Shown here in pieces: positions 1-64,000 of a stretch of DNA of 64,000 nt. The stretch comes from Spirochaetaceae bacterium (GTDB taxonomy: Bacteria; Spirochaetota; Spirochaetia; DSM-2461), in assembly GCA_051531975.1 (NCBI GenBank), contig JAOPTT010000005.1, forward strand, positions 192,001 to 256,000, read 5' to 3'. The stretch's first letter is position 1. Every line of letters starts with the position of its first letter. A program made the translations under genes and the position numbers. The notes under the pieces were generated by a model that saw only the letters and a list, made by a program, of their open reading frames with translations, was not told the origin of the DNA and searched no databases.

Positions 1-2
1 CA

Positions 3-398
3 CAAAATCAGTATAACAAGATCAAGTTTGTATTACAGACTACTTTTAATGCGAGTATTTATATGGAAGGTTATGTCTTAGCCGCCCTTTGTGAAATGGG
101 TTTTTACAAAGATGCATACCTGAGATTAAGATCCCGATATTATAATCTTGCTGTTAATGAAAATAGCACTCTGTGGGAAGATTTTTATGTGCTCGGTACA
201 AAAAATCACGCATGGAGTGGGTCTCCGGCTACAATTGCCTTTAAGTATTTTATGGGTATAGATACTACCGATGGATTCAACACATTTACAGCTAACCCGG
301 TTCCGGATCTATTTGAGTACCAGAAAATTAAGTTTATGTTATCTGGTGGGGAATTAATTACACTGGAGTACAAAAATAATAAATTGATACAATCTTAA
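3..398 (+). CDS. 3' end of an alpha-L-rhamnosidase-like (GH78-related six-hairpin) glycosidase; starts upstream of the window
   Basis: Frame is open from base 3 (QNQYNKIKFVLQTTFNASIYMEGYVL...). Contains STLWE and NHAW motifs typical of GH78-like C-terminal regions. Confidence 0.7.
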   Translation, partial: QNQYNKIKFVLQTTFNASIYMEGYVLAALCEMGFYKDAYLRLRSRYYNLAVNENSTLWEDFYVLGTKNHAWSGSPATIAFKYFMGIDTTDGFNTFTANPVPDLFEYQKIKFMLSGGELITLEYKNNKLIQS

Positions 399-560
399 GT
401 GAGGGAATAAAATATACAGATAAAAATCTAAATGGTATTCTTAATGCATGACGGAATTATCCTATTAATTGACGGTATTATTAAGGTTGATAACAGATTA
501 CAGGTTGATAATGGATTTTATATTGTTGACTAGATTGAGTCCTGAAACCTAGATCCTTTG

Positions 561-695
561 GGTTCAAAACATTTACAGCTAATCCGGTACCCGATCTATC
601 TGAGTACCAGTAAATTAGGTTTATGTTATCTGGTGGGGAATTAATTACATTAAGTACACAAATAACAAACTTATACAATCTTAGGTGAGGGAATA
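561..695 (+). repeat. Degenerate copy of the last ~42 codons and 3' flank of the GH78-like gene
   Basis: Aligns to ~273-408 and ~9118-9253, with an internal TAA and a 1-nt deletion. Its GAGGG lies just upstream of the ATG at 702. Confidence 0.9.
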
Positions 696-701
696 TTTTT
701 C

Positions 702-1985
702 ATGAACAATAAAAATTATGATGTCATTGTAATAGGTGGTGGAACAGCAGGAGTGATTGCCGCTATTCAGGCAGGAAGAGCCGGAGCTAATACACTTATT
801 GTTGAGAAAACTGGTATCTTTGGCGGTACCATTACAAATGGTGGTGTTAACTTTCCTGGGCTTTTTCATGCATGGGGAAAACAGATCATTGGTGGTATAG
901 GCTGGGAATTGGTAGAACGAACTGTAAAAGAGTCAGGAGAAACTCTACCTGACTTTTCCAATTATCAGGGCCATCACTCTAAACTTCAAATTCCCATTAA
1001 CAAATTTGTCTATGGGGCTTTAGCCGATGAACTGATTGTTGATGCAGGAGTTGATGTTCTATTTCACTCTATGCCTAGCAGCATAAACAAGGATAAGAGC
1101 ACAAGAGGGTGGAATGTTAACCTCTGTACCAAGAGTGGTGTTCTGGATCTTACAGCGACTATACTTATAGATACCACAGGAGATGCAAATGTTGTAACCC
1201 TTGGGGGATTTCCCACTAATGTTCCAGAAGAGACACAACCAGCTACATTGTCCTGTCTGGCAAGTGGTTATAATCTATCTGATCTGGATATAGAAACTAT
1301 AAACCGGAATTTTGATAGGGAAGTAAAAGCCGGACGTCTATCTTATACAGATGTCTCGTGGAATACGACCGCACCGGATATTGGTGTGTGGCTCCATAAC
1401 AAAGGTGCCAATAGCAATCACATTCACCACATTAATGCTTATAACAGTCAAAACAGAACGGAGCTGGAGCTTGAATCCCGAAAAGCTCTGTTTCGTCTTT
1501 ATAGATTCCTTCGTACACAACCTGGATTGGAAAATCTAGTAATTGATCAGGTCTCTCACGAATGTGGTGTTAGGGAGACAAAAACAATTATTGGAAAATC
1601 CACTATAACTGTCCAGGATTACCAAACGGCTAGAATATGGAATGATGCTGTTTGTTATGCTTTTTATCCTATTGATCTTCATAGCTCTTCAGGAGAAGGA
1701 CTGGACATGAGAGAACTTGGGGAAGGAAAGGTTCCATCAGTTCCTAGAGGGGCACTGCTACCGGAAGGCAGTAAAAATCTTCTGACAGCAGGGCGCTGTA
1801 TATCAAGCGATCGTCTTGCAAACTCCGCCTTACGTGTCCAAGCTACTTGTATGGCAACAGCTCAAGCGGCAGGAGCTATGGCGGCGCTGAGTGTACAGAC
1901 AGGTATGGAGTTGGAAGAACTTCCAATAAAAGAAATTCACACATTATTATATGAACATGGGGCAATTGTACCTGAAATAGGATAA
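702..1985 (+). CDS. FAD-dependent oxidoreductase (FAD_oxidored family)
   Basis: VIVIGGGTAG dinucleotide-binding motif; IDTTGDA, GVRET and AGRCISSD...ALRVQATCM motifs. Confidence 0.85.
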   Translation: MNNKNYDVIVIGGGTAGVIAAIQAGRAGANTLIVEKTGIFGGTITNGGVNFPGLFHAWGKQIIGGIGWELVERTVKESGETLPDFSNYQGHHSKLQIPINKFVYGALADELIVDAGVDVLFHSMPSSINKDKSTRGWNVNLCTKSGVLDLTATILIDTTGDANVVTLGGFPTNVPEETQPATLSCLASGYNLSDLDIETINRNFDREVKAGRLSYTDVSWNTTAPDIGVWLHNKGANSNHIHHINAYNSQNRTELELESRKALFRLYRFLRTQPGLENLVIDQVSHECGVRETKTIIGKSTITVQDYQTARIWNDAVCYAFYPIDLHSSSGEGLDMRELGEGKVPSVPRGALLPEGSKNLLTAGRCISSDRLANSALRVQATCMATAQAAGAMAALSVQTGMELEELPIKEIHTLLYEHGAIVPEIG

Positions 1986-1998
1986 AAAAGAGATAACA

Positions 1999-3357
1999 AT
2001 GAAAAAACCAAATATTATTTATATATATACAGATCAGCAGAGTGCTTCGATGATGAGTTGTGCCGGAAATAATTTTTTAAAAACACCGGCAATGGACTAT
2101 CTGGCAGCTGGTGGTACTAGGTTTACCAGAGCTTATTCTCCAAACCCTGTCTGCGCACCAGCCCGGGTTAGTATGATGACTGGCCAGTTTCCTGGAGTCT
2201 TTAATGACAGTTCCGGGAATCAGGTGAGGGAGAATGACGGTGCCATGAGTATAGCTGGTATACCTTCTAATATTATGGAAAATACACTTGGCTCAATTAT
2301 GGGGAAGTCTGGGTACGATCTTTATTACGGTGGGAAAGAACATCTTCCTGTTGAATTAAAACCTGAAAATCAGGGTTTTACAAAGTTTACCTCTGATGAA
2401 AGAGATAATTTAGCAGATAAAGCAGCAGATATAATTTCTAATAGAAGTGATAATCCTTATTGTATGATCGTTTCACTAATCAACCCACACGATATCTGTT
2501 ATATGGCTATCAGGGACTTTGGCGGTCCTGAAGAGAAACGGACTATTTTAGAGGGAGCAAATGTGGAGCTTGATACTCTGGATAAAGCCCTTAAGGTTCC
2601 AAGTGGAATCTCTGAAGAAGAATTTTTTAACAGTCTTTGTCCACCAATTCCTAATAATTTCGAACCACAGGAAAATGAACCGTTAGCTATTAAATCACTT
2701 ATTGAAAGCCGTCCCTTTCGTAAAAATGCAAGAGATAAATATTCAAAAAAAGAGTGGCGGATGCACCGCTGGGCTTATTGCCGTCTAACAGAAATGGTTG
2801 ACACCCAAATAGAGATTATTCTTAATGCTGTGAAATCAAGTGGCAGTGAAGAAGATACAATAATCATTTTTTCAAGTGATCATGGTGATAATGACAGTTC
2901 TCATAAACTTGAGCATAAAACAGTGCTCTATGAGGAATCGGTCAATATTCCTTTTACGGTTATGTGGAAGGGACATATCCCAGCTGGGAATGTGGATTCG
3001 ACACATTTAATTTCTAACGGTTTGGATATTGTACCTACTATCTGTGATTATGCCGGAATAGAAGTAAAAGCTGATCCTAGAGGCGCAAGTCTGCGTCCTC
3101 TACTGGAAAACAGTGATCAAAATGAAACAGTAAAATGGCGAAGTACCCTTGGAGTTGAAAGTGAGATTGGTCGTATGGTTATACGGTCCGATGGTTTAAA
3201 ATATATCAGATATGATAGCCAGGGGATGGAAGAACAACTGTTGGATTTAAAGGTTGATCCTGGAGAAACAAAAGATTTTTTCACACAATCTACATATCAA
3301 ATTAAGTTAAATGAAATGCGTCAGAGTTTTGAAAATGATTGGTTTACAGGATTCTGA
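1999..3357 (+). CDS. Cys-type sulfatase (S1 family)
   Basis: KPNIIYIYTDQ, CAPAR (CxPxR), SSDHG, LYEES. Confidence 0.92.
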   Translation: MKKPNIIYIYTDQQSASMMSCAGNNFLKTPAMDYLAAGGTRFTRAYSPNPVCAPARVSMMTGQFPGVFNDSSGNQVRENDGAMSIAGIPSNIMENTLGSIMGKSGYDLYYGGKEHLPVELKPENQGFTKFTSDERDNLADKAADIISNRSDNPYCMIVSLINPHDICYMAIRDFGGPEEKRTILEGANVELDTLDKALKVPSGISEEEFFNSLCPPIPNNFEPQENEPLAIKSLIESRPFRKNARDKYSKKEWRMHRWAYCRLTEMVDTQIEIILNAVKSSGSEEDTIIIFSSDHGDNDSSHKLEHKTVLYEESVNIPFTVMWKGHIPAGNVDSTHLISNGLDIVPTICDYAGIEVKADPRGASLRPLLENSDQNETVKWRSTLGVESEIGRMVIRSDGLKYIRYDSQGMEEQLLDLKVDPGETKDFFTQSTYQIKLNEMRQSFENDWFTGF

Positions 3358-3399
3358 AATGAATTATAAAATACGCTGTAATGATTATAGGACAAAACA

Positions 3400-4263
3400 A
3401 TGAAAAAAAACTTAAAAGTGGAGAATGAAGTTATCTCTGTAAATGTGGACCTCACACGGGGAGGAGCCATAAACGCTATTATTTTAAAAGACCGTTGGAA
3501 CAATAGGAGCATCGTTAATATTGCGGATGAAGGCCGGTATATTCAGCAGTCCTATTATAGTGGGAATAACTTGGACAGAACGGCTGAAGGACAATCAAAA
3601 GATTGGAGTCCCTGGTCGTGGAATCCTATCCAGGTAGGTGATTCCTATGGCAATCGGGCAGAAATTCTGGAATATACAAGTAAAAAAAACAGTATCTATG
3701 TAAAGTGTATACCTATGCTTTGGGATATGAAAAATGAACTGGCTGAAGCTGTAATGGAGCAGTGGATGGAAATAGATAAAAATATAATAAAAGTTACTTC
3801 CCGTCTTACATCCAACAGAAGCGATGTCATTTATGGGGAAGGTATAATAAAAGCTCAGGAATTACCTGCCGTATATCCAGTTTCAGCACTGAATCGACTG
3901 GTTTCCTACAGGGGAAGTAAGCCTTTTAGTGGAGATTTGCTGGAGGAGTTGGAGGTAATTAAACTTTCCAGCGGATTCTGGGGCTGTTACACAGAAGAAA
4001 TTACAGAGAATTGGATGGCTTTTGTTGATGACCAGAATTACGGTATCGCTGTTTATAACCGGGCTACCTCTAGTTTTCTAGCCGGTATGGCGGGAAAACC
4101 GGGAGAATGGTGTGATGGCAGCTCCACCTCTTATATCTCTCCGGTAAAGAAGGAGATTATAAATAAGGATACAGTCTATGAGTACAATTATTATCTGATA
4201 GTCGGTGAACTGGATAAAATACGTAAAGATATCTATGAAATAGAAAAGGTATTGAAAGAGTAG
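3400..4263 (+). CDS. Hypothetical protein, Trp/aromatic-rich, possibly carbohydrate-active
   Basis: 287-aa ORF inside a sugar operon; no family recognised with confidence. Confidence 0.7.
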   Translation: MKKNLKVENEVISVNVDLTRGGAINAIILKDRWNNRSIVNIADEGRYIQQSYYSGNNLDRTAEGQSKDWSPWSWNPIQVGDSYGNRAEILEYTSKKNSIYVKCIPMLWDMKNELAEAVMEQWMEIDKNIIKVTSRLTSNRSDVIYGEGIIKAQELPAVYPVSALNRLVSYRGSKPFSGDLLEELEVIKLSSGFWGCYTEEITENWMAFVDDQNYGIAVYNRATSSFLAGMAGKPGEWCDGSSTSYISPVKKEIINKDTVYEYNYYLIVGELDKIRKDIYEIEKVLKE

Positions 4264-4265
4264 TC

Positions 4266-5591
4266 ATGAAAAAATTAAACAGCCGGATCAGAAAGAGCCG
4301 GGATTATGAATTCAATACTAACCAATTAAACCTGATATTAAATGGTATTTTATCTTCAGGGTATAACATCTTAATTTTTGGAGTATTTCTTACGGGGTAC
4401 GCTCTGTGGCTAGGGGCAACTGATGCCCAGGCTGGAATGATAATGTCCATAATCTACATGGCTAACATTTTACAACTGTTACTAGTTAGGTTGTGGCAAA
4501 CAGTTAAACGTGAAAAATCCACTATCATCTTTTTTGTTCTTTTTTCAAGGCTCATATTAATTGGTATTATCGGTATTCCCTTTATGAACCTGACATCTTA
4601 CCGGTTCACTTTGCCACTATTTGGGCAGATGAATGGAAGTGTTTTCCTGTTTTACTGTATCTTTATTGTAGGGATGTTTTTTGGTTCCTCGTCGGGAGTA
4701 AAGCTTAATCTGTGGATGATGAGCCATCTTCCAAGACATATGCGGGGGAATTTTTTCACTGTAAGAAATCGTAGTGCCATGATAGTGACTCTTATTTTTT
4801 CACTAGCAGCGGGACAGTTTCTCGATTATATGAACAAAGCAGGTTACCAATACAGGGGATTTCTGATTATTTTTATTACTGCGGCAATTTTTGCAATAAT
4901 CGACTCATTTACTCTTGGAAAAATTGATTTTTTTGAAGAGGGAATTATTACAAAAAGGGATAAAAAGAGCAGCTTATCGATATTAAAACCCTTTAAAGAT
5001 ATTCACTTTTTAAATGTTCTAATCTATCAAATAATATGGACTATGGGGATCAATATATCTATACCTTTTTTAACTGTCTATATGATAAAGCAGTTAGGGA
5101 TAAGTTATTCCAATATTACAATATTATCTGTTCTTCAGGTACTGTTCAGTGCCTTTTTAATCAAACAGTGGGGTCTTCTTGCCAATAGACACCGATGGGT
5201 GACAATACTTAATATATCCCTCCTTTTATTTGTATTCCAATTGATTATCTGGCTTATAATAATCCCTTCCTCCAGTTATCTACTACCTGTGGTTTTTATA
5301 CTTGCCGGCATATTTGGTCCTGCATATAACATGTCCACATTTAATCTACCCTACAGCCATCTGAAGAAAAAGGATGAGACTGTTTATATGAGTGTAAATA
5401 CCACTATTATCTCTGCAGCAGGGATGGTTGGTATTTTTATCGGTGGTAAGTTATTGGAGTATGAAGGAAATTTTATATCAATTACCGATCATTATATGGA
5501 AAAAAATATAATAATTACTGTAGTTTTGCTTCTCATCGCTATTGTGTTTAGTTTTTTACGTATGGAAAAGAGAGAGAGAAATGAGAGTTAA
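4266..5591 (+). CDS. MFS transporter
   Basis: About 12 hydrophobic segments; RGNFFTVRN and WGLLANRHR loop motifs. Confidence 0.85.
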   Translation: MKKLNSRIRKSRDYEFNTNQLNLILNGILSSGYNILIFGVFLTGYALWLGATDAQAGMIMSIIYMANILQLLLVRLWQTVKREKSTIIFFVLFSRLILIGIIGIPFMNLTSYRFTLPLFGQMNGSVFLFYCIFIVGMFFGSSSGVKLNLWMMSHLPRHMRGNFFTVRNRSAMIVTLIFSLAAGQFLDYMNKAGYQYRGFLIIFITAAIFAIIDSFTLGKIDFFEEGIITKRDKKSSLSILKPFKDIHFLNVLIYQIIWTMGINISIPFLTVYMIKQLGISYSNITILSVLQVLFSAFLIKQWGLLANRHRWVTILNISLLLFVFQLIIWLIIIPSSSYLLPVVFILAGIFGPAYNMSTFNLPYSHLKKKDETVYMSVNTTIISAAGMVGIFIGGKLLEYEGNFISITDHYMEKNIIITVVLLLIAIVFSFLRMEKRERNES

Positions 5592-5604
5592 AAGGATATG
5601 ACAA

Positions 5605-6708
5605 ATGAAAAAATATGATGTAGCAGCCTATGTATGGCCCGCTTATACTGGGGATGAACCAAGAACTAGAATGTTTTGGCCCGAAGGTATGGGAGAATGG
5701 CAGAGTGTTAAAAATTCTGTAAAAAAATATCCAGGACATAATTGGCCAAGGAAACCTCTCTGGGGTTATGTCAACGAGGCCGATCCATATGTTATGGAGT
5801 CCCAGATAAGCGCTGCCTCAGATCATGGTGTCAATGTTTTTATCTATGACTGGTACTGGTATGACAAACGGCCTTTTCTTGAGAACTGTCTGAATGACGG
5901 TTATCTTAAGGCTAAAAACAATGATAAGGTCAAATTCTACCTAATGTGGGCGAACCATCATGTTCTAAATCTTTGGGATATAAACCTATCCCATGATCAG
6001 GAAACTGTTATATGGGACGCTAGGGTGGATAGAAGTGAATTCGAAAGAATTTGTAATAGACTAATCGATAAGTACTTTCACCACCCCTCGTATTATACAA
6101 TAGAGGGTAAACCGGTGTTCAGCCTGTACGATATTCAGAATCTTATAGATGGGCTGGGAGGAGTGGATGAGACAGTCCGTGCCCTTAAATGGTTCAAAGA
6201 ACAGACTATAAAATCCGGATTACCAGGCCTGCACATACAGCTGACAAAATGGGGAATCAATCAACTGAATTTAAGTGGACTGGACGAAGGTAAAAGGGCT
6301 ATCCCAAATGAAATGGTTAATAACCTTGGATTCGATAGCATGACTCACTATCAGTATGTGCATTTTACCGATATTGATAGGGATTATAGTGAAATTATGT
6401 CGGATGTGGAGAAAGAGTGGTCGCAAGTTGATAAAGAATATGATACTCCTTATTACCCACATGTTTCCGTTGGATGGGATAATAATCCCCGTTTCAAAGA
6501 TTTCAAACCAGGCGTCGTAAAAAACAATACTCCAGGGGAGATCAAAAAAGCTCTAATAAAAGCTAAAGAATATATAGATGCCCATCCTGAACAGGCTCCA
6601 CTTGTTACAATTAATAGCTGGAACGAATGGACTGAAACAAGTTATCTTCAACCTGATGATATCTATGGTTACGGATATCTGGAGGCGGTGAAAGATGTCT
6701 TCTGTTAA
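5605..6708 (+). CDS. GH99-like / WbsX-family glycoside hydrolase, copy 1
   Basis: KPLWGY, FIYDWYWY, LMWANH, GWDNNPR, NSWNEWTE motifs. Confidence 0.85.
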   Translation: MKKYDVAAYVWPAYTGDEPRTRMFWPEGMGEWQSVKNSVKKYPGHNWPRKPLWGYVNEADPYVMESQISAASDHGVNVFIYDWYWYDKRPFLENCLNDGYLKAKNNDKVKFYLMWANHHVLNLWDINLSHDQETVIWDARVDRSEFERICNRLIDKYFHHPSYYTIEGKPVFSLYDIQNLIDGLGGVDETVRALKWFKEQTIKSGLPGLHIQLTKWGINQLNLSGLDEGKRAIPNEMVNNLGFDSMTHYQYVHFTDIDRDYSEIMSDVEKEWSQVDKEYDTPYYPHVSVGWDNNPRFKDFKPGVVKNNTPGEIKKALIKAKEYIDAHPEQAPLVTINSWNEWTETSYLQPDDIYGYGYLEAVKDVFC

Positions 6709-8074
6709 TAAACCAAATATCATCTATATTTTTGCAGATCAGATGCGGGGGCATGCGACCGGATATGCAGGAGATCCTAATGTTCAAACACCATATTTAG
6801 ATAAACTATCAAAAGAGAGTCTGAATTTTGTAAACGCAACTTCGACCTGTCCAATCTGTACTCCTTATAGGGCATCACTTTTAACAGGTCAATATCCGTT
6901 AACCCATGGATTGTTTATGAATGATCTATGTCTACCTGATAATGGCCACTCATTAGGTCAGGAGCTAAAGTCTGCTGATTATAATACTGGATGGATCGGG
7001 AAATGGCACCTTGATGGCCATGGTCGAAATGGCTATATTCCCAGGGAACGAAGACAGGGATTTGATTATTGGAAAGTCCTTGAGTGTACCCACGATTATA
7101 ATAATTCTCAGTATTACCAGGGAGATAATAAAGAACCGGTTTTGTGGGAAAAATATGATGCTTTTTGTCAGACAGAAGATGCTGTGGACTATATCACGTC
7201 TCACCAGGACAAACCCTTTGCACTATTTGTCTCTTTTGGAACTCCACATGATCCTTATGATACAGCTCCGGTCGATCTTAAGGCTTTATATCCGGCTGAT
7301 AAGTTGATTTTAAGAGAGAATGTTTATAAACATCGCCAACCGCAGGCCTGTGAGCAGTTATCCGGATATTATGCCCATATTACTGCCATAGACAGATGTG
7401 TAGAGAAAATTGATGAAGCTCTGGAACAAACCGGTCAGAAAGAGAATACAATTTTTATTTTTACAGCTGATCATGGTGATCTACTGGAATCCCATAACCA
7501 ATCTGGTGACAATGAAAGAGGACCAAGGAAACAAATGCCTTACGATGAATCGGTAATTGTACCTTTTTTGCTGAGATATCCCGGGAAATATACAAATAGT
7601 AAAACCATAAATCTGACCCTGGGAACACCTGATATTATGCCGACCCTGCTTTCAATGGCAGATCTGGGAATACCAGAAACTGTAGAAGGTAATGATCTTA
7701 CTAAGTTGATAAAAAAGGAAATTCAGTCTGAGCATATTAAAAAAGAAGATAGTGGAGTGCTCATTGTCAACTATCACCCTTTCGCTGACTGGCGGAGGGA
7801 ACTCGGAGGAAGAGCATATCGAGGTATTCGTACAGAGAGATATACTTTCGTCCGGGATCAAAATGGACCCTGGCTCCTGTTTGATAACCGGAATGATCCA
7901 TACCAGTTGGAAAATATTGTGAATAAACAGGCTTTTAAACAAGTTCAAGAAAAACTAGACTCACAGCTGAAAGAGCTTTTAAAATGTCAGAATGATGAAT
8001 TTGAAACTCCAGAGGAATTGAGAAAACGGTGGAATTATAAAGTTAATGAATTTGATGAAATACCTTATAAATAA
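6695..8074 (+). CDS. Cys-type sulfatase (S1 family)
   Basis: KPNIIYIFADQ, CTPYR, GKWHL, TADHG; overlaps the upstream gene. Confidence 0.92.
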   Translation: MSSVNKPNIIYIFADQMRGHATGYAGDPNVQTPYLDKLSKESLNFVNATSTCPICTPYRASLLTGQYPLTHGLFMNDLCLPDNGHSLGQELKSADYNTGWIGKWHLDGHGRNGYIPRERRQGFDYWKVLECTHDYNNSQYYQGDNKEPVLWEKYDAFCQTEDAVDYITSHQDKPFALFVSFGTPHDPYDTAPVDLKALYPADKLILRENVYKHRQPQACEQLSGYYAHITAIDRCVEKIDEALEQTGQKENTIFIFTADHGDLLESHNQSGDNERGPRKQMPYDESVIVPFLLRYPGKYTNSKTINLTLGTPDIMPTLLSMADLGIPETVEGNDLTKLIKKEIQSEHIKKEDSGVLIVNYHPFADWRRELGGRAYRGIRTERYTFVRDQNGPWLLFDNRNDPYQLENIVNKQAFKQVQEKLDSQLKELLKCQNDEFETPEELRKRWNYKVNEFDEIPYK

Positions 8075-8143
8075 ATTACAGGATATATTTTAGGAAATGT
8101 CCTCCTTATTAATTGGATAATCCCGTTTAGTGATTATTAATAT

Positions 8144-8172
8144 TTGATAAGTAATCTAAATAACAGTATAAT
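8144..8172 (+). promoter_or_regulatory. Sigma70-type promoter of the DUF4160/DUF2442 pair
   Basis: TTGATA-N17-TATAAT, then AGGAG before the ATG at 8190. Confidence 0.65.
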
Positions 8173-8189
8173 GAATTACAGGAGTGTTT

Positions 8190-8438
8190 ATGCCAGTAAT
8201 AACAAGATTTTACGGAATACTCATCAAGATGTATTTTAATGATCACCTACCACCACATTTTCATGCAATATATAATGAATATAACGGGATATTTGATTTA
8301 AAAACACTTGATTTATTAGAAGGGGATCTTCCCAATAAAGCAATTAAATTAATAAAAGAGTGGGCACAAAATTATCAAACAGAATTAGAACGTATGTGGG
8401 AAACAAAAGAATTTATAAAATTACCAGGGTTAGAATAA
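8190..8438 (+). CDS. DUF4160-family protein (putative type II TA component)
   Basis: MPVITRFYGILIKMYFNDHLPPHFHAIY signature. ATG at 8190 preferred over GTG at 8184 from RBS spacing. Confidence 0.85.
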   Translation: MPVITRFYGILIKMYFNDHLPPHFHAIYNEYNGIFDLKTLDLLEGDLPNKAIKLIKEWAQNYQTELERMWETKEFIKLPGLE

Positions 8439-8686
8439 TGAATATTCCAAAAATAATTAATGTATATCCAAAAGAACATCTTATTTTATCTATTATTTTT
8501 TCAGATGGTGTTACTAGAGAATATGATTGTTCAAAAATCATAAATAGAAATGATCATTACGAAAAATTAAAAGACGATAATTTTTTTAAAAATGTACACA
8601 TTGATGTCGGTGGACATGGAATAAGCTGGGATGATTATGTGGATATTAGTGAATATGAAATATTAGAAAATTCAATAAATAGGTAA
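8438..8686 (+). CDS. DUF2442-family protein (partner of DUF4160)
   Basis: TAATG coupling to the upstream gene; L.IIFSDG...FFKNVHIDVGGHGISWDDYVDI pattern. Confidence 0.8.
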   Translation: MNIPKIINVYPKEHLILSIIFSDGVTREYDCSKIINRNDHYEKLKDDNFFKNVHIDVGGHGISWDDYVDISEYEILENSINR

Positions 8687-8744
8687 GACCTAATACAGAC
8701 TCTAGGTATCGATATAAGATCCATCGGCGTTATCCTGCGTAATG

Positions 8745-9243
8745 AATACAGCGAGTTTTTCGGGGCATGGATCAGATATCTAAAACTCTGGAATATGGAT
8801 AGGGACAGTCTAATTACCCACCGAAATTCGCCTTAAGAATGTTAGAGATTCTGTGTGAAAAAAAGTATGACCACTTTCTGGAATCGAGGATAAAATCAAT
8901 AGAGCTCAATTTTAATAGACTCTTCTGGAAAGATAATTCTTACAGTTCAGAAGGCGTTGTTGACGACAGAGCCAATGCCCTGACGGTTCTTGTGGGGCTA
9001 TGTCCACAAAAGCAGTATAATAAGATTAAGTTTGTGCTTGGTACAAAAAACCACGCCTGGAATGGATCTCCGGCTACAATTGCCTTTAAATATTTTATGG
9101 GTATAGATACTACCGACGGATTCAAAACATTTACAGCTAATCCGGTACCCGATCTTTTTGAGTACCAGAAAATTAGGTTTATGTTATCTGGTGGGGAACA
9201 AATTACATTAGAATATAAAAATAACAAATTGGTACAATCTTAA
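8745..9243 (+). pseudogene. Internally deleted copy of the GH78-like gene
   Basis: Fragments YLKLWNMD, DDRANAL and KIKFVL|GTKNHAW. 53 codons, including TLWE, are missing relative to 3-398. The 5' boundary is approximate. Confidence 0.85.
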
Positions 9244-9518
9244 GTGAGAGAATAAAATATGCAGATAAAAATATCGGGATACAATACGAACCAGATGAAC
9301 CTTATATAAATGGTATTCTTCATGCATGACGGAATTATCCTATTAATTGACGGTATTATTAAGGTTGATAACAGATTTCAGGTTGATAATGGATTAAATA
9401 TTATTGACTAGATAGAGTCGTGGGACCCTGATCCTTGAATTATAAAGTTCATGATTTTGATGAAGTACAGTATAAATAAATTACAGGATATTTTTTAGGA
9501 AATATCCACCTTATTAAT
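9244..9518 (+). repeat. Composite repeat: copy of the 399-558 spacer fused to a copy of the sulfatase 3' end and flank
   Basis: 9244-9436 aligns to 399-558 with one indel; 9437-9518 aligns without gaps to 8032-8113. Confidence 0.9.
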
Positions 9519-9556
9519 GTTTGATAAAATTAACTTAATGTGAGGATTTAAATATT

Positions 9557-9930
9557 ATGCAAAATAGATTGGACAAAGAAAATAATAACCCCGATGCACA
9601 CAATCTGCATTTAAACGAGCAGTTTGTCCTCATGTTTTGGGCTCCGGCCCGGTATGATAAAAAGGGACAACTTCTCCCGCTGTTTACATACGAGCATGGG
9701 CTACTATGATGTTGGAACTTGCACGAGCCACCGGGGAGGACTCCTATCGGCAGCGGGCTATTCAATCCATGAACCTGGTAACCTATTGCCTGCAGCCAGA
9801 TGGACGAATCCTCACAGGTATTGATTTTAAACATGAGAGAACCGAATGTTCATTCAACCAATTCTGGTTCAGCCTTCATTTTTGCTCTGCATACTTTATG
9901 ATGGAGTTTTTAAAAAACTATGAAAATTGA
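9557..9930 (+). pseudogene. Collapsed remnant of a probable alpha/alpha-barrel glycosidase-like gene
   Basis: GAGGA then ATG at 9557 and a short ORF that stops. A second frame without its own RBS reads LELARATGEDSYRQRAIQSMNLVTY and overlaps the next gene. Confidence 0.5.
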
Positions 9931-10927
9931 TAAAAAAACAGTTAAGAAATGGTCTGAACCTTTTAGATATTGGCATTATTATCCCAGTTATGTGATTCCG
10001 GGGAATCCTGGAATTAAAGGGCATGAGGATATCAAGATGGTTGATGTTCCTACAGTTTACCAGCTTCCCGGTGATGATAACTGGTACATGAGTTTCATCG
10101 GATTTAATGGCCAGGGGTATCAGTCCTTTGTTTGTAGGAGTAGTGACCTTGTATCATGGACAGATTTCCGACTCGCCATGGGGTTTGGTAAAAAAGGGGA
10201 ATTCGATTTTGGAGGATGTGTAATAGGTTCGTATCTCTATGAGTCCTATGATATAAAAGCACGGAGAACTCTAAAACAGAAGGATGAAAAGTATTGGACT
10301 CTTTACGGATCTTATGCAAAACAAGGTGGATATGAACTGGATCCCGGTTATGAAGGGGTCGCTTCTTCAGTTGATGGTCTTTGTTGGCAACAGGCCAAAG
10401 AGAGTTACATACTATCGATACATGAAACGGATGTAGGGGCATGGGAAAAAGACTGTATCTATCAGCCCTGGCTGGTTGAGTTTGAAGGAAAATATTACAA
10501 CTTCTACAATGCCAAGGAAATGCCTCAGTGGATCGAGCAGATTGGACTTGCAACATCAGAGGACTTGATGAACTGGCAACGTCATAGTGTAAATCCGATT
10601 ATTAAGGTGTCCCCTTTAGGTTATGATAGTAAGTTCGCCTCTGACGCCAAGGTTTTTAGAGACGGCGACCATTGGGTGATGTTCTATTTTGGTGTAGGTC
10701 TGAAGGGGGCTCATATCATGGCCGCTTATTCGTGGGATCTTATCCATTGGACTGTTGACCCTGAACCACTTTACAAAGCGGGAGGGCATCCTGCCGGTCT
10801 GGATGAACAATATGCCCATAAGATTTCACTGGTATGGAATCCGGTAAATAAGACTTTTTATATGTATTATAACGGTGTCCAGGAGAATGGTCGTGGTATC
10901 GCTTTAATTACAAGTAAACCTATATGA
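9920..10927 (+). CDS. Five-bladed beta-propeller glycoside hydrolase-like protein (GH43/GH130/GH32-like)
   Basis: Repeated blade motifs SSDLVSW, ATSEDLMNW, SWDLIHW; P.L....YYNFYN pattern. Confidence 0.7.
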   Translation: MKIDKKTVKKWSEPFRYWHYYPSYVIPGNPGIKGHEDIKMVDVPTVYQLPGDDNWYMSFIGFNGQGYQSFVCRSSDLVSWTDFRLAMGFGKKGEFDFGGCVIGSYLYESYDIKARRTLKQKDEKYWTLYGSYAKQGGYELDPGYEGVASSVDGLCWQQAKESYILSIHETDVGAWEKDCIYQPWLVEFEGKYYNFYNAKEMPQWIEQIGLATSEDLMNWQRHSVNPIIKVSPLGYDSKFASDAKVFRDGDHWVMFYFGVGLKGAHIMAAYSWDLIHWTVDPEPLYKAGGHPAGLDEQYAHKISLVWNPVNKTFYMYYNGVQENGRGIALITSKPI

Positions 10928-10958
10928 AGTTAAATAAGAATGTAAATAAGGATTCAAA

Positions 10959-11864
10959 ATGACAGTAACAGAAAATAAACCAGCCTTCACACTCTGGCAG
11001 TTACCCGAGCAGACGAATTCTCAGATGAGTAGCTATGTGATCCGGACAGCCGGCAATGAGGTGATCGTAATTGACGGAGGTACAAAAGGCGATGCTGCCT
11101 ATCTTCGTAAGTTCATTGGAGGTATTGGCAACCATGTCCACGCCTGGTTTATATCTCATCCACACTTGGATCACGTCGATGCATTAACGAAGATACTTAA
11201 TGATAAATCCGATATAACAATCGATGTAATATACGCATCGTTACCCGACGATAACTGGCTGAAGAAGAATCAGGACTCTCACGCCCTAAGGACCCAGAAA
11301 ACATTAAAAGCTGCTCTTAAGAAGTCCGGTCACAAACTCATGGAGCTTTCACCCAGTCAGAAAATCGAATTTCAGGAGACTACCTTTGAGGTTCTTGCAG
11401 TGTGGAATCCTGAATTGACCTTCAACGCAGTTAACAATCAATCCGCCGTCTGGCGTGTGGATGGCGGTGGAACATCTGTTCTTTTTCTGGGTGATCTTGG
11501 AGAAGAAGGGGGGAATAAGCTTCTAAATAGTCCCTATCGGAACAGACTCAAAGCGGATTGTGTACAGATGGCCCATCATGGCCAGACAGGTGTGAATGAG
11601 GAGTTTTATAAAACTGTGAATCCGAAGTTCTGTTTATGGGCTACCCCTGCCTGGTTATGGGAAAACGATAGTGGGAAAGGGCGAAATTCGGGGCCGTGGA
11701 AGACACTTGAAGTGCGTGCATGGATGGATAAACTGGACATAGAAGGGCACTATATTTCCAAGGATGGACTGCACCGAATTGACATACCCAATAACTGTGA
11801 AAAACCAAATGTAGAACAATATACTGCTAACGATAATATAAAGGAGGCACTTAAAGATGTCTAA
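10959..11864 (+). CDS. Metallo-beta-lactamase-fold hydrolase (ComEC/Rec2-like catalytic domain)
   Basis: VIDGG, SHPHLDH (HxHxDH), LFLGDL, AHHG. Confidence 0.85.
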   Translation: MTVTENKPAFTLWQLPEQTNSQMSSYVIRTAGNEVIVIDGGTKGDAAYLRKFIGGIGNHVHAWFISHPHLDHVDALTKILNDKSDITIDVIYASLPDDNWLKKNQDSHALRTQKTLKAALKKSGHKLMELSPSQKIEFQETTFEVLAVWNPELTFNAVNNQSAVWRVDGGGTSVLFLGDLGEEGGNKLLNSPYRNRLKADCVQMAHHGQTGVNEEFYKTVNPKFCLWATPAWLWENDSGKGRNSGPWKTLEVRAWMDKLDIEGHYISKDGLHRIDIPNNCEKPNVEQYTANDNIKEALKDV

Positions 11865-13374
11865 AGTAAATAAACCAAATGTACTGTTTATAATGACAGA
11901 TCAACAGCGGTACGATACTATCGCATCCCTTGGAAATGAATACACATATACACCAAATATGGACCGTCTTGTAAAGCGAGGTTTAAGTTTTTCTAACGCC
12001 TACTCTCCATGTCCCGTTTGTATTCCCGCCCGGTATATTATCCGGACCGGTTGTGAGTCTCCAACTATAAGGAGTTTTAACAATGGATTTTTAGATCCAG
12101 CACTGGGACAAGCAAAAACTATAGAAGGACGATGTGGTCTGTATCTGGGTAAAACAATGAATAAATTAGGGTATCGAACATTTGGTATCGGGAAGTTTCA
12201 TAGTTCTCCATGGAATGAAGATCTAGGTTTTGAGACTCATCTGCATAGTGAGGAGCTCTATGAAACACCAAATCAGAGAGAAGGGGATGCCTACGCTTCC
12301 TGGCTTAGTAAAGAGCATCCTGAGTATGACCATGTGGAAGCATTAATGGGAGAACGTTCCGAGATGTATTATATGCCCCAGATGAGTGTTCAACCTGCAG
12401 ACTGTGCAGTTGAATCCTGGGTGGCGGATAGAGCTGTAGAGCAGATTAATATTGGTGATGAACGGCCCTATTTTGGAATGGTCTCATTTATTGGCCCTCA
12501 CCCTCCTTTTGCTCCACCTATTCCATTTAACCGGATGTATAATCCAGATAAGATGCCCGGTCCAATCCGTGGAGATATAAAAACCGATCATATGGATCAG
12601 CAGATACCATTTATGAATGATATCATTTGGGCGGAATCCATTAATGATCCCCATTCCCGTATTTTAAAAGCGAGATATTATGGTGAAATATCCTATATAG
12701 ACGGTTGTTTGGGACGTATTCTTGATGCTGTAGAATCCAGGGAGGACAGTGACAATACGGTTATATGTTTTTTTACCGATCATGGTGACCATTTAGGGGA
12801 TCATAGTGCATGGCAGAAGGAGAGTTTTTTTGATGTTAGTGCACGAATCCCTTTTCTTGTAAGCTGGCCTAAACAGCTGCCATCAAACCAGCGTAGATCT
12901 GAACTGGTTAGCCTTACAGACCTTTTTGGAATTGCAACTGGTGCTGCAGGAAAAACTGAAGCCAGGGAGGGTGTTGATCTACTTGGTATTATTGAAGGAA
13001 GTTGTGAACCCCGTGATATGCTTTTTGGTTATTATGGTGCGCCTGGAACAGATGAATTCAAAATTATGGTCCGGGATGACCGGTGGAAATATATCTATTT
13101 TGCAAATGGTGGACAGGAACAGCTTTTTGATCTGGATAGTGACCCTGGGGAGATTAACAATCTTGCACAACATGAGAGGGATACAGTTTATAGGCTTAAA
13201 AAAAGAGCAGTAGAGGCCTGTTCTAAACCAGGTTCATTGGAGGCTCTTGATGGTAATGAATTAAAGGTTTTGCCTCTAAGAGAGTGGAAATGGAAAGGTG
13301 AAAGAGTCTATCAGTTTGATCAGTCCAAAGGTATTAATGGTTTTCCAGATAATCCGGGGGATCTCTTGAAATGA
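11857..13374 (+). CDS. Cys-type sulfatase (S1 family)
   Basis: KPNVLFIMTDQQR, CIPAR, GKFH, TDHGD. Confidence 0.92.
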   Translation: MSKVNKPNVLFIMTDQQRYDTIASLGNEYTYTPNMDRLVKRGLSFSNAYSPCPVCIPARYIIRTGCESPTIRSFNNGFLDPALGQAKTIEGRCGLYLGKTMNKLGYRTFGIGKFHSSPWNEDLGFETHLHSEELYETPNQREGDAYASWLSKEHPEYDHVEALMGERSEMYYMPQMSVQPADCAVESWVADRAVEQINIGDERPYFGMVSFIGPHPPFAPPIPFNRMYNPDKMPGPIRGDIKTDHMDQQIPFMNDIIWAESINDPHSRILKARYYGEISYIDGCLGRILDAVESREDSDNTVICFFTDHGDHLGDHSAWQKESFFDVSARIPFLVSWPKQLPSNQRRSELVSLTDLFGIATGAAGKTEAREGVDLLGIIEGSCEPRDMLFGYYGAPGTDEFKIMVRDDRWKYIYFANGGQEQLFDLDSDPGEINNLAQHERDTVYRLKKRAVEACSKPGSLEALDGNELKVLPLREWKWKGERVYQFDQSKGINGFPDNPGDLLK

Positions 13375-13556
13375 TGAACATATCCATATACGACCCCGTA
13401 GTGACAATTTCTTCGGGGAAACTAAATTTTTACCATTATTTCAACAAAATAACGAAGGAAAGACTATTTTTACAACTTTTAGAATAAACCTAGATTGTAA
13501 AAATATTTTAGATATAATTTTTTATTGAAAATTAACTAGCTTCTCTATAATAGAAA

Positions 13557-13585
13557 TTGACCAGGTATATATCAAGGTATATACT
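13557..13585 (+). promoter_or_regulatory. vapBC promoter with overlapping GTATATA operator-like repeats
   Basis: TTGACC-N17-TATACT; two GGTATATA motifs lie in the spacer and -10 region. Confidence 0.7.
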
Positions 13586-13608
13586 TGTATAGAAGAAGGG
13601 AGAATAAA

Positions 13609-13839
13609 ATGCAAACAGCAAAATTATTTTTGAATGGTAGAAGCCAGGCAGTAAGACTTCCAAAAGAGTATCAATTTAAAGGTGATGATGTTTATATTCA
13701 AAAACATGGTGATGCAGTAATTTTAATACCACACGATAAAGCATGGGAAGTATTTATGCATGGTTTAAATTCTTTTACAGATGATTTCATGGAAGATGGA
13801 AGAGAGCAAGGTCCTAATCAAGAAAGAGAGGAGTTCTAG
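13609..13839 (+). CDS. vapB: VapB antitoxin (AbrB/SpoVT type)
   Basis: MQTAKLFLNGRSQAVRLPKEYQF; ATG at 13609 follows GGAG. Confidence 0.92.
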   Translation: MQTAKLFLNGRSQAVRLPKEYQFKGDDVYIQKHGDAVILIPHDKAWEVFMHGLNSFTDDFMEDGREQGPNQEREEF

Positions 13840-14240
13840 TGTATTTACTAGATACTAATATTTGCATCTATGCCATAAAAAACAGACCTTTGAATGTTCT
13901 TAAAAAAATCTCTGAGAATTTTAGTGATGGAATATATATTTCATCATTAACAGTTGCAGAACTAGAATTTGGTGTTTCAAATAGTCAGAATCCTGAAAAA
14001 AATAGAATCGCACTTCTTGAGTTTATATCAATTTTTTCAATTCTTCCGTTTAATGAAAAAGATGCTGTTCCATATGGAAAGATTAAAGCGACTCTGAGAA
14101 AGCTAGGAAAGATAATTGGTCCAATTGATCTTTTATTAGCAGGTCAAGCAATATCAAATGAACTAACATTTATAACTAATAATACTAAAGAGTTCCTACG
14201 AGTTCCTGGAATTAAATTAGAAGATTGGTCTATAGAGTAA
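13839..14240 (+). CDS. vapC: VapC PIN-domain toxin
   Basis: YLLDTNICI, TVAELEFG, IGPIDLLLAGQA, TNNTKEF; overlaps the vapB stop. Confidence 0.93.
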   Translation: MYLLDTNICIYAIKNRPLNVLKKISENFSDGIYISSLTVAELEFGVSNSQNPEKNRIALLEFISIFSILPFNEKDAVPYGKIKATLRKLGKIIGPIDLLLAGQAISNELTFITNNTKEFLRVPGIKLEDWSIE

Positions 14241-14301
14241 TTCATCATTACTTAATATAGATAAAATATTTGAGACCTAGATTCCACCATTAATTAAATT
14301 G

Positions 14302-15939
14302 TCAATCAGGCTGACCATAAAGCAATCTGTATTTACTAGGCGTATTCCCGGTTGATGACTTGAATATTTTACTGAAATATTTTGTATTTCTGAAACCGAC
14401 CATATTTGAGATTTTGCTTATCTGAATGTTTGATGTAGTCAGGTAATGTTTTGCCTTAGACATCCTCAAATTTGTTACATAATTTATATAAGTATCCCCG
14501 ACAGTTTTTTTGAACTCCCGGCTGAAGTGTTCCGGACTCATATAGATCTGTGATGCTACTTTTTCCAGGCTGATATCATTTGCAAAGTTGGAATCAATAA
14601 AATCCTTGGCTTTATAGATAGACGAAGTGGAACTGGTTAGAAGTAGGTCTTTAAGAGAATGAAAGCATTTAATAATTATATTTTCAAACCAGAGTATCAT
14701 AGCATCGACACTGGTTTGATTATTGACTTCTGTATATAAAATATACTCATCTCCAAGTAGTTCTTCAGGATCAAGTTTTATTTGCCTGGTAATTTTAAAT
14801 ATAAGTATTAGCAATTGATAATTAAGATTCTGTAATTTTTCAACATTAATATAAGTTGATTCTATAACCTCGGCATACAATTTTTTGATCACTGAAAGGG
14901 CAGCTTCCTTCTCTTCCTTCTCAAAACAACGAAGTAAAGTTCTTTCAGTTTCAAAGTCCAGTATTACGGGGTGATCATTTTCTGATCCATGTACATTTTG
15001 ATAATAGACTCCATCTGCATTTACTAATTTTTGAGCCATAGCATTCAAAGCTGCCGTATAGGATCTGTTTAGAGAAGAAACCGAGTTAACAATCGAACCA
15101 ATGGCAATAGTTATGGGGATGTTTAGTTTGGAATCGATCACTCTTTTAAATTTTATAAACTTTGAGTAAAGTTCGTCTAAATCCTCCATAGGTATATTAG
15201 AGTTAAAATTCATAAGAAACCCACTTCCTTGCTTATAATCAAATACGTTAATTTCTAACTCCCAGGATGAAAAACTATCAAAAAATATTTCATTCAATTT
15301 TTGGTATTGTAAACTGATTTCCTGGCTCTTTTTCATTGCAGATTGATCATTTCTTTTTTCAAGAATGGCTAATATTACAATATAATTTTTTCTATGAAAT
15401 TCGAACTTGAGCTTTTTCATCTGAGTTGTAATGTAATGTGATTCAGAAATAGGATTGACTATAATCGAGGATAGGAAATTCCTCTTTAAAACCTTTAAAT
15501 TTTCATGATACTGTTCCTTAAATAATTGGGAGTTTTCCTTGTCAAATCTTTCATTATCGATTTGAACTTTCGCTAAAGTTATAGTGTGTATCAGTTCTTC
15601 ATCTTTTATAGGCTTTAAAAGATAGGAGAAAGCCCCATAACTAATTGCTTTTTGAGCATTTTGAAAAGAGTCGTATGCACTCAATATGATAAAAACAGAT
15701 TCTTTAGACTTTGTTTCTTTTGCTTTCCCAAGTAAAGTAATACCATCCATTACGGGCATTTTTATATCTGATATAATTAAGTCTATTTTTTCTTTTTCTA
15801 GAAAATTCAAAGCTTCTTTTCCGTTATCAGCTTCTAAAACATTTTTTAGCCCCATTTTAGAAAGAATCCGTTTTACATGTATGCGGACTTTTACTTCATC
15901 TTCAACCAGCAGTATTTTCAAATAATCAGCTCCTTTCAA
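14302..15939 (-). CDS. Response regulator, receiver plus AraC domain (YesN-like)
   Basis: LLVEDE, SDIKMPVMDG and YLLKP, with a C-terminal AraC double HTH. Confidence 0.9.
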   Translation of the reverse strand: MKGADYLKILLVEDEVKVRIHVKRILSKMGLKNVLEADNGKEALNFLEKEKIDLIISDIKMPVMDGITLLGKAKETKSKESVFIILSAYDSFQNAQKAISYGAFSYLLKPIKDEELIHTITLAKVQIDNERFDKENSQLFKEQYHENLKVLKRNFLSSIIVNPISESHYITTQMKKLKFEFHRKNYIVILAILEKRNDQSAMKKSQEISLQYQKLNEIFFDSFSSWELEINVFDYKQGSGFLMNFNSNIPMEDLDELYSKFIKFKRVIDSKLNIPITIAIGSIVNSVSSLNRSYTAALNAMAQKLVNADGVYYQNVHGSENDHPVILDFETERTLLRCFEKEEKEAALSVIKKLYAEVIESTYINVEKLQNLNYQLLILIFKITRQIKLDPEELLGDEYILYTEVNNQTSVDAMILWFENIIIKCFHSLKDLLLTSSTSSIYKAKDFIDSNFANDISLEKVASQIYMSPEHFSREFKKTVGDTYINYVTNLRMSKAKHYLTTSNIQISKISNMVGFRNTKYFSKIFKSSTGNTPSKYRLLYGQPD

Positions 15940-17752
15940 TATATGGCAGAGTTATTTTTACTATTGTATTTTCGCTCTCTTTACTGGATATTGATAATCC
16001 AAATTTTTTATCAAAGTGTAGTTTTATTCTTGAATTGACATTGTATATGCCTATTGAAGCATTAATAGATTCTATCTCTTCACTACTGTCTGATAATGCT
16101 GCATTAATTAGAGACAATTTTTTCAGGGGGATACCAATGCCGTTATCGTAAACATAGATAATTAACTTGTTGCCCAACCGTTTTGTCGTTATTCGGATTT
16201 CCCCTTTTCCCTTTTGAAGTTCAATACCATGCTGCATTGAATTTTCTAGTAAGGGCTGCAGAGTGAGCCATGGTAATTGGGCATAAATTGTATCTTGAGC
16301 TATTTCATATTTGATTTGAAATTTATCCTCATATCGTTCTTTTTGAATGTTCATATAATTCTTTGCATGTTCAATCTCTTCATATAAACAGACATTGGTT
16401 TTTTCATTTTTTAATGTGTACCTGAGAAAATCTGAAAGATTCAATAACATCGTTGATGCTGTTTTATTACTGTTTGAATCAATAACCATCTTGATGGAGT
16501 TCAATGTATTATATAAAAAATGGGGATTGATTTGACTATATAAAGAGTCTAATTCAGCCTGTTTTCTAAGCAGATTGGCATTATACTTTTCTTGTATTAA
16601 TAATTGTATATTTGTTACCATTTTATTGAATAGTATAGCTATTTCAGATATTTCATCAGTTCCTTTTTCCGGGATACTGATCTGAAAATTACCACAACCA
16701 AGTTCATTAAAAATCGATTTGATGTCCTCAATCCTGAAAGTAATTATTCTTGAAATTATGAATGAGGCAACAATGATAATAACAAGTAGAATTAGAAGAA
16801 CATAAAAAGTATTGTTTCTGAGAAATACACTACGCAGTAATAGATCGGAAACAGGCAGTGCCGATATGATTCTGAAACCGAATTTACTGGGGGAACTTGC
16901 CATAAACAGTATTTCATTTTTTTTGATTGTTTTGTTTAATGTGGCTGTATTAGTATCTGCCTTTTGGTTCACATCAATAAAGCCAATAATCATTTCTCTA
17001 CTTAATTCCCTGTTTGAATAGACTAATTCTCCCTGGTTGCTGAAGATCACTAATGAATGATTCTTTGATAAGAAAGATTTAGAGGGATATCCGAAGAATT
17101 GTTCTGTTTCCTGGTCCAGTAGTATCACACCGATAGGAGTACCGTAATTAGGGTCGAAGATTACTTGTGAAATGGATACAATACTGGTTTTATTAGATCC
17201 TGTCGGGTAAAATAAAAAGTCGTTGTAATGGGGCTGATGGAACAGAGTCCTTCCGTTTAAAACGATTGTCTCAAGAAACCAGTCTTTGTCTTTGACGGAT
17301 ATTAAACTGGAGTTGCTCCCATCGAGGTTCATGGTGAATTTTAAATCACCATTCATATCAAATAATGAAATTCCATAAAGGTTGGCGTTGGAATTAAATT
17401 GGAAACTAAAAAAATTATCCAGTTGGTTTATCACATCAAAATATTTATCTGTATATAATTCTGATTCGCTATTCAGTATATATTTGATATCGTCCTGAAG
17501 GATCAATTGGGAAAATATCTGTTTCTGAAGGGAGTAGTAACTATCATCGATGCTATTGCTGATTTTTATATTATTATCCTGATTATACATAATGAAATCA
17601 GTTTCCACGGATTTTGAAGATAATTTGTAAGAGATAAAACCAAATAATAACACTGGTGTTAGAATGGCAAAGGTGCTTATAAAAAAGATTTTGTATCGAA
17701 TTTTGCTATTTATATTAGTTCCGATATGAGTAATAAATTTATTTTTAAGCAC
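15926..17752 (-). CDS. Sensor histidine kinase (YesM-like, HAMP)
   Basis: Two TM segments; SQINPHFLYNTL, LQPLLENS, DNGIG. GTG at 17752 after GGAG is the preferred start; the ORF track starts at 17863. Confidence 0.88.
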   Translation of the reverse strand: MLKNKFITHIGTNINSKIRYKIFFISTFAILTPVLLFGFISYKLSSKSVETDFIMYNQDNNIKISNSIDDSYYSLQKQIFSQLILQDDIKYILNSESELYTDKYFDVINQLDNFFSFQFNSNANLYGISLFDMNGDLKFTMNLDGSNSSLISVKDKDWFLETIVLNGRTLFHQPHYNDFLFYPTGSNKTSIVSISQVIFDPNYGTPIGVILLDQETEQFFGYPSKSFLSKNHSLVIFSNQGELVYSNRELSREMIIGFIDVNQKADTNTATLNKTIKKNEILFMASSPSKFGFRIISALPVSDLLLRSVFLRNNTFYVLLILLVIIIVASFIISRIITFRIEDIKSIFNELGCGNFQISIPEKGTDEISEIAILFNKMVTNIQLLIQEKYNANLLRKQAELDSLYSQINPHFLYNTLNSIKMVIDSNSNKTASTMLLNLSDFLRYTLKNEKTNVCLYEEIEHAKNYMNIQKERYEDKFQIKYEIAQDTIYAQLPWLTLQPLLENSMQHGIELQKGKGEIRITTKRLGNKLIIYVYDNGIGIPLKKLSLINAALSDSSEEIESINASIGIYNVNSRIKLHFDKKFGLSISSKESENTIVKITLPYIERS

Positions 17753-17935
17753 CTCATACTCTCCATTGTCTAAATAATGTCTAAATAATAACATGGTAAT
17801 TGTAATTTGTGATGAAAGATTATTGAAAGTGAAAAAGTCATCAAATATGTATACTTTTATCAATTTATTGTGCCTATACTGATAAAGAATCTGGATCTAG
17901 ACTTTATAAAGTAAACAAATATTAAGGAGAATTTT

Positions 17936-19231
17936 ATGTTAAAAAAAATGCTTATGTCTATGTTTCTGATTTTATTATCAGCATCTGTAATTTTCGCTTC
18001 TGGTCAGAATGAGACTAATGAAACGGTAATCAAATCAGATTCAGATAATTTCACTATTAAGGTTTCCAGTTGGAATCTGGGTGATGAACCCTCTGGAATC
18101 ATCAAATCCTACAAAGAGTCTTTTGAAAAGATTTATAAAGAGAAATATCCAAATGCTACGATTGAGATTATCAATACACCGGGTGAAAAATATTTTGATG
18201 TATTAAAGGCGCAGATGGCTTCCAACTCTGCCGCTGATGTCGTGCAGTATCAAGGTACGGAAACGGCCCTTTTTGCACAGGCAGGATTCCTGGCGGACTT
18301 ATCTGATATGTCGGTAGTAGATAATATAAGTGTACTGGAGCCTGTTTCTTATGATGGGAAAGTCTACGGAATCCCATTTGATACAGGAAGCTGGGGAGTG
18401 TGGTATAGCAAAAAAATATTCAAGGAAAACAATATCTCTGTTCCTGTAACCTGGGATGAGTTTCTTGCAGCTTGTGAAAAAATCAAAGGTCTGGGCATTA
18501 CTCCAATAGCTGGAGGATTTTTAGATAGCTGGATAGCAAATATGACTGTGAGTGTATTCCGTCCAAATGACTACGGAACTGTAGATTACGAATTGGATCT
18601 ATACAACGGTTCTAAAAAAATTGCCGGACCTGAAATGGAAAAAACATTTAGAAAACTGCAAATAATGATTGATAATGTTTATTTTGGTGAAGATGCCTTG
18701 AGCAACGGCTGGGATTTACAACGAAACGGTTTTGAGAATGGAAAATCAGCCATGATCATTCACGGTTCTTATATGGCCGGTCTTGCAAATATAGAAACTG
18801 CAGATCAGGGAGGAATGGAAACAGGTTTCTTCGCCATTCCAAATGATACTGGAAAACCTTTACTGGGTGTAGGTGTTGGTATGATTACAGGTGTTAACTC
18901 AAAAACTGATGATCTTGAACGGGCTAAAGACTTGGTTGCAGCAATGAATTCAGCTGAAGCTATCGTAGTAAGAATGAAAGATGCTGGAATGTTTCCTGCA
19001 ATAAATGGAATAGAAATCGACTATAAAGAAACAGGTAACAAAGAGTTTCTTCAGGTTCTAGGATCTTCGGAAACAGTTAGTGTTAATAGATTTATTCCTG
19101 GTTCTGTAACAGATTTGACAGGTCAAATATTTACAAAAATGCTCTCAGGTCAGACCTTTGATCCCGAATGGTTAAATAACCTGGATTCAACATATCTAAA
19201 TGATAAATCATTGTTAGCACCTCCACAATAG
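17936..19231 (+). CDS. Carbohydrate ABC transporter substrate-binding protein
   Basis: Signal peptide ending FASGQNE; DGKVYGIP, VPVTWDEF and FENGKSAM motifs; AAGGAG RBS. Confidence 0.9.
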   Translation: MLKKMLMSMFLILLSASVIFASGQNETNETVIKSDSDNFTIKVSSWNLGDEPSGIIKSYKESFEKIYKEKYPNATIEIINTPGEKYFDVLKAQMASNSAADVVQYQGTETALFAQAGFLADLSDMSVVDNISVLEPVSYDGKVYGIPFDTGSWGVWYSKKIFKENNISVPVTWDEFLAACEKIKGLGITPIAGGFLDSWIANMTVSVFRPNDYGTVDYELDLYNGSKKIAGPEMEKTFRKLQIMIDNVYFGEDALSNGWDLQRNGFENGKSAMIIHGSYMAGLANIETADQGGMETGFFAIPNDTGKPLLGVGVGMITGVNSKTDDLERAKDLVAAMNSAEAIVVRMKDAGMFPAINGIEIDYKETGNKEFLQVLGSSETVSVNRFIPGSVTDLTGQIFTKMLSGQTFDPEWLNNLDSTYLNDKSLLAPPQ

Positions 19232-19260
19232 GGAGTAAAAAAAGCAATATAATCAAACTC

Positions 19261-19292
19261 GTATATGCTGGTAAAATATAGCCGGCATATAC
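19261..19292 (+). terminator. Intercistronic hairpin after the binding-protein gene (stabiliser or partial terminator)
   Basis: GTATATGCTGG...CCGGCATATAC inverted repeat. Confidence 0.55.
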
Positions 19293-19313
19293 TGTATTTT
19301 AATAGGTGGTATT

Positions 19314-20192
19314 ATGATTTCTAATAAACGAGACTTGCTGATAGATATTATATTTATCTTACCGGTCTCCATTCTGTTTTTTATTTTTACAATTTATCCG
19401 TTTTTAGGTTCATTTTATTACTCTTTAACCCAATGGAACGGGTTTACGGAACCTGTATTTATAGGAATAGCCAATTTTAAAAGGCTGTTTGACGAGGGAA
19501 GTTTTCTTATATCTTTAAGGAATACGATATTATTTGCATTATCTGGCTTATGTATTTCAAATGTGATAAGTCTCTGTCTTGCACTGGCTTTGAAGAGTGC
19601 AGGTAAAATGTCCTCTGTGTTGCGAACAATCTTCTATCTTCCGGGAGTAGTCAGTTTTGTTTCAATGTCCATTATCTGGTCTTCTATTTATCATTATAAT
19701 GGGGCTCTTAATCAGTTATTACGGAAATTCGGATTGGAAGTCTTAACTAAGGAGTGGTTAGGCACATACCAAAGTGTTATACCGTCACTGATTGTCATAT
19801 TAGTTTGGTCCGGTATGGGTTTTGGTCTTATTATTTTCATCGCCGGTCTTAATTCCATACCAAAAGAGTTGTATGAAGCGGCAGATGTAGATGGTGCTAG
19901 TCCAATTACAAAATTCAGAATAATCACATTTCCACTTCTTATGCCGTCAATCACTATTGTTACATTTCTTGGATTCGTAACAACTTTGAAGATTTTCGAT
20001 CTTCCTTTTATTATGACAGGCGGTGGACCGGGTGATGCATCTAATACAGTTGCAATGATTATTTACAAACAGGCCTTCAGTTACAACAATTATGGTTATG
20101 CAAGTGCTGCAGGAATTATACTGTTTATTCTCGTTGGAATCGTCTCTGTTGTGCAAATGAGATTAACCAGAAGTAAAGAGGTACAAATGTAA
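19314..20192 (+). CDS. Carbohydrate ABC permease
   Basis: EAA loop ELYEAADVDGA; multiple TM segments. Confidence 0.92.
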   Translation: MISNKRDLLIDIIFILPVSILFFIFTIYPFLGSFYYSLTQWNGFTEPVFIGIANFKRLFDEGSFLISLRNTILFALSGLCISNVISLCLALALKSAGKMSSVLRTIFYLPGVVSFVSMSIIWSSIYHYNGALNQLLRKFGLEVLTKEWLGTYQSVIPSLIVILVWSGMGFGLIIFIAGLNSIPKELYEAADVDGASPITKFRIITFPLLMPSITIVTFLGFVTTLKIFDLPFIMTGGGPGDASNTVAMIIYKQAFSYNNYGYASAAGIILFILVGIVSVVQMRLTRSKEVQM

Positions 20193-21061
20193 TGGAAACG
20201 CTAAGTTTACAAAGTAACAATACATCAAATAAATTCTCCACTAAGAATATATCGGGAGTAGTAATTAATTCATTTATGTGGATATTTGCCACCATAGTAT
20301 TTGCCCCTTTTGTATTATTTATATTAAATACGTTTAAAGAAAAAGAGCATATATATGATGTTTTTCATATACCCGATCTAAGGTATCTTGATAATTACAA
20401 GGCAGTATTTGAAACCTCAGATTTCTTTCAGTCTCTTTTTTTGACAGTGTTGATTTCAAGTATAACCTTAATAATAATAGTGAATATATCCGCTTTGGCA
20501 GGATATGCTATTAGCCGGTCAAAATATAAAATAATTAAATACTTATATGTAATTCTGGTTGCCGGACAGATTGTACCAGCACAGACAAGCATGATTCCCA
20601 TTTATAAAATAGGAGTCGCAACACATCTTATCAACACAGTTCCTTTTCTAATAATCCTCTATGTAGCGGGTGGAAGTGCTTTTGCAACGATACTTATAGC
20701 TGGATTTACAAAAACGATTCCACTAGCCCTTGAAGAAGCTGCCAATATCGATGGATGCGGGAGATTCAAGACTTTTTATAAAATAGTATTTCCATTACTT
20801 ATGCCGGCTATAGCAACAATTGTTGCGACGACTATTTACTGGTACTGGAATGATTTTCAAGGGCCACTTATTTATTTGAATAATGGTAAAGTCGGAACCC
20901 TCATGATGACAATTTACAATTTTATGGGATCAAATAACACAACAGACTGGGGTCCTGTATATGCCCTATGTTTATTAGCTTCAATACCAATGGTTGTGTT
21001 CTACATTTTTACACAAAGAATATTATTGAAAGGATTGGTCGTAGGATCAGTAAAGGGTTAA
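20192..21061 (+). CDS. Carbohydrate ABC permease
   Basis: LEEAANIDGC, WNDF, C-terminal GSVKG. Confidence 0.92.
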   Translation: METLSLQSNNTSNKFSTKNISGVVINSFMWIFATIVFAPFVLFILNTFKEKEHIYDVFHIPDLRYLDNYKAVFETSDFFQSLFLTVLISSITLIIIVNISALAGYAISRSKYKIIKYLYVILVAGQIVPAQTSMIPIYKIGVATHLINTVPFLIILYVAGGSAFATILIAGFTKTIPLALEEAANIDGCGRFKTFYKIVFPLLMPAIATIVATTIYWYWNDFQGPLIYLNNGKVGTLMMTIYNFMGSNNTTDWGPVYALCLLASIPMVVFYIFTQRILLKGLVVGSVKG

Positions 21062-21065
21062 ATGA

Positions 21066-22175
21066 ATGAATAAAAAATATGATGTAGCAGCCTATGTTTG
21101 GCCTGCCTATACTGGCGATGAGCCTCGAACCAGAATGTTTTGGCCCGAAGGTATGGGGGAATGGCAGAGTGTTAAAAATTCAGTAAAAAAATTTCCAGAA
21201 CATAATTGGCCAAGGAAACCTCTGTGGGGTTATGTTAACGAGGCCGATCCCTATGTTATGGAGTCCCAGATAAGCGCTGCTGCTGACCATGGTGTTAATG
21301 TTTTTATCTATGACTGGTACTGGTATGACAAACGGCCTTTTCTTGAGAACTGTCTGAATGATGGTTATCTTAAGGCTAAAAATAATGACAGGGTCAAATT
21401 TTATCTCATGTGGGCGAACCATCATGTTCTTAATCTTTGGGATATAAACCTATCTCATGATCAGGAAACTGTTATATGGGATGCCAGGGTGGATAGAAGT
21501 GAATTCGAAAGGATTTGCAATAGATTAATCGATAAGTACTTTCACCACCCCTCGTATTATACAATAGAGGGTAAGCCGGTGTTTAGCCTGTATGATATTC
21601 AGAATCTTATTGATGGATTAGGAGGAGTGGACGAGACAGTCCGTGCCCTTAAGTGGTTTAAAGAACAGACTATAAAATCAGGATTACCAGGCCTGCACCT
21701 GCAGCTGACAAAATGGGGAATCAATCAACTAAATTTAAGTGGACTGGACGAAGGTAAAACAGCAATCCCCAATGAGCTTGTTAATAACCTTGGATTCGAT
21801 AGCATGACTCACTATCAGTATGTGCATTTTACAGATATTGATAGGGATTATAGTGAAATTATGACGGACGTGGAGAAAGAGTGGTCACAGGTTGATAAGG
21901 AATATGATACTCCTTTTTACCCCCATGTTTCGATTGGGTGGGATAATAATCCCCGTTTTAAGGATTTCAAACCTGGGGTTGTAAAAAATAATACTCCACA
22001 GGAGATCAAAAAAGCTCTAATAAAAGCTAAAGAATATCTCGATGCCCATCCGGAGCAGGCTCCACTTGTTACTATTAATAGCTGGAACGAATGGACTGAA
22101 ACCAGTTATCTCCAGCCCGATGATCTCTATGGTTATGGCTATCTGGAAGCTGTAAAAGATGTCTTCTGCAAATAA
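21066..22175 (+). CDS. GH99-like / WbsX-family glycoside hydrolase, copy 2
   Basis: Differs from 5605-6708 by 13 internal substitutions (manual count) plus the termini. Confidence 0.85.
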   Translation: MNKKYDVAAYVWPAYTGDEPRTRMFWPEGMGEWQSVKNSVKKFPEHNWPRKPLWGYVNEADPYVMESQISAAADHGVNVFIYDWYWYDKRPFLENCLNDGYLKAKNNDRVKFYLMWANHHVLNLWDINLSHDQETVIWDARVDRSEFERICNRLIDKYFHHPSYYTIEGKPVFSLYDIQNLIDGLGGVDETVRALKWFKEQTIKSGLPGLHLQLTKWGINQLNLSGLDEGKTAIPNELVNNLGFDSMTHYQYVHFTDIDRDYSEIMTDVEKEWSQVDKEYDTPFYPHVSIGWDNNPRFKDFKPGVVKNNTPQEIKKALIKAKEYLDAHPEQAPLVTINSWNEWTETSYLQPDDLYGYGYLEAVKDVFCK

Positions 22176-22207
22176 AACCAAACCTACTGATCATTCATGT
22201 CGATCAA
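22159..22207 (+). pseudogene. N-terminal stub of a deleted sulfatase
   Basis: Reads MSSANK-PNLLIIHVDQ with one extra A; occupies the same overlap position as the sulfatase at 6695. Confidence 0.7.
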
Positions 22208-22322
22208 AACCATTCTGATTACACCACTGAAGGAAGTCAAGTTATCTTTTAAGAAAGGAGTCACCAGCGTGTCGTTACATTTGCTTACAATTGGGGTTTA
22301 TAACTGTTGAAGCGGATCACTT

Positions 22323-22369
22323 AACAAATAACTTAGGGAAGCATTATCTGGTTCCCCGAGTTGATTGTT
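22323..22369. other. Imperfect hairpin (terminator or decayed attC-like element)
   Basis: AACAAATAACTTAGGGAA / TTCCCCGAGTTGATTGTT arms, 14/18 paired. Confidence 0.4.
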
Positions 22370-22480
22370 GCTATCTTTATAACAGATATTTGTCGAAAGA
22401 TCAGTCATATTATTCGCATTTCAAGAACTTTATCTTGACTACTTGTTCGTTTTATGCGAACATTTAATTATGGGGCAACG

Positions 22481-22558
22481 ATGCATATCATCAAGAAAAA
22501 AACATTAGTAGCATACTATGCAGTATATCCTTCAGTGGAGATAGCATGTAATGAGTGA
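22481..22558 (+). pseudogene. higB: Truncated HigB-type toxin (25 codons left)
   Basis: MHIIKKKTLVAYYAVYPSVE resembles HigB N-termini. It directly precedes a HigA-like gene, with a TGTTCG-N7-CGAACA palindrome upstream. Confidence 0.65.
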
Positions 22559-22973
22559 AAATATAGAAAGACAAATAAAGAAAGTTAAAACCAGTAAGTC
22601 AGATATCCACATTGCTAATTTTTTAAGAAATACACAGATACATAATGATACTGACCTGGAGAGGGTTACAGAGTATTGTGAACAGTTGGCTGCTCTGTTT
22701 GAAGCTGGAAACAAAGAGATTGAACCTCTCTTTGATTATGTTGTGAACGTTATCGAAACATATGAAGATGTGCATTACCCTGTTGGGAAGTCCTCTCCAG
22801 TGGAAATGCTTAAGTTTCTTATGGATCAGCATGGACACAAACAGAAGGATCTAACAGATGTAGCTCCCAAATCTACGATCAGTGAGATATTGAGCGGTAA
22901 AAAAGAGATGAGTAAATCTGTAATAAGAAAACTTGCTGAGAAATACCACACAAATCCTTCAGTATTCTTTTGA
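22551..22973 (+). CDS. higA: HigA-type antitoxin / HTH regulator
   Basis: IETYEDVHYP, PVEMLKFLMDQHGHKQKDL, STISEILSGKKEMS. Confidence 0.85.
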   Translation: MSENIERQIKKVKTSKSDIHIANFLRNTQIHNDTDLERVTEYCEQLAALFEAGNKEIEPLFDYVVNVIETYEDVHYPVGKSSPVEMLKFLMDQHGHKQKDLTDVAPKSTISEILSGKKEMSKSVIRKLAEKYHTNPSVFF

Positions 22974-22984
22974 TATTACTTTAT

Positions 22985-23061
22985 AAACAGTTGGCATCTA
23001 TTGATTCCAGATCTTTAGGATCAGTCAGAAAATTGACATATTAATCAACTGTTCCAATAGA
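22985..23061 (-). pseudogene. Remnant A of the SGNH hydrolase gene
   Basis: IGTVD*YVNFLTDPKDLESIDANC; aligns to ~28257-28333. Confidence 0.85.
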
Positions 23062-23158
23062 TATGTTCTACACCATTAGATAATATGGATGTATATTTAA
23101 ATAAATTATTGACACCGTAACCTAACTCATCAGCAAATCCAATCTCCCTAAATACTCT
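23062..23158 (-). pseudogene. Remnant of an HATPase_c_4-type (AlbA/RecG-C-like) ATP-binding protein gene
   Basis: Minus-strand frame reads RVFREIGFADELGYGVNNLFKYT, resembling the FxEIGxADELGSG motif. Confidence 0.55.
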
Positions 23159-23244
23159 ATTTGGGAGTTATTCACCAAACACTAAGTTTAATTCACTAAT
23201 TTATAGTTTAAACTCTTACTATTTGATGCTATTATAATATTACT

Positions 23245-23523
23245 ATGAAAACATATGATGAAGTAATAAATTTTATTACTAATAACAATTTACAATTAAA
23301 ATATCATCTGAAAAGAATAGGTTTGTTTGGTTCTATCTTAGACAAAGACAACCCTAATGATATTGATGTTCTTATTGAAGAGTATTCAGATCATAAAGAT
23401 CTTATTAAATTTCAAGATGAACTAGAGCATGCAACTGGAAAATCAGTTGATCTAGTAATTGAAAAATATGCAAGCCCAATTATTTTATATAGAGCAAAAC
23501 GGAATATAAGTTATGTTAGCTAA
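23245..23523 (+). CDS. Minimal nucleotidyltransferase (MNT) antitoxin
   Basis: IGLFGS, NDIDVLIE, TGKSVDLV. Confidence 0.85.
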   Translation: MKTYDEVINFITNNNLQLKYHLKRIGLFGSILDKDNPNDIDVLIEEYSDHKDLIKFQDELEHATGKSVDLVIEKYASPIILYRAKRNISYVS

Positions 23524-23875
23524 ACCAGAGAACGACCTATTTCATTTTCTAACAATATTAGAATCTATGGGTAAAATTAATAAATATTTAGAAGGCATAT
23601 CCAATGCTGATGATTTTATCGAAAAAGATGATCAAATTTATTTTAATGCAACTCTTACATTATTAACTAATATTGGTGAAGTGTTTGGTAAAATTTCTAA
23701 AGAATCCCAAGCTCATTTCAATGATGATGACCTTATAGGTTTAAGAGGAATTAGGAATAGAATCGTCCATGATTATACCGGTATAGATTCATTTAGAATA
23801 TTTGGTAATTCCCTGAAACCAGCTAGTTGCCATCTTCTGGTAACAGGAATTTGTAGGATGATTTATACTGTTTGA
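23513..23875 (+). pseudogene. HEPN/DUF86 (HepT-like) toxin with its C-terminus replaced by foreign sequence
   Basis: IGE and RNRIVHDY (RxxxxH) motifs present. After ~23797 it reads through the antisense SGNH remnant. Confidence 0.75.
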
Positions 23876-23952
23876 AAAACATTTGATGTCTATTGATTCC
23901 AGGTCTTTGGGATCTGTTAGAAAATTGACATATTGATCTACTGTACCAATAG
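23800..23952 (-). pseudogene. Remnant B of the SGNH hydrolase gene
   Basis: IGTVDQYVNFLTDPKDLESIDIKCFSNSINHPTNSCYQKMATSWFQGITK; aligns to ~28180-28332. Confidence 0.9.
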
Positions 23953-24252
23953 ATAGAACCAAGTGACAACACTTTAGTATGGGTTTACGATGTAGGACAT
24001 TTTTTCTTTTCAAGGTTTACAGCAAATTGTCAACGACTCCCAAATGGTAATACTTTGATATTTGAATCCATGAGCAAAAGACTTTTTGAAGTTACTCCTG
24101 ATAAAGAGATTGTATGGGAGCATGTTTTAACTGACGACGCCCAACGGGTTTACCAATATGCTTATGATTATTGTGAATTGACCTCTGATCTGGGAACACA
24201 AAGTGAAAAAGAGGTGACACCTCCAGAAATACTACGTAATGAACCTAGATAG
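23953..24252 (+). pseudogene. C-terminal remnant of an arylsulfate sulfotransferase-like protein
   Basis: Frame open from 23953: LVWVY...FFSRFTANCQRLPNGNTLIFES...LFEVTPDKEIVWE; N-terminal part absent. Confidence 0.75.
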
Positions 24253-24419
24253 TAATTAGATGATTACTAAACTCGACTCTTCCAATAATCTACATCAAAA
24301 TATCCTTGAACGTTTTATTACTCAGCCTGATAGTGGGTATCATAAACTATTTGTCTTCACCAGATCGATAGATTTTCTGTCTACTTAAAAAAATGTTTAA
24401 AGTCGATTGGTGAGACTGC

Positions 24420-24689
24420 TTATCCGAATAAAATCGCTGTCATCGCAGTAAGAATGGAAACCACTACTCCAAGTCCATTTGATACTATAAGAGGCCAATC
24501 TTTAATCTCTTTTAAGTAACCATATATAGTCCACGTGCTACAATTAATAAAAGTTGCCAGTGGGAGGATAACCGAACCAGGATGTCCTGTTACATTTAGA
24601 CGTATTTGATCTAAGAATGAAAAAAACATGCATATACCAAAGAATGAGGCGAACCAGCCTACTTTATGAACCGTTTTCTGTTTAATCAT
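24420..24689 (-). CDS. SemiSWEET-family sugar transporter
   Basis: 89 aa with 3 TM segments; LDQI, WTIYG, KDWPLIVSN; TAATG-coupled to the upstream gene. Confidence 0.8.
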   Translation of the reverse strand: MIKQKTVHKVGWFASFFGICMFFSFLDQIRLNVTGHPGSVILPLATFINCSTWTIYGYLKEIKDWPLIVSNGLGVVVSILTAMTAILFG

Positions 24690-26914
24690 TAGACCTGACT
24701 CCTTTCCATCACTAACACCCAATCCTGAGGGGATGGTATCGGTGGCGCCCAGTCTTCTCCACTACGGAGTAACCATTTATCGGATTCCTCCTGAGGCTGT
24801 ATTTGCATTGGGGTTTTTGATGCTTTTACATTCTTATAGATACAATTCCCCTGCCACAGCCCGACTTTGCCACCTTTAATATTATCTATTTTAACAGGAG
24901 GAGTAAAGTACTGATTTGTGCCGTCATCTATACGCATGGAGTAATAATTCTCTTTGCAGACAACGGTCATGATAAAGTTATCGTTAAGTTCGGGTACATC
25001 TATCCAACCTTTCTGGAGCGGTTCGTATATTCTGAAAAATGAGAATCTGCCGCCTCTGCGATCCAAAAGATAGATGGCCTTCTTATCCGCGTCATAAAAA
25101 GCAATAATATGATTATCAATGTTCTTATACCCAAGAACTATTCCGGCGGATTCTTTACCGTTGGTACAGACTTCCACGCTGACCATAATATCATTATCAT
25201 CCAACTTTTTATTCAGCAATACACGATTGGATAAATGCAGTTCTCCGCTAGTGGTAGCCACGCCCTCCAACTCTGCATCACCCTGGATTCCAGTCAATAA
25301 CTCCCAGTTGCTCTTATCATCCATAGAGTCTTCAAAGAATATCGCCTCTTTATGATCCTTGAATGGTGCGGGATGATCAGCTACTTTCATTAGTGTACCT
25401 ATATCGAAACGCCTTCCAGTGACCGGGTCAAAATAGTACCCATTGTAAGGAATATTTTCCTCCATCCCCTTAACTCGCGGAGGAGTCCAGTCATATGTGT
25501 TGCGGTTCGGTCGGTAGATAAAGCGTAATTCTCCAGGAATTCCGGCAGAATAGCAATCCGGGTCGCTCCATTCCTGGTGGGGTTCGATCTTGTGCCATGG
25601 ATAAGTTTCTAGCAGTTTTCGTCCTATTCCCACTTGTGTGGCACCGAGAAACTCCTTGGCCTGCTGCCAGGTGGTATAATCCCAGGAGCAAAGCACTACA
25701 GGCTTATCACTGAACACCTCACTGTCCCGCTTGTTATTATAGTCCCAGGTAGGACTCAAACCTAAATCACCTTCAACACCCATATGATGCAGTCCCGCAG
25801 CTCCGTAAGTGTGTCCCGCAGCACCATTGAGTATATACATCCAAAAGACATATCGCTGGGTGTCGGCAAAGTGTCGCTGCATGTGTCCTTCGTATCCGGT
25901 TTCCCCACAGACCAATGGCATGGTGGGTTGTTCGTCATATCGATCTGTAAAAACTTTCAATGTATTAGGACTTATTGGTGAAAAATGGCTTCCACCGACA
26001 AATTCAAAATCATTCATTGGTTCTTCGTCACGATACGGGCAAGCATATTCATGACTCGTTTTGAGTCGGTTGAAGGGATCTATTTCACATAGATAGCTCA
26101 CTACCTCTCCCCAGTCTCCCTCTCCGAATTTGGCAACACCGGGAACTTCTCCCCCGGGAACGAGAATTAGTGGATAGGCAGCATAACGGGCGACCAGATA
26201 ACGCCAATGTCTTTTTAGTCCACCTACACCTGCGATCTTCATGGCATTACAGTCGCTTCTGCCCCAAGCTCCGACGAGAGCCGGCATCAATCCGGTTTCG
26301 ACAAGTAGATCAAGACGCCTGTCAGCATAGTTGAAATATTCAGGATTTACCTTGGTGTATGCTTTGTCGGCATACATGGTTCCACCTTCATTGTCCCAAC
26401 CGGGCTCAAAGGCTTCTTCGTCGGGATATGGTCCACAGACTATCTGCACAGTATTGAATCCCTTGGATCTGCGATCTTCGCAGAGTTCCTGGAATCCCTC
26501 CCAAGAGAGTCGTTTGCTTAGTGCTTTCCACCAGGTATCCGCAAGCCAGAGAAAAGGAGTTCCATCGTGGTATTTGAAATGACGCTGATCCTCGGCAATG
26601 CCGATGGGGCCGTGTTTATAGAAAGGATTGTCACCTTTATAGGGTACTACTTCAACCTGGCCATTTTGGTCTGCTAACCCGTTGTCATCTGCATTACAGA
26701 TTGTACAGTATGGATATGTTCCGACCATAGGTGATGAAAAACGCACTTTCCATTCGTTACCACCAGCCCAGAAGGCAGGTACCACCATTTTTTTGCTGTT
26801 AGGATGAATAAATTCAACATCAAGAAGAACCTCTATAAAGGGATTATGATAGGTTTTCTGTGCATTAAATGTTATTTCAATTACTCTATTTGTTTTTGAT
26901 TCATAGGTGGTCAT
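24689..26914 (-). CDS. DUF5060/DUF4038 (apiosidase/GH140-like) glycoside hydrolase
   Basis: PAFWAGGNEWKVRF, DGTPFLWLADTWW, RRSKGFNTVQ, YLVARY, ETGYEG, GAAGHTYGA. Confidence 0.8.
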   Translation of the reverse strand: MTTYESKTNRVIEITFNAQKTYHNPFIEVLLDVEFIHPNSKKMVVPAFWAGGNEWKVRFSSPMVGTYPYCTICNADDNGLADQNGQVEVVPYKGDNPFYKHGPIGIAEDQRHFKYHDGTPFLWLADTWWKALSKRLSWEGFQELCEDRRSKGFNTVQIVCGPYPDEEAFEPGWDNEGGTMYADKAYTKVNPEYFNYADRRLDLLVETGLMPALVGAWGRSDCNAMKIAGVGGLKRHWRYLVARYAAYPLILVPGGEVPGVAKFGEGDWGEVVSYLCEIDPFNRLKTSHEYACPYRDEEPMNDFEFVGGSHFSPISPNTLKVFTDRYDEQPTMPLVCGETGYEGHMQRHFADTQRYVFWMYILNGAAGHTYGAAGLHHMGVEGDLGLSPTWDYNNKRDSEVFSDKPVVLCSWDYTTWQQAKEFLGATQVGIGRKLLETYPWHKIEPHQEWSDPDCYSAGIPGELRFIYRPNRNTYDWTPPRVKGMEENIPYNGYYFDPVTGRRFDIGTLMKVADHPAPFKDHKEAIFFEDSMDDKSNWELLTGIQGDAELEGVATTSGELHLSNRVLLNKKLDDNDIMVSVEVCTNGKESAGIVLGYKNIDNHIIAFYDADKKAIYLLDRRGGRFSFFRIYEPLQKGWIDVPELNDNFIMTVVCKENYYSMRIDDGTNQYFTPPVKIDNIKGGKVGLWQGNCIYKNVKASKTPMQIQPQEESDKWLLRSGEDWAPPIPSPQDWVLVMERSQV

Positions 26915-27052
26915 TATCGATTCCTCTCTTTTATTTTAACAACTCTTCAAATTCATTCTTATGGTTTAATTATAAGAGTATATCCGGGGATTTAAAATAG
27001 ATGAAACTGTCAAATTTATGGACAAATCTCAATTGTGATGAAATAATAGTAT

Positions 27053-27892
27053 ATGATAAAAAGAAAAGACATTAATCAAAATACCAACCTGGAAACAGTA
27101 TTTGCAAAGGCTATGCTAAATGCAATCCATATACGTTTAATTGATGTGCAAATGGATACTCATCACAAGGAAAGCTTACAGATTAAAAATCATCGTCGTT
27201 CCTTTAACGTTTTATATGCGGTACATAAAGGAACTGAAACGTACACAAATCTAAATCATACGATTAAACTTCGACCGGGATCCCTTGTATTCTTTCCTAT
27301 AAATTCAAGTTATGAAGTCAATATTCAAGGTCCTCTCTCTTATTCTGTACTGCGATTTTATACCGATACTGCTTTGGGCCTGGACTTGTTCCATTCATTT
27401 AGGGATGGCTTTGAACTCAATAAACTCTATAAGAACTTTAATGAGCAGTTTAATAAAAGTATTTTAAATCCGGAAAAGCACATTTTTTCTTTAAAGTCAC
27501 TAACTTATAAATGCTGCCAACATGTGATTGAAAAAACCGGTTATAACATTGAAAGACAACACAAAATGTATGATAAGTATCAAGCTGTTTTTAAAGGGTA
27601 TGCGGATAATCCGCATTTGAAGGTGGAAGAAATTTCGACAAGGATGAATATCTCTCCTACAAATCTAACTACCCAATTTAAAAAAGATATGGGTATGCCA
27701 GTTTCCGAATACCGTAATCAACTCCTCATTAAAAAAGCTGCTACGCTCCTTAGTGGGACAAATCTCCTTATACGTGAGTGTGCCATAAGACTTGGTTTTA
27801 CAGATGAGCTCTACTTCTCCCGCTTTTTTAAAAAACAAATAGGATTGTCTCCGAAAAAATTCCGTGAAATTACCCTTGTGAAAAAACAATAA
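27053..27892 (+). CDS. AraC-family regulator
   Basis: C-terminal LGFTDELYFSRFFKKQIGLSPKKFR; divergent from the DUF4038 gene. Confidence 0.9.
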   Translation: MIKRKDINQNTNLETVFAKAMLNAIHIRLIDVQMDTHHKESLQIKNHRRSFNVLYAVHKGTETYTNLNHTIKLRPGSLVFFPINSSYEVNIQGPLSYSVLRFYTDTALGLDLFHSFRDGFELNKLYKNFNEQFNKSILNPEKHIFSLKSLTYKCCQHVIEKTGYNIERQHKMYDKYQAVFKGYADNPHLKVEEISTRMNISPTNLTTQFKKDMGMPVSEYRNQLLIKKAATLLSGTNLLIRECAIRLGFTDELYFSRFFKKQIGLSPKKFREITLVKKQ

Positions 27893-27931
27893 ACAATAAT
27901 TTGTATTCAGGAATGTGTATTGTGTCTATCT

Positions 27932-28001
27932 AGCTAACTACTAAGCTCCAGGCAGACCTCCGCACTTATTGTGCTGCGGCTGCTGAGTTGGATCGTTCTA
28001 C
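27932..28001 (+). mobile_element. Isolated integron attC-like site
   Basis: AGCTAAC...GCTC(C)AG(G)CAG(A)CC...GGCTGCTGAGT...GTTCTAC: GC-rich imperfect palindrome with AAC/GTT ends and bulged bases. Confidence 0.55.
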
Positions 28002-28156
28002 GGTCTAAAAATTTAAAGATAAAATAAAACAAATGAAAACCTTAAAGGTCAGCTACACGTAACATATCATCTTCAGACTTAATCTTATACTTTTGTTGTC
28101 CCATAAAGAGATGCATTTGTCAATTTGTGAATAAGGAATTGGTAAAGAGTAACAAT

Positions 28157-28840
28157 TCAAAATGTCCCATTAAGCCTATTTTTTGTAATTCCTTGAAACC
28201 AGCTAGTTGCTATTTTTTGGTAACAGGAATTAGTTGGATGATTTATACTGTTTGAAAAACAATCGGCGTCTATTGATTCCAGGTCTTTAGGATCTGTTAG
28301 AAAATTGACATATTGATCTACTGTTCCAATAGAGAATCCCATTTTATCAAATACCGGTACCAGAGTCTTTCGAATATAGAGGTTGTAGTTGACTATATCC
28401 TTATTAAACTTCTGTAGGGGAGTTATTTGTGCGACCAGTAGTTTGATATTTGGAGAAGTATCAAAAATAGTCCTGACCAGACTATCCAGTTGTTCAGGAC
28501 TCTTTATACTAATACCATTAATCCCTATCATCAGTAAAATGATATCTGGCTGGTCCTCTTTAATCCACTTTTGAATGTTCTTTTCTATTTTCCTGATATC
28601 CCATCCACCGTACCCGCGGTGATTATCCTGTTGAAAAGATTCGTTAAAAGTTGGAACACCGTATAGGTTGTTAAATGGCTCCTCTGATTCACCGACATAT
28701 TCAAAGTTTAAACCGGAGGTTTTAAGTTTTTTATGAAGAGCAGCACGATAGCCATATTCAAAGGGGTAATTCCAGTCGGGATTATCGGTATACCCGGCTG
28801 TAATTGAATCACCAAGAGGCATTATCTTCAATTTATGCAT
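28157..28840 (-). CDS. SGNH/GDSL hydrolase (possible carbohydrate esterase)
   Basis: IMPLGDSITAG block I, HRGYGG, LLMIGIN, NHP. Confidence 0.85.
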   Translation of the reverse strand: MHKLKIMPLGDSITAGYTDNPDWNYPFEYGYRAALHKKLKTSGLNFEYVGESEEPFNNLYGVPTFNESFQQDNHRGYGGWDIRKIEKNIQKWIKEDQPDIILLMIGINGISIKSPEQLDSLVRTIFDTSPNIKLLVAQITPLQKFNKDIVNYNLYIRKTLVPVFDKMGFSIGTVDQYVNFLTDPKDLESIDADCFSNSINHPTNSCYQKIATSWFQGITKNRLNGTF

Positions 28841-30002
28841 TATCTCTATTAAAAGTCTTTCTCATAAGTTTACAGTAATACTGTACATTTTCCCATTTTG
28901 CATCAGGAGCGATTCTATGATCGGGGCATGGGATGTATCCACCTAGTTCTGTAAGCTTTTTTAATCTTTCAACCTCTTCTTCAATGGCAACAAAATCCTT
29001 GGAAAACATGTTTTTATTCATACCTCCAACACCTTTGATACTTTTGCCGTACTTCTCACGCCAAGGAGCTATACTAGCATCCCAGGTTCCAACTTCTATA
29101 GGGAACATAGTGTTTACACCGTTTTCCATCCAGATAGGAAGTAATTTATCCACAAGGCCATCGCAGTCAACGGATACAATATCAATGCCGTATGATGACG
29201 CAAGGTCTGTAATTTTTTTATAATGTGGCCCAACTAACTCTTTAAACAGAGCTGGATTAACAAGAGGTCCATTTTTATAACATATATCTTCCCAGAAATG
29301 TAGATAATCGAACTTAGCTCCTGTTTTTAAAACTGATTCTATGATTTGGTAGTTTAATTCTGCAACTGTATCGATAACTTCTTTAAGAAGTTCAGGATCG
29401 TCCACAGTAAGATAGCTCAGGTTTTCTACTCCAACAAAGTTTCTAATAAAACCAAGAAGGCTACCGCCATGTAGGCCTAGAGGTGTCTCTCTGTTATCTA
29501 TATCCAGCAGGTAGTCCATACCGCCTTTTTCTAGGGTAAGCAGACGGTCTTTTGCTGGAACAGGAGTATTTAGATACCGCTTAGCAGAATATTCAAGTTT
29601 TGCCTTAAATTCGTTGTCCCACTCTTTTCGTCCTTTAAAATAGTGGTCAACTTCTGTTGGAATAGAAACAACGTCTCTTTTTTCCATGACAATTACACCG
29701 TCTTCGTTTAAAACTTTCATGGTACCGTCTTCTTTTTCATCAAGAATTGTTCGGGGAAAAGCAGGGTCTAAGTTGTAATAAGGATTAAATGTTTGACTCC
29801 AGTTAAAATCAAATCCCAATTTTTTACCTATCGAGATATCGGCTTCGCTACAGTCGGACCATGTAATGGCTTCTTCTCTGGTTATATGGCCTTCGTCTGC
29901 CCATTTAATTAGAGTTTCTGCCCAGAATCCAAAATGGACGATTGGCATGGTGTCATAAGGTTTATAATGTAAAATAGCCTGTACATTTTCCCGTAAAGTC
30001 AT
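28833..30002 (-). CDS. Uroporphyrinogen decarboxylase-family (URO-D/MtaA-like) protein
   Basis: WEDICYKNGPLVNP, VDCDG, FPIEV, GGYIPCPDH. Confidence 0.85.
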   Translation of the reverse strand: MTLRENVQAILHYKPYDTMPIVHFGFWAETLIKWADEGHITREEAITWSDCSEADISIGKKLGFDFNWSQTFNPYYNLDPAFPRTILDEKEDGTMKVLNEDGVIVMEKRDVVSIPTEVDHYFKGRKEWDNEFKAKLEYSAKRYLNTPVPAKDRLLTLEKGGMDYLLDIDNRETPLGLHGGSLLGFIRNFVGVENLSYLTVDDPELLKEVIDTVAELNYQIIESVLKTGAKFDYLHFWEDICYKNGPLVNPALFKELVGPHYKKITDLASSYGIDIVSVDCDGLVDKLLPIWMENGVNTMFPIEVGTWDASIAPWREKYGKSIKGVGGMNKNMFSKDFVAIEEEVERLKKLTELGGYIPCPDHRIAPDAKWENVQYYCKLMRKTFNRDNA

Positions 30003-30102
30003 AGTGTTTAATCTCCTGAAAATTTTAATTTAGTTTTATTGAATATGAGTCTATAATAAACCTCAAACACAGTAACCAGGAATGGAGTGAAATAGGAACA
30101 AC

Positions 30103-30960
30103 ATGGACTATAATAAGATACTACCTATAAAAGAGATTCAGCCATCAGTTCATATTGTTAATTATATTAAATGGGATGATATGTCACAAATCTGGGGCCC
30201 CAGGATTATTGCAGATTTTGAGATGATACTAATTAGAGAGGGTACCTTCTCTTACATCGAAGAAAAAGTTTTTCCAAACTCATTTCAGTGTGATAAGAGA
30301 ATTAATGGGTCTTTGAATCTTACTCTTAAACCTGGCGACATGCTTCTGATTCCTCCTGGAGTTGAACATGTACTTAAAACCGAATCCAATGCCGGTGCCT
30401 TTTCCTGTATTCATAATGATCCATACGGAGATCATTCTAATAATAATAATAATATAAAATTGTCTCCAACTCCTGAATATAAAACAGATCTTTTTGAACA
30501 TATGGAGCTTTTTGACAGTCTATTTTTCAGGACTAATGAGCTTTTTGAAAGTTATCAACTCTATAGAGATGAGCTGCTTAGTACATTGTGTCGGGAGATC
30601 TGGCTCCGCTGTGCTGCCAGGTGGGACGTTCAGTCAAAAGAAGTACAGATTAGTGAAAGAATGAAAATGATGCTAGGATATATAAAAGTAAATTGCCAAC
30701 GGGATATAGGAAGGAATGAACTGGCAGAGGAATTTAATCTGACTGCCGAACATGTTAACTCACTGTTCAAAAAGGAGTTGAATATTTCTCCCTCAACCTG
30801 TATCAATCGCGAGCGAGTTCTCCTGGGATATTCCAAAATATACAATGGGGGATTATCCGTGAAAGAAGCTGCCTTTGAGTGTGGTTTTAATGATCCTCTC
30901 TACTTTTCCAAAGTCTTTAAAAAAGTACTTGGTGTATCACCATCCTCTTTGAGAAGATAG
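30103..30960 (+). CDS. AraC-family regulator
   Basis: Cupin-like N-terminus (LIPPGVEH); CGFNDPLYFSKVFKKVLGVSP. Confidence 0.9.
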   Translation: MDYNKILPIKEIQPSVHIVNYIKWDDMSQIWGPRIIADFEMILIREGTFSYIEEKVFPNSFQCDKRINGSLNLTLKPGDMLLIPPGVEHVLKTESNAGAFSCIHNDPYGDHSNNNNNIKLSPTPEYKTDLFEHMELFDSLFFRTNELFESYQLYRDELLSTLCREIWLRCAARWDVQSKEVQISERMKMMLGYIKVNCQRDIGRNELAEEFNLTAEHVNSLFKKELNISPSTCINRERVLLGYSKIYNGGLSVKEAAFECGFNDPLYFSKVFKKVLGVSPSSLRR

Positions 30961-30987
30961 ACACTTTGATAATGAACTTATACTTAC

Positions 30988-31030
30988 AAAAACCGCCACT
31001 ATATTTGATTAAATAGAGTGGGGAAGTTTT
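30988..31030. terminator. Probable bidirectional terminator between convergent genes
   Basis: AAAAAC...CCACTATATTT / AAATAGAGTGG...GTTTTT hairpin. Confidence 0.5.
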
Positions 31031-31064
31031 TATCTTTTATAATATAACCTCGTCAGTTATCACT

Positions 31065-32051
31065 TTATTTACAAATAGCATATTCTTTAAACAGTTTGAT
31101 ATACAATTTATAATCTTCCATTGATACTTCTGGCGGAGTCTGGTGGTCTACGCTAATAATATATCCACCTTTTTTAGCTGCAGGAATCACTCTTTCGAAC
31201 TCTTTCCGAATAGCATCTTCTCCTAAATGCATAACGGTTTTATCAAAATGACCTATACATTTAAAATGTGGATATTTTTTCTGTAATACATCTATATCCA
31301 CTCCCGCCTGTCTTTCTAAAGGTAGAGCACCAGCAATACCAGCATCCTGGAACCACTGTATTGGTTCAGTTATATCACCATCTGAATCGATAATTGTATG
31401 TGTTTTTGTACCTTCAAATTTCTTTATTATCCTTTTATTGTATGGGAGGATAAACTCTTCATACTGATCCCGACTTACCATTGGCCCATGATTGTAACTC
31501 ATATCCTCGGCAAATGTAACAAAGTCAGGTTCTATATGGTCTAGAACATAGTCGATAGTTTTGCTCTGATAGTTACAAAGATCCTCATTCATCCGGTGCA
31601 TTAGATCTGGTTGATCATAAAAAGAGTATAGATGTCTTTCGATACCAAATAACTCTCTGGGGTACCAGAAAAATCCCTGCATTCCAAAACGGAAGATATT
31701 GTCTCCCTTTTTATTGTCTTTTATCCACTGTTTCTCAATGGGACTGAATCTGAAGGGCTTAAAGAGGGTTGGAAGTATTTTATCATACTCTTCTTCTGTT
31801 TCTGCAATACCTTTACCATGGGATTTTGTCACTGGTGTTTCACGGGATTGAGCAACGCAGGCCGTCTCCCTATACATATCCAATCCAAAATATTCGTACA
31901 TTTTGTAACGATCGGTATTTGGCAGACCTTCTGATTTCCACCTTGTAACTGTCTGATCCCACCATACAGCCCACTCTATTATCGGTAGTCTGTCTACTGG
32001 TTCTCTGTTCATTGAGGCATTAAAACGCTCTTTGATTGTCATCTCTTCCAT
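31065..32051 (-). CDS. Uroporphyrinogen decarboxylase-family (URO-D/MtaA-like) protein
   Basis: AEDMSYNHGPMVS, IDSDG, LPLERQAG, GGYIISVDHQTPP. Confidence 0.85.
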   Translation of the reverse strand: MEEMTIKERFNASMNREPVDRLPIIEWAVWWDQTVTRWKSEGLPNTDRYKMYEYFGLDMYRETACVAQSRETPVTKSHGKGIAETEEEYDKILPTLFKPFRFSPIEKQWIKDNKKGDNIFRFGMQGFFWYPRELFGIERHLYSFYDQPDLMHRMNEDLCNYQSKTIDYVLDHIEPDFVTFAEDMSYNHGPMVSRDQYEEFILPYNKRIIKKFEGTKTHTIIDSDGDITEPIQWFQDAGIAGALPLERQAGVDIDVLQKKYPHFKCIGHFDKTVMHLGEDAIRKEFERVIPAAKKGGYIISVDHQTPPEVSMEDYKLYIKLFKEYAICK

Positions 32052-32166
32052 GTACTGTTTTCCTTTGAATTGTAATATGTATTTATTTTGATATTAAACA
32101 TTATATACCAGTATTATTGATAAAACTTGGTATATATTATCTATTTGTTAGAATATAATACCTATT

Positions 32167-33042
32167 ATGCGAACTCTTGATATTTTAAAAAGTAGTAATA
32201 AACAGCTGGAAAAGTTTGGTTTTTCAGTTTTGTCTCATCCTGATTATAACAATGTAATAAGAGATCCCCATTCTCTGGATGTTATTCTTTTCTCCTGGTT
32301 TATTTCAGGTAAGGGTAAACATTACATTGCAGATAATAAATTTGATATTAATTCCGGTTCAATGGGAATTACGCCAATTGGAATTACCCATGATATCCAA
32401 ACCGATGGTGATATGACTATAATCAATCTGTTTATTAATCCAAGGACATTTCCTCTGCCGATTCTAACCGATAAATTTATGAGTTATCTACAGATCCTTC
32501 TTCCTTTTAGGCAGACTTTTGCAAGGCTCAGGGAAAATGTCATCCAGATCAATTGTTCTAATCCAGAAATCATTACCGAGTTACTTAAACAGATACTCCA
32601 TGAGCAGGAGAGGGAACGTTATGGTAACATAGAGGTCTGTTATGAACTTTTAAAACTCCTATTTATGCAACTTATAAGGGAGATAGTTGAAAATGGGCAT
32701 ATATCAATTAGTAAAGTTCAAGGCAGGTATAGTGAAAAAATAATGAAAGTTGTCTCTTATCTAGACTCCCATTATATGGATAAATATTCCCTAGAAAATC
32801 TAGCCCATATCTTTGGTTTTTCTAAAACAGCACTATGCGCTAATTTTAAAAAAGGAACTGGAAAGACTATCTTTGAATATATTGTAATGAAGAGAATTGA
32901 GAAATGTAGTCTATTACTTTGTACAACCACTAAAAGCATAACTGAAATTGCTTATGTGACCGGCTTTAATGATATCTCTTTTTTCAATAAGAAATTCAAA
33001 GAACTTACGAGAATGTCTCCCGGTGGATTTAGGAAGATATAA
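32167..33042 (+). CDS. AraC-family regulator
   Basis: GFNDISFFNKKFKELTRMSP; divergent from the URO-D gene. Confidence 0.9.
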   Translation: MRTLDILKSSNKQLEKFGFSVLSHPDYNNVIRDPHSLDVILFSWFISGKGKHYIADNKFDINSGSMGITPIGITHDIQTDGDMTIINLFINPRTFPLPILTDKFMSYLQILLPFRQTFARLRENVIQINCSNPEIITELLKQILHEQERERYGNIEVCYELLKLLFMQLIREIVENGHISISKVQGRYSEKIMKVVSYLDSHYMDKYSLENLAHIFGFSKTALCANFKKGTGKTIFEYIVMKRIEKCSLLLCTTTKSITEIAYVTGFNDISFFNKKFKELTRMSPGGFRKI

Positions 33043-33074
33043 CTTAATATCAACACAAAAATTGATTTAAATAA

Positions 33075-33143
33075 TTGACAACTAGTTTTTATATGCTATA
33101 TTAAATGTTATATCATTTCGAACATATGTTATATATGATATGT
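33075..33143 (+). promoter_or_regulatory. Promoter with degenerate TGATATATCA-like boxes upstream of GH2
   Basis: TTGACA-N16-TATATT; TGTTATATCA at 33106 and TGATATGTCA at 33134. Confidence 0.55.
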
Positions 33144-33165
33144 CAACATTAAAAAGGGACGAGTT

Positions 33166-36100
33166 ATGTTATTTAATAGAGATTTTGCACCACAAGAGGG
33201 GCTGGTAAAAAATATAGAGAAACCATATAGGGATGAGATCTGTCTAAACGGACAGTGGCAGTTTAATCCGGTTGAAAATTCTGAGGATCCCAAAGATCCA
33301 ACTCTTCCATCAGAACGTGATTGGGATACTACTCCAATAAAAATTCCTTCACCATGGAATGTTAATGGATTCTCAAGAGGTGGTGGAGGAGATTTTAGAG
33401 CATATCCAACATACCCAGAAAAATGGAACAATATTAAGTCAGGTTGGCTTAAAAAAGTTATAACAGTACCACATGAGTGGGAAAAGTGTCGTACTATACT
33501 ACATTTTGAAGCTGTTGCCGGATATACACAGATTTTTATTAACAAAAAAAAGATTGGTGATCATTCTGATTCCTTCCTTCCTTTTTTCTTTGATATTACA
33601 GACCATGTAAAACCTGGGGAGCAGATTGAAATACTGCTTTGGGTAATCCATAGTAGTTTTCTCGATGAACCTGGAAAGTATGGATTTAAAAAGTATGTTG
33701 CAGGTTCTTTCTGGGGCAGTTTTATCGCTGGTATCTGGCAGGATGTATATCTTCAAAAAGTTCCTGAACTGCATATAACAGATACTTTTGTAAAACCATT
33801 TGTGAGTAGAGATAAACTTGAAATAGAAGTTACTATAAAAAACAACAGTGGAATTGAGAAGGAGCTTTTACTTGATGGTTCTATACACCCATGGATAAAT
33901 AAAGTAGAAAATTCAAATACCACTACACCTGAGATTAATTGGGATCTTGCAGATAGCGTACTCTCTCTAGATAATAAAAAACAGACTATCCCTGGAAATA
34001 GCGAAAAGACATTTATAATTGAAACAGAAGTTAAGGATCGGTTAAAATTATGGTCTCCTCAGAATCCAAATTTATACGGTTTAGTAATGTCTATAGATGG
34101 TGTCGATAAAAAATATACCCGTTTTGGTTGGAGAGAGTTTCTTATAAAGGGAAAAAAAATTCTACTAAACGGTGAGCATATTCAAATTAAAGGTGACTCA
34201 TGGCACTTTACCGGTGTACAGCAGATGAGCAGACGTTATGTTTACGGTTGGTACAAAATGTTAGCAGATTGTAATGCTAATGGAGTCCGTCTTCATGCCC
34301 AGGTATATCCAAGATTTTACCTGGAAATGGCAGATGAAATGGGAATGTGTGTATTAGATGAAACAGGTATCTGGTTCAGCGATAGTGGGCCTAAACTCGA
34401 CTCTGAAGAGTATTGGGACGCTGCCAGGTTTCAGGTAGAAGGACTTATTAAAAGAGATAGAAATTATCCTTCAGTATTTGGTTGGAGTGTTTGTAACGAA
34501 ACAATTGAAGTAGTTAGAATGGTTTTTCATGCACCAAGAAGCATCCTTCAAAAAAATGTAAAAGAGATAAACAGTTGGGTAAAGATAGCAAGAGAGTTGG
34601 ATGGTACAAGGGATTGGATCTCCGGTGATGGAGAGATTTTAGCCAAAACTGATCTGCCAACAGTTATTACACACTATACTGGTGGTTTCGAAAATACTCT
34701 TTTTTCAAACCTTGGGAAACCCTGGGGAGTAGGTGAGACTGGTAGAGGATATTATGGTACTCCAAAACAGGTTTCAAAATTTAATGGGGACCGATCATAC
34801 GAATCACAGTTAGGGAGAATGGAAGGGTTAGCAGCTGAAGCTTTTCAGATAATTAAAACACAACGAAACCAGAAAGCCTCTTATGCATCAGTTTTTAACC
34901 TGGCATGGTACAGTATAAAACCTCTTGGTTTGGGATTAAAAGATCCAAGTAGACTTCCTGAATTAACAGATGGTATATTTTTTAACGAGTATAAAGAGGG
35001 TAAACCGGGGTATCAACCGGAGAGATTAGGGCCTTATAGTTCAACATTTAACCCAGGATATGTGCCACAAAGACCTCTGTATGAAACTTGGCCACTTTTT
35101 GATGCTGTAAAAGAGGCTTTTTCTGATGATTATAAATCTAAGAAAAACATTTGGAAAGTTAAAAAGAACAACAGAGTTAAGATAGATAAATCGAGTAAAA
35201 AGAGTGAAGTTGTAATGTTATCAGCTGATTCAAAATCAGTTGTAAAAAAACATTTAGAGAGGTTTGCTCTACGGTTCGAAGATTTTAATCACACTAAAAA
35301 GCAGCTTATATTAATTGATGGAAAAAATCCTCCCAGTTTAAAAAGTATTGAAGTTACTAAACTTAGAAGTTCTATGGAGAGTGGAAGTACAGTTCTATTT
35401 TGGAATACAGACGAGAAGTCAAAAAAACTTATAGAGTTTCTAAGCAAAAAAAATATAGAGTTTTATAACCGTGATGCTACTAGTTATTTAATAAAAGAGG
35501 GACATGCAATAGTTAGAAACCAGAGACACAAGGATTTCTACTTCTCTGAGATTAGTTCAGATCCTGTATCTACTAAAAGTATAGGTGGTGAGTGGGTTAA
35601 AGATTCCTCCCTTATTTTAGAAGCTTGTAATACAGATTGGCAGAAGTGGAACTATCAGGGTGAAGAGGTTAAAACTGGAAAAGTATATCGTAGTGAACTT
35701 GAAGAAAAAAATCCTGGAAATGTAATTGTTAGGGAGAGTATTGGAGAGGGAGAGCTAATAGTTTCAACTCTAAATACATTTAAATTAGGTCACCTGGAAG
35801 CAGGTAAAATAAAAAATATTGTTAAGAGCTTAGGTGGAAAATTAAAAGGTCATACAGCCCATATTCCTAAAGCATTAAACAGAAGAAATATACTAAGAAA
35901 TGTATTGCTAAATGAATCTATAGAAAGTGATAGTACAACCGTAAAAGCTAATCTAAAAGGAAAGTTTAGAATAAGTGGTAGAGGGGATAAAACCCTAAGT
36001 TTTTGGTTCTTTAGTTCAAGATCCTTAACAGATCTACTTATTGAACCGGGAATCCCTGTTTTATCCATGGAGATTAATAGTGTTTCTAGACTAAAAGTAA

Positions 36101-36303
36101 GTGTAAATGATACAGCTATTGATCCTACTGGATACGATGGGGAATTAACTACATATTTAGGTTTTCCTCTTGAGAAAGGGTGGAATTTTATCTGCCTGGA
36201 GCTACCTGATTCCGACATAAATAGAGATTTTAAACTGACTTTTAAATGTACAAAAAGAAAATTTCTTAGAGAAATTAAGACATTAGTAGATAGGGAAGTT
36301 TAA
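33166..36303 (+). CDS. Glycoside hydrolase family 2 protein with long C-terminal extension
   Basis: CLNGQWQF, LHFEAV, GIWQDVYL, RFGWREF, RDRNYPSVFGWSVCNE. Confidence 0.88.
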   Translation: MLFNRDFAPQEGLVKNIEKPYRDEICLNGQWQFNPVENSEDPKDPTLPSERDWDTTPIKIPSPWNVNGFSRGGGGDFRAYPTYPEKWNNIKSGWLKKVITVPHEWEKCRTILHFEAVAGYTQIFINKKKIGDHSDSFLPFFFDITDHVKPGEQIEILLWVIHSSFLDEPGKYGFKKYVAGSFWGSFIAGIWQDVYLQKVPELHITDTFVKPFVSRDKLEIEVTIKNNSGIEKELLLDGSIHPWINKVENSNTTTPEINWDLADSVLSLDNKKQTIPGNSEKTFIIETEVKDRLKLWSPQNPNLYGLVMSIDGVDKKYTRFGWREFLIKGKKILLNGEHIQIKGDSWHFTGVQQMSRRYVYGWYKMLADCNANGVRLHAQVYPRFYLEMADEMGMCVLDETGIWFSDSGPKLDSEEYWDAARFQVEGLIKRDRNYPSVFGWSVCNETIEVVRMVFHAPRSILQKNVKEINSWVKIARELDGTRDWISGDGEILAKTDLPTVITHYTGGFENTLFSNLGKPWGVGETGRGYYGTPKQVSKFNGDRSYESQLGRMEGLAAEAFQIIKTQRNQKASYASVFNLAWYSIKPLGLGLKDPSRLPELTDGIFFNEYKEGKPGYQPERLGPYSSTFNPGYVPQRPLYETWPLFDAVKEAFSDDYKSKKNIWKVKKNNRVKIDKSSKKSEVVMLSADSKSVVKKHLERFALRFEDFNHTKKQLILIDGKNPPSLKSIEVTKLRSSMESGSTVLFWNTDEKSKKLIEFLSKKNIEFYNRDATSYLIKEGHAIVRNQRHKDFYFSEISSDPVSTKSIGGEWVKDSSLILEACNTDWQKWNYQGEEVKTGKVYRSELEEKNPGNVIVRESIGEGELIVSTLNTFKLGHLEAGKIKNIVKSLGGKLKGHTAHIPKALNRRNILRNVLLNESIESDSTTVKANLKGKFRISGRGDKTLSFWFFSSRSLTDLLIEPGIPVLSMEINSVSRLKVSVNDTAIDPTGYDGELTTYLGFPLEKGWNFICLELPDSDINRDFKLTFKCTKRKFLREIKTLVDREV

Positions 36304-36338
36304 ATATACACATTAAAAGATGTAAACTAGGGGATAAA

Positions 36339-37802
36339 GTGGATTTAACAGTAAAAAAAGAGTACAGGGATTTTACAATATTTTTAAATAGATATAAAAG
36401 AACTATGGGTTCTATTATTTTAGGCTTAGGTCTACTTTCTTGTACTAGTGGGGATCTGGAAACCGAAGTATTACAATCTAGACCAAATGTAGTTTTTATA
36501 ACTGCAGACGATTTGGGATGGAAGGATATTGGGTGTTATGGAAACCAGGATATTAGTACTCCTAACATTGATGCTTTAGCAGAGAACGGTACAATGTTTG
36601 AAAATGCGTTTGTTGCAGCCCCTAGTTGTTCCCCAAGTAGAGCATCCTTTATAACTGGACAATACCCACATACAAATGGTGTAACAGCTCTAACCCACAG
36701 ATTCCCTGATAAAGCACTTAAAAAAACGGCTATTACAATGCCTAAAGAGTTAGAAAATGCCGGTTATTCAACTGCCATAGATGGAAAGTGGCACCCTGCA
36801 GTTTTTACCCCTGTCAGATCTTTTGGTTACCAAAAAAGAATGACAGGCTTTGGTATTTTTGCATCCAGTTGGAAAATTCCTAATGCAAAAGATGCTGTAA
36901 GATTCATTAGAAAAAACAAAGAAAAACCATTTTATTTAGAGATGAATTTTATACAGAACCATAGAATTGACCACGGTAAGTTTTATTATTCAGAAGATTT
37001 CTTTGTTGATCCTAATTCTATAACAATACCAGAGCAGTATGCACTTCCCGATTGGCCTGAGATCAGAGAGGATCTTTCTAAATACTATAGCCAAACAATG
37101 GAGATGGATAAAATTATAGGTGATGTTGTAGATGAATTAGAAAGTTTAGGACTAAGAGAAAATACTATGATAATTTTTGTCAGTGATAATGGTCAGCCAT
37201 ATCCAGGTGCTAAAATGACCCTATACGATAGAGGAATTGCTGTACCATTAATAGTTAATTGGCCTGAGGTAGTTAAATCTGGTGCTGTAATAGACGATTT
37301 AATAAGTTCAATAGATATAATGCCCACAGTTTTAGAAGCTAGTGGATTAGAAATACCAGATACAATAGAGGGCATTTCTTTCTACCCTCAATTAATTGGG
37401 GATGAAGATAAAACAGAGAGAGATGCTGTATATAGTGAAATGAACTACCATGTTAAATATATTCCAGGACGTTCTGTTAGAACTAAAGAGTGGAAGTATA
37501 TTAAAAATTATTCGGATATAGCTTTTGGTTTAGATGAACTTGATACTACGGATTGGGCATATAGATTAGCAGAGGAACCAAATCAACCATGGACAAAACC
37601 AAGGGTTCAGGAGGAACTTTATTATTTAACTAATGATCCTAATGAACAAATAAACTTAATAGATAATCCTGAATATGCTGAGGATTTAGAAAGGTTGAAA
37701 AAGATGCTTCTTGATAATATGAATTTTACAAATGACCCATACTTAGATCAAGTTTTTACATACGATTATAATGAAGATGATTATATAAAGAAAGTTAAAT
37801 AG
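36339..37802 (+). CDS. Cys-type sulfatase, probable lipoprotein (sulfamidase-like)
   Basis: LLSC lipobox-like motif, RPNVVFITADDLG, CSPSR, SDNG. Confidence 0.9.
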   Translation: MDLTVKKEYRDFTIFLNRYKRTMGSIILGLGLLSCTSGDLETEVLQSRPNVVFITADDLGWKDIGCYGNQDISTPNIDALAENGTMFENAFVAAPSCSPSRASFITGQYPHTNGVTALTHRFPDKALKKTAITMPKELENAGYSTAIDGKWHPAVFTPVRSFGYQKRMTGFGIFASSWKIPNAKDAVRFIRKNKEKPFYLEMNFIQNHRIDHGKFYYSEDFFVDPNSITIPEQYALPDWPEIREDLSKYYSQTMEMDKIIGDVVDELESLGLRENTMIIFVSDNGQPYPGAKMTLYDRGIAVPLIVNWPEVVKSGAVIDDLISSIDIMPTVLEASGLEIPDTIEGISFYPQLIGDEDKTERDAVYSEMNYHVKYIPGRSVRTKEWKYIKNYSDIAFGLDELDTTDWAYRLAEEPNQPWTKPRVQEELYYLTNDPNEQINLIDNPEYAEDLERLKKMLLDNMNFTNDPYLDQVFTYDYNEDDYIKKVK

Positions 37803-37817
37803 TATGATGTATTGAAG

Positions 37818-38636
37818 TCACGATTTCCTGAAACCTGTAGGGGTTTGACCTGTAATGGACTTAAACTGTTTACTGAAGCTAAAAAGATCACTATAACCAA
37901 GCTCACTAGATATCTCACGTATAGTTAAACTAGATGTTTTAAGAAGTCTCATAGCTGTGTTTATACGATTTTTTATCATATATTCATGGGGTGTACTGTT
38001 TTTGTACTTCTTAAACAGTCTTATAAGATGTTCCTTTGAGTAGTGCTTATTAGTAGGAATTTGATCTATAGATCTATATTTCCCTGGATTAGCTTTTAAT
38101 ACATCGCATAGATCCATAATTAACTGCATACCTGGGTTATCCTTTTCAAAGGAATATTGATACCCTATCTCGCTAATAAGAGTTTTTAACCAGACCTTTT
38201 TTTCTTTCTGAGAAACCTTCTCTATCCTCTTAAAAATTGTCTGAAGCATATTAAGATTAACCGATTTACAATAAAAAGGAGCTAGTTCATCCTCTGATAA
38301 AGTTACTGTTCTATTCTCTTCTTCTATAAAAAAATCTATCCAGAAAAATGTAAGAGGATTTTTAGGATCATGAGTAGCATAATATGATGTTGTTGAGTTT
38401 AAAGGAAGAACATATACGTCCCCTCTATTCAGTAAAAAACTATTTTCTCCACACTTTAGTTTTCCTGTTCCAGAATCTACAATCCAGATAACATATTCAT
38501 CACTTCCGCTCCATGTAACTCTACTGTCCCAATACCAGTTTTGATGACATATGTGTTGAGATAATTGTTTTATTTCTAAATTAAACCTATTCTCAAAAAT
38601 ATCAACTTTTGACATATACATTCCTCTTTTTGACAA
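37818..38636 (-). CDS. AraC-family regulator
   Basis: LGYSDLFSFSKQFKSITGQTP; the true start may be a few codons downstream. Confidence 0.88.
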   Translation of the reverse strand: MSKRGMYMSKVDIFENRFNLEIKQLSQHICHQNWYWDSRVTWSGSDEYVIWIVDSGTGKLKCGENSFLLNRGDVYVLPLNSTTSYYATHDPKNPLTFFWIDFFIEEENRTVTLSEDELAPFYCKSVNLNMLQTIFKRIEKVSQKEKKVWLKTLISEIGYQYSFEKDNPGMQLIMDLCDVLKANPGKYRSIDQIPTNKHYSKEHLIRLFKKYKNSTPHEYMIKNRINTAMRLLKTSSLTIREISSELGYSDLFSFSKQFKSITGQTPTGFRKS

Positions 38637-38757
38637 GTTACAAGCCAGTTGTTTAATAATAACAGGGTTCCAATAATTATTCTATATATCAATATTTGAC
38701 ATATGTTTGTTTTTCTTTAACATGGTCAGATCATAAAACCGGTAGTAATATTAAAAT

Positions 38758-39720
38758 ATGAATATAGTTAATAATAGACCTATAAAACTTCTGGCCTTGG
38801 ATATGGGTGGAACAAGAATAAAAATGGGATTGGTATCAAATGGTGAGGTTAAAGGCCTTAAAATTATACCTTCTCTATCCCATCTACCATTTAGCGAAAG
38901 ATTAGGTATGTTGAAGGATGATTTAATCCAGATATGTTCACAAGAATCCACTACCATGGAAGAACTTGACGGTTTGGCGATAGCATTTCCGGCAATTATT
39001 AATTATGAGAAAAATGAAATTATTGATAATTATGATAAATATCCAGGTTCTGCAGGGTTTGATCTAACCGGTTGGGCAAAAAGTGAGCTAGGTTTAAAAG
39101 TTGCTATAGATAATGATGCAAGGTGTGCCCTGTTAGGAGAGGTGAACTTTGGAGCAGGCAGAGGTAACAAAAGTTCAGTAATGCTTACATTAGGGACTGG
39201 AATAGGTTCTTCAGCTTATGTTAATGGTGAGATTATTAGGGGTAACAGTGGTTTAGGTGGTTGCCTAATGGGGCACCAGACTCTAAATATTTCAGGGGAC
39301 CTATGTTACTGCGGTAATATTGGTTGTGCAGAGCTGGAAACATCTATCAAAACGGTAGTCCAAAGAATTAAAAATAGTAGACACTTTGAAAATAGTCCAC
39401 TAAAAGATATTAGAGATATTGATTATGAGATCCTGTTTAATCTTTTTGAAAGTGGTGATTTATGTGCAACAAAAATTATTAATTATTCACTTAAAATATG
39501 GGGGGCTCTTGCTGTATCTATAATCCATAGCTTCGATCCAGCAATCCTGATTTTAGGAGGTGGAATTATGAATAGTGGTAAATTTATAATACCCTCAATT
39601 AAAGAGTATATAAACATACATTCACGGAATAATGACGAGAGTATCACTATCAAAGCTGCAGAACTTGGAGACAGGGCTGCACTACTTGGTTGTCAGGTGA
39701 TACTAGAAGGAAAATTATGA
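38758..39720 (+). CDS. ROK-family sugar kinase
   Basis: LDMGGT, NDARCA, TLGTGIG, CYCGNIGCAE zinc motif; no N-terminal HTH. Confidence 0.9.
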   Translation: MNIVNNRPIKLLALDMGGTRIKMGLVSNGEVKGLKIIPSLSHLPFSERLGMLKDDLIQICSQESTTMEELDGLAIAFPAIINYEKNEIIDNYDKYPGSAGFDLTGWAKSELGLKVAIDNDARCALLGEVNFGAGRGNKSSVMLTLGTGIGSSAYVNGEIIRGNSGLGGCLMGHQTLNISGDLCYCGNIGCAELETSIKTVVQRIKNSRHFENSPLKDIRDIDYEILFNLFESGDLCATKIINYSLKIWGALAVSIIHSFDPAILILGGGIMNSGKFIIPSIKEYINIHSRNNDESITIKAAELGDRAALLGCQVILEGKL

Positions 39721-41498
39721 GAAAAATTAATTATGATCTATACCCGGAAGTAAAAATAGAAGGGTTCCAGTATGAAACAGAAGTTGGATATAAAAATATT
39801 TCACTGGGAATTAAAAATAAAGTTTCTACTATAGATAAGAAGATAATTACTATAGTTGTGGAAACATACCCTGGTGTCAACGAAGAGGAAATCTTAATTA
39901 ATGTTACTAAATATTTAAATCCTTCACTTGTAATTAAATCTAACGAAGCCAATCTTTCGTTTTCTGATGTAAATGATCTGATTAAAAGAGACTTGACTGA
40001 AGATAGAGTCCGTGGATTTATGAACAACTATAATATGGAAGAGTTCTTTGATAGTAAAAAACTTGATGAGTTGAAAAACAGAATCGATAAAGTAGATTCC
40101 GGTGTTGTTTTGATCTTAGGAACCGGAGCGTCACTTATTAAAAAAGCCGATATGCTGATTTATTGTGACCTATCTAGATGGGAGATTCAGCTTCGTTATA
40201 GAAGGGAAGAGATAGCTAACTGGTGTGCAGATAATTATGCTGAAGATTTTCTTACAATGTATAAAAGAGCATATTTTGTTGATTGGCGTGTAGCGGATAG
40301 ATTTAAACAGAAGTTATTTAAAGATATAGATTTTCTCATGGATACTAATAAAACAATGGAACCTAAAATGATCTCTGGGACTACCTATAAAAAAGCACTA
40401 GAAATTGCAACATCAAAACCTTTCAGAACTGTTCCATATTTTGATTCAGGTTTATGGGGTGGTCAGTGGATGAAAGAGACATGTGGATTGGATAAAGAGA
40501 GCCCTAACTACGCCTGGTGTTTTGATGGAGTCCCTGAAGAAAATAGTCTTTTGCTTAATTTTGGTGAGACAACTATAGAGATACCATCAATTAATCTTGT
40601 TCTATTCCAGAGTGAGAAGTTATTAGGTGAGAAAGTTATAAGTCGATTTGGAAAGGAATTTCCAATCCGTTTTGATTTCCTTGATACTATGGAAGGTGGT
40701 AATTTAAGCCTACAGGTTCACCCTACAACAGACTTTATTAAAAAACAGTATGGAATGTCTTATACCCAGGATGAGAGTTATTATATTCTTGATGCCCAAG
40801 ATGATGCCACAGTTTATCTTGGAACAAAAACCGGAGTAGATTCAAAACAGATGATTAAAGAGTTAAATGATGCCCAGGGTGGAGGGGAAGCATTTGATAC
40901 TGAGAAGTTCATAAATAAAATTCCTGCAAAAAAACATGATCACTTTCTGATTCCTGCAGGTACAGTTCACTGTTCAGGTAAAAATGCCATGGTTCTTGAA
41001 ATAAGTGCCACCCCTTATATTTTCACTTTTAAATTGTGGGATTGGGGACGTGTTGGTATGGATGGAAAACCAAGACCAATTCATATAGAAGAAGGTGCCC
41101 AAGTTATAAATTATAATTTTGACACAGAGGCTATTTATAAAAATCACGTTAATAATATAACAACAATTACTGAACATAGTGAGTGGAGAGAAGAGAGAAC
41201 TGGTCTACATGAACTTGAATTTATAGAGACAAGGCGGCACTGGTTCAGTGGAAAAGTTCCCCATAATACTAAAGGTACAGTTAATGTTCTAAACCTTATT
41301 CAGGGGGAAGAGGCAATTATAGAGAGCCCAACAGGGGCATTTGAACCATTTATTGTTCATTATGCAGAAACATTTATTATTCCAGCAAGTGTAGGAGAAT
41401 ATACTATTAGTCCTTATGGGGATGCTGCTGGTCGTGAATGTGCAACGATGAAAGCATATGTTAGAAATTCTGAAAACAGTGATTTAGGAGATAATTAA
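39717..41498 (+). CDS. Class I mannose-6-phosphate isomerase-like protein, long form
   Basis: WGGQW, LSLQVHP, QDESYY, IPAGTVH, LEIS; ATGA overlap with the ROK stop. Confidence 0.85.
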   Translation: MRKINYDLYPEVKIEGFQYETEVGYKNISLGIKNKVSTIDKKIITIVVETYPGVNEEEILINVTKYLNPSLVIKSNEANLSFSDVNDLIKRDLTEDRVRGFMNNYNMEEFFDSKKLDELKNRIDKVDSGVVLILGTGASLIKKADMLIYCDLSRWEIQLRYRREEIANWCADNYAEDFLTMYKRAYFVDWRVADRFKQKLFKDIDFLMDTNKTMEPKMISGTTYKKALEIATSKPFRTVPYFDSGLWGGQWMKETCGLDKESPNYAWCFDGVPEENSLLLNFGETTIEIPSINLVLFQSEKLLGEKVISRFGKEFPIRFDFLDTMEGGNLSLQVHPTTDFIKKQYGMSYTQDESYYILDAQDDATVYLGTKTGVDSKQMIKELNDAQGGGEAFDTEKFINKIPAKKHDHFLIPAGTVHCSGKNAMVLEISATPYIFTFKLWDWGRVGMDGKPRPIHIEEGAQVINYNFDTEAIYKNHVNNITTITEHSEWREERTGLHELEFIETRRHWFSGKVPHNTKGTVNVLNLIQGEEAIIESPTGAFEPFIVHYAETFIIPASVGEYTISPYGDAAGRECATMKAYVRNSENSDLGDN

Positions 41499-44026
41499 TG
41501 AAAGATTATGGATTAAAGAGAAAATGGAAAATACATCTAATACACCATACACACCTTGATATTGGCTATACCCATACACAGGATGCTGTACTAAAGTTAC
41601 AGTTTAAACATCTTGAAAAAGCTATGGACTTAATAGATGAAAATATAAACCGTCCCTTTGAATCTAGATTCAGATGGAATCCAGAAGCCACATGGGCTAT
41701 AGAAGAGTGGTTTGAGCAGGCTTCAGAAATTAATAAAAAGCGTTTTATCTCCATGGTTAAAGGTGGGTATATAGGACTGGATGCTATGTATGGAAGTCTG
41801 CTAACCGGTTTATGTCGTCCAGAAGAATTAATGGAAAATTTTGATAACAAACATAGCTTTGAAAAAATTACAGATGTCAAAATTGATTCTGCAATGATAA
41901 CAGATGTTCCGGGATGGAATTGGGGTCTCGTTACAGCTTTGGCAGAAAATGGTGTTAAATATCTCTCGTCAGGGCCTAACCATATGGATAGAATTGGGCA
42001 TATATTAAAAGATTTTGGAGATAAACCATTTTATTGGCTATCACCTTCCGGTAAAGAGAAAGTACTTCTTTTTGTTCATGGAAAAGGATATGCATGGTTC
42101 CATACCGGTCTAAATAGAACAAAAAATCTAAGAAATAAACTAACTCCTGGTAGAATGGCAAGATATCTTAAAAAACTTGAAAATTCTAACTACCCATATA
42201 ATACAATAATAATTAGGTATAACATTGGTTCGGATAACGGTCCTCCAGATGTTAACCTTAGTAAAATTGTAGAAGAGTGGAATAGCAGTATTACCCAGAT
42301 GAAACTTAATCTATCAACAACATCCAAGGCTATGGGTGATTTTGAGAATGATTATGCAGATGTACTACCCCAATTTCAAGGGGACATTACACCCTATTGG
42401 GAAGATGGTGCATATTCATCCTCTAGAGAGTCCGCTATAAATCGTGAGGCAGGGGAGAGATTAACCCAGGCTAATACTCTATCTGCTATGAATCAAAAAG
42501 CGGAAAGTAATAAAATACTTTTTCATAAAGCTTGGAACAATGTTATTTTATACAGTGAACATACTTGGGGAGCTCATAACTCAATAAGTAGACCTAATCA
42601 TCCATTTGCACTTAGTCAGTGGGCTTGGAAAAAGCAGAGAGCCTTAGATGCCTCTTCTATGTCAAAAGAACTTATAACAAGTAGCAGTAGTGGAACATTT
42701 GTATCACCTAGGTATTATAACGATATACTTGAAAATAAAGCCTCAGACTTAGTTCATGATGAGGTAACAGTTTATAATACCCAAAGTTGGTCTGTTTCTG
42801 GGATTGTTAAATTTAATAGTACCAAAGGTAATATTGTAGATGATTTGGGGAAGCCAGTTTTATCACAGAGATTAAACGATGGGACTATGGCTTTTATGAC
42901 AAAGGATATACCTTCTACAGGGAGTAGAAAGTATTTTATATCCCAGTTTGAAAATGGTTTAAGTGAATCAGACTGTTCTACTGATGGTTTTAATATTTGG
43001 AATGATAAGGTTAAATTGTCTGTAGATAAAAAAACTGGAACAATTAAAAGTATTCTTTTTGGAAACAAAGAGTTAATAAAGCAGAGTGAATTAGAGAAAT
43101 TTAATGATTATGTATTTGTAAAAACAAGGTTTATACGGTTTAGAAAAAAGAACAAAGAAAATAGAGATATTAAACTGTCAATTGTAGAAAAAGGGCCACT
43201 TATATCCACTATAAGAATTAGACAAAGTGGTTATAAAACAAATTCTATAATTACTGATATTACATTGATTGCAGGAAGTGAAAAAATATATATAAATAAC
43301 CTTCTTGATAGACCTGCAGCTAGAAGAAAAGAGGGTTTGCATTTTGAGTTTCCATTTAACCTACCTAATGGAAGAGTTAAATACGATACAACCTGGGGAT
43401 CCGCAGTTGTAGATAAGGATCAGCTAAAGGGAGCCAATAGAAATTTTATTACAGCTACAAGATGGTTTGATATCTCTGATTCAGAAACAGGTGTATCATG
43501 TGCTCTATTAGATGCACCCATGTTTAAATCAGGTTCGTTAATTAATGATCCTAGAAGATTTGGTAATCCTGTACGTAGCGGTTGGATAGAAGAGACTAAA
43601 TACAACGGAACTATTTACTCCTATGTTATGAATAACTACTGGCAGACTAATTATAAAGCTGATCAGGAGGGTAAAACTCTTTTTAGATATGTCTTTAGAC
43701 CCCATGGGAAATATAGTGAGGAAGAGACTTATAGATTTGCTATGGAAGAAGCCCAGCCTCTAATTGTTACTTCTAAGGGAATCAATACTAGGAGTAGCCT
43801 TATAACTTTAAGTGATAATAGGATTATAACAACTTCTATTAAACCAGAAGGGGACAACCTTGTTATTCGTCTGTTTAATATTTCAGAAGAGGAAGTTGAA
43901 ACAAATATTACTTCAAAAATTGATGGGATTTTAGCTGTATTAAGTCCTTTAAAGGATAATAATCTTAAAAATGGGAAGGTTAGTCTTTCCCCTAAAGAGA
44001 CAATATTGATAATATTAAAAAAATAA
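41498..44026 (+). CDS. GH38-like glycoside hydrolase
   Basis: HHTHLDIGYT, DVPG, PYWEDG, YSEHTWG, MNNYWQTNY. Confidence 0.8.
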   Translation: MKDYGLKRKWKIHLIHHTHLDIGYTHTQDAVLKLQFKHLEKAMDLIDENINRPFESRFRWNPEATWAIEEWFEQASEINKKRFISMVKGGYIGLDAMYGSLLTGLCRPEELMENFDNKHSFEKITDVKIDSAMITDVPGWNWGLVTALAENGVKYLSSGPNHMDRIGHILKDFGDKPFYWLSPSGKEKVLLFVHGKGYAWFHTGLNRTKNLRNKLTPGRMARYLKKLENSNYPYNTIIIRYNIGSDNGPPDVNLSKIVEEWNSSITQMKLNLSTTSKAMGDFENDYADVLPQFQGDITPYWEDGAYSSSRESAINREAGERLTQANTLSAMNQKAESNKILFHKAWNNVILYSEHTWGAHNSISRPNHPFALSQWAWKKQRALDASSMSKELITSSSSGTFVSPRYYNDILENKASDLVHDEVTVYNTQSWSVSGIVKFNSTKGNIVDDLGKPVLSQRLNDGTMAFMTKDIPSTGSRKYFISQFENGLSESDCSTDGFNIWNDKVKLSVDKKTGTIKSILFGNKELIKQSELEKFNDYVFVKTRFIRFRKKNKENRDIKLSIVEKGPLISTIRIRQSGYKTNSIITDITLIAGSEKIYINNLLDRPAARRKEGLHFEFPFNLPNGRVKYDTTWGSAVVDKDQLKGANRNFITATRWFDISDSETGVSCALLDAPMFKSGSLINDPRRFGNPVRSGWIEETKYNGTIYSYVMNNYWQTNYKADQEGKTLFRYVFRPHGKYSEEETYRFAMEEAQPLIVTSKGINTRSSLITLSDNRIITTSIKPEGDNLVIRLFNISEEEVETNITSKIDGILAVLSPLKDNNLKNGKVSLSPKETILIILKK

Positions 44027-44058
44027 AAAACATTTCAAAGTAGTATTCTTTAATATAA

Positions 44059-44100
44059 ATGGATCAAATACAGCTAAGGTTAAAGCTGTAATTGATCCAT
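44059..44100. terminator. Hairpin after the GH38-like gene
   Basis: ATGGATCAAATACAGCT / AGCTGTAATTGATCCAT arms, 16/17 paired. Confidence 0.6.
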
Positions 44101-44216
44101 ATCATACATCATTTCCTGTGTTACCTGTAATGTAACTAGGGGAGGAATAATTCACAAAATGTTACTGCTTGTTTATGTTATTTAGGATATGAGAATTACA
44201 ACGTTTAATAATTCAA

Positions 44217-44381
44217 TTATTTAACATTGAATACTAAATCATCTATAGGAAATGTCTCCTCACTAACATCTTTAGTAATGTTATCGGTAATCCATAATTT
44301 ATAATGAAACATACCCTCATATTCCCATTTAGTAATTTCAACTTCTTCTTTTCTAGATTTTATATAGACTAAACTTTTCAT
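44217..44381 (-). CDS. 54-aa small ORF or gene remnant
   Basis: AAAGGGA-N6-ATG; MKSLVYIKSRKEEVEITKWEYEGMFHYKLWITDNITKDVSEETFPIDDLVFNVK. Confidence 0.35.
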   Translation of the reverse strand: MKSLVYIKSRKEEVEITKWEYEGMFHYKLWITDNITKDVSEETFPIDDLVFNVK

Positions 44382-44511
44382 TTAAAAGTCCCTTTAATAA
44401 TTAGTATTCAAATTATTTTATTATAAACAAAATATTATTACGGTAACTTATGTTACAAAGCTACATATAATTCCTTTTTTTACCTTTTTAATATAAATAT
44501 AGAATATCAAT

Positions 44512-44549
44512 TAGTACTGCTTGACGTTAATAATGCCAAGCAGTACTAT
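44512..44549 (+). promoter_or_regulatory. higBA promoter inside an operator palindrome
   Basis: TTGACG-N17-TACTAT within a TAGTACTGCTTGACGTT / AATGCCAAGCAGTACTA inverted repeat (15/17). Confidence 0.8.
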
Positions 44550-44555
44550 TAAGTT

Positions 44556-44837
44556 ATGATATTTTTTTTCAAAAATAAAGATTCAGAAAAAATATGGAAC
44601 CAAATATATGTAAAGAAAATTCCTAAGGATGTTCAAAGAATAGGTCTTCGAAAATTATTTATCCTACACAGAGCTAAAAATATAAATGATTTAAAAGTTC
44701 CACCGGGTAATAAGTTAGAAAAGTTATCGGGAGACAGAAAGGATCAGTACAGCATCAGGATAAATGATCAATGGAGAATTTGTTTCATCTGGAATGAAGG
44801 AATAATAAATAATGTTGAAATTGTTGATTATCACTAA
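44556..44837 (+). CDS. higB: HigB (RelE/ParE superfamily) toxin
   Basis: [33 protein letters not shown]...IVDYH. Confidence 0.93.
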
Positions 44838-44848
44838 GGGGAGATTAA

Positions 44849-45142
44849 ATGGAACTAATACCTAATATAACACCAGGAGAAATACTTTTAGAAGAATTTC
44901 TAAAACCAATGAAAATAAGTGCATATAGGTTATCTAAAGATACAATGATGCCAGCAACAAGAATTTCAGAAATTATTAAAGGTCGTAGAAAAGTTACAGC
45001 AGATACGGCCTTAAGGCTTGGTGCTTATTTTGGAAATAGTCCAGATTTTTGGTTAGGAATCCAAGATGAATTCGATCTAAGAAAAGAAAAAATAAAAATA
45101 GAAATGGAATTAAAAAAAATACCACATGCTGTTGCTACATAG
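44849..45142 (+). CDS. higA: HigA antitoxin
   Basis: PGEILLEEFL, RISEIIKGRRKVTADTALRL, FWLGIQ. Confidence 0.93.
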   Translation: MELIPNITPGEILLEEFLKPMKISAYRLSKDTMMPATRISEIIKGRRKVTADTALRLGAYFGNSPDFWLGIQDEFDLRKEKIKIEMELKKIPHAVAT

Positions 45143-45163
45143 ATATGAAAATCTTGTCCCGAT

Positions 45164-45274
45164 GTGTAACAAACTGTTGGAAAAGAAAAATTATCGATCA
45201 CAGTCTATGCAAATAAAATGCAAAGACTGCGCCAACCCTATGGGACAAATTTTCTTCTTAACAGGACGTTATTC
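45164..45274 (+). mobile_element. Integron attC-like recombination site (111 bp)
   Basis: R'' GTGTAAC, 5 nt, L'' GTTGGAAAAGAAAAATT, inner stem CAGTCTATGCA/TGCAAAGACTG, L' AATTTTCTTCTTAAC, 5 nt, R' GTTATTC. Confidence 0.75.
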
Positions 45275-45339
45275 CGATTGAAAAATAATCAATTTAGGAC
45301 TATACTCCAGATAATGAGCTTTATTCTGGGAGTATAGTC

Positions 45340-46548
45340 ATGATTGATAATATTATTTCAACATATAAAAGGTTAATAAATTACACAAATTTTAACCACC
45401 ACAGATATATTTATGATAAATTTAACCTTAATAATAGGCTAACAGGTTTAATTGGACCCCGAGGAACTGGAAAAACAACATTATTATTACAATACATAAA
45501 AGAAAAATTATGTGTTGATGAGTGCATATATACATCATTAGATAACCTATACTTTACTCAAAACAATCTTATTGAATTTGTTAATGAACTTTATGAATTT
45601 CATGGAATTAGATACTTTTTCTTTGATGAAACACACAAATATCCTAACTGGAATCAAGAATTAAAAAATCTATATGACTCATATCCAGATATTAAAATTG
45701 TATTTTCAGGAAGTTCTAGTTTAGACCTTATAAAAGGTTCATATGACCTATCAAGACGTGGTGTTATATACAAAATAGGAGGAATGTCATTTAGAGAATA
45801 TTTACTATTTAATGATATAACTAATATTCCTCCAATAACTTTAAATGAGTTAATAGAAAATAAAAATCACTATGAAACTGAAATAGGCTCTATAAAAATG
45901 ATAATGGGACATTTTAGAAATTATTTAGGTAAAGGATATTATCCTTTTCTTTTAGAAGACTCAGAAAGCTATAATCATAAAATTCAAAGAATCATAGAAA
46001 AAACAATATATGAAGATATTGCTAATCACTACAAACTCAAAACAGAAAACTTAATTAATTTTAAAAGAATAATTTCATATATGGCAACTATACCTCCTGG
46101 AGAACTAAATATAAATAATATATCCAAGAATATTGGATTAGATAATAAAACTATTCAAAACTATTTAGAGATCTTACAAGAGACAGGATTGATAGAATTA
46201 ATTATAAAGAATAGATCAGGAAGCCAAATATTAAAGAAAACAGAGAAAATATTTTTAGATAATCCAGACTTATATAAATCAACAAGTAAAGAAATAGGGT
46301 TTGAAACACAAGTAGGCACTTTAAGAGAAATATTTTTTATTAAAATGATGCTAAATTCAGATAATAAAATTCATTATAGTGAGATTGGAGACTACACAGT
46401 AAATAATATTAACTATGAAATTGGTGGAAAGAATAAAGATTTAAAACAAATTAAGAATCATTTAGATAACTCATTCCTTGTAAAAGATGAAATATTAACT
46501 GGGAACAAATATGAAATACCACTATATTTATTGGGATTTTTATATTAG
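45340..46548 (+). CDS. AAA+ ATPase (AAA_14/DUF4143 type)
   Basis: Walker A GPRGTGKT, Walker B FFDE, FSGSS, MSFREYL, GYYPF, EIGGKNK, PLYLLGFLY; very AT-rich. Confidence 0.88.
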   Translation: MIDNIISTYKRLINYTNFNHHRYIYDKFNLNNRLTGLIGPRGTGKTTLLLQYIKEKLCVDECIYTSLDNLYFTQNNLIEFVNELYEFHGIRYFFFDETHKYPNWNQELKNLYDSYPDIKIVFSGSSSLDLIKGSYDLSRRGVIYKIGGMSFREYLLFNDITNIPPITLNELIENKNHYETEIGSIKMIMGHFRNYLGKGYYPFLLEDSESYNHKIQRIIEKTIYEDIANHYKLKTENLINFKRIISYMATIPPGELNINNISKNIGLDNKTIQNYLEILQETGLIELIIKNRSGSQILKKTEKIFLDNPDLYKSTSKEIGFETQVGTLREIFFIKMMLNSDNKIHYSEIGDYTVNNINYEIGGKNKDLKQIKNHLDNSFLVKDEILTGNKYEIPLYLLGFLY

Positions 46549-46614
46549 TAATTACTACTAAAGTATAATGGATTTCAAATACAGTTAGAGCTATTATGTA
46601 TAAGAGGAATAAAT

Positions 46615-46716
46615 ATGAAATTTGTAGAATTACTTAATAAGACCAATTGGAATGACATAGAAGAATGTTTACTTAATAAATTATTGTTCCTCTTTTCTTA
46701 TTATACAGTGTTCTAA
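46615..46716 (+). pseudogene. Truncated gene start (possible next cassette) running into the convergent GH2 3' end
   Basis: AGAGGA-N6-ATG; MKFVELLNKTNWNDIEECLL, then overlap with the antisense gene. Confidence 0.4.
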
Positions 46717-48494
46717 ACTCTTTATAAATTAACCTGTTTAACTCAGCAACTACATCTTCATCAATTTTAAGAACTTTTCTATCGTAGGTGTAAAAACCAT
46801 TTGATTCAATTTCGACATCAGAAAATTGGGTATAAACAGCTCCACCTAAACCATGCTTTAATAGTGGGATCAGCTGATCTTCTATTAGACTTCTATAGGC
46901 TGTTTCTAACTCTTCTTTACTCTTAAAGGATATATAAGAAAACTTCTTTTTCTCATCCCACATATTACCAATAGATTTAAGATTATACCCACCATATTCT
47001 GATATTAAGTAGACTCTCTGATCTCTCTTTTTTGGTTTTTGTAATTTCTTCGAATACTTATGTACAGAGTTAAAATCCCCAACACCTTGATCAAACCAAC
47101 CAGAAGCGTGGTCAACTATCCTGGTAGGATCATAATCTTCTACAATTGTATTAATTCTTTTAGCATCATACTGTCCCCAAGCTTCATTAAATGGGCACCA
47201 GACCAATATCGATGGATAGTTATGCAGGTGATCCATTAACTCTATTAACTCTCTTTCAAAATCCTCATTGGACTCGATACTATTTCGGCCAGCACTTTTT
47301 TTATATGGTTTGGAGGTATCCTTTATGTGGTAACCAAATAGGTAGTGTAATACATCCCCAACTGGTTCAACTCTGTTAGTTCCTCCAGACATCATATCCT
47401 GTATTACAATCAGTCCAATCCTGTCAGCATGGTAATACCATCGTCTAGGTTCTACCTTTATATGTTTACGGGTCATATTAAACCCTAGTGATTTTGTCTT
47501 ATTTAGATCGAAGAGTATAGCTTCCTCTGAAGGGGGAGTCATACCACTCTCAGGCCAATATCCCTGATCTAATGGTCCGTGTAAAAAGATAGGTATGTCA
47601 TTTAGATATATTGCCTTTGATGTTGTTATACCAGAACCAAGTTCAATTTTTCTCATTGCAAAATAGCTTTCAATACGATCCAGAACGTTATCATCTTCTA
47701 ATAATTCTAGGACTAAATTATATAAAAATGGTGAGTCAGGAGACCATAGTATCTGATTTGGAATTGGAATAAATTTTGTATTATTACATGGTACAATAGC
47801 TGAAGTTACTATTCTATTTTCATCAAAAACAGATACTCTAACAACTCCAGGAGTTTTTGTTTTCACATTTATTTTAAGTTGTGACTCATCAACATTGGGG
47901 GGTAAGTTTAATAGAATGAATATAATTATCTTTTGCTACAGGTTCCAACCAGACTGATTGCCATATTCCACTGGTTGCAGTATAAAAACAACCCTTTGGT
48001 TTTAGTGACTGTTTACCCCTCTGTTGCCAATGGGTATCTGTTGGGTCCCAAACACAGAGCTGGATTTCATTTTTATCAGTATTTAGGTATTTTGTTATAT
48101 CAAAACTAAAAGGGATATAACCACCCTGGTGTATTCCAACAGAGACATCATTAACATAACATTCACAATACCAGTCAACAGCTTCAAAGTTCAGTAAAAT
48201 GCTCTTACCTTGCCAATCTTCAGGAATGTTAAATATTTTCCTGTACCAGAGATTCTCATTGGGAAGAAGGGCTTTTTTTACACCTGAACTAGCACTTTCT
48301 ATTGCAAATGGAACAAGAATCTCTCCCGTATATAGATCTGGTATATATTGTTGATGCCCGGTTATAACATAGTCCCAAGGGCCATTTAAACTTTTCCATT
48401 CTGACCTAACTAGTTGTGGTCTTGGATATTCATTTAATGGGTCATTTAAATCTATGTTTTCTCCCCAAACAGTGCTTATATCTATATTTTTCAA
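46673..48494 (-). pseudogene. GH2 glycosidase split by a +1 frameshift
   Basis: ORFs 47889-48494 (LNFEAVDW, SGIWQSVWLE) and 46673-47866 (LDQGYWP, RKHIK, PFNEAW) join as ...KLTPNVDE... if one C of the C6 run at 47897-47902 is removed. Confidence 0.88.
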
Positions 48495-48532
48495 ATGGTA
48501 CCCCCTTTAAGTTTTTTTACTTAAAAATCATA

Positions 48533-51500
48533 TTAAAAGTCAAATTTATCTTTCAACTTATATGAGTTTTTAATAATACAATCCTCATTTGACTGTGTCA
48601 TTGAAACTATAAAAGCCTCTTTGTTAACTGGCAGTTGTATATACTTGGCATTTTTAGGAATAGATAACTTTGTAGAGTATAAATATCCATATTCATATGG
48701 TCTATCTTCACCATTTTTATGAGTATGGTTTGAATACCACTCTAAACGCTGCCTATTTATATATCCCGGATTTATTCCAGTACATTTTTTAAGCCAAGCG
48801 TAGTCACTTCTTAATTTAGGAAGATGTTTAGGCTGAGAAGACCACTCTCTTCTATCCCACTGTCCAACAAAGTCTGTTAAAGATGAAAATATTAGATCAT
48901 TACTCTCTATTTGTTCTGAATTCTCATCTAGCCAGACAATTGATTCAACTGATCTGCTATTTGCACCACCTAATATGGATAGAGTATTATACCCTTCAGA
49001 CAGGTTTAACTTCTGAGAATTACAGCTAAGGGCATTCAATTCTTTATTTTCTGCTATATAAAATGTTATATCTCCAGATTCAACTAAGCCAGAAATAGAT
49101 TCCCGAGGCAGTATTGATTCTGTGTTAACACCGTTTTCACTAAAAAGAGAGTGATTATATGGCAGTTTTAATGTTTGTTGAGGTATAATTTTTGTAGCAA
49201 CCTCACTTTCATATCTGATAAAGTAAGATTTGATACCATTAGCTGGAATTTCAACATCCAGACTATTTTTACTGAAACTTATCTGTTCCTGTTTCTCTTC
49301 TAAACCATTTACTGTATATACTTCATTTATATCCTGGTTAAATGAGAGAGTTCCAATATTAGCCGAACCACTTCTTTCGTATAAACGAACAATAATACCC
49401 TCTAAATCTTCAGCTCTTTTAATTGATAAAATACCAATGTGTTCTGATTTAAGTTTAAAAGGTTTTATTACACTCTCTTTTGAACTGTTTTCACTGTCCT
49501 GGACTATAAATGGTCTAGTAGGTGTATTAAAAGATTTAGCAATTACATCTGTGCCTTTCCAGTCACCACTATGTCCATGAATAGCGTATCGGATTGTATG
49601 TTCGCCATGATCATGGGTCCTCTGATCCCAAAAACCATTAATATAATGAATTGCAGGAGTATATAACAGTGTCATTCTAATTGTATCCGCCATAGGATGA
49701 TCGTAACCATATTTACAATCTTCAATTATGGATATTCCCCAATTCTTTTTAGAGTTCATATCTACCCAGTTTCTAGAAGGTACTTCGTACTGTTTTTTAT
49801 TGTTGATTCCTCTATTAATTCTGGATGTCTCCCAGTTATAGGTCATTTCTGAATCATCCATATTTCCAGTTAATGCGAGTTTCAGAGAACAACCTTTTTC
49901 GTGCCAATCTATTCTCTCTATAAATTCTACAGTGTTTGATTCTGCAGATAGAGATATCTCTTTAATAAACTTGGATTTACTTACAATTGTTGTTATCTCA
50001 ATAGTTGTTTTAATAGGTCCGTGCTCTAATACTTTTACAGAACCCCCGGATTCAATACGTTTAAAAGGCTTCTTTTTTCGGTCCTTCCAATCCATATTCC
50101 ATGCAGGGAATTGTAAAGGTCTCTCTTTTTGGAATTCATATGCCAAAGGTTTTTTTAGTAGCTCTTTGTTAATTGTCTTCTCGAAAATTGATTTCACTTT
50201 TCCGTTGTTCTCTATAACTACTTTATAGAAACTATTTTCAATAATATGTGAATTTGATTCTAACTTTAAAGTCACTAACTCTTTTGGTTTTTCACTATAT
50301 TTATCTATGGAAAACTTTGACCAGCTTAATGCTTCAAGCTTTGGGGCGAAAGTAACTATTGTTTGATTATTGTCATCTATTTTAAGTTGTCCAACATATT
50401 CATTGTTATCTATGTCTTTTATTAATACATACTTGTGGTTTAAATATTGTGTATCAGTGTGTAAAATAAACTCTACAGCATCTATTCTAGATTCACTATG
50501 AGGATTAAAAAGTAGAAGTTCACCACTACCTGATAAATTAGAAGCGATAGCTTTTGCACTGTCCTCTATAATAGAAGTCCATGTATTCAGCGCAATAACT
50601 TCATCGTTATGGGAGAACTCATAGGCTGTTGGTGTTGATGTTCCAGGAAGTATATCGTGCATTTGACTTGCAATTATTCTACTCCAACTTTTTTTAATTT
50701 TCTCTTTAGGGTAGGGTAGACCTGCATGGTATAGCGCTGTAACAGCTGCTAATTCAGCAATGTATGCAAGTTGCTCATTTTTTCTATTCCATCTCTTCAT
50801 TATTCCAGCAGAAGTTATAGTTCCTGCACTATGCTGAGTTAATAAAAAATCCCCTTGGTAGCTGTCCATTTTTGATCGTTCTACATCAGTTATATTATCA
50901 AAAAACTGTTCTGCAGAACCCTGTTTAACTGTTATGCCACCCTTTTTCTTAGCATAGTGTTTAATGCTAGACAGTGCTCTTTTAACTGAGCCTTCAGTAG
51001 GTGAACCACCAATATCTCCAACACCGTAGTATTGAAAAGATTTCCATATACCGGACTTTTTACCTAGTTTTTTTAACCTAGCTAATCTACCAGGATTAAG
51101 GAATATAGGTAAATCCATATGGGAGTCATATCTACATGGGTTTAATGCACTAACTACTTCGCTGCCGTCAGGACCTCTCCATTTTCCAATTTCAAATGGA
51201 ATTCCTACTGCAGAACCCCAGGTTAGTTTATTACTTGAAAATCCGTTTATTCCACAATGTGACATAACTGTCGGCATATTTTCAGGGAAACCAAAACAGT
51301 CTGGAATCATATAATCCCGGCTACTTTTACCAAATTCATCCTTTTGCCATCTATCACCATAAAGTATATTACGGATCATAGACTCTACAGATGGGACCAG
51401 AACGTCAGTTTCATCTAGACAAGTTCCAGCTAAGTGCCATCTTTCCTGATCTATATACTTTTTAGCTTCTTTAAACAGATCAGGGAAATAATCCCTCATC

Positions 51501-51682
51501 ATTTCGTATCTTAAAGCCCCTGTAAAGTTAAATTGGTGGTCAGGATATCTTTTAAAAAGGTTTATACTCTCTTCTAATGTCTTTTTCAGATACTTTTTAA
51601 TAGTAGTTGGATATTCCCATCTCCACTGTGTATCTAGGTGGGAATATGGTACTAAAAATATCTCTTTATAGGTGTCTTTCAT
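48533..51682 (-). CDS. Alpha-mannosidase (GH38)
   Basis: SHLDTQWRW, PDCFG, YGVGDIGG, QMHDILPG. Confidence 0.9.
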   Translation of the reverse strand: MKDTYKEIFLVPYSHLDTQWRWEYPTTIKKYLKKTLEESINLFKRYPDHQFNFTGALRYEMMRDYFPDLFKEAKKYIDQERWHLAGTCLDETDVLVPSVESMIRNILYGDRWQKDEFGKSSRDYMIPDCFGFPENMPTVMSHCGINGFSSNKLTWGSAVGIPFEIGKWRGPDGSEVVSALNPCRYDSHMDLPIFLNPGRLARLKKLGKKSGIWKSFQYYGVGDIGGSPTEGSVKRALSSIKHYAKKKGGITVKQGSAEQFFDNITDVERSKMDSYQGDFLLTQHSAGTITSAGIMKRWNRKNEQLAYIAELAAVTALYHAGLPYPKEKIKKSWSRIIASQMHDILPGTSTPTAYEFSHNDEVIALNTWTSIIEDSAKAIASNLSGSGELLLFNPHSESRIDAVEFILHTDTQYLNHKYVLIKDIDNNEYVGQLKIDDNNQTIVTFAPKLEALSWSKFSIDKYSEKPKELVTLKLESNSHIIENSFYKVVIENNGKVKSIFEKTINKELLKKPLAYEFQKERPLQFPAWNMDWKDRKKKPFKRIESGGSVKVLEHGPIKTTIEITTIVSKSKFIKEISLSAESNTVEFIERIDWHEKGCSLKLALTGNMDDSEMTYNWETSRINRGINNKKQYEVPSRNWVDMNSKKNWGISIIEDCKYGYDHPMADTIRMTLLYTPAIHYINGFWDQRTHDHGEHTIRYAIHGHSGDWKGTDVIAKSFNTPTRPFIVQDSENSSKESVIKPFKLKSEHIGILSIKRAEDLEGIIVRLYERSGSANIGTLSFNQDINEVYTVNGLEEKQEQISFSKNSLDVEIPANGIKSYFIRYESEVATKIIPQQTLKLPYNHSLFSENGVNTESILPRESISGLVESGDITFYIAENKELNALSCNSQKLNLSEGYNTLSILGGANSRSVESIVWLDENSEQIESNDLIFSSLTDFVGQWDRREWSSQPKHLPKLRSDYAWLKKCTGINPGYINRQRLEWYSNHTHKNGEDRPYEYGYLYSTKLSIPKNAKYIQLPVNKEAFIVSMTQSNEDCIIKNSYKLKDKFDF

Positions 51683-51692
51683 ATATATCCTT

Positions 51693-54626
51693 TTAATCTA
51701 AGTTTATTTTTAATGTTTTTACTTCAAATGCACTGAAGTTTAATGTTAATTCTGATTCTTTTGTTAATAGTTCCGGGTTATCTTCCACCATGTTAGTTTC
51801 ATAAATTCCATTTGTTGGTTTTTTTATAGTCAACTTACAGCTTTCTTCTAAACCATTTCTTTCATATAGTCGTAATATTAAATTATTAGAATCTTCACTC
51901 TCTTTAACTGTAGAGTAGGTGATACTGTTATTGGACAGTGTAAAAAGATTGTTAATTATGGTTTCTCCATCTTTATACACAGGTAACCAGCTGTTAAAAT
52001 TCATAGCTCTATTATCAACTTTAGCCTCTGTTACATTTCCATTATGAACATATAGACCATATTTGATCTCATGTTTACCTATGTCTCCACTTTTACATGG
52101 ATAATTTGTTGACTTAATTAGGTTTAGATCCAAAATACTGTTTTTTGTTTTAAAGCCGTATTTACTATCAGTTATTATAGAAGCTCCCCAATCTTTATTA
52201 CTCATATCAACCCAGTTATGCCCACAAGCTTCGTATTGAGCTCTCTCCTGTTTTGTATCATTTTTAGTTGATCTTGAAATATTACCAAATTGAATATCAA
52301 ACACAGCTTTATCAGTTTTTAGAGTAAGAGGGAATGATGTTCTTAACATTCGTCTTATATTTTGCCAGTCTACATCTAAAACAAAATCGATCTGTCTGCT
52401 ATCTGGTTTTAACCTAATTTTTTGAGTTAATCTGCTTTTACCATATTTATAATGTTGAACTATCTCTTGTACAGTTCCGTAATTAAACTCTTCACTTTTA
52501 ACTAACTTCATTTTATATGTTGGAAGGATTTTATAGAACTTAAAAATATCCCAGGCACTTGCGATATCTGTATATACTTTGAAAGAGTTCCCAGGAGCTC
52601 TTAAAACTTCTCTGTTAAACTCTTTATCGAAGATAGATTTTATTGAACCATCTCTTTTAAAGTTTACTTTGATAAAATTGTTTTCCATTACTCTTACAGA
52701 TTTTCTTAAAGATTTTTTATAAGCGACTTTATCAATAATGTTTGAGGAGAGTGGTGAGATTGTTAAACTCTGATATTCACTGTCTGAGTATCTATCAACA
52801 ACAGACTCTTCAGCTAGTGGATTATAAACTTTTATATCGTCTATATTTATTATATCCTTATCGTCTAATATTTTTGTTCCAAGCACAGTGGAAGTTATCT
52901 CTTCTAATCTTTTATCAAGGATCTCATACTTATATATACATTCATCATAAACTCTTTTAATAGAAGAACCAGGTAGTATGTCGTGGAACTGATATAACAA
53001 TACTTCCTGCCAAATCTCCCTTATCTCATTTTTATATATATTGTAACTATCCATTTGAATTAATAGGGTTTCCACAGTTTTTAATCTGTTTTCAAGTTTT
53101 CTGTTATAATATTTAACTCTACTTTGTGATGTATAAGTACCTCTATGTTTCTCTAGGTATAACTCACCAGCAAATGATGGAAATTTATCCTTAATATCCT
53201 TCAATTTATGAAAAAAGTCCCTGGAAGTTTCAATTTTAACCTTAGGCATTGGAGATGTTCCATTTAATCTTTTTATTCTCTCTAAGTGGCTTGCTGCAGG
53301 TCCTCCACCACCATTACCAACACCAAATAGACTAAGTGTTTTTTGTGATATAGCTTTTTCCTTATAATTTTCTTTTGATTTTAAAAGATATTTTACATTT
53401 GCAGGACTATTATATTCCCCTTCTGGAGGCATGTGTGAAAATACTGTAGAACCATCAATTCCTTCCCAGTTAAAAGTATGATGAGGAAATTTATTTGTAT
53501 CGTTCCAGGACAATTTTATTGTCATAAAATAGTCTAAACCAGATTTTTTAATAATTTGAGGCATATTTCCTGAATATCCAAAAACATCTGGTAGCCATAA
53601 TGAATTTACCTTTATATCAAACTCATCCTGGAAATATTTAACTCCATATAACATTTGACGAACCAGGGCCTCTTCTCCCGATACATTAGTATCTGCTTCT
53701 ACCCACATTCCACCTTGAACTTCCCATCTGCCTTCTTTTACTCTCTGTTTAACTTCTTCGTAAAGTGATGGGTGTTGTTCTTTAATCCATTTATATAGTT
53801 GAGGTTGACTGGCACCAAATTTATAATCTGGGTATTCATCCATTAATCTAAGTGCGTTGGCAAATGTTCTAGCACCTTTTCTATATGTCTCTCGAATTGG
53901 CCATAACCATGCCAGATCCAGATGGGCGTGACCTATAGAACTAATTTCATGATTATCTTTGCTTTTAGTTTTTAATAGATCCTGTGTAATACTTAGTGAA
54001 TCTTTGATCCAATTTGAATTAGATAATCTATTTATTTTATTCAGACCTTTGTTATATTTCTTATAAGCTGACTTATCCCTAGTCCTCGAAGCGTTTTTTA
54101 ATGGAACTAAAGATTTCAGATCATAATAAAGTGTTCTTGCATCAAGATCTCTTGTAACTATTTCTACAGTTTCGATACGGCCTTTTCTTTTTACTTTCCC
54201 AAAAAGGTCGTTCATACCAGCATCTAACCACAGATCAATATTTCCATCTGAAGATATAAAGTCATTAATAGGGAAGTATCTTTTTGCAGGAGATCCTAGG
54301 GAGCCTATAAAACCAAAAGTTGAACTTCCATTAGTGAATCCTTTAAGAGGTTTACCATTTGTATCAAATAGTAGGGCTTCACAGTTCATATCCAGTTTCA
54401 GATATAAAGTTTGTTCTGTTTTAACATTAACTTTTCCTGTTAAATGAAACCATCCACATGAAAATAGTCTTCCCCATGTATCACCAATTTTATACTCAGT
54501 ATAATTTAGTTGTTTACGTTCTAAAAATGGAACAGGTTCTTCTGTTATTGCTCCAGATATATTTAAATCTAATATTTTTGTATCAATTAATTGTTTTGCC
54601 CTGCTGATAATTTTTAAAAATTGCAT
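51693..54626 (-). CDS. Alpha-mannosidase (GH38)
   Basis: GHAHLDLAWLWP, WLPDVFGYS, GELYLEKHRGTYTSQ, QFHDILPGSS. Confidence 0.92.
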   Translation of the reverse strand: MQFLKIISRAKQLIDTKILDLNISGAITEEPVPFLERKQLNYTEYKIGDTWGRLFSCGWFHLTGKVNVKTEQTLYLKLDMNCEALLFDTNGKPLKGFTNGSSTFGFIGSLGSPAKRYFPINDFISSDGNIDLWLDAGMNDLFGKVKRKGRIETVEIVTRDLDARTLYYDLKSLVPLKNASRTRDKSAYKKYNKGLNKINRLSNSNWIKDSLSITQDLLKTKSKDNHEISSIGHAHLDLAWLWPIRETYRKGARTFANALRLMDEYPDYKFGASQPQLYKWIKEQHPSLYEEVKQRVKEGRWEVQGGMWVEADTNVSGEEALVRQMLYGVKYFQDEFDIKVNSLWLPDVFGYSGNMPQIIKKSGLDYFMTIKLSWNDTNKFPHHTFNWEGIDGSTVFSHMPPEGEYNSPANVKYLLKSKENYKEKAISQKTLSLFGVGNGGGGPAASHLERIKRLNGTSPMPKVKIETSRDFFHKLKDIKDKFPSFAGELYLEKHRGTYTSQSRVKYYNRKLENRLKTVETLLIQMDSYNIYKNEIREIWQEVLLYQFHDILPGSSIKRVYDECIYKYEILDKRLEEITSTVLGTKILDDKDIINIDDIKVYNPLAEESVVDRYSDSEYQSLTISPLSSNIIDKVAYKKSLRKSVRVMENNFIKVNFKRDGSIKSIFDKEFNREVLRAPGNSFKVYTDIASAWDIFKFYKILPTYKMKLVKSEEFNYGTVQEIVQHYKYGKSRLTQKIRLKPDSRQIDFVLDVDWQNIRRMLRTSFPLTLKTDKAVFDIQFGNISRSTKNDTKQERAQYEACGHNWVDMSNKDWGASIITDSKYGFKTKNSILDLNLIKSTNYPCKSGDIGKHEIKYGLYVHNGNVTEAKVDNRAMNFNSWLPVYKDGETIINNLFTLSNNSITYSTVKESEDSNNLILRLYERNGLEESCKLTIKKPTNGIYETNMVEDNPELLTKESELTLNFSAFEVKTLKINLD

Positions 54627-54644
54627 TAATAATCTCCAATGTTG

Positions 54645-54703
54645 TATGATATATCAAATAAGTCTTATTTGATATATCATATCATAACTAGTGGAGATGT
54701 CAA
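54645..54703 (-). promoter_or_regulatory. Promoter and double TGATATATCA operator of the GH38-GH38-GH2 operon
   Basis: Perfect 17-bp inverted repeat at 54645-54661 / 54665-54681; minus-strand TTGACA-N16-TATGAT. Confidence 0.75.
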
Positions 54704-54722
54704 TTGTAAAATTATATTACTT

Positions 54723-55868
54723 TTACTTTTTAGGTTTTCCTGTAGATTTTCTTATAAGAAGTTTAGCCTTAACAGTTTGTATATTAACTTCCATACCAGG
54801 GAATTGTATCTTTTTAAATAACTCTTCTGCAGCAAGATTTCCTATTTTGTAAACGGGTTGCTCTACAGTTGTTAAAGGTACAGGTAGATGGGACGAAAAT
54901 GGAAGGTTATCAAATCCTGTTATAGAGTAGTCTTCAGGGATCTTTATTCCTCTGCTAATAGCTGTTCTCATAATTACTTCAGCCATCTGGTCATTAACAG
55001 CAGTTATAGCTGTAGGCCTTTCAGAGGCTGGGATGGATTCGATAAAATCAATTATATAGTTACATTGTCTAACTTCAAGAGGCTCATCAGGGTGGTAATC
55101 TGATGGTACAGAGTTCAGATCCATATCTGTAAATAGGTGTTTCTTTTGAAGAGGTAAACCATGGCTAACATGGGCTTTGCAAAATCCGTTATATCTACTA
55201 AGTTCAGATGAGACATCGTAAACTGAAGTTCCTGCAAAAACTATTTTTGTATGTCCAAGCTCAATTAGATGGCTTGTTATTTCATAGGATCCCATTTCAT
55301 TATCTGCCCATACAAGAGGTGCATCGATACCATGGATTTTTTTATCCAATAAAACAAAAGGAAACTTATCTATTAATAAATTACTGTAAAGATCCATATT
55401 GTCACTATGTTCTACAGGATAAAGGATAATTCCATGTGATTGTTTTGCTACAAGATCCAAGATTATCTCTCTTTCTATTTTTGGATCATCCGAGGAGTTA
55501 TGAAAGGTTACAAGGTAGTTTTTTTTCTTGGCAACATCTTCAATACCTTTAAATATATCAAAAGAAAAATTCCCTTCAAATGGTAAAACTAGGGATATAA
55601 TCGATAATTTTGTGCCAGTTTCTATATTACTTTGTGAGGTTTTCCATATTTCTGAATCGTTAACATAGCTACCGCTACCTTTAATTCTTCTAATATAATT
55701 ACCTTGTTCAAGCTCCTTTAAAGCTCTAGTAACTGTAATTCTGCTAACATTAAAATTTTTAGATATTTCCATTTCAGTAGGTAGTCGATGATCTTTTTGG
55801 AATTCACCTGACTTTATTTTACTAAATATATCTTTATATATTATTACATATAGTGGTTCTTTACTCAT
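54723..55868 (-). CDS. GntR-HTH / LacI-sensor chimeric repressor (AraR-like)
   Basis: LPTEMEI...VSRITVTRAL...GSGSYV, plus a periplasmic-binding-like domain (AVND, SITGFDN, LTTVEQP). Confidence 0.9.
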   Translation of the reverse strand: MSKEPLYVIIYKDIFSKIKSGEFQKDHRLPTEMEISKNFNVSRITVTRALKELEQGNYIRRIKGSGSYVNDSEIWKTSQSNIETGTKLSIISLVLPFEGNFSFDIFKGIEDVAKKKNYLVTFHNSSDDPKIEREIILDLVAKQSHGIILYPVEHSDNMDLYSNLLIDKFPFVLLDKKIHGIDAPLVWADNEMGSYEITSHLIELGHTKIVFAGTSVYDVSSELSRYNGFCKAHVSHGLPLQKKHLFTDMDLNSVPSDYHPDEPLEVRQCNYIIDFIESIPASERPTAITAVNDQMAEVIMRTAISRGIKIPEDYSITGFDNLPFSSHLPVPLTTVEQPVYKIGNLAAEELFKKIQFPGMEVNIQTVKAKLLIRKSTGKPKK

Positions 55869-55937
55869 ATTAGGATAATACCATATTAAATAATTAATGA
55901 CATCAAAATAAAAAAAATTACTTTAATTCTTGTATAT

Positions 55938-56051
55938 TGATATATCATAGGGTGTAAAATATCTGTTTTTTAACAAAATTGAGAATGTTTCATGCAGTGT
56001 TTCTAGCATGAAATATCTTGACAATAGAGTTTTTCATGATATGATATATCA
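55938..56051. promoter_or_regulatory. Two more TGATATATCA boxes and the GH78 promoter
   Basis: Boxes at 55938-55947 and 56042-56051; TTGACA(56018)-N16-TATGAT overlaps the second. Confidence 0.75.
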
Positions 56052-56099
56052 ATTAAAACCTTTTATGCTATGACAACTTGGATTAAATGAGGATAAGTA

Positions 56100-58424
56100 A
56101 TGATAAAAAGAAATTGTGATTTTACAAATGCTAAATGGATTGGGAAGAAGTATCACAGTATAAAACACAGTAGAAAAAAAGAGGAATCAATAATACATCA
56201 CTCAAACTCTATTCTAAGAAGGTTTTTTGATAAATCTCTTGGAAACCTAGGGTTTCAAAACCGTGAATTTGTAGAGGCTCCTTTTTTCAGAAAAGTGATA
56301 AATGTTAATAATATCAAATCAGCTAAGGTAAGCATTACAGGGTTAGGTTATTTTGAGTTATATATAAATGGTCAAAAAGTTGGAGACGATATTTTATCTC
56401 CACCTTTTAGCCAGTACGAGAAGACAACTTACTATCTCAGTTACGATATTAAGTCTTATCTTAAAGAGGGTGAAAATGTTTTTGGAGTAGTTCTTGGTAA
56501 TGGGATGTTTAATGTTCATCTAAATAATGCATGGAACTATGATACAACCCATTGGCGAAGTTTCCCTAAGTTTATATTAAGCGGTGTAATAGAAGCAGAT
56601 CGTAACATTAGTATCGTAAGTGATGATACCTGGAAAGTTACAACAGGTCCTATTATTAGTGATGATATATATGGGGGAGAAACCTACGATGCCCGTCTGG
56701 AACTATACGATTGGATGGATAGTTCAATAGATGATTCTAGTTGGGGTGATATAAAAATATATAGCTCTCCAACAGAGACATTAAAACCCTTGGATATGCC
56801 GCCTATGAAGATAATTAAGCAGATTAAACCTGTTAATTACTGGAAGATAGGTGATAAAAAGTGGGTATTTGATCTTGGTGTTAATACAACAGGATTTGTA
56901 CGGTTAAAATCTGCTGCAACTAAGGGAACTGAGGTGACCTTAACATATGCTGAAATGCTAAATGGAAAAGAACTGGATCGCAAAGCACTGCTTGAACATA
57001 CAGTAAAAAAAGACCATAAATACATACAAAAGGATAGGTATATATTTAAAGGTGAGGGTATGGAAGAGTGGCAACCCCGTTTTACCTACCACGGGTTCCA
57101 ATATGTAGAAGCCCATGGACTGGAAAGTGTAGATGAGTCTACTATTTTAGGCTTAGAAATACATACAGATCTAAAAGAAATTGGTGGTTTTAGCTGTTCT
57201 AATGAATTATTAAACAAGATATTTATAGCAGGAAATCAATCCAACTTAAACAATTTCCAAGGTCTACCTACAGATTGTCCTCATAGGGAGAAAAACGGTT
57301 GGACTGGGGATGTAAATCTATCAATCGATTATAATCTATTATGTTATGATTCTGAACATATCTTTAAAAAATGGTTAAATGATATTGCCGATAACCAGAA
57401 GAAAAATGGCCAGATTCCAGCAATTGCCCCTACAAGTGGTTGGGGATTTGATGGTTTTTCAGGACCAGCCTGGGACAGTGCTCTAATAATAATTCCTTGG
57501 CATATATTTCTTTATCGTGGTGATACAAAGTTCTTAGAATCTATGTATGAAACTATGAAAAAATATATGACATGGCAAACAGGTAAAGCAAAAAATGACA
57601 TTATAACCTATGGGCTTGGGGATTGGTGTTCACCTAACAGAGTTGCCCATAAACCAAAATGTCCTATTGCCATAACAAGTACCGGTTATCATTATGACTC
57701 AACAAAATTGATGGCAAAAATTGCAGAAGTTCTTGGCAGAAGTAAGGATGTTTTAAAGTATAAAGAACAAGCAGAAAGAATACATTCTGCATTTAATAAA
57801 AAGTTTGTAGACCGAGAAACTGGTTTTATAGAAGGTGACTGTCAGGCAAGCTATGCAGCAGCCCTATTTTTTGGTTTTATAAGTGACGATCTTACTCAAA
57901 AAGTTCTTGATAGGCTTATAGGACATGTTAAAGAGCAAAATTATCATCTTGATACTGGAATTCTAGGTACTAGATTTCTTTTAGATGTTTTAAGCCGGTA
58001 TGGTCGTGGGGATTTAGCATATAAAATCGCAACACAAACAGATTTTCCTAGTTGGGGACTTTGGATAGAGCAGGGTGCTACAACATTATGGGAGAACTGG
58101 AATGGAGAGCAATCTAGAAATCATAGAATGTTTGGAAGTATTAGTAGCTGGTTTCTTTGTAACTTAACAGGAATTCAGATGGATGATAAGTTCCCTGGTG
58201 GTAAAAAAGTTAATATCAGACCCGATTTTAATAACGATCTTACATGGGCAAAAGGATACACAGAAACTGATAGTGGGAAATTATCTGTTTACTGGCATCG
58301 AATTGAAAATAGGATCACTTTAAAAATAGATGCTCCCTCAGATGTTGATATTACAATCTACTTAGATAGTAGTTATGAATGTGAAATAGATTCAACATGC
58401 AAGTATGAGATTCTTTATATATAA
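56100..58424 (+). CDS. Alpha-L-rhamnosidase (GH78)
   Basis: GLGYFELYING, GETYDAR, FTYHGFQYVE, PTDCPHREKNGWTGD, GATTLWENW, SRNH. Confidence 0.92.
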   Translation: MIKRNCDFTNAKWIGKKYHSIKHSRKKEESIIHHSNSILRRFFDKSLGNLGFQNREFVEAPFFRKVINVNNIKSAKVSITGLGYFELYINGQKVGDDILSPPFSQYEKTTYYLSYDIKSYLKEGENVFGVVLGNGMFNVHLNNAWNYDTTHWRSFPKFILSGVIEADRNISIVSDDTWKVTTGPIISDDIYGGETYDARLELYDWMDSSIDDSSWGDIKIYSSPTETLKPLDMPPMKIIKQIKPVNYWKIGDKKWVFDLGVNTTGFVRLKSAATKGTEVTLTYAEMLNGKELDRKALLEHTVKKDHKYIQKDRYIFKGEGMEEWQPRFTYHGFQYVEAHGLESVDESTILGLEIHTDLKEIGGFSCSNELLNKIFIAGNQSNLNNFQGLPTDCPHREKNGWTGDVNLSIDYNLLCYDSEHIFKKWLNDIADNQKKNGQIPAIAPTSGWGFDGFSGPAWDSALIIIPWHIFLYRGDTKFLESMYETMKKYMTWQTGKAKNDIITYGLGDWCSPNRVAHKPKCPIAITSTGYHYDSTKLMAKIAEVLGRSKDVLKYKEQAERIHSAFNKKFVDRETGFIEGDCQASYAAALFFGFISDDLTQKVLDRLIGHVKEQNYHLDTGILGTRFLLDVLSRYGRGDLAYKIATQTDFPSWGLWIEQGATTLWENWNGEQSRNHRMFGSISSWFLCNLTGIQMDDKFPGGKKVNIRPDFNNDLTWAKGYTETDSGKLSVYWHRIENRITLKIDAPSDVDITIYLDSSYECEIDSTCKYEILYI

Positions 58425-58435
58425 GCTAAAAGGAT

Positions 58436-59284
58436 CTATCTCATAAGCTTAGACAGTACTGAATCCGGTACATCAAAGTCACCATCGCCAATACCTATCT
58501 CTATCTCTGGTCTATTATCACCGTGATAGTCTGATCCACCTGATGGGATAAAATCATACAGATCTAGAAAGTAATCTACTTGTACCATATCCTCAGTTGT
58601 AAATGTTGGATAATAACGTTCCATTCCATCTAAGCCAATGTTTTTAAGCTCTAATAGTCGTTGTTTCATTTCACTAAACGTATACCCCTGAAACCCTATG
58701 TTTTTGTTGTAATGTGCGAGAAAAGATTTTCCATGGCCTGCTTTAATTATCTTTATTGCCAGTTCAGGGGATAATAATTCACCCGTTTGGTAAGGGATCT
58801 TGTCAAGATATCTGGTCCATGCTTTCGATATATTCTGAACCCGCTTAGTTGCAACCAGCCATTTAGCTACAGCTTGCCGATCTAACCATTTACCGGTTTT
58901 AAAGGGTAGGAGTTGATCCATTTCTAAATGAAGACCTATTATATTTAAAGATTCTATTGTAAAAAACAGTTGGTTTTGTCTCTTTTCTTTAAATGTATTA
59001 TATAAGAGTAAAAAGTCGGGGATTTGTACATCTAGATCCAAACCTAATATGTGCAATAGTCGACCATTACCATTATCAACTGAAAATTCGATTCCATGAA
59101 TAAATGATATACCTAGTTTCTTCGCTTCTCTATCCGCTTCTTCAAGTCCATCAATAGTATCATGGTCAGTTAAAGCTACAGCAGTTAAGTTTCTAGCTTT
59201 TGCCATTTGTATTATCTGGGAAGGAGTAGCTGTTCCATCAGTAATATTTGAATGAACATGTAAGTCAATCATATTTATCTCCAA
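58436..59284 (-). CDS. PHP-domain phosphoesterase
   Basis: DLHVHS..DG, LTDHD, LAH, GGSDYHG. Confidence 0.9.
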   Translation of the reverse strand: MEINMIDLHVHSNITDGTATPSQIIQMAKARNLTAVALTDHDTIDGLEEADREAKKLGISFIHGIEFSVDNGNGRLLHILGLDLDVQIPDFLLLYNTFKEKRQNQLFFTIESLNIIGLHLEMDQLLPFKTGKWLDRQAVAKWLVATKRVQNISKAWTRYLDKIPYQTGELLSPELAIKIIKAGHGKSFLAHYNKNIGFQGYTFSEMKQRLLELKNIGLDGMERYYPTFTTEDMVQVDYFLDLYDFIPSGGSDYHGDNRPEIEIGIGDGDFDVPDSVLSKLMR

Positions 59285-59365
59285 TTATCTCTCTAGCAAA
59301 ATACTGTGTGATCACATAATATAAAATGAGCGGAGCAATTGTAGAAGTTTATTTAAAGGTATTTA

Positions 59366-59800
59366 TTATATAGTTTCAGAATCCCGGGTAAAAACATCCA
59401 ATTCACCTATATAATCCTTTGTCTGTAAAATGTTAAAAGCTTCTTCCTCGGTTTTTACATATTCCGGAACAACAAAAGATTTACTATCAGAAATATTATT
59501 AGTAAAACTCTCAATGAAATTGTTGGTCACAATTATTATTTGATCTGTACAACGGACCTTAATTTTTTCAGGATTTTCTTGGTCAGAAATAGCTACTGAT
59601 AAAACTTCAGGAGTTGCAAGTCCCCACTCTCTAAAATCAAGTACTTGAGCCCACTGTTTACCATTAAAAGATTTTGCAATTTCAAATATTCTTTTATTGT
59701 ACTGCTTATATGTATCTATATTTATAGCGCCAATGAATCTAACTAATATAATATTACCATGATATTCTATTTTGAAAGATCCGTGTTTATTAACTACCAT
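59366..59800 (-). CDS. Hypothetical protein
   Basis: 144-aa ORF with VLDFREWGLATPE; no function recognised. Confidence 0.65.
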   Translation of the reverse strand: MVVNKHGSFKIEYHGNIILVRFIGAINIDTYKQYNKRIFEIAKSFNGKQWAQVLDFREWGLATPEVLSVAISDQENPEKIKVRCTDQIIIVTNNFIESFTNNISDSKSFVVPEYVKTEEEAFNILQTKDYIGELDVFTRDSETI

Positions 59801-59958
59801 AAATAATAATATAACAATTTTTACAATTTTTACAAATGGGAATATATTAAATGTTAAAAATTTATACCTAAAAAAGTCCAGATTTAATATTTTTATACAA
59901 AACTAACAAAATTACAAATTAAATTTGACTGATAAATTATAGGGTGTTACAATTTTAT

Positions 59959-59988
59959 TTGTCGCTGAACGGCGTTCATTAGTATGAT
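59959..59988 (+). promoter_or_regulatory. TetR promoter containing a palindromic operator
   Basis: TTGTCG-N18-TATGAT with TGAAC-GGC-GTTCA (59966-59978) in the spacer. Confidence 0.55.
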
Positions 59989-60022
59989 TGGTATTCATTT
60001 TAAAACAATATATGGAGTTTGT

Positions 60023-60664
60023 ATGGATAAAGAAGAGAGAAAACAACTAGAAAAAGAACAAGCTGCAGAGAAAAGACGTATACAAATATTAAATGCCGGT
60101 AAAAAACTATTTTCAGAGAAAAGTCCTGGAGAGGTTACTATGGCAGCAATAGGACGTGAATGCGCTTTAAGTCCTGGTACCATTTATCTATATTATGTTT
60201 CAAAGGAAGATCTACTTTTTCACATTATGGCAGAGTTTTTATCAGGGGTTATTTTATTATATAAAATTGATGAACATCTTAGTGGTATCCAGGTTGTACA
60301 AAAACTTATAACAAGTTTAAAAGATGATTATATGATTAACCTTCCAATGAAAAATCTTGTTGCTCACTTTAATCTATATTATGAAAATGAGTACCCCGAT
60401 CTTCCAATCGTTAGTAAGTTCGAAAAAATAGCTAATGAAATAAATAATAATTTTGAAAATATAATCCAGAAAGGAATTGATGATCAGACTATTAGAGGCG
60501 ATATAAACCCAAGACTTTATGGCTGTCTAATTGGAAACCTTGCAGGTACATTTGGTAGTAGAACTGCACTTAGAAGGAAAATCCTGACTAAAAACCAGAA
60601 AATAGATCCCTTTGAGGAGTTTTGTTTAGCCTTAGATCTTATTTTAAATGCCTTAAAAAGTTAA
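60023..60664 (+). CDS. TetR/AcrR-family regulator
   Basis: ILNAGKKLF...VTMAAIG...SPGTIYLYYVSKEDL; ATG at 60023 follows GGAG. Confidence 0.9.
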   Translation: MDKEERKQLEKEQAAEKRRIQILNAGKKLFSEKSPGEVTMAAIGRECALSPGTIYLYYVSKEDLLFHIMAEFLSGVILLYKIDEHLSGIQVVQKLITSLKDDYMINLPMKNLVAHFNLYYENEYPDLPIVSKFEKIANEINNNFENIIQKGIDDQTIRGDINPRLYGCLIGNLAGTFGSRTALRRKILTKNQKIDPFEEFCLALDLILNALKS

Positions 60665-60724
60665 ATAATAAAGTCTGGTCGTATTCTTCGAATACTGCTC
60701 GACTATGCAACCAAGGAGAAATAT

Positions 60725-62257
60725 ATGACTGTTTTTTTTACAATTGTTGGAACTATAATAACTTTAATCTGTCTAGCTATTATAGTTTTATTTCGTTCTC
60801 TATCGGCTAAACGCAAAAAGTGGCAAAAAAAAGCTGATCCTCACTTGAAAGATCATCAGAGTTACCTTGATGCAATTAAGGCTGTAGATCCAGCTGAAAA
60901 AAAACAAGTTCCCAATGTCATTGTAATCCTTATGGACGATATGGGGTGGGGGGATATTTCCCACTTTGGTTCTAAGGCTATAAATACACCAAATATTGAC
61001 CGTTTGGCCAAGAAGGGAGCATCTATGATGAATGGATACTCATCCAGCCCTGTATGCAGCCCAAGTCGTTTTGGCCTATTAACTGGTCGTTATCCTTTTA
61101 GGGGTATGATTAATGGAGTATTTTTCCCAAGTATTAATCCTAATAAAACCGAAGTATTCGATATGGAATATGATGATGACGGAATCATTTCAGGAAAACC
61201 ACCTGGTAAAAACCCTTTAAAACCCTGGATGTTCTACCCATTAGCAAGAAGATCTATGAATGTGGATGGTATTCTACCCGATGAAATAACAATTGCTGAA
61301 GCTCTTAAGTCCAGAGGTTACCGTACCGGTATGTTTGGTAAGTGGCATTTAGGGGATAAATCCCCATATCTACCAAACGATAAGGGATTTGAATACTTTT
61401 ATGGTGCACACTATTCAAACGATATGGCACCTTATAAGCTATGGAGAAACAGTGAGATCGCTGAAGATGGGATTATAGATCAAAACAGATTAACCTCTAA
61501 ATTAACAGACGAAATTGTTAATTTTATAGATAAGAGTGAAGATGATCCATTTTTTGTCTATTACCCATCACCATGGCCACATCATCCCTTATCTGCAGGA
61601 GAAGATTTCCAGGGTAAAAGTAAAGGTGGTCTATATGGAGACTGTATTCAGGAAGTTGACTGGAGTGTTGGTCAAATAATTAAAAAACTTGAAGATACTG
61701 GAAAACTTGATAATACACTTATTTTATTTACCAGCGATAATGGTCCATGGCATCAGGGATCTCCAGGAATGCATAGAGGAAGAAAAGGAAACTCATTTGA
61801 CGGTGGACAGATTGTACCTATGTTGGCTCACTATCCAAAAGCCATACCCGAAGGGCTTGTTACAAATGAACATGTCATGAATATAGACTTTTTACCAACA
61901 ATAATGGGGCTTGCCGGTATAGAACTTCCAAAAGATCGAGTTATTGATGGTAGAGATATTATGCCGCTGTTAAAAAAAGAGACAGAAAAGAGCCCACATG
62001 ATGAGCTTTATTATATCTACAACATGGCTGCCCATGGTATTAGAACACAGGATCACTTTAAATACTTTGCAACTCAAAAAAGTGAAAATTCAACTTATAA
62101 ACAGATGAAGATACATCCATTCCTTTTTAATTTAAACATTGATCAAAATGAATCATATGATCAAAGAAAACATTTTCCGGATAAAACAAAGGTATTAAGG
62201 GATAGATTGTACAATTTTAATTGTGAGATTCAAGAGAATCCACGGGGCTGGAGGTAA
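60725..62257 (+). CDS. Cys-type arylsulfatase-like protein with N-terminal membrane anchor
   Basis: Hydrophobic residues ~3-23; PNVIVILMDDMGWGD, CSPSR, GKWHLG, SDNGP. Confidence 0.92.
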   Translation: MTVFFTIVGTIITLICLAIIVLFRSLSAKRKKWQKKADPHLKDHQSYLDAIKAVDPAEKKQVPNVIVILMDDMGWGDISHFGSKAINTPNIDRLAKKGASMMNGYSSSPVCSPSRFGLLTGRYPFRGMINGVFFPSINPNKTEVFDMEYDDDGIISGKPPGKNPLKPWMFYPLARRSMNVDGILPDEITIAEALKSRGYRTGMFGKWHLGDKSPYLPNDKGFEYFYGAHYSNDMAPYKLWRNSEIAEDGIIDQNRLTSKLTDEIVNFIDKSEDDPFFVYYPSPWPHHPLSAGEDFQGKSKGGLYGDCIQEVDWSVGQIIKKLEDTGKLDNTLILFTSDNGPWHQGSPGMHRGRKGNSFDGGQIVPMLAHYPKAIPEGLVTNEHVMNIDFLPTIMGLAGIELPKDRVIDGRDIMPLLKKETEKSPHDELYYIYNMAAHGIRTQDHFKYFATQKSENSTYKQMKIHPFLFNLNIDQNESYDQRKHFPDKTKVLRDRLYNFNCEIQENPRGWR

Positions 62258-62259
62258 AA

Positions 62260-63648
62260 ATGAATAATGATAAAAAAGATAATACAGTAAAAGGTTATAG
62301 AAGAGCATCAACAAGTGAAGTTGTTAGGTATGGTTTTGGAGGCATTGGCTCAAATATTCCATTTTTTCTAACACTGCAGTTTCTTATGTATTTTTTAACA
62401 GATCATTTTGGAATCAGTGCAGCAGCAGTTGGTGGGTTATTCCTCTTTTCGAGATTAATTGATGCTATTACAGATCCTCTTATGGGAATGTTGGCAGATA
62501 GAACCAAATCAAAAATCGGGAAATACAGACCTTATATAATATGGGGAGCTCCTGTTTTAGGGCTGTTAACTGTTATGTTATTCTGGACTCCAGATTTGAG
62601 TACAGCTGGGAAAATTGTCTACATATATATTATTTATATAATGTACTCTCTTGTTTCTACTGTTGTGAATATTCCCTACCACTCCCTGACTCCTATATTA
62701 TCCCAGGATCCTGATCAGCGTACAGTTATTGCAACCTTTAAACAGGTTCTTGGAATTGTAGGAATTATGTTTGTAAGTGTAGGTGCAATCCCAATAACAA
62801 AAGCACTGGGAGGAGGCAGCAAAGCATGGACAATTTTTGCAATTATTTCAGCTGTTTTACTTACCCTCTCGTTCTGGTTATGTGCAAGTGGTGCAAAAAA
62901 ACATGACAGGTTGGAGCACTATAAGAAAGAAAACTCAACTTCAGGTTTATCAATTAGAGAGCAGTTGAAACTTATTACTAAAAATAAAGCTCTGCTTATG
63001 TTGATGATCGCCTTTGGGACAGACATGATAGCATATGCTGCAGCTTCAGCAGTTAATATTTACTATTTTACGTATGCTGTAAAACGACCGGATTTAATTG
63101 CTTCCACTATGGGTATAGGTGTTGTTTTTTCAATATTAGTTTCTATTTTTATCCCTTTCTTAAGTAAAAGAGTCGGCAAAAAACCTCTGTTTCTAGCTGG
63201 TTCGGCAATATTGATGATACTCTCTTTCATTCTATTTTTTGTTCCATTTACATCTGTATCTGTTATATTCGTTCTCGCTGTTCTTACCATGGCTTTTGGA
63301 CCGTTAACAGGTGTTGTTGGTTGGTCTATGCTTGCCGATTGTGTTGAATATGGTGAATGGAAAACTGGGCTGGAGGGGGCTGGAACTGTATCGAGCCAAC
63401 TTACGTTTGTTAATAAACTAGGGATGGCACTAGGTGGATTTATCGGAGGAACATTAATTTCAATGTCAGGTTATATTCCTGGTGCCGATCAGGCTGAAAC
63501 GGTTCTGAAAACTATTGTTGGCATCAAGACACTTCTTCCTGTTGCAGGTTATATTGCCAGTCTTATTTCTATGTCTTTTTATCCTATAACAAAAGAATTT
63601 TATTCTAAAATGATAAGTGATAATGAGTTAAGACGGCAAAAGCAGTAG
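62260..63648 (+). CDS. GPH-family (MelB-like) glycoside:cation symporter
   Basis: DAITDPLMG..ADRT.SKIGKYRPY, NIPY, ADCVEYGEWKTG. Confidence 0.9.
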   Translation: MNNDKKDNTVKGYRRASTSEVVRYGFGGIGSNIPFFLTLQFLMYFLTDHFGISAAAVGGLFLFSRLIDAITDPLMGMLADRTKSKIGKYRPYIIWGAPVLGLLTVMLFWTPDLSTAGKIVYIYIIYIMYSLVSTVVNIPYHSLTPILSQDPDQRTVIATFKQVLGIVGIMFVSVGAIPITKALGGGSKAWTIFAIISAVLLTLSFWLCASGAKKHDRLEHYKKENSTSGLSIREQLKLITKNKALLMLMIAFGTDMIAYAAASAVNIYYFTYAVKRPDLIASTMGIGVVFSILVSIFIPFLSKRVGKKPLFLAGSAILMILSFILFFVPFTSVSVIFVLAVLTMAFGPLTGVVGWSMLADCVEYGEWKTGLEGAGTVSSQLTFVNKLGMALGGFIGGTLISMSGYIPGADQAETVLKTIVGIKTLLPVAGYIASLISMSFYPITKEFYSKMISDNELRRQKQ

Positions 63649-63658
63649 TAATAAAATA

Positions 63659-63689
63659 TAATCGGGATTATTAGATATAGTCCGGATTA
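63659..63689 (+). terminator. Hairpin after the symporter gene
   Basis: TAATCGGGATTA / TAGTCCGGATTA imperfect arms. Confidence 0.4.
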
Positions 63690-63818
63690 AATAATTACAG
63701 GTGAGTTTAATATCGAATGTATCGTGCCAAAAAAAATATTATTTATTATATATTTAAGCATCTATTTTAATTTGATTTTAATGTTCTAAGGGCTTAAAAT
63801 TATAATAGGGGGCAAGTT

Positions 63819-64000
63819 ATGTTCGATAGTGTTTCAAATGATCCATTTGTTAAACCTGTATCAATTCCGGTATTTTTGAGTCTTTATGGTTTTAAAAAAG
63901 AGTCTAGTGTATTAGATCCAGTTAAACCTGAAAATCTTGAAGAAGATGTTAAGATTGAAGAAAATTATCTTGAATACCTTTTTCATTATAAAAATGATAT
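63819..64000 (+). CDS. Start of an unidentified gene running off the window
   Basis: AGGGGG RBS-like motif, ATG at 63819, frame open to the window end (MFDSVSNDPFVKPV...). Confidence 0.55.
   Translation, partial: MFDSVSNDPFVKPVSIPVFLSLYGFKKESSVLDPVKPENLEEDVKIEENYLEYLFHYKND

Follow-up and report, generated by a model that had tools for sequence, protein, structure and literature searches.

The systems closest to the locus described here are those in which integron gene cassettes lie away from an integrase. SALINs, of which about 3400 have been reported (10.1101/2022.09.11.507474), have one attC site with a coding sequence upstream, and their integrase is found elsewhere in the genome rather than nearby. 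The same preprint describes recombination of a folded attC with attG sites, which gives a left junction of the form GWT/TGWT, and proposes that the attC hairpin is afterwards lost by slippage, as expected in domestication. CALINs, in the passages of PMC4889954 that deal with them, are integrase-less cassettes, typically of small size and possibly mobilisable in trans, with at least two attC sites required; integrons in the spirochaete phylum are also already reported in those passages.

The known HigBA systems (RelE superfamily) encode the toxin first, match PF05015 and TIGR02607, and have a palindrome at the promoter. Vibrio cholerae carries higBA cassettes. The part of PMC11023631 that treats the V. 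cholerae sedentary integron describes 19 toxin-antitoxin (TA) cassettes with their own promoters, each promoter lying inside its cassette and loss of the cassette being predicted to kill.

Here we analyse a 64-kb stretch of contig C5 of a draft spirochaete genome (the window), in which a higBA pair, an attC site and an ATPase gene follow one another within a cluster of sugar-use genes. Like a SALIN, the locus has one attC, a coding sequence upstream, an integrase elsewhere in the genome and a GWT/TGWT left junction; unlike the published cases, it holds two cassettes, the second without an attC, their insertion is something we infer, and the host is a spirochaete with an attC family of its own, whereas the attG rules come from measurements on IntI1-3 in E. 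coli. It shares with CALINs the lack of an adjoining integrase, but has one detectable attC. It shares with the sedentary-integron TA cassettes an internal promoter and predicted killing on loss; higBA here lies outside any array, however, and would therefore guard at most itself and the neighbouring DNA. Toxin-first order, both domain matches above cut-off and the promoter palindrome are as in known HigBA, although the higB transcript is predicted to be leaderless and the toxin activity itself is a prediction. On balance we favour the view that the locus consists of two tandem cassettes, higBA with its attC and the ATPase without one, which were likely inserted by IntI at an attG-type GTT and likely fixed by loss of the downstream attC.

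The attC site and its family

The site that follows higA is made up of these parts:

45164-45274, minus strand (bottom strand, the folding strand): attC site, recognised by covariance model, nhmmer and family covariation
45164-45170: R'' core, GTGTAAC
45268-45274: R' core, GTTATTC
45268/45269: crossover, between these two positions
45259: the single L-box mismatch

A core ending in AAC and a GTT thus bound an imperfect palindrome of 111 bp, where 55-140 nt is the range required of an attC. The R'' consensus is RYYYAAC, from which GTGTAAC deviates at position 3. Folding energy is lower for the bottom strand (-16.1 kcal/mol, z -3.84, with none of 200 shuffles as good) than for the top strand (-14.3 kcal/mol, z -2.93, with 2 of 200 as good), and the bottom-strand fold has paired R and L boxes, an unpaired central spacer and extrahelical bases. 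A covariance model built from 13 other sites of the host genome and of a genome of the same genus, G001 (the window copy excluded; this is not the IntegronFinder model), matches 45164-45274 on the minus strand at 99.6 bits (E 7e-29), the next-best match in the 64-kb window reaching 20 bits; an nhmmer profile, likewise without the window copy, also detects the site (E 1.2e-19). An earlier interpretation made from the letters of this DNA alone (the sequence-only reading) had placed a palindrome of attC architecture 21 bp after higA, with bulged bases in its left arm, and had suggested folding the bottom strand and searching with an attC covariance model: its coordinates were right, and the bulges correspond to two unpaired bases in the R''-side arm, at about 45180 and 45186.

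Across 14 aligned sites of the family, 92.4% of 525 cells are paired, with the column of the L-box mismatch (16-96) unpaired in five of the 14. Changes on both sides occur in 21 of 38 pairs. None of 500 shuffles reached these values, and in slid controls 39-50% of cells paired; the family structure is favoured in this last comparison, because it was drawn from folds of the same sites. G-T pairs fall preferentially on the bottom strand, and the nearest copy of the site found by BLAST, on contig C3, is 90.6% identical over 106 nt. The stretch 45164-45274 is an attC of the host genome's own family. That such a palindrome might instead be a terminator, a REP-like repeat or a small RNA is suggested by one point, its place as a hairpin 3' of a gene, and is extremely improbable: related repeats punctuate the cassette array that adjoins intI, the strand preference of the G-T pairs speaks for attC, no terminator-like site was found, and an Rfam search gave no match near the gathering score (three weak matches, none on the site).

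The integrase and the dispersed attC sites

A single integron integrase in the genome exceeds the TIGR02249 cut-off of 265 bits. It lies on contig C8 (387.4 bits), is intact, with no stops, and stands beside a gene array punctuated by relatives of the window's attC, in which the cassette start complements the cassette's own R'' in all five cases checked (7/7 in four, 6/7 in one). With this protein as query, contig C5 holds no IntI or IntI fragment at E<=1. The absence of an integrase asserted by the sequence-only reading therefore holds for the window and for C5 but not for the genome as a whole, and its idea of an IntI acting in trans now has a candidate in the C8 gene. It had also proposed a search for related repeats, and the covariance model finds 19 family matches in the genome, five in the C8 array and 14 on contigs C3, C5, C10, C22 and C25, so the repeat is not unique; since 14 of the 19 lie outside the C8 array, dispersal must be frequent here. 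The genome also contains, in other places, eroded copies of attC and partial arrays. By GC skew the orientation of attC sites relative to replication is inconsistent, those on C8 and C10 being opposite in sign to the others, and in a draft genome this allows no interpretation.

The locus has one attC above 20 bits in 64 kb and no IntI match on its contig, and because its attC is single it is a SALIN (definition: bioRxiv 10.1101/2022.09.11.507474) and not a CALIN, which needs two or more; the label "CALIN-like" given to it earlier is thus replaced. Nor is it a complete integron, as intI is on C8 and the left flank has no attI.

Short look-alikes of the C8 attI end occur away from intI, at C3:205979(-), C3:111270(-) and C25:68369(-) and further at C6:622449, C6:413339, C6:417671, C22:32841, C10:277531 and C13:18906. 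The one at C3:205979 is identical to the C8 attI end at 23 of 24 nt; there and at C25:68369 the GTT matches the R'' of the next attC at 7/7, with a 9-nt run, and the two look like attI-type heads of dispersed cassettes. Cassettes bounded by attI are described in PMC12901181. At 197602-198248 (-), contig C3 also holds another stranded pair of TA type (BrnT/BrnA-like by eye), with a truncated attC after it; a near-identical copy of the pair, with a full attC, is found in an array of G001 (L159:11937-12586). Another array of that genome (L158, G001 C1:1405000-1414000) is rich in TA-like pairs, as judged by eye, with a complete higBA cassette among them, and G001 has tyrosine-recombinase/transposase pairs at attC ends.

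The higBA cassette

The first cassette and its parts are as follows:

44452-44458, plus strand: core of the left junction, GTTACAA, with the putative crossover between 44452 and 44453
44453-45268, plus strand: cassette 1, comprising promoter, higB, higA and attC up to the crossover G; 5' end putative, 3' end fixed by the homology start of cassette 2
44512-44548, without strand: inverted repeat with perfect 12-bp arms over the promoter, found by self-match
44521-44549, plus strand: sigma70-like promoter TTGACG-17-TACTAT, consensus match only
44556-44837, plus strand: higB, RelE-like toxin of 93 aa (PF05015, E 2.1e-19, 70.2 bits, cut-off 27)
44849-45142, plus strand: higA, antitoxin of 97 aa (TIGR02607, 96.2 bits, cut-off 47.7)
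45143-45163, plus strand: spacer of 21 nt between higA and attC, in part the complement of one attC arm (about 45240-45254)

A RelE-like toxin gene followed by a helix-turn-helix (HTH) antitoxin gene is the layout of a type II HigBA system. The solved chain nearest to HigB is PDB 6f8s_B ('Putative Killer protein', E 2.9e-23, the C-terminal DYH being aligned), which we take to be GraT of P. putida; a further structural match is 4mct_B, presumably a HigB of the P. vulgaris type. The internal promoter that had been proposed for this pair is present as a consensus match, in a scan that returned 19 sites against 20.5 expected by chance. It lies within the perfect 12-bp inverted repeat, which for a member of this family makes autorepression by HigA the expectation; palindromes of this kind are also found upstream of homologues, and the repeat is likely the HigA operator. 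The ATG of higB stands 6 nt past the -10 box (44544-44558), leaving no room for a ribosome-binding site (RBS), and a spacing of 5-6 nt was seen by eye in the homologue loci L013, L017, L028, L030 and L035, which suggests that the higB mRNA is leaderless and that this is conserved among homologues.

The 5' end of the cassette is less sharply marked. GTTACAA begins 104 nt before the higB ATG and is a 6/7 complement of R'' (8/10 when extended), weaker than the 7/7 of four of the five C8 cassettes, and was counted as a cassette end. The match at 44452 that the sequence-only reading had pointed out is therefore there, but is weak alone: at least 6/7 is expected by chance in 0.07-0.09 of random 120-nt windows, and the 4 kb upstream hold five such matches, two of them inside higB and higA. 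For at least 8/10 the chance per 120 nt is 0.014, and 0.002 when a preceding TAT is required (criteria chosen post hoc), the corresponding values over the whole 494-nt spacer being 0.057 and 0.010.

Relatives give a clearer picture. Among 32 higBA loci from the class, which are the best DNA matches and not a random sample, a TAAC core lies 11-22 nt after higA in 13, and four (L030, L135, L136 and L137) are complete cassettes that also have a 7/7 GTT 66-76 nt before higB; L030 is in G001, of the same genus as the host. These loci support the earlier proposal of a cassette at about 44453-45268, and judged on its sequence features the cassette most likely spans 44453-45268. A scan of metagenomes with HigB as query gave 80 loci, 51-64% identical to it. 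Against the explanation we favour, the closest higBA (84% and 87% amino-acid identity, in G002, a genome 81% complete) shows no attC, and the upstream core reaches 6/7, with matches of that kind inside both genes. Alignment of the DNA upstream of the G002 pair defined no 5' boundary.

The G002 pair is what would be expected if higBA were a resident chromosomal TA pair, behind which an attC and the ATPase cassette had landed, with GTTACAA present by chance; the 19 of 32 homologue loci in which higA is not followed by a TAAC core at 11-22 nt, and the 7-9% chance of a 6/7 match in 120 nt, point the same way. The 21-nt gap between higA and R'' contains no GTT, however, so the cassette to which the attC belongs must begin upstream of the higA stop; the spacing from stop to R'' is like that of the cassette homologues, and the 8/10 match with its preceding TAT lowers the chance to 0.002-0.014. 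A resident pair is accordingly very improbable.

The ATPase cassette

Directly 3' of the attC lies a second cassette, which the sequence-only reading had missed:

45269-46548, plus strand: cassette 2, leader and ATPase gene; 5' end exact, 3' attC lost
45278-45306, plus strand: promoter-like site TTGAAA-17-TATACT, 10/12 of the consensus, with similar sequence in relatives
45340-46548, plus strand: ATPase gene (AAA_14 and DUF4143), 402 aa (PF13173, E 8.1e-29; PF13635, E 4e-7)
46549-46672, plus strand: region after the ATPase gene; a GTT core (46584) is followed by an RBS and, from 46615, by a short ORF

The ATPase matches PADLOC model PDLC04787 (E 5.4e-29), which carries the label of candidate defence family PDC-S01, a predicted function. 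DNA homology to G001 sets in exactly at the G of GTT (45268) and continues through the end of the gene; it starts at 45267 in G012 and at 45258 in G007. Among the 21 most similar full-length loci of 49 homologue loci, seven (in six genomes) are complete cassettes with a TAAC core just past the stop and a 9/9 complementary GTT, and the distance from GTT to start codon is 72-75 nt in these and 72 nt in the window. The crossover between the G and the TT is common to these cassette homologues, and because the start and the spacing are shared, the R' of the window's attC is formed by the first bases of the ATPase cassette. The earlier view of a cassette set in sugar-island DNA was thus right about the surroundings, where GH38, GH2, ROK, sulfatase and rhamnosidase families make "sugar island" a fair label, but the R' core is part of a second cassette and not of that island.

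Where the attC of this second cassette would be expected, in 46549-46672, there is no family attC and no model match at E<=5. Without an attC of its own it is therefore a cassette remnant and not a complete cassette; the same ATPase cassette stands in G001 with no attC on either side. The ORF at 46615-46716 (33 aa) runs into the end of the GH2 gene, and it and the GTT at 46584 are possibly a chromosomal half-site of the target or the start of a truncated third cassette. In sequencing run X2, low-depth pieces near-identical to the ATPase gene reach as far as 46604, a weak hint that DNA past the stop travels with the gene and a point against the explanation we favour; that close cover by X2 is not listed for other parts carries no weight. 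An ATPase homologue 80% identical to that of the window (L166) is in a record titled uncultured Psychromonas sp., which suggests cross-phylum transfer or mis-binning.

Flanking DNA and origin of the locus

We considered the left junction as an attI and rejected it, as it has no GTGAT motif of the kind found in the C8 attI and its look-alikes; with the genome's attI the left flank has only TAT-GTT in common. The junction fits the GWT/TGWT consensus and, on this sequence match, is attG-like. Comparison of 43000-47500 with 40 relatives found no genome with both flanks in register and no empty-site allele, which counts against the explanation we favour. Orthologues of the GH38 gene occur in four of 37 family genomes, the two examined being about 50% identical and too distant; in two more distant relatives the upstream GH38 gene is followed directly by a transporter-like gene, which counts for that explanation. 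The right-hand chromosomal junction has no placeable position, which counts against it. Three sequencing runs gave no joint matching excision of the cassette, in contigs that cannot show absence, and X1 is possibly the source of the assembly and hence not independent; the one joint listed, 44711-44810 (X2, with a 24-nt side), falls inside higB and is unsupported. A contig from an RNA library of the same sample is identical to 44631-44840, which is no demonstration of transcription.

Debris lies on both sides of the cassettes and also counts against that explanation. To the left, the gene remnant at 44019-44150 is similar to the C-terminal end of an ORF of contig C6 (626486-626875, 129 aa), and the ORF at 44217-44381 (-), of 54 aa, has an RBS-like site and runs divergently from higB; to the right is the ORF at 46615-46716. 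The two short ORFs have no homologue in 37 family genomes, and neither they nor the remnant have a Pfam match, atlas scores being at most 0.84. Contig C6 holds another such remnant at about 624625-624718. The GH2 gene, at 46673-48494 (-), appears split between two ORFs, an N-terminal domain (47889-48494) and the catalytic part (46673-47866), and is possibly a frameshifted gene. No transposase was found among the ORFs scanned near the site, which are part of the window's ORFs.

The debris also fits an origin that we think unlikely, in which both cassettes, and perhaps the start of a third at 46584, were once part of a longer array. Rearrangement or some other mobile element would have brought this fragment here, or the array would have eroded where it stood once intI was lost; in neither case would IntI have inserted the cassettes at this spot. 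The eroded attC copies and partial arrays elsewhere in the genome favour this origin, as do, weakly and at low depth, the X2 pieces that match to 46604, and the passages of PMC4889954 on CALIN origins name intI loss and rearrangement. Against it, the contig has no intI fragment, the 64-kb window has no second attC above 20 bits, the DNA to the left of 44452 has the form neither of an attI nor of the end of an attC, and no transposase was recognised among the scanned ORFs near the site.

Insertion at an attG-type site, the reading we prefer, would have proceeded as follows. The C8 IntI would have recombined the folded bottom strand of an attC with a double-stranded chromosomal GTT, a reaction of the kind described for attG sites (10.1101/2022.09.11.507474). 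The cassettes may have arrived together on a single circle, or in two steps at the same left junction, with higBA following the ATPase; both routes give the same final sequence. The attC hairpin of the second cassette would have been deleted later. Because both cassettes carry promoter-like sites, they would need no Pc for their expression. If higBA were excised, stable HigB would persist with no new HigA, and selection would for that reason favour keeping the cassette.

Folding of the attC site in its context

Computed for the isolated site, the recombinogenic fold has a probability of 0.72, but 0.02-0.11 with flanks (0.02 with 25-nt flanks), while seven other attC sites of the genome that fold well alone keep 0.46-0.89 with theirs. 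In the calculation the 21-nt spacer takes up the arm at about 45240-45254 by pairing with it, which lowers the probability from 0.72 to 0.014, about 50-fold; one of 300 shuffled spacers does as much. These values raise the idea that the spacer, antisense to the arm of its own attC, would lock the cassette in a non-recombinogenic hairpin. In six of six homologous higBA cassettes the effect is absent, and two of 29 attC sites overall reach so low a level, about the chance expectation; coincidence is for these reasons the default, and the lock seems to us improbable. As a general device of TA cassettes it was rejected as unsupported, given those six cassettes. If it were true here, a mobile addiction cassette would have been domesticated without deletion of its attC, and higBA would be a fixed guard before a candidate anti-phage ATPase within a sugar-use island. 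Our search of the open-access full-text literature for non-recombinogenic misfolding of attC in cassettes gave no match.

Implications

SALINs have been published, as have TA cassettes that carry promoters of their own, and the locus adds one ordinary case to a dispersal route already described. For SALINs that carry TA pairs, the open-access full texts matched only work on peptide deformylase, which does not show them to be undescribed. What the locus offers is a well-resolved natural case, outside the Proteobacteria, of cassettes beyond the integron platform. Because the genome holds a candidate integrase, an attC family and 14 dispersed matches, a single organism could serve to test both attG insertion and hairpin loss. 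A search for attC misses the ATPase cassette both here and in G001, so that counts of attC sites undercount cassettes.
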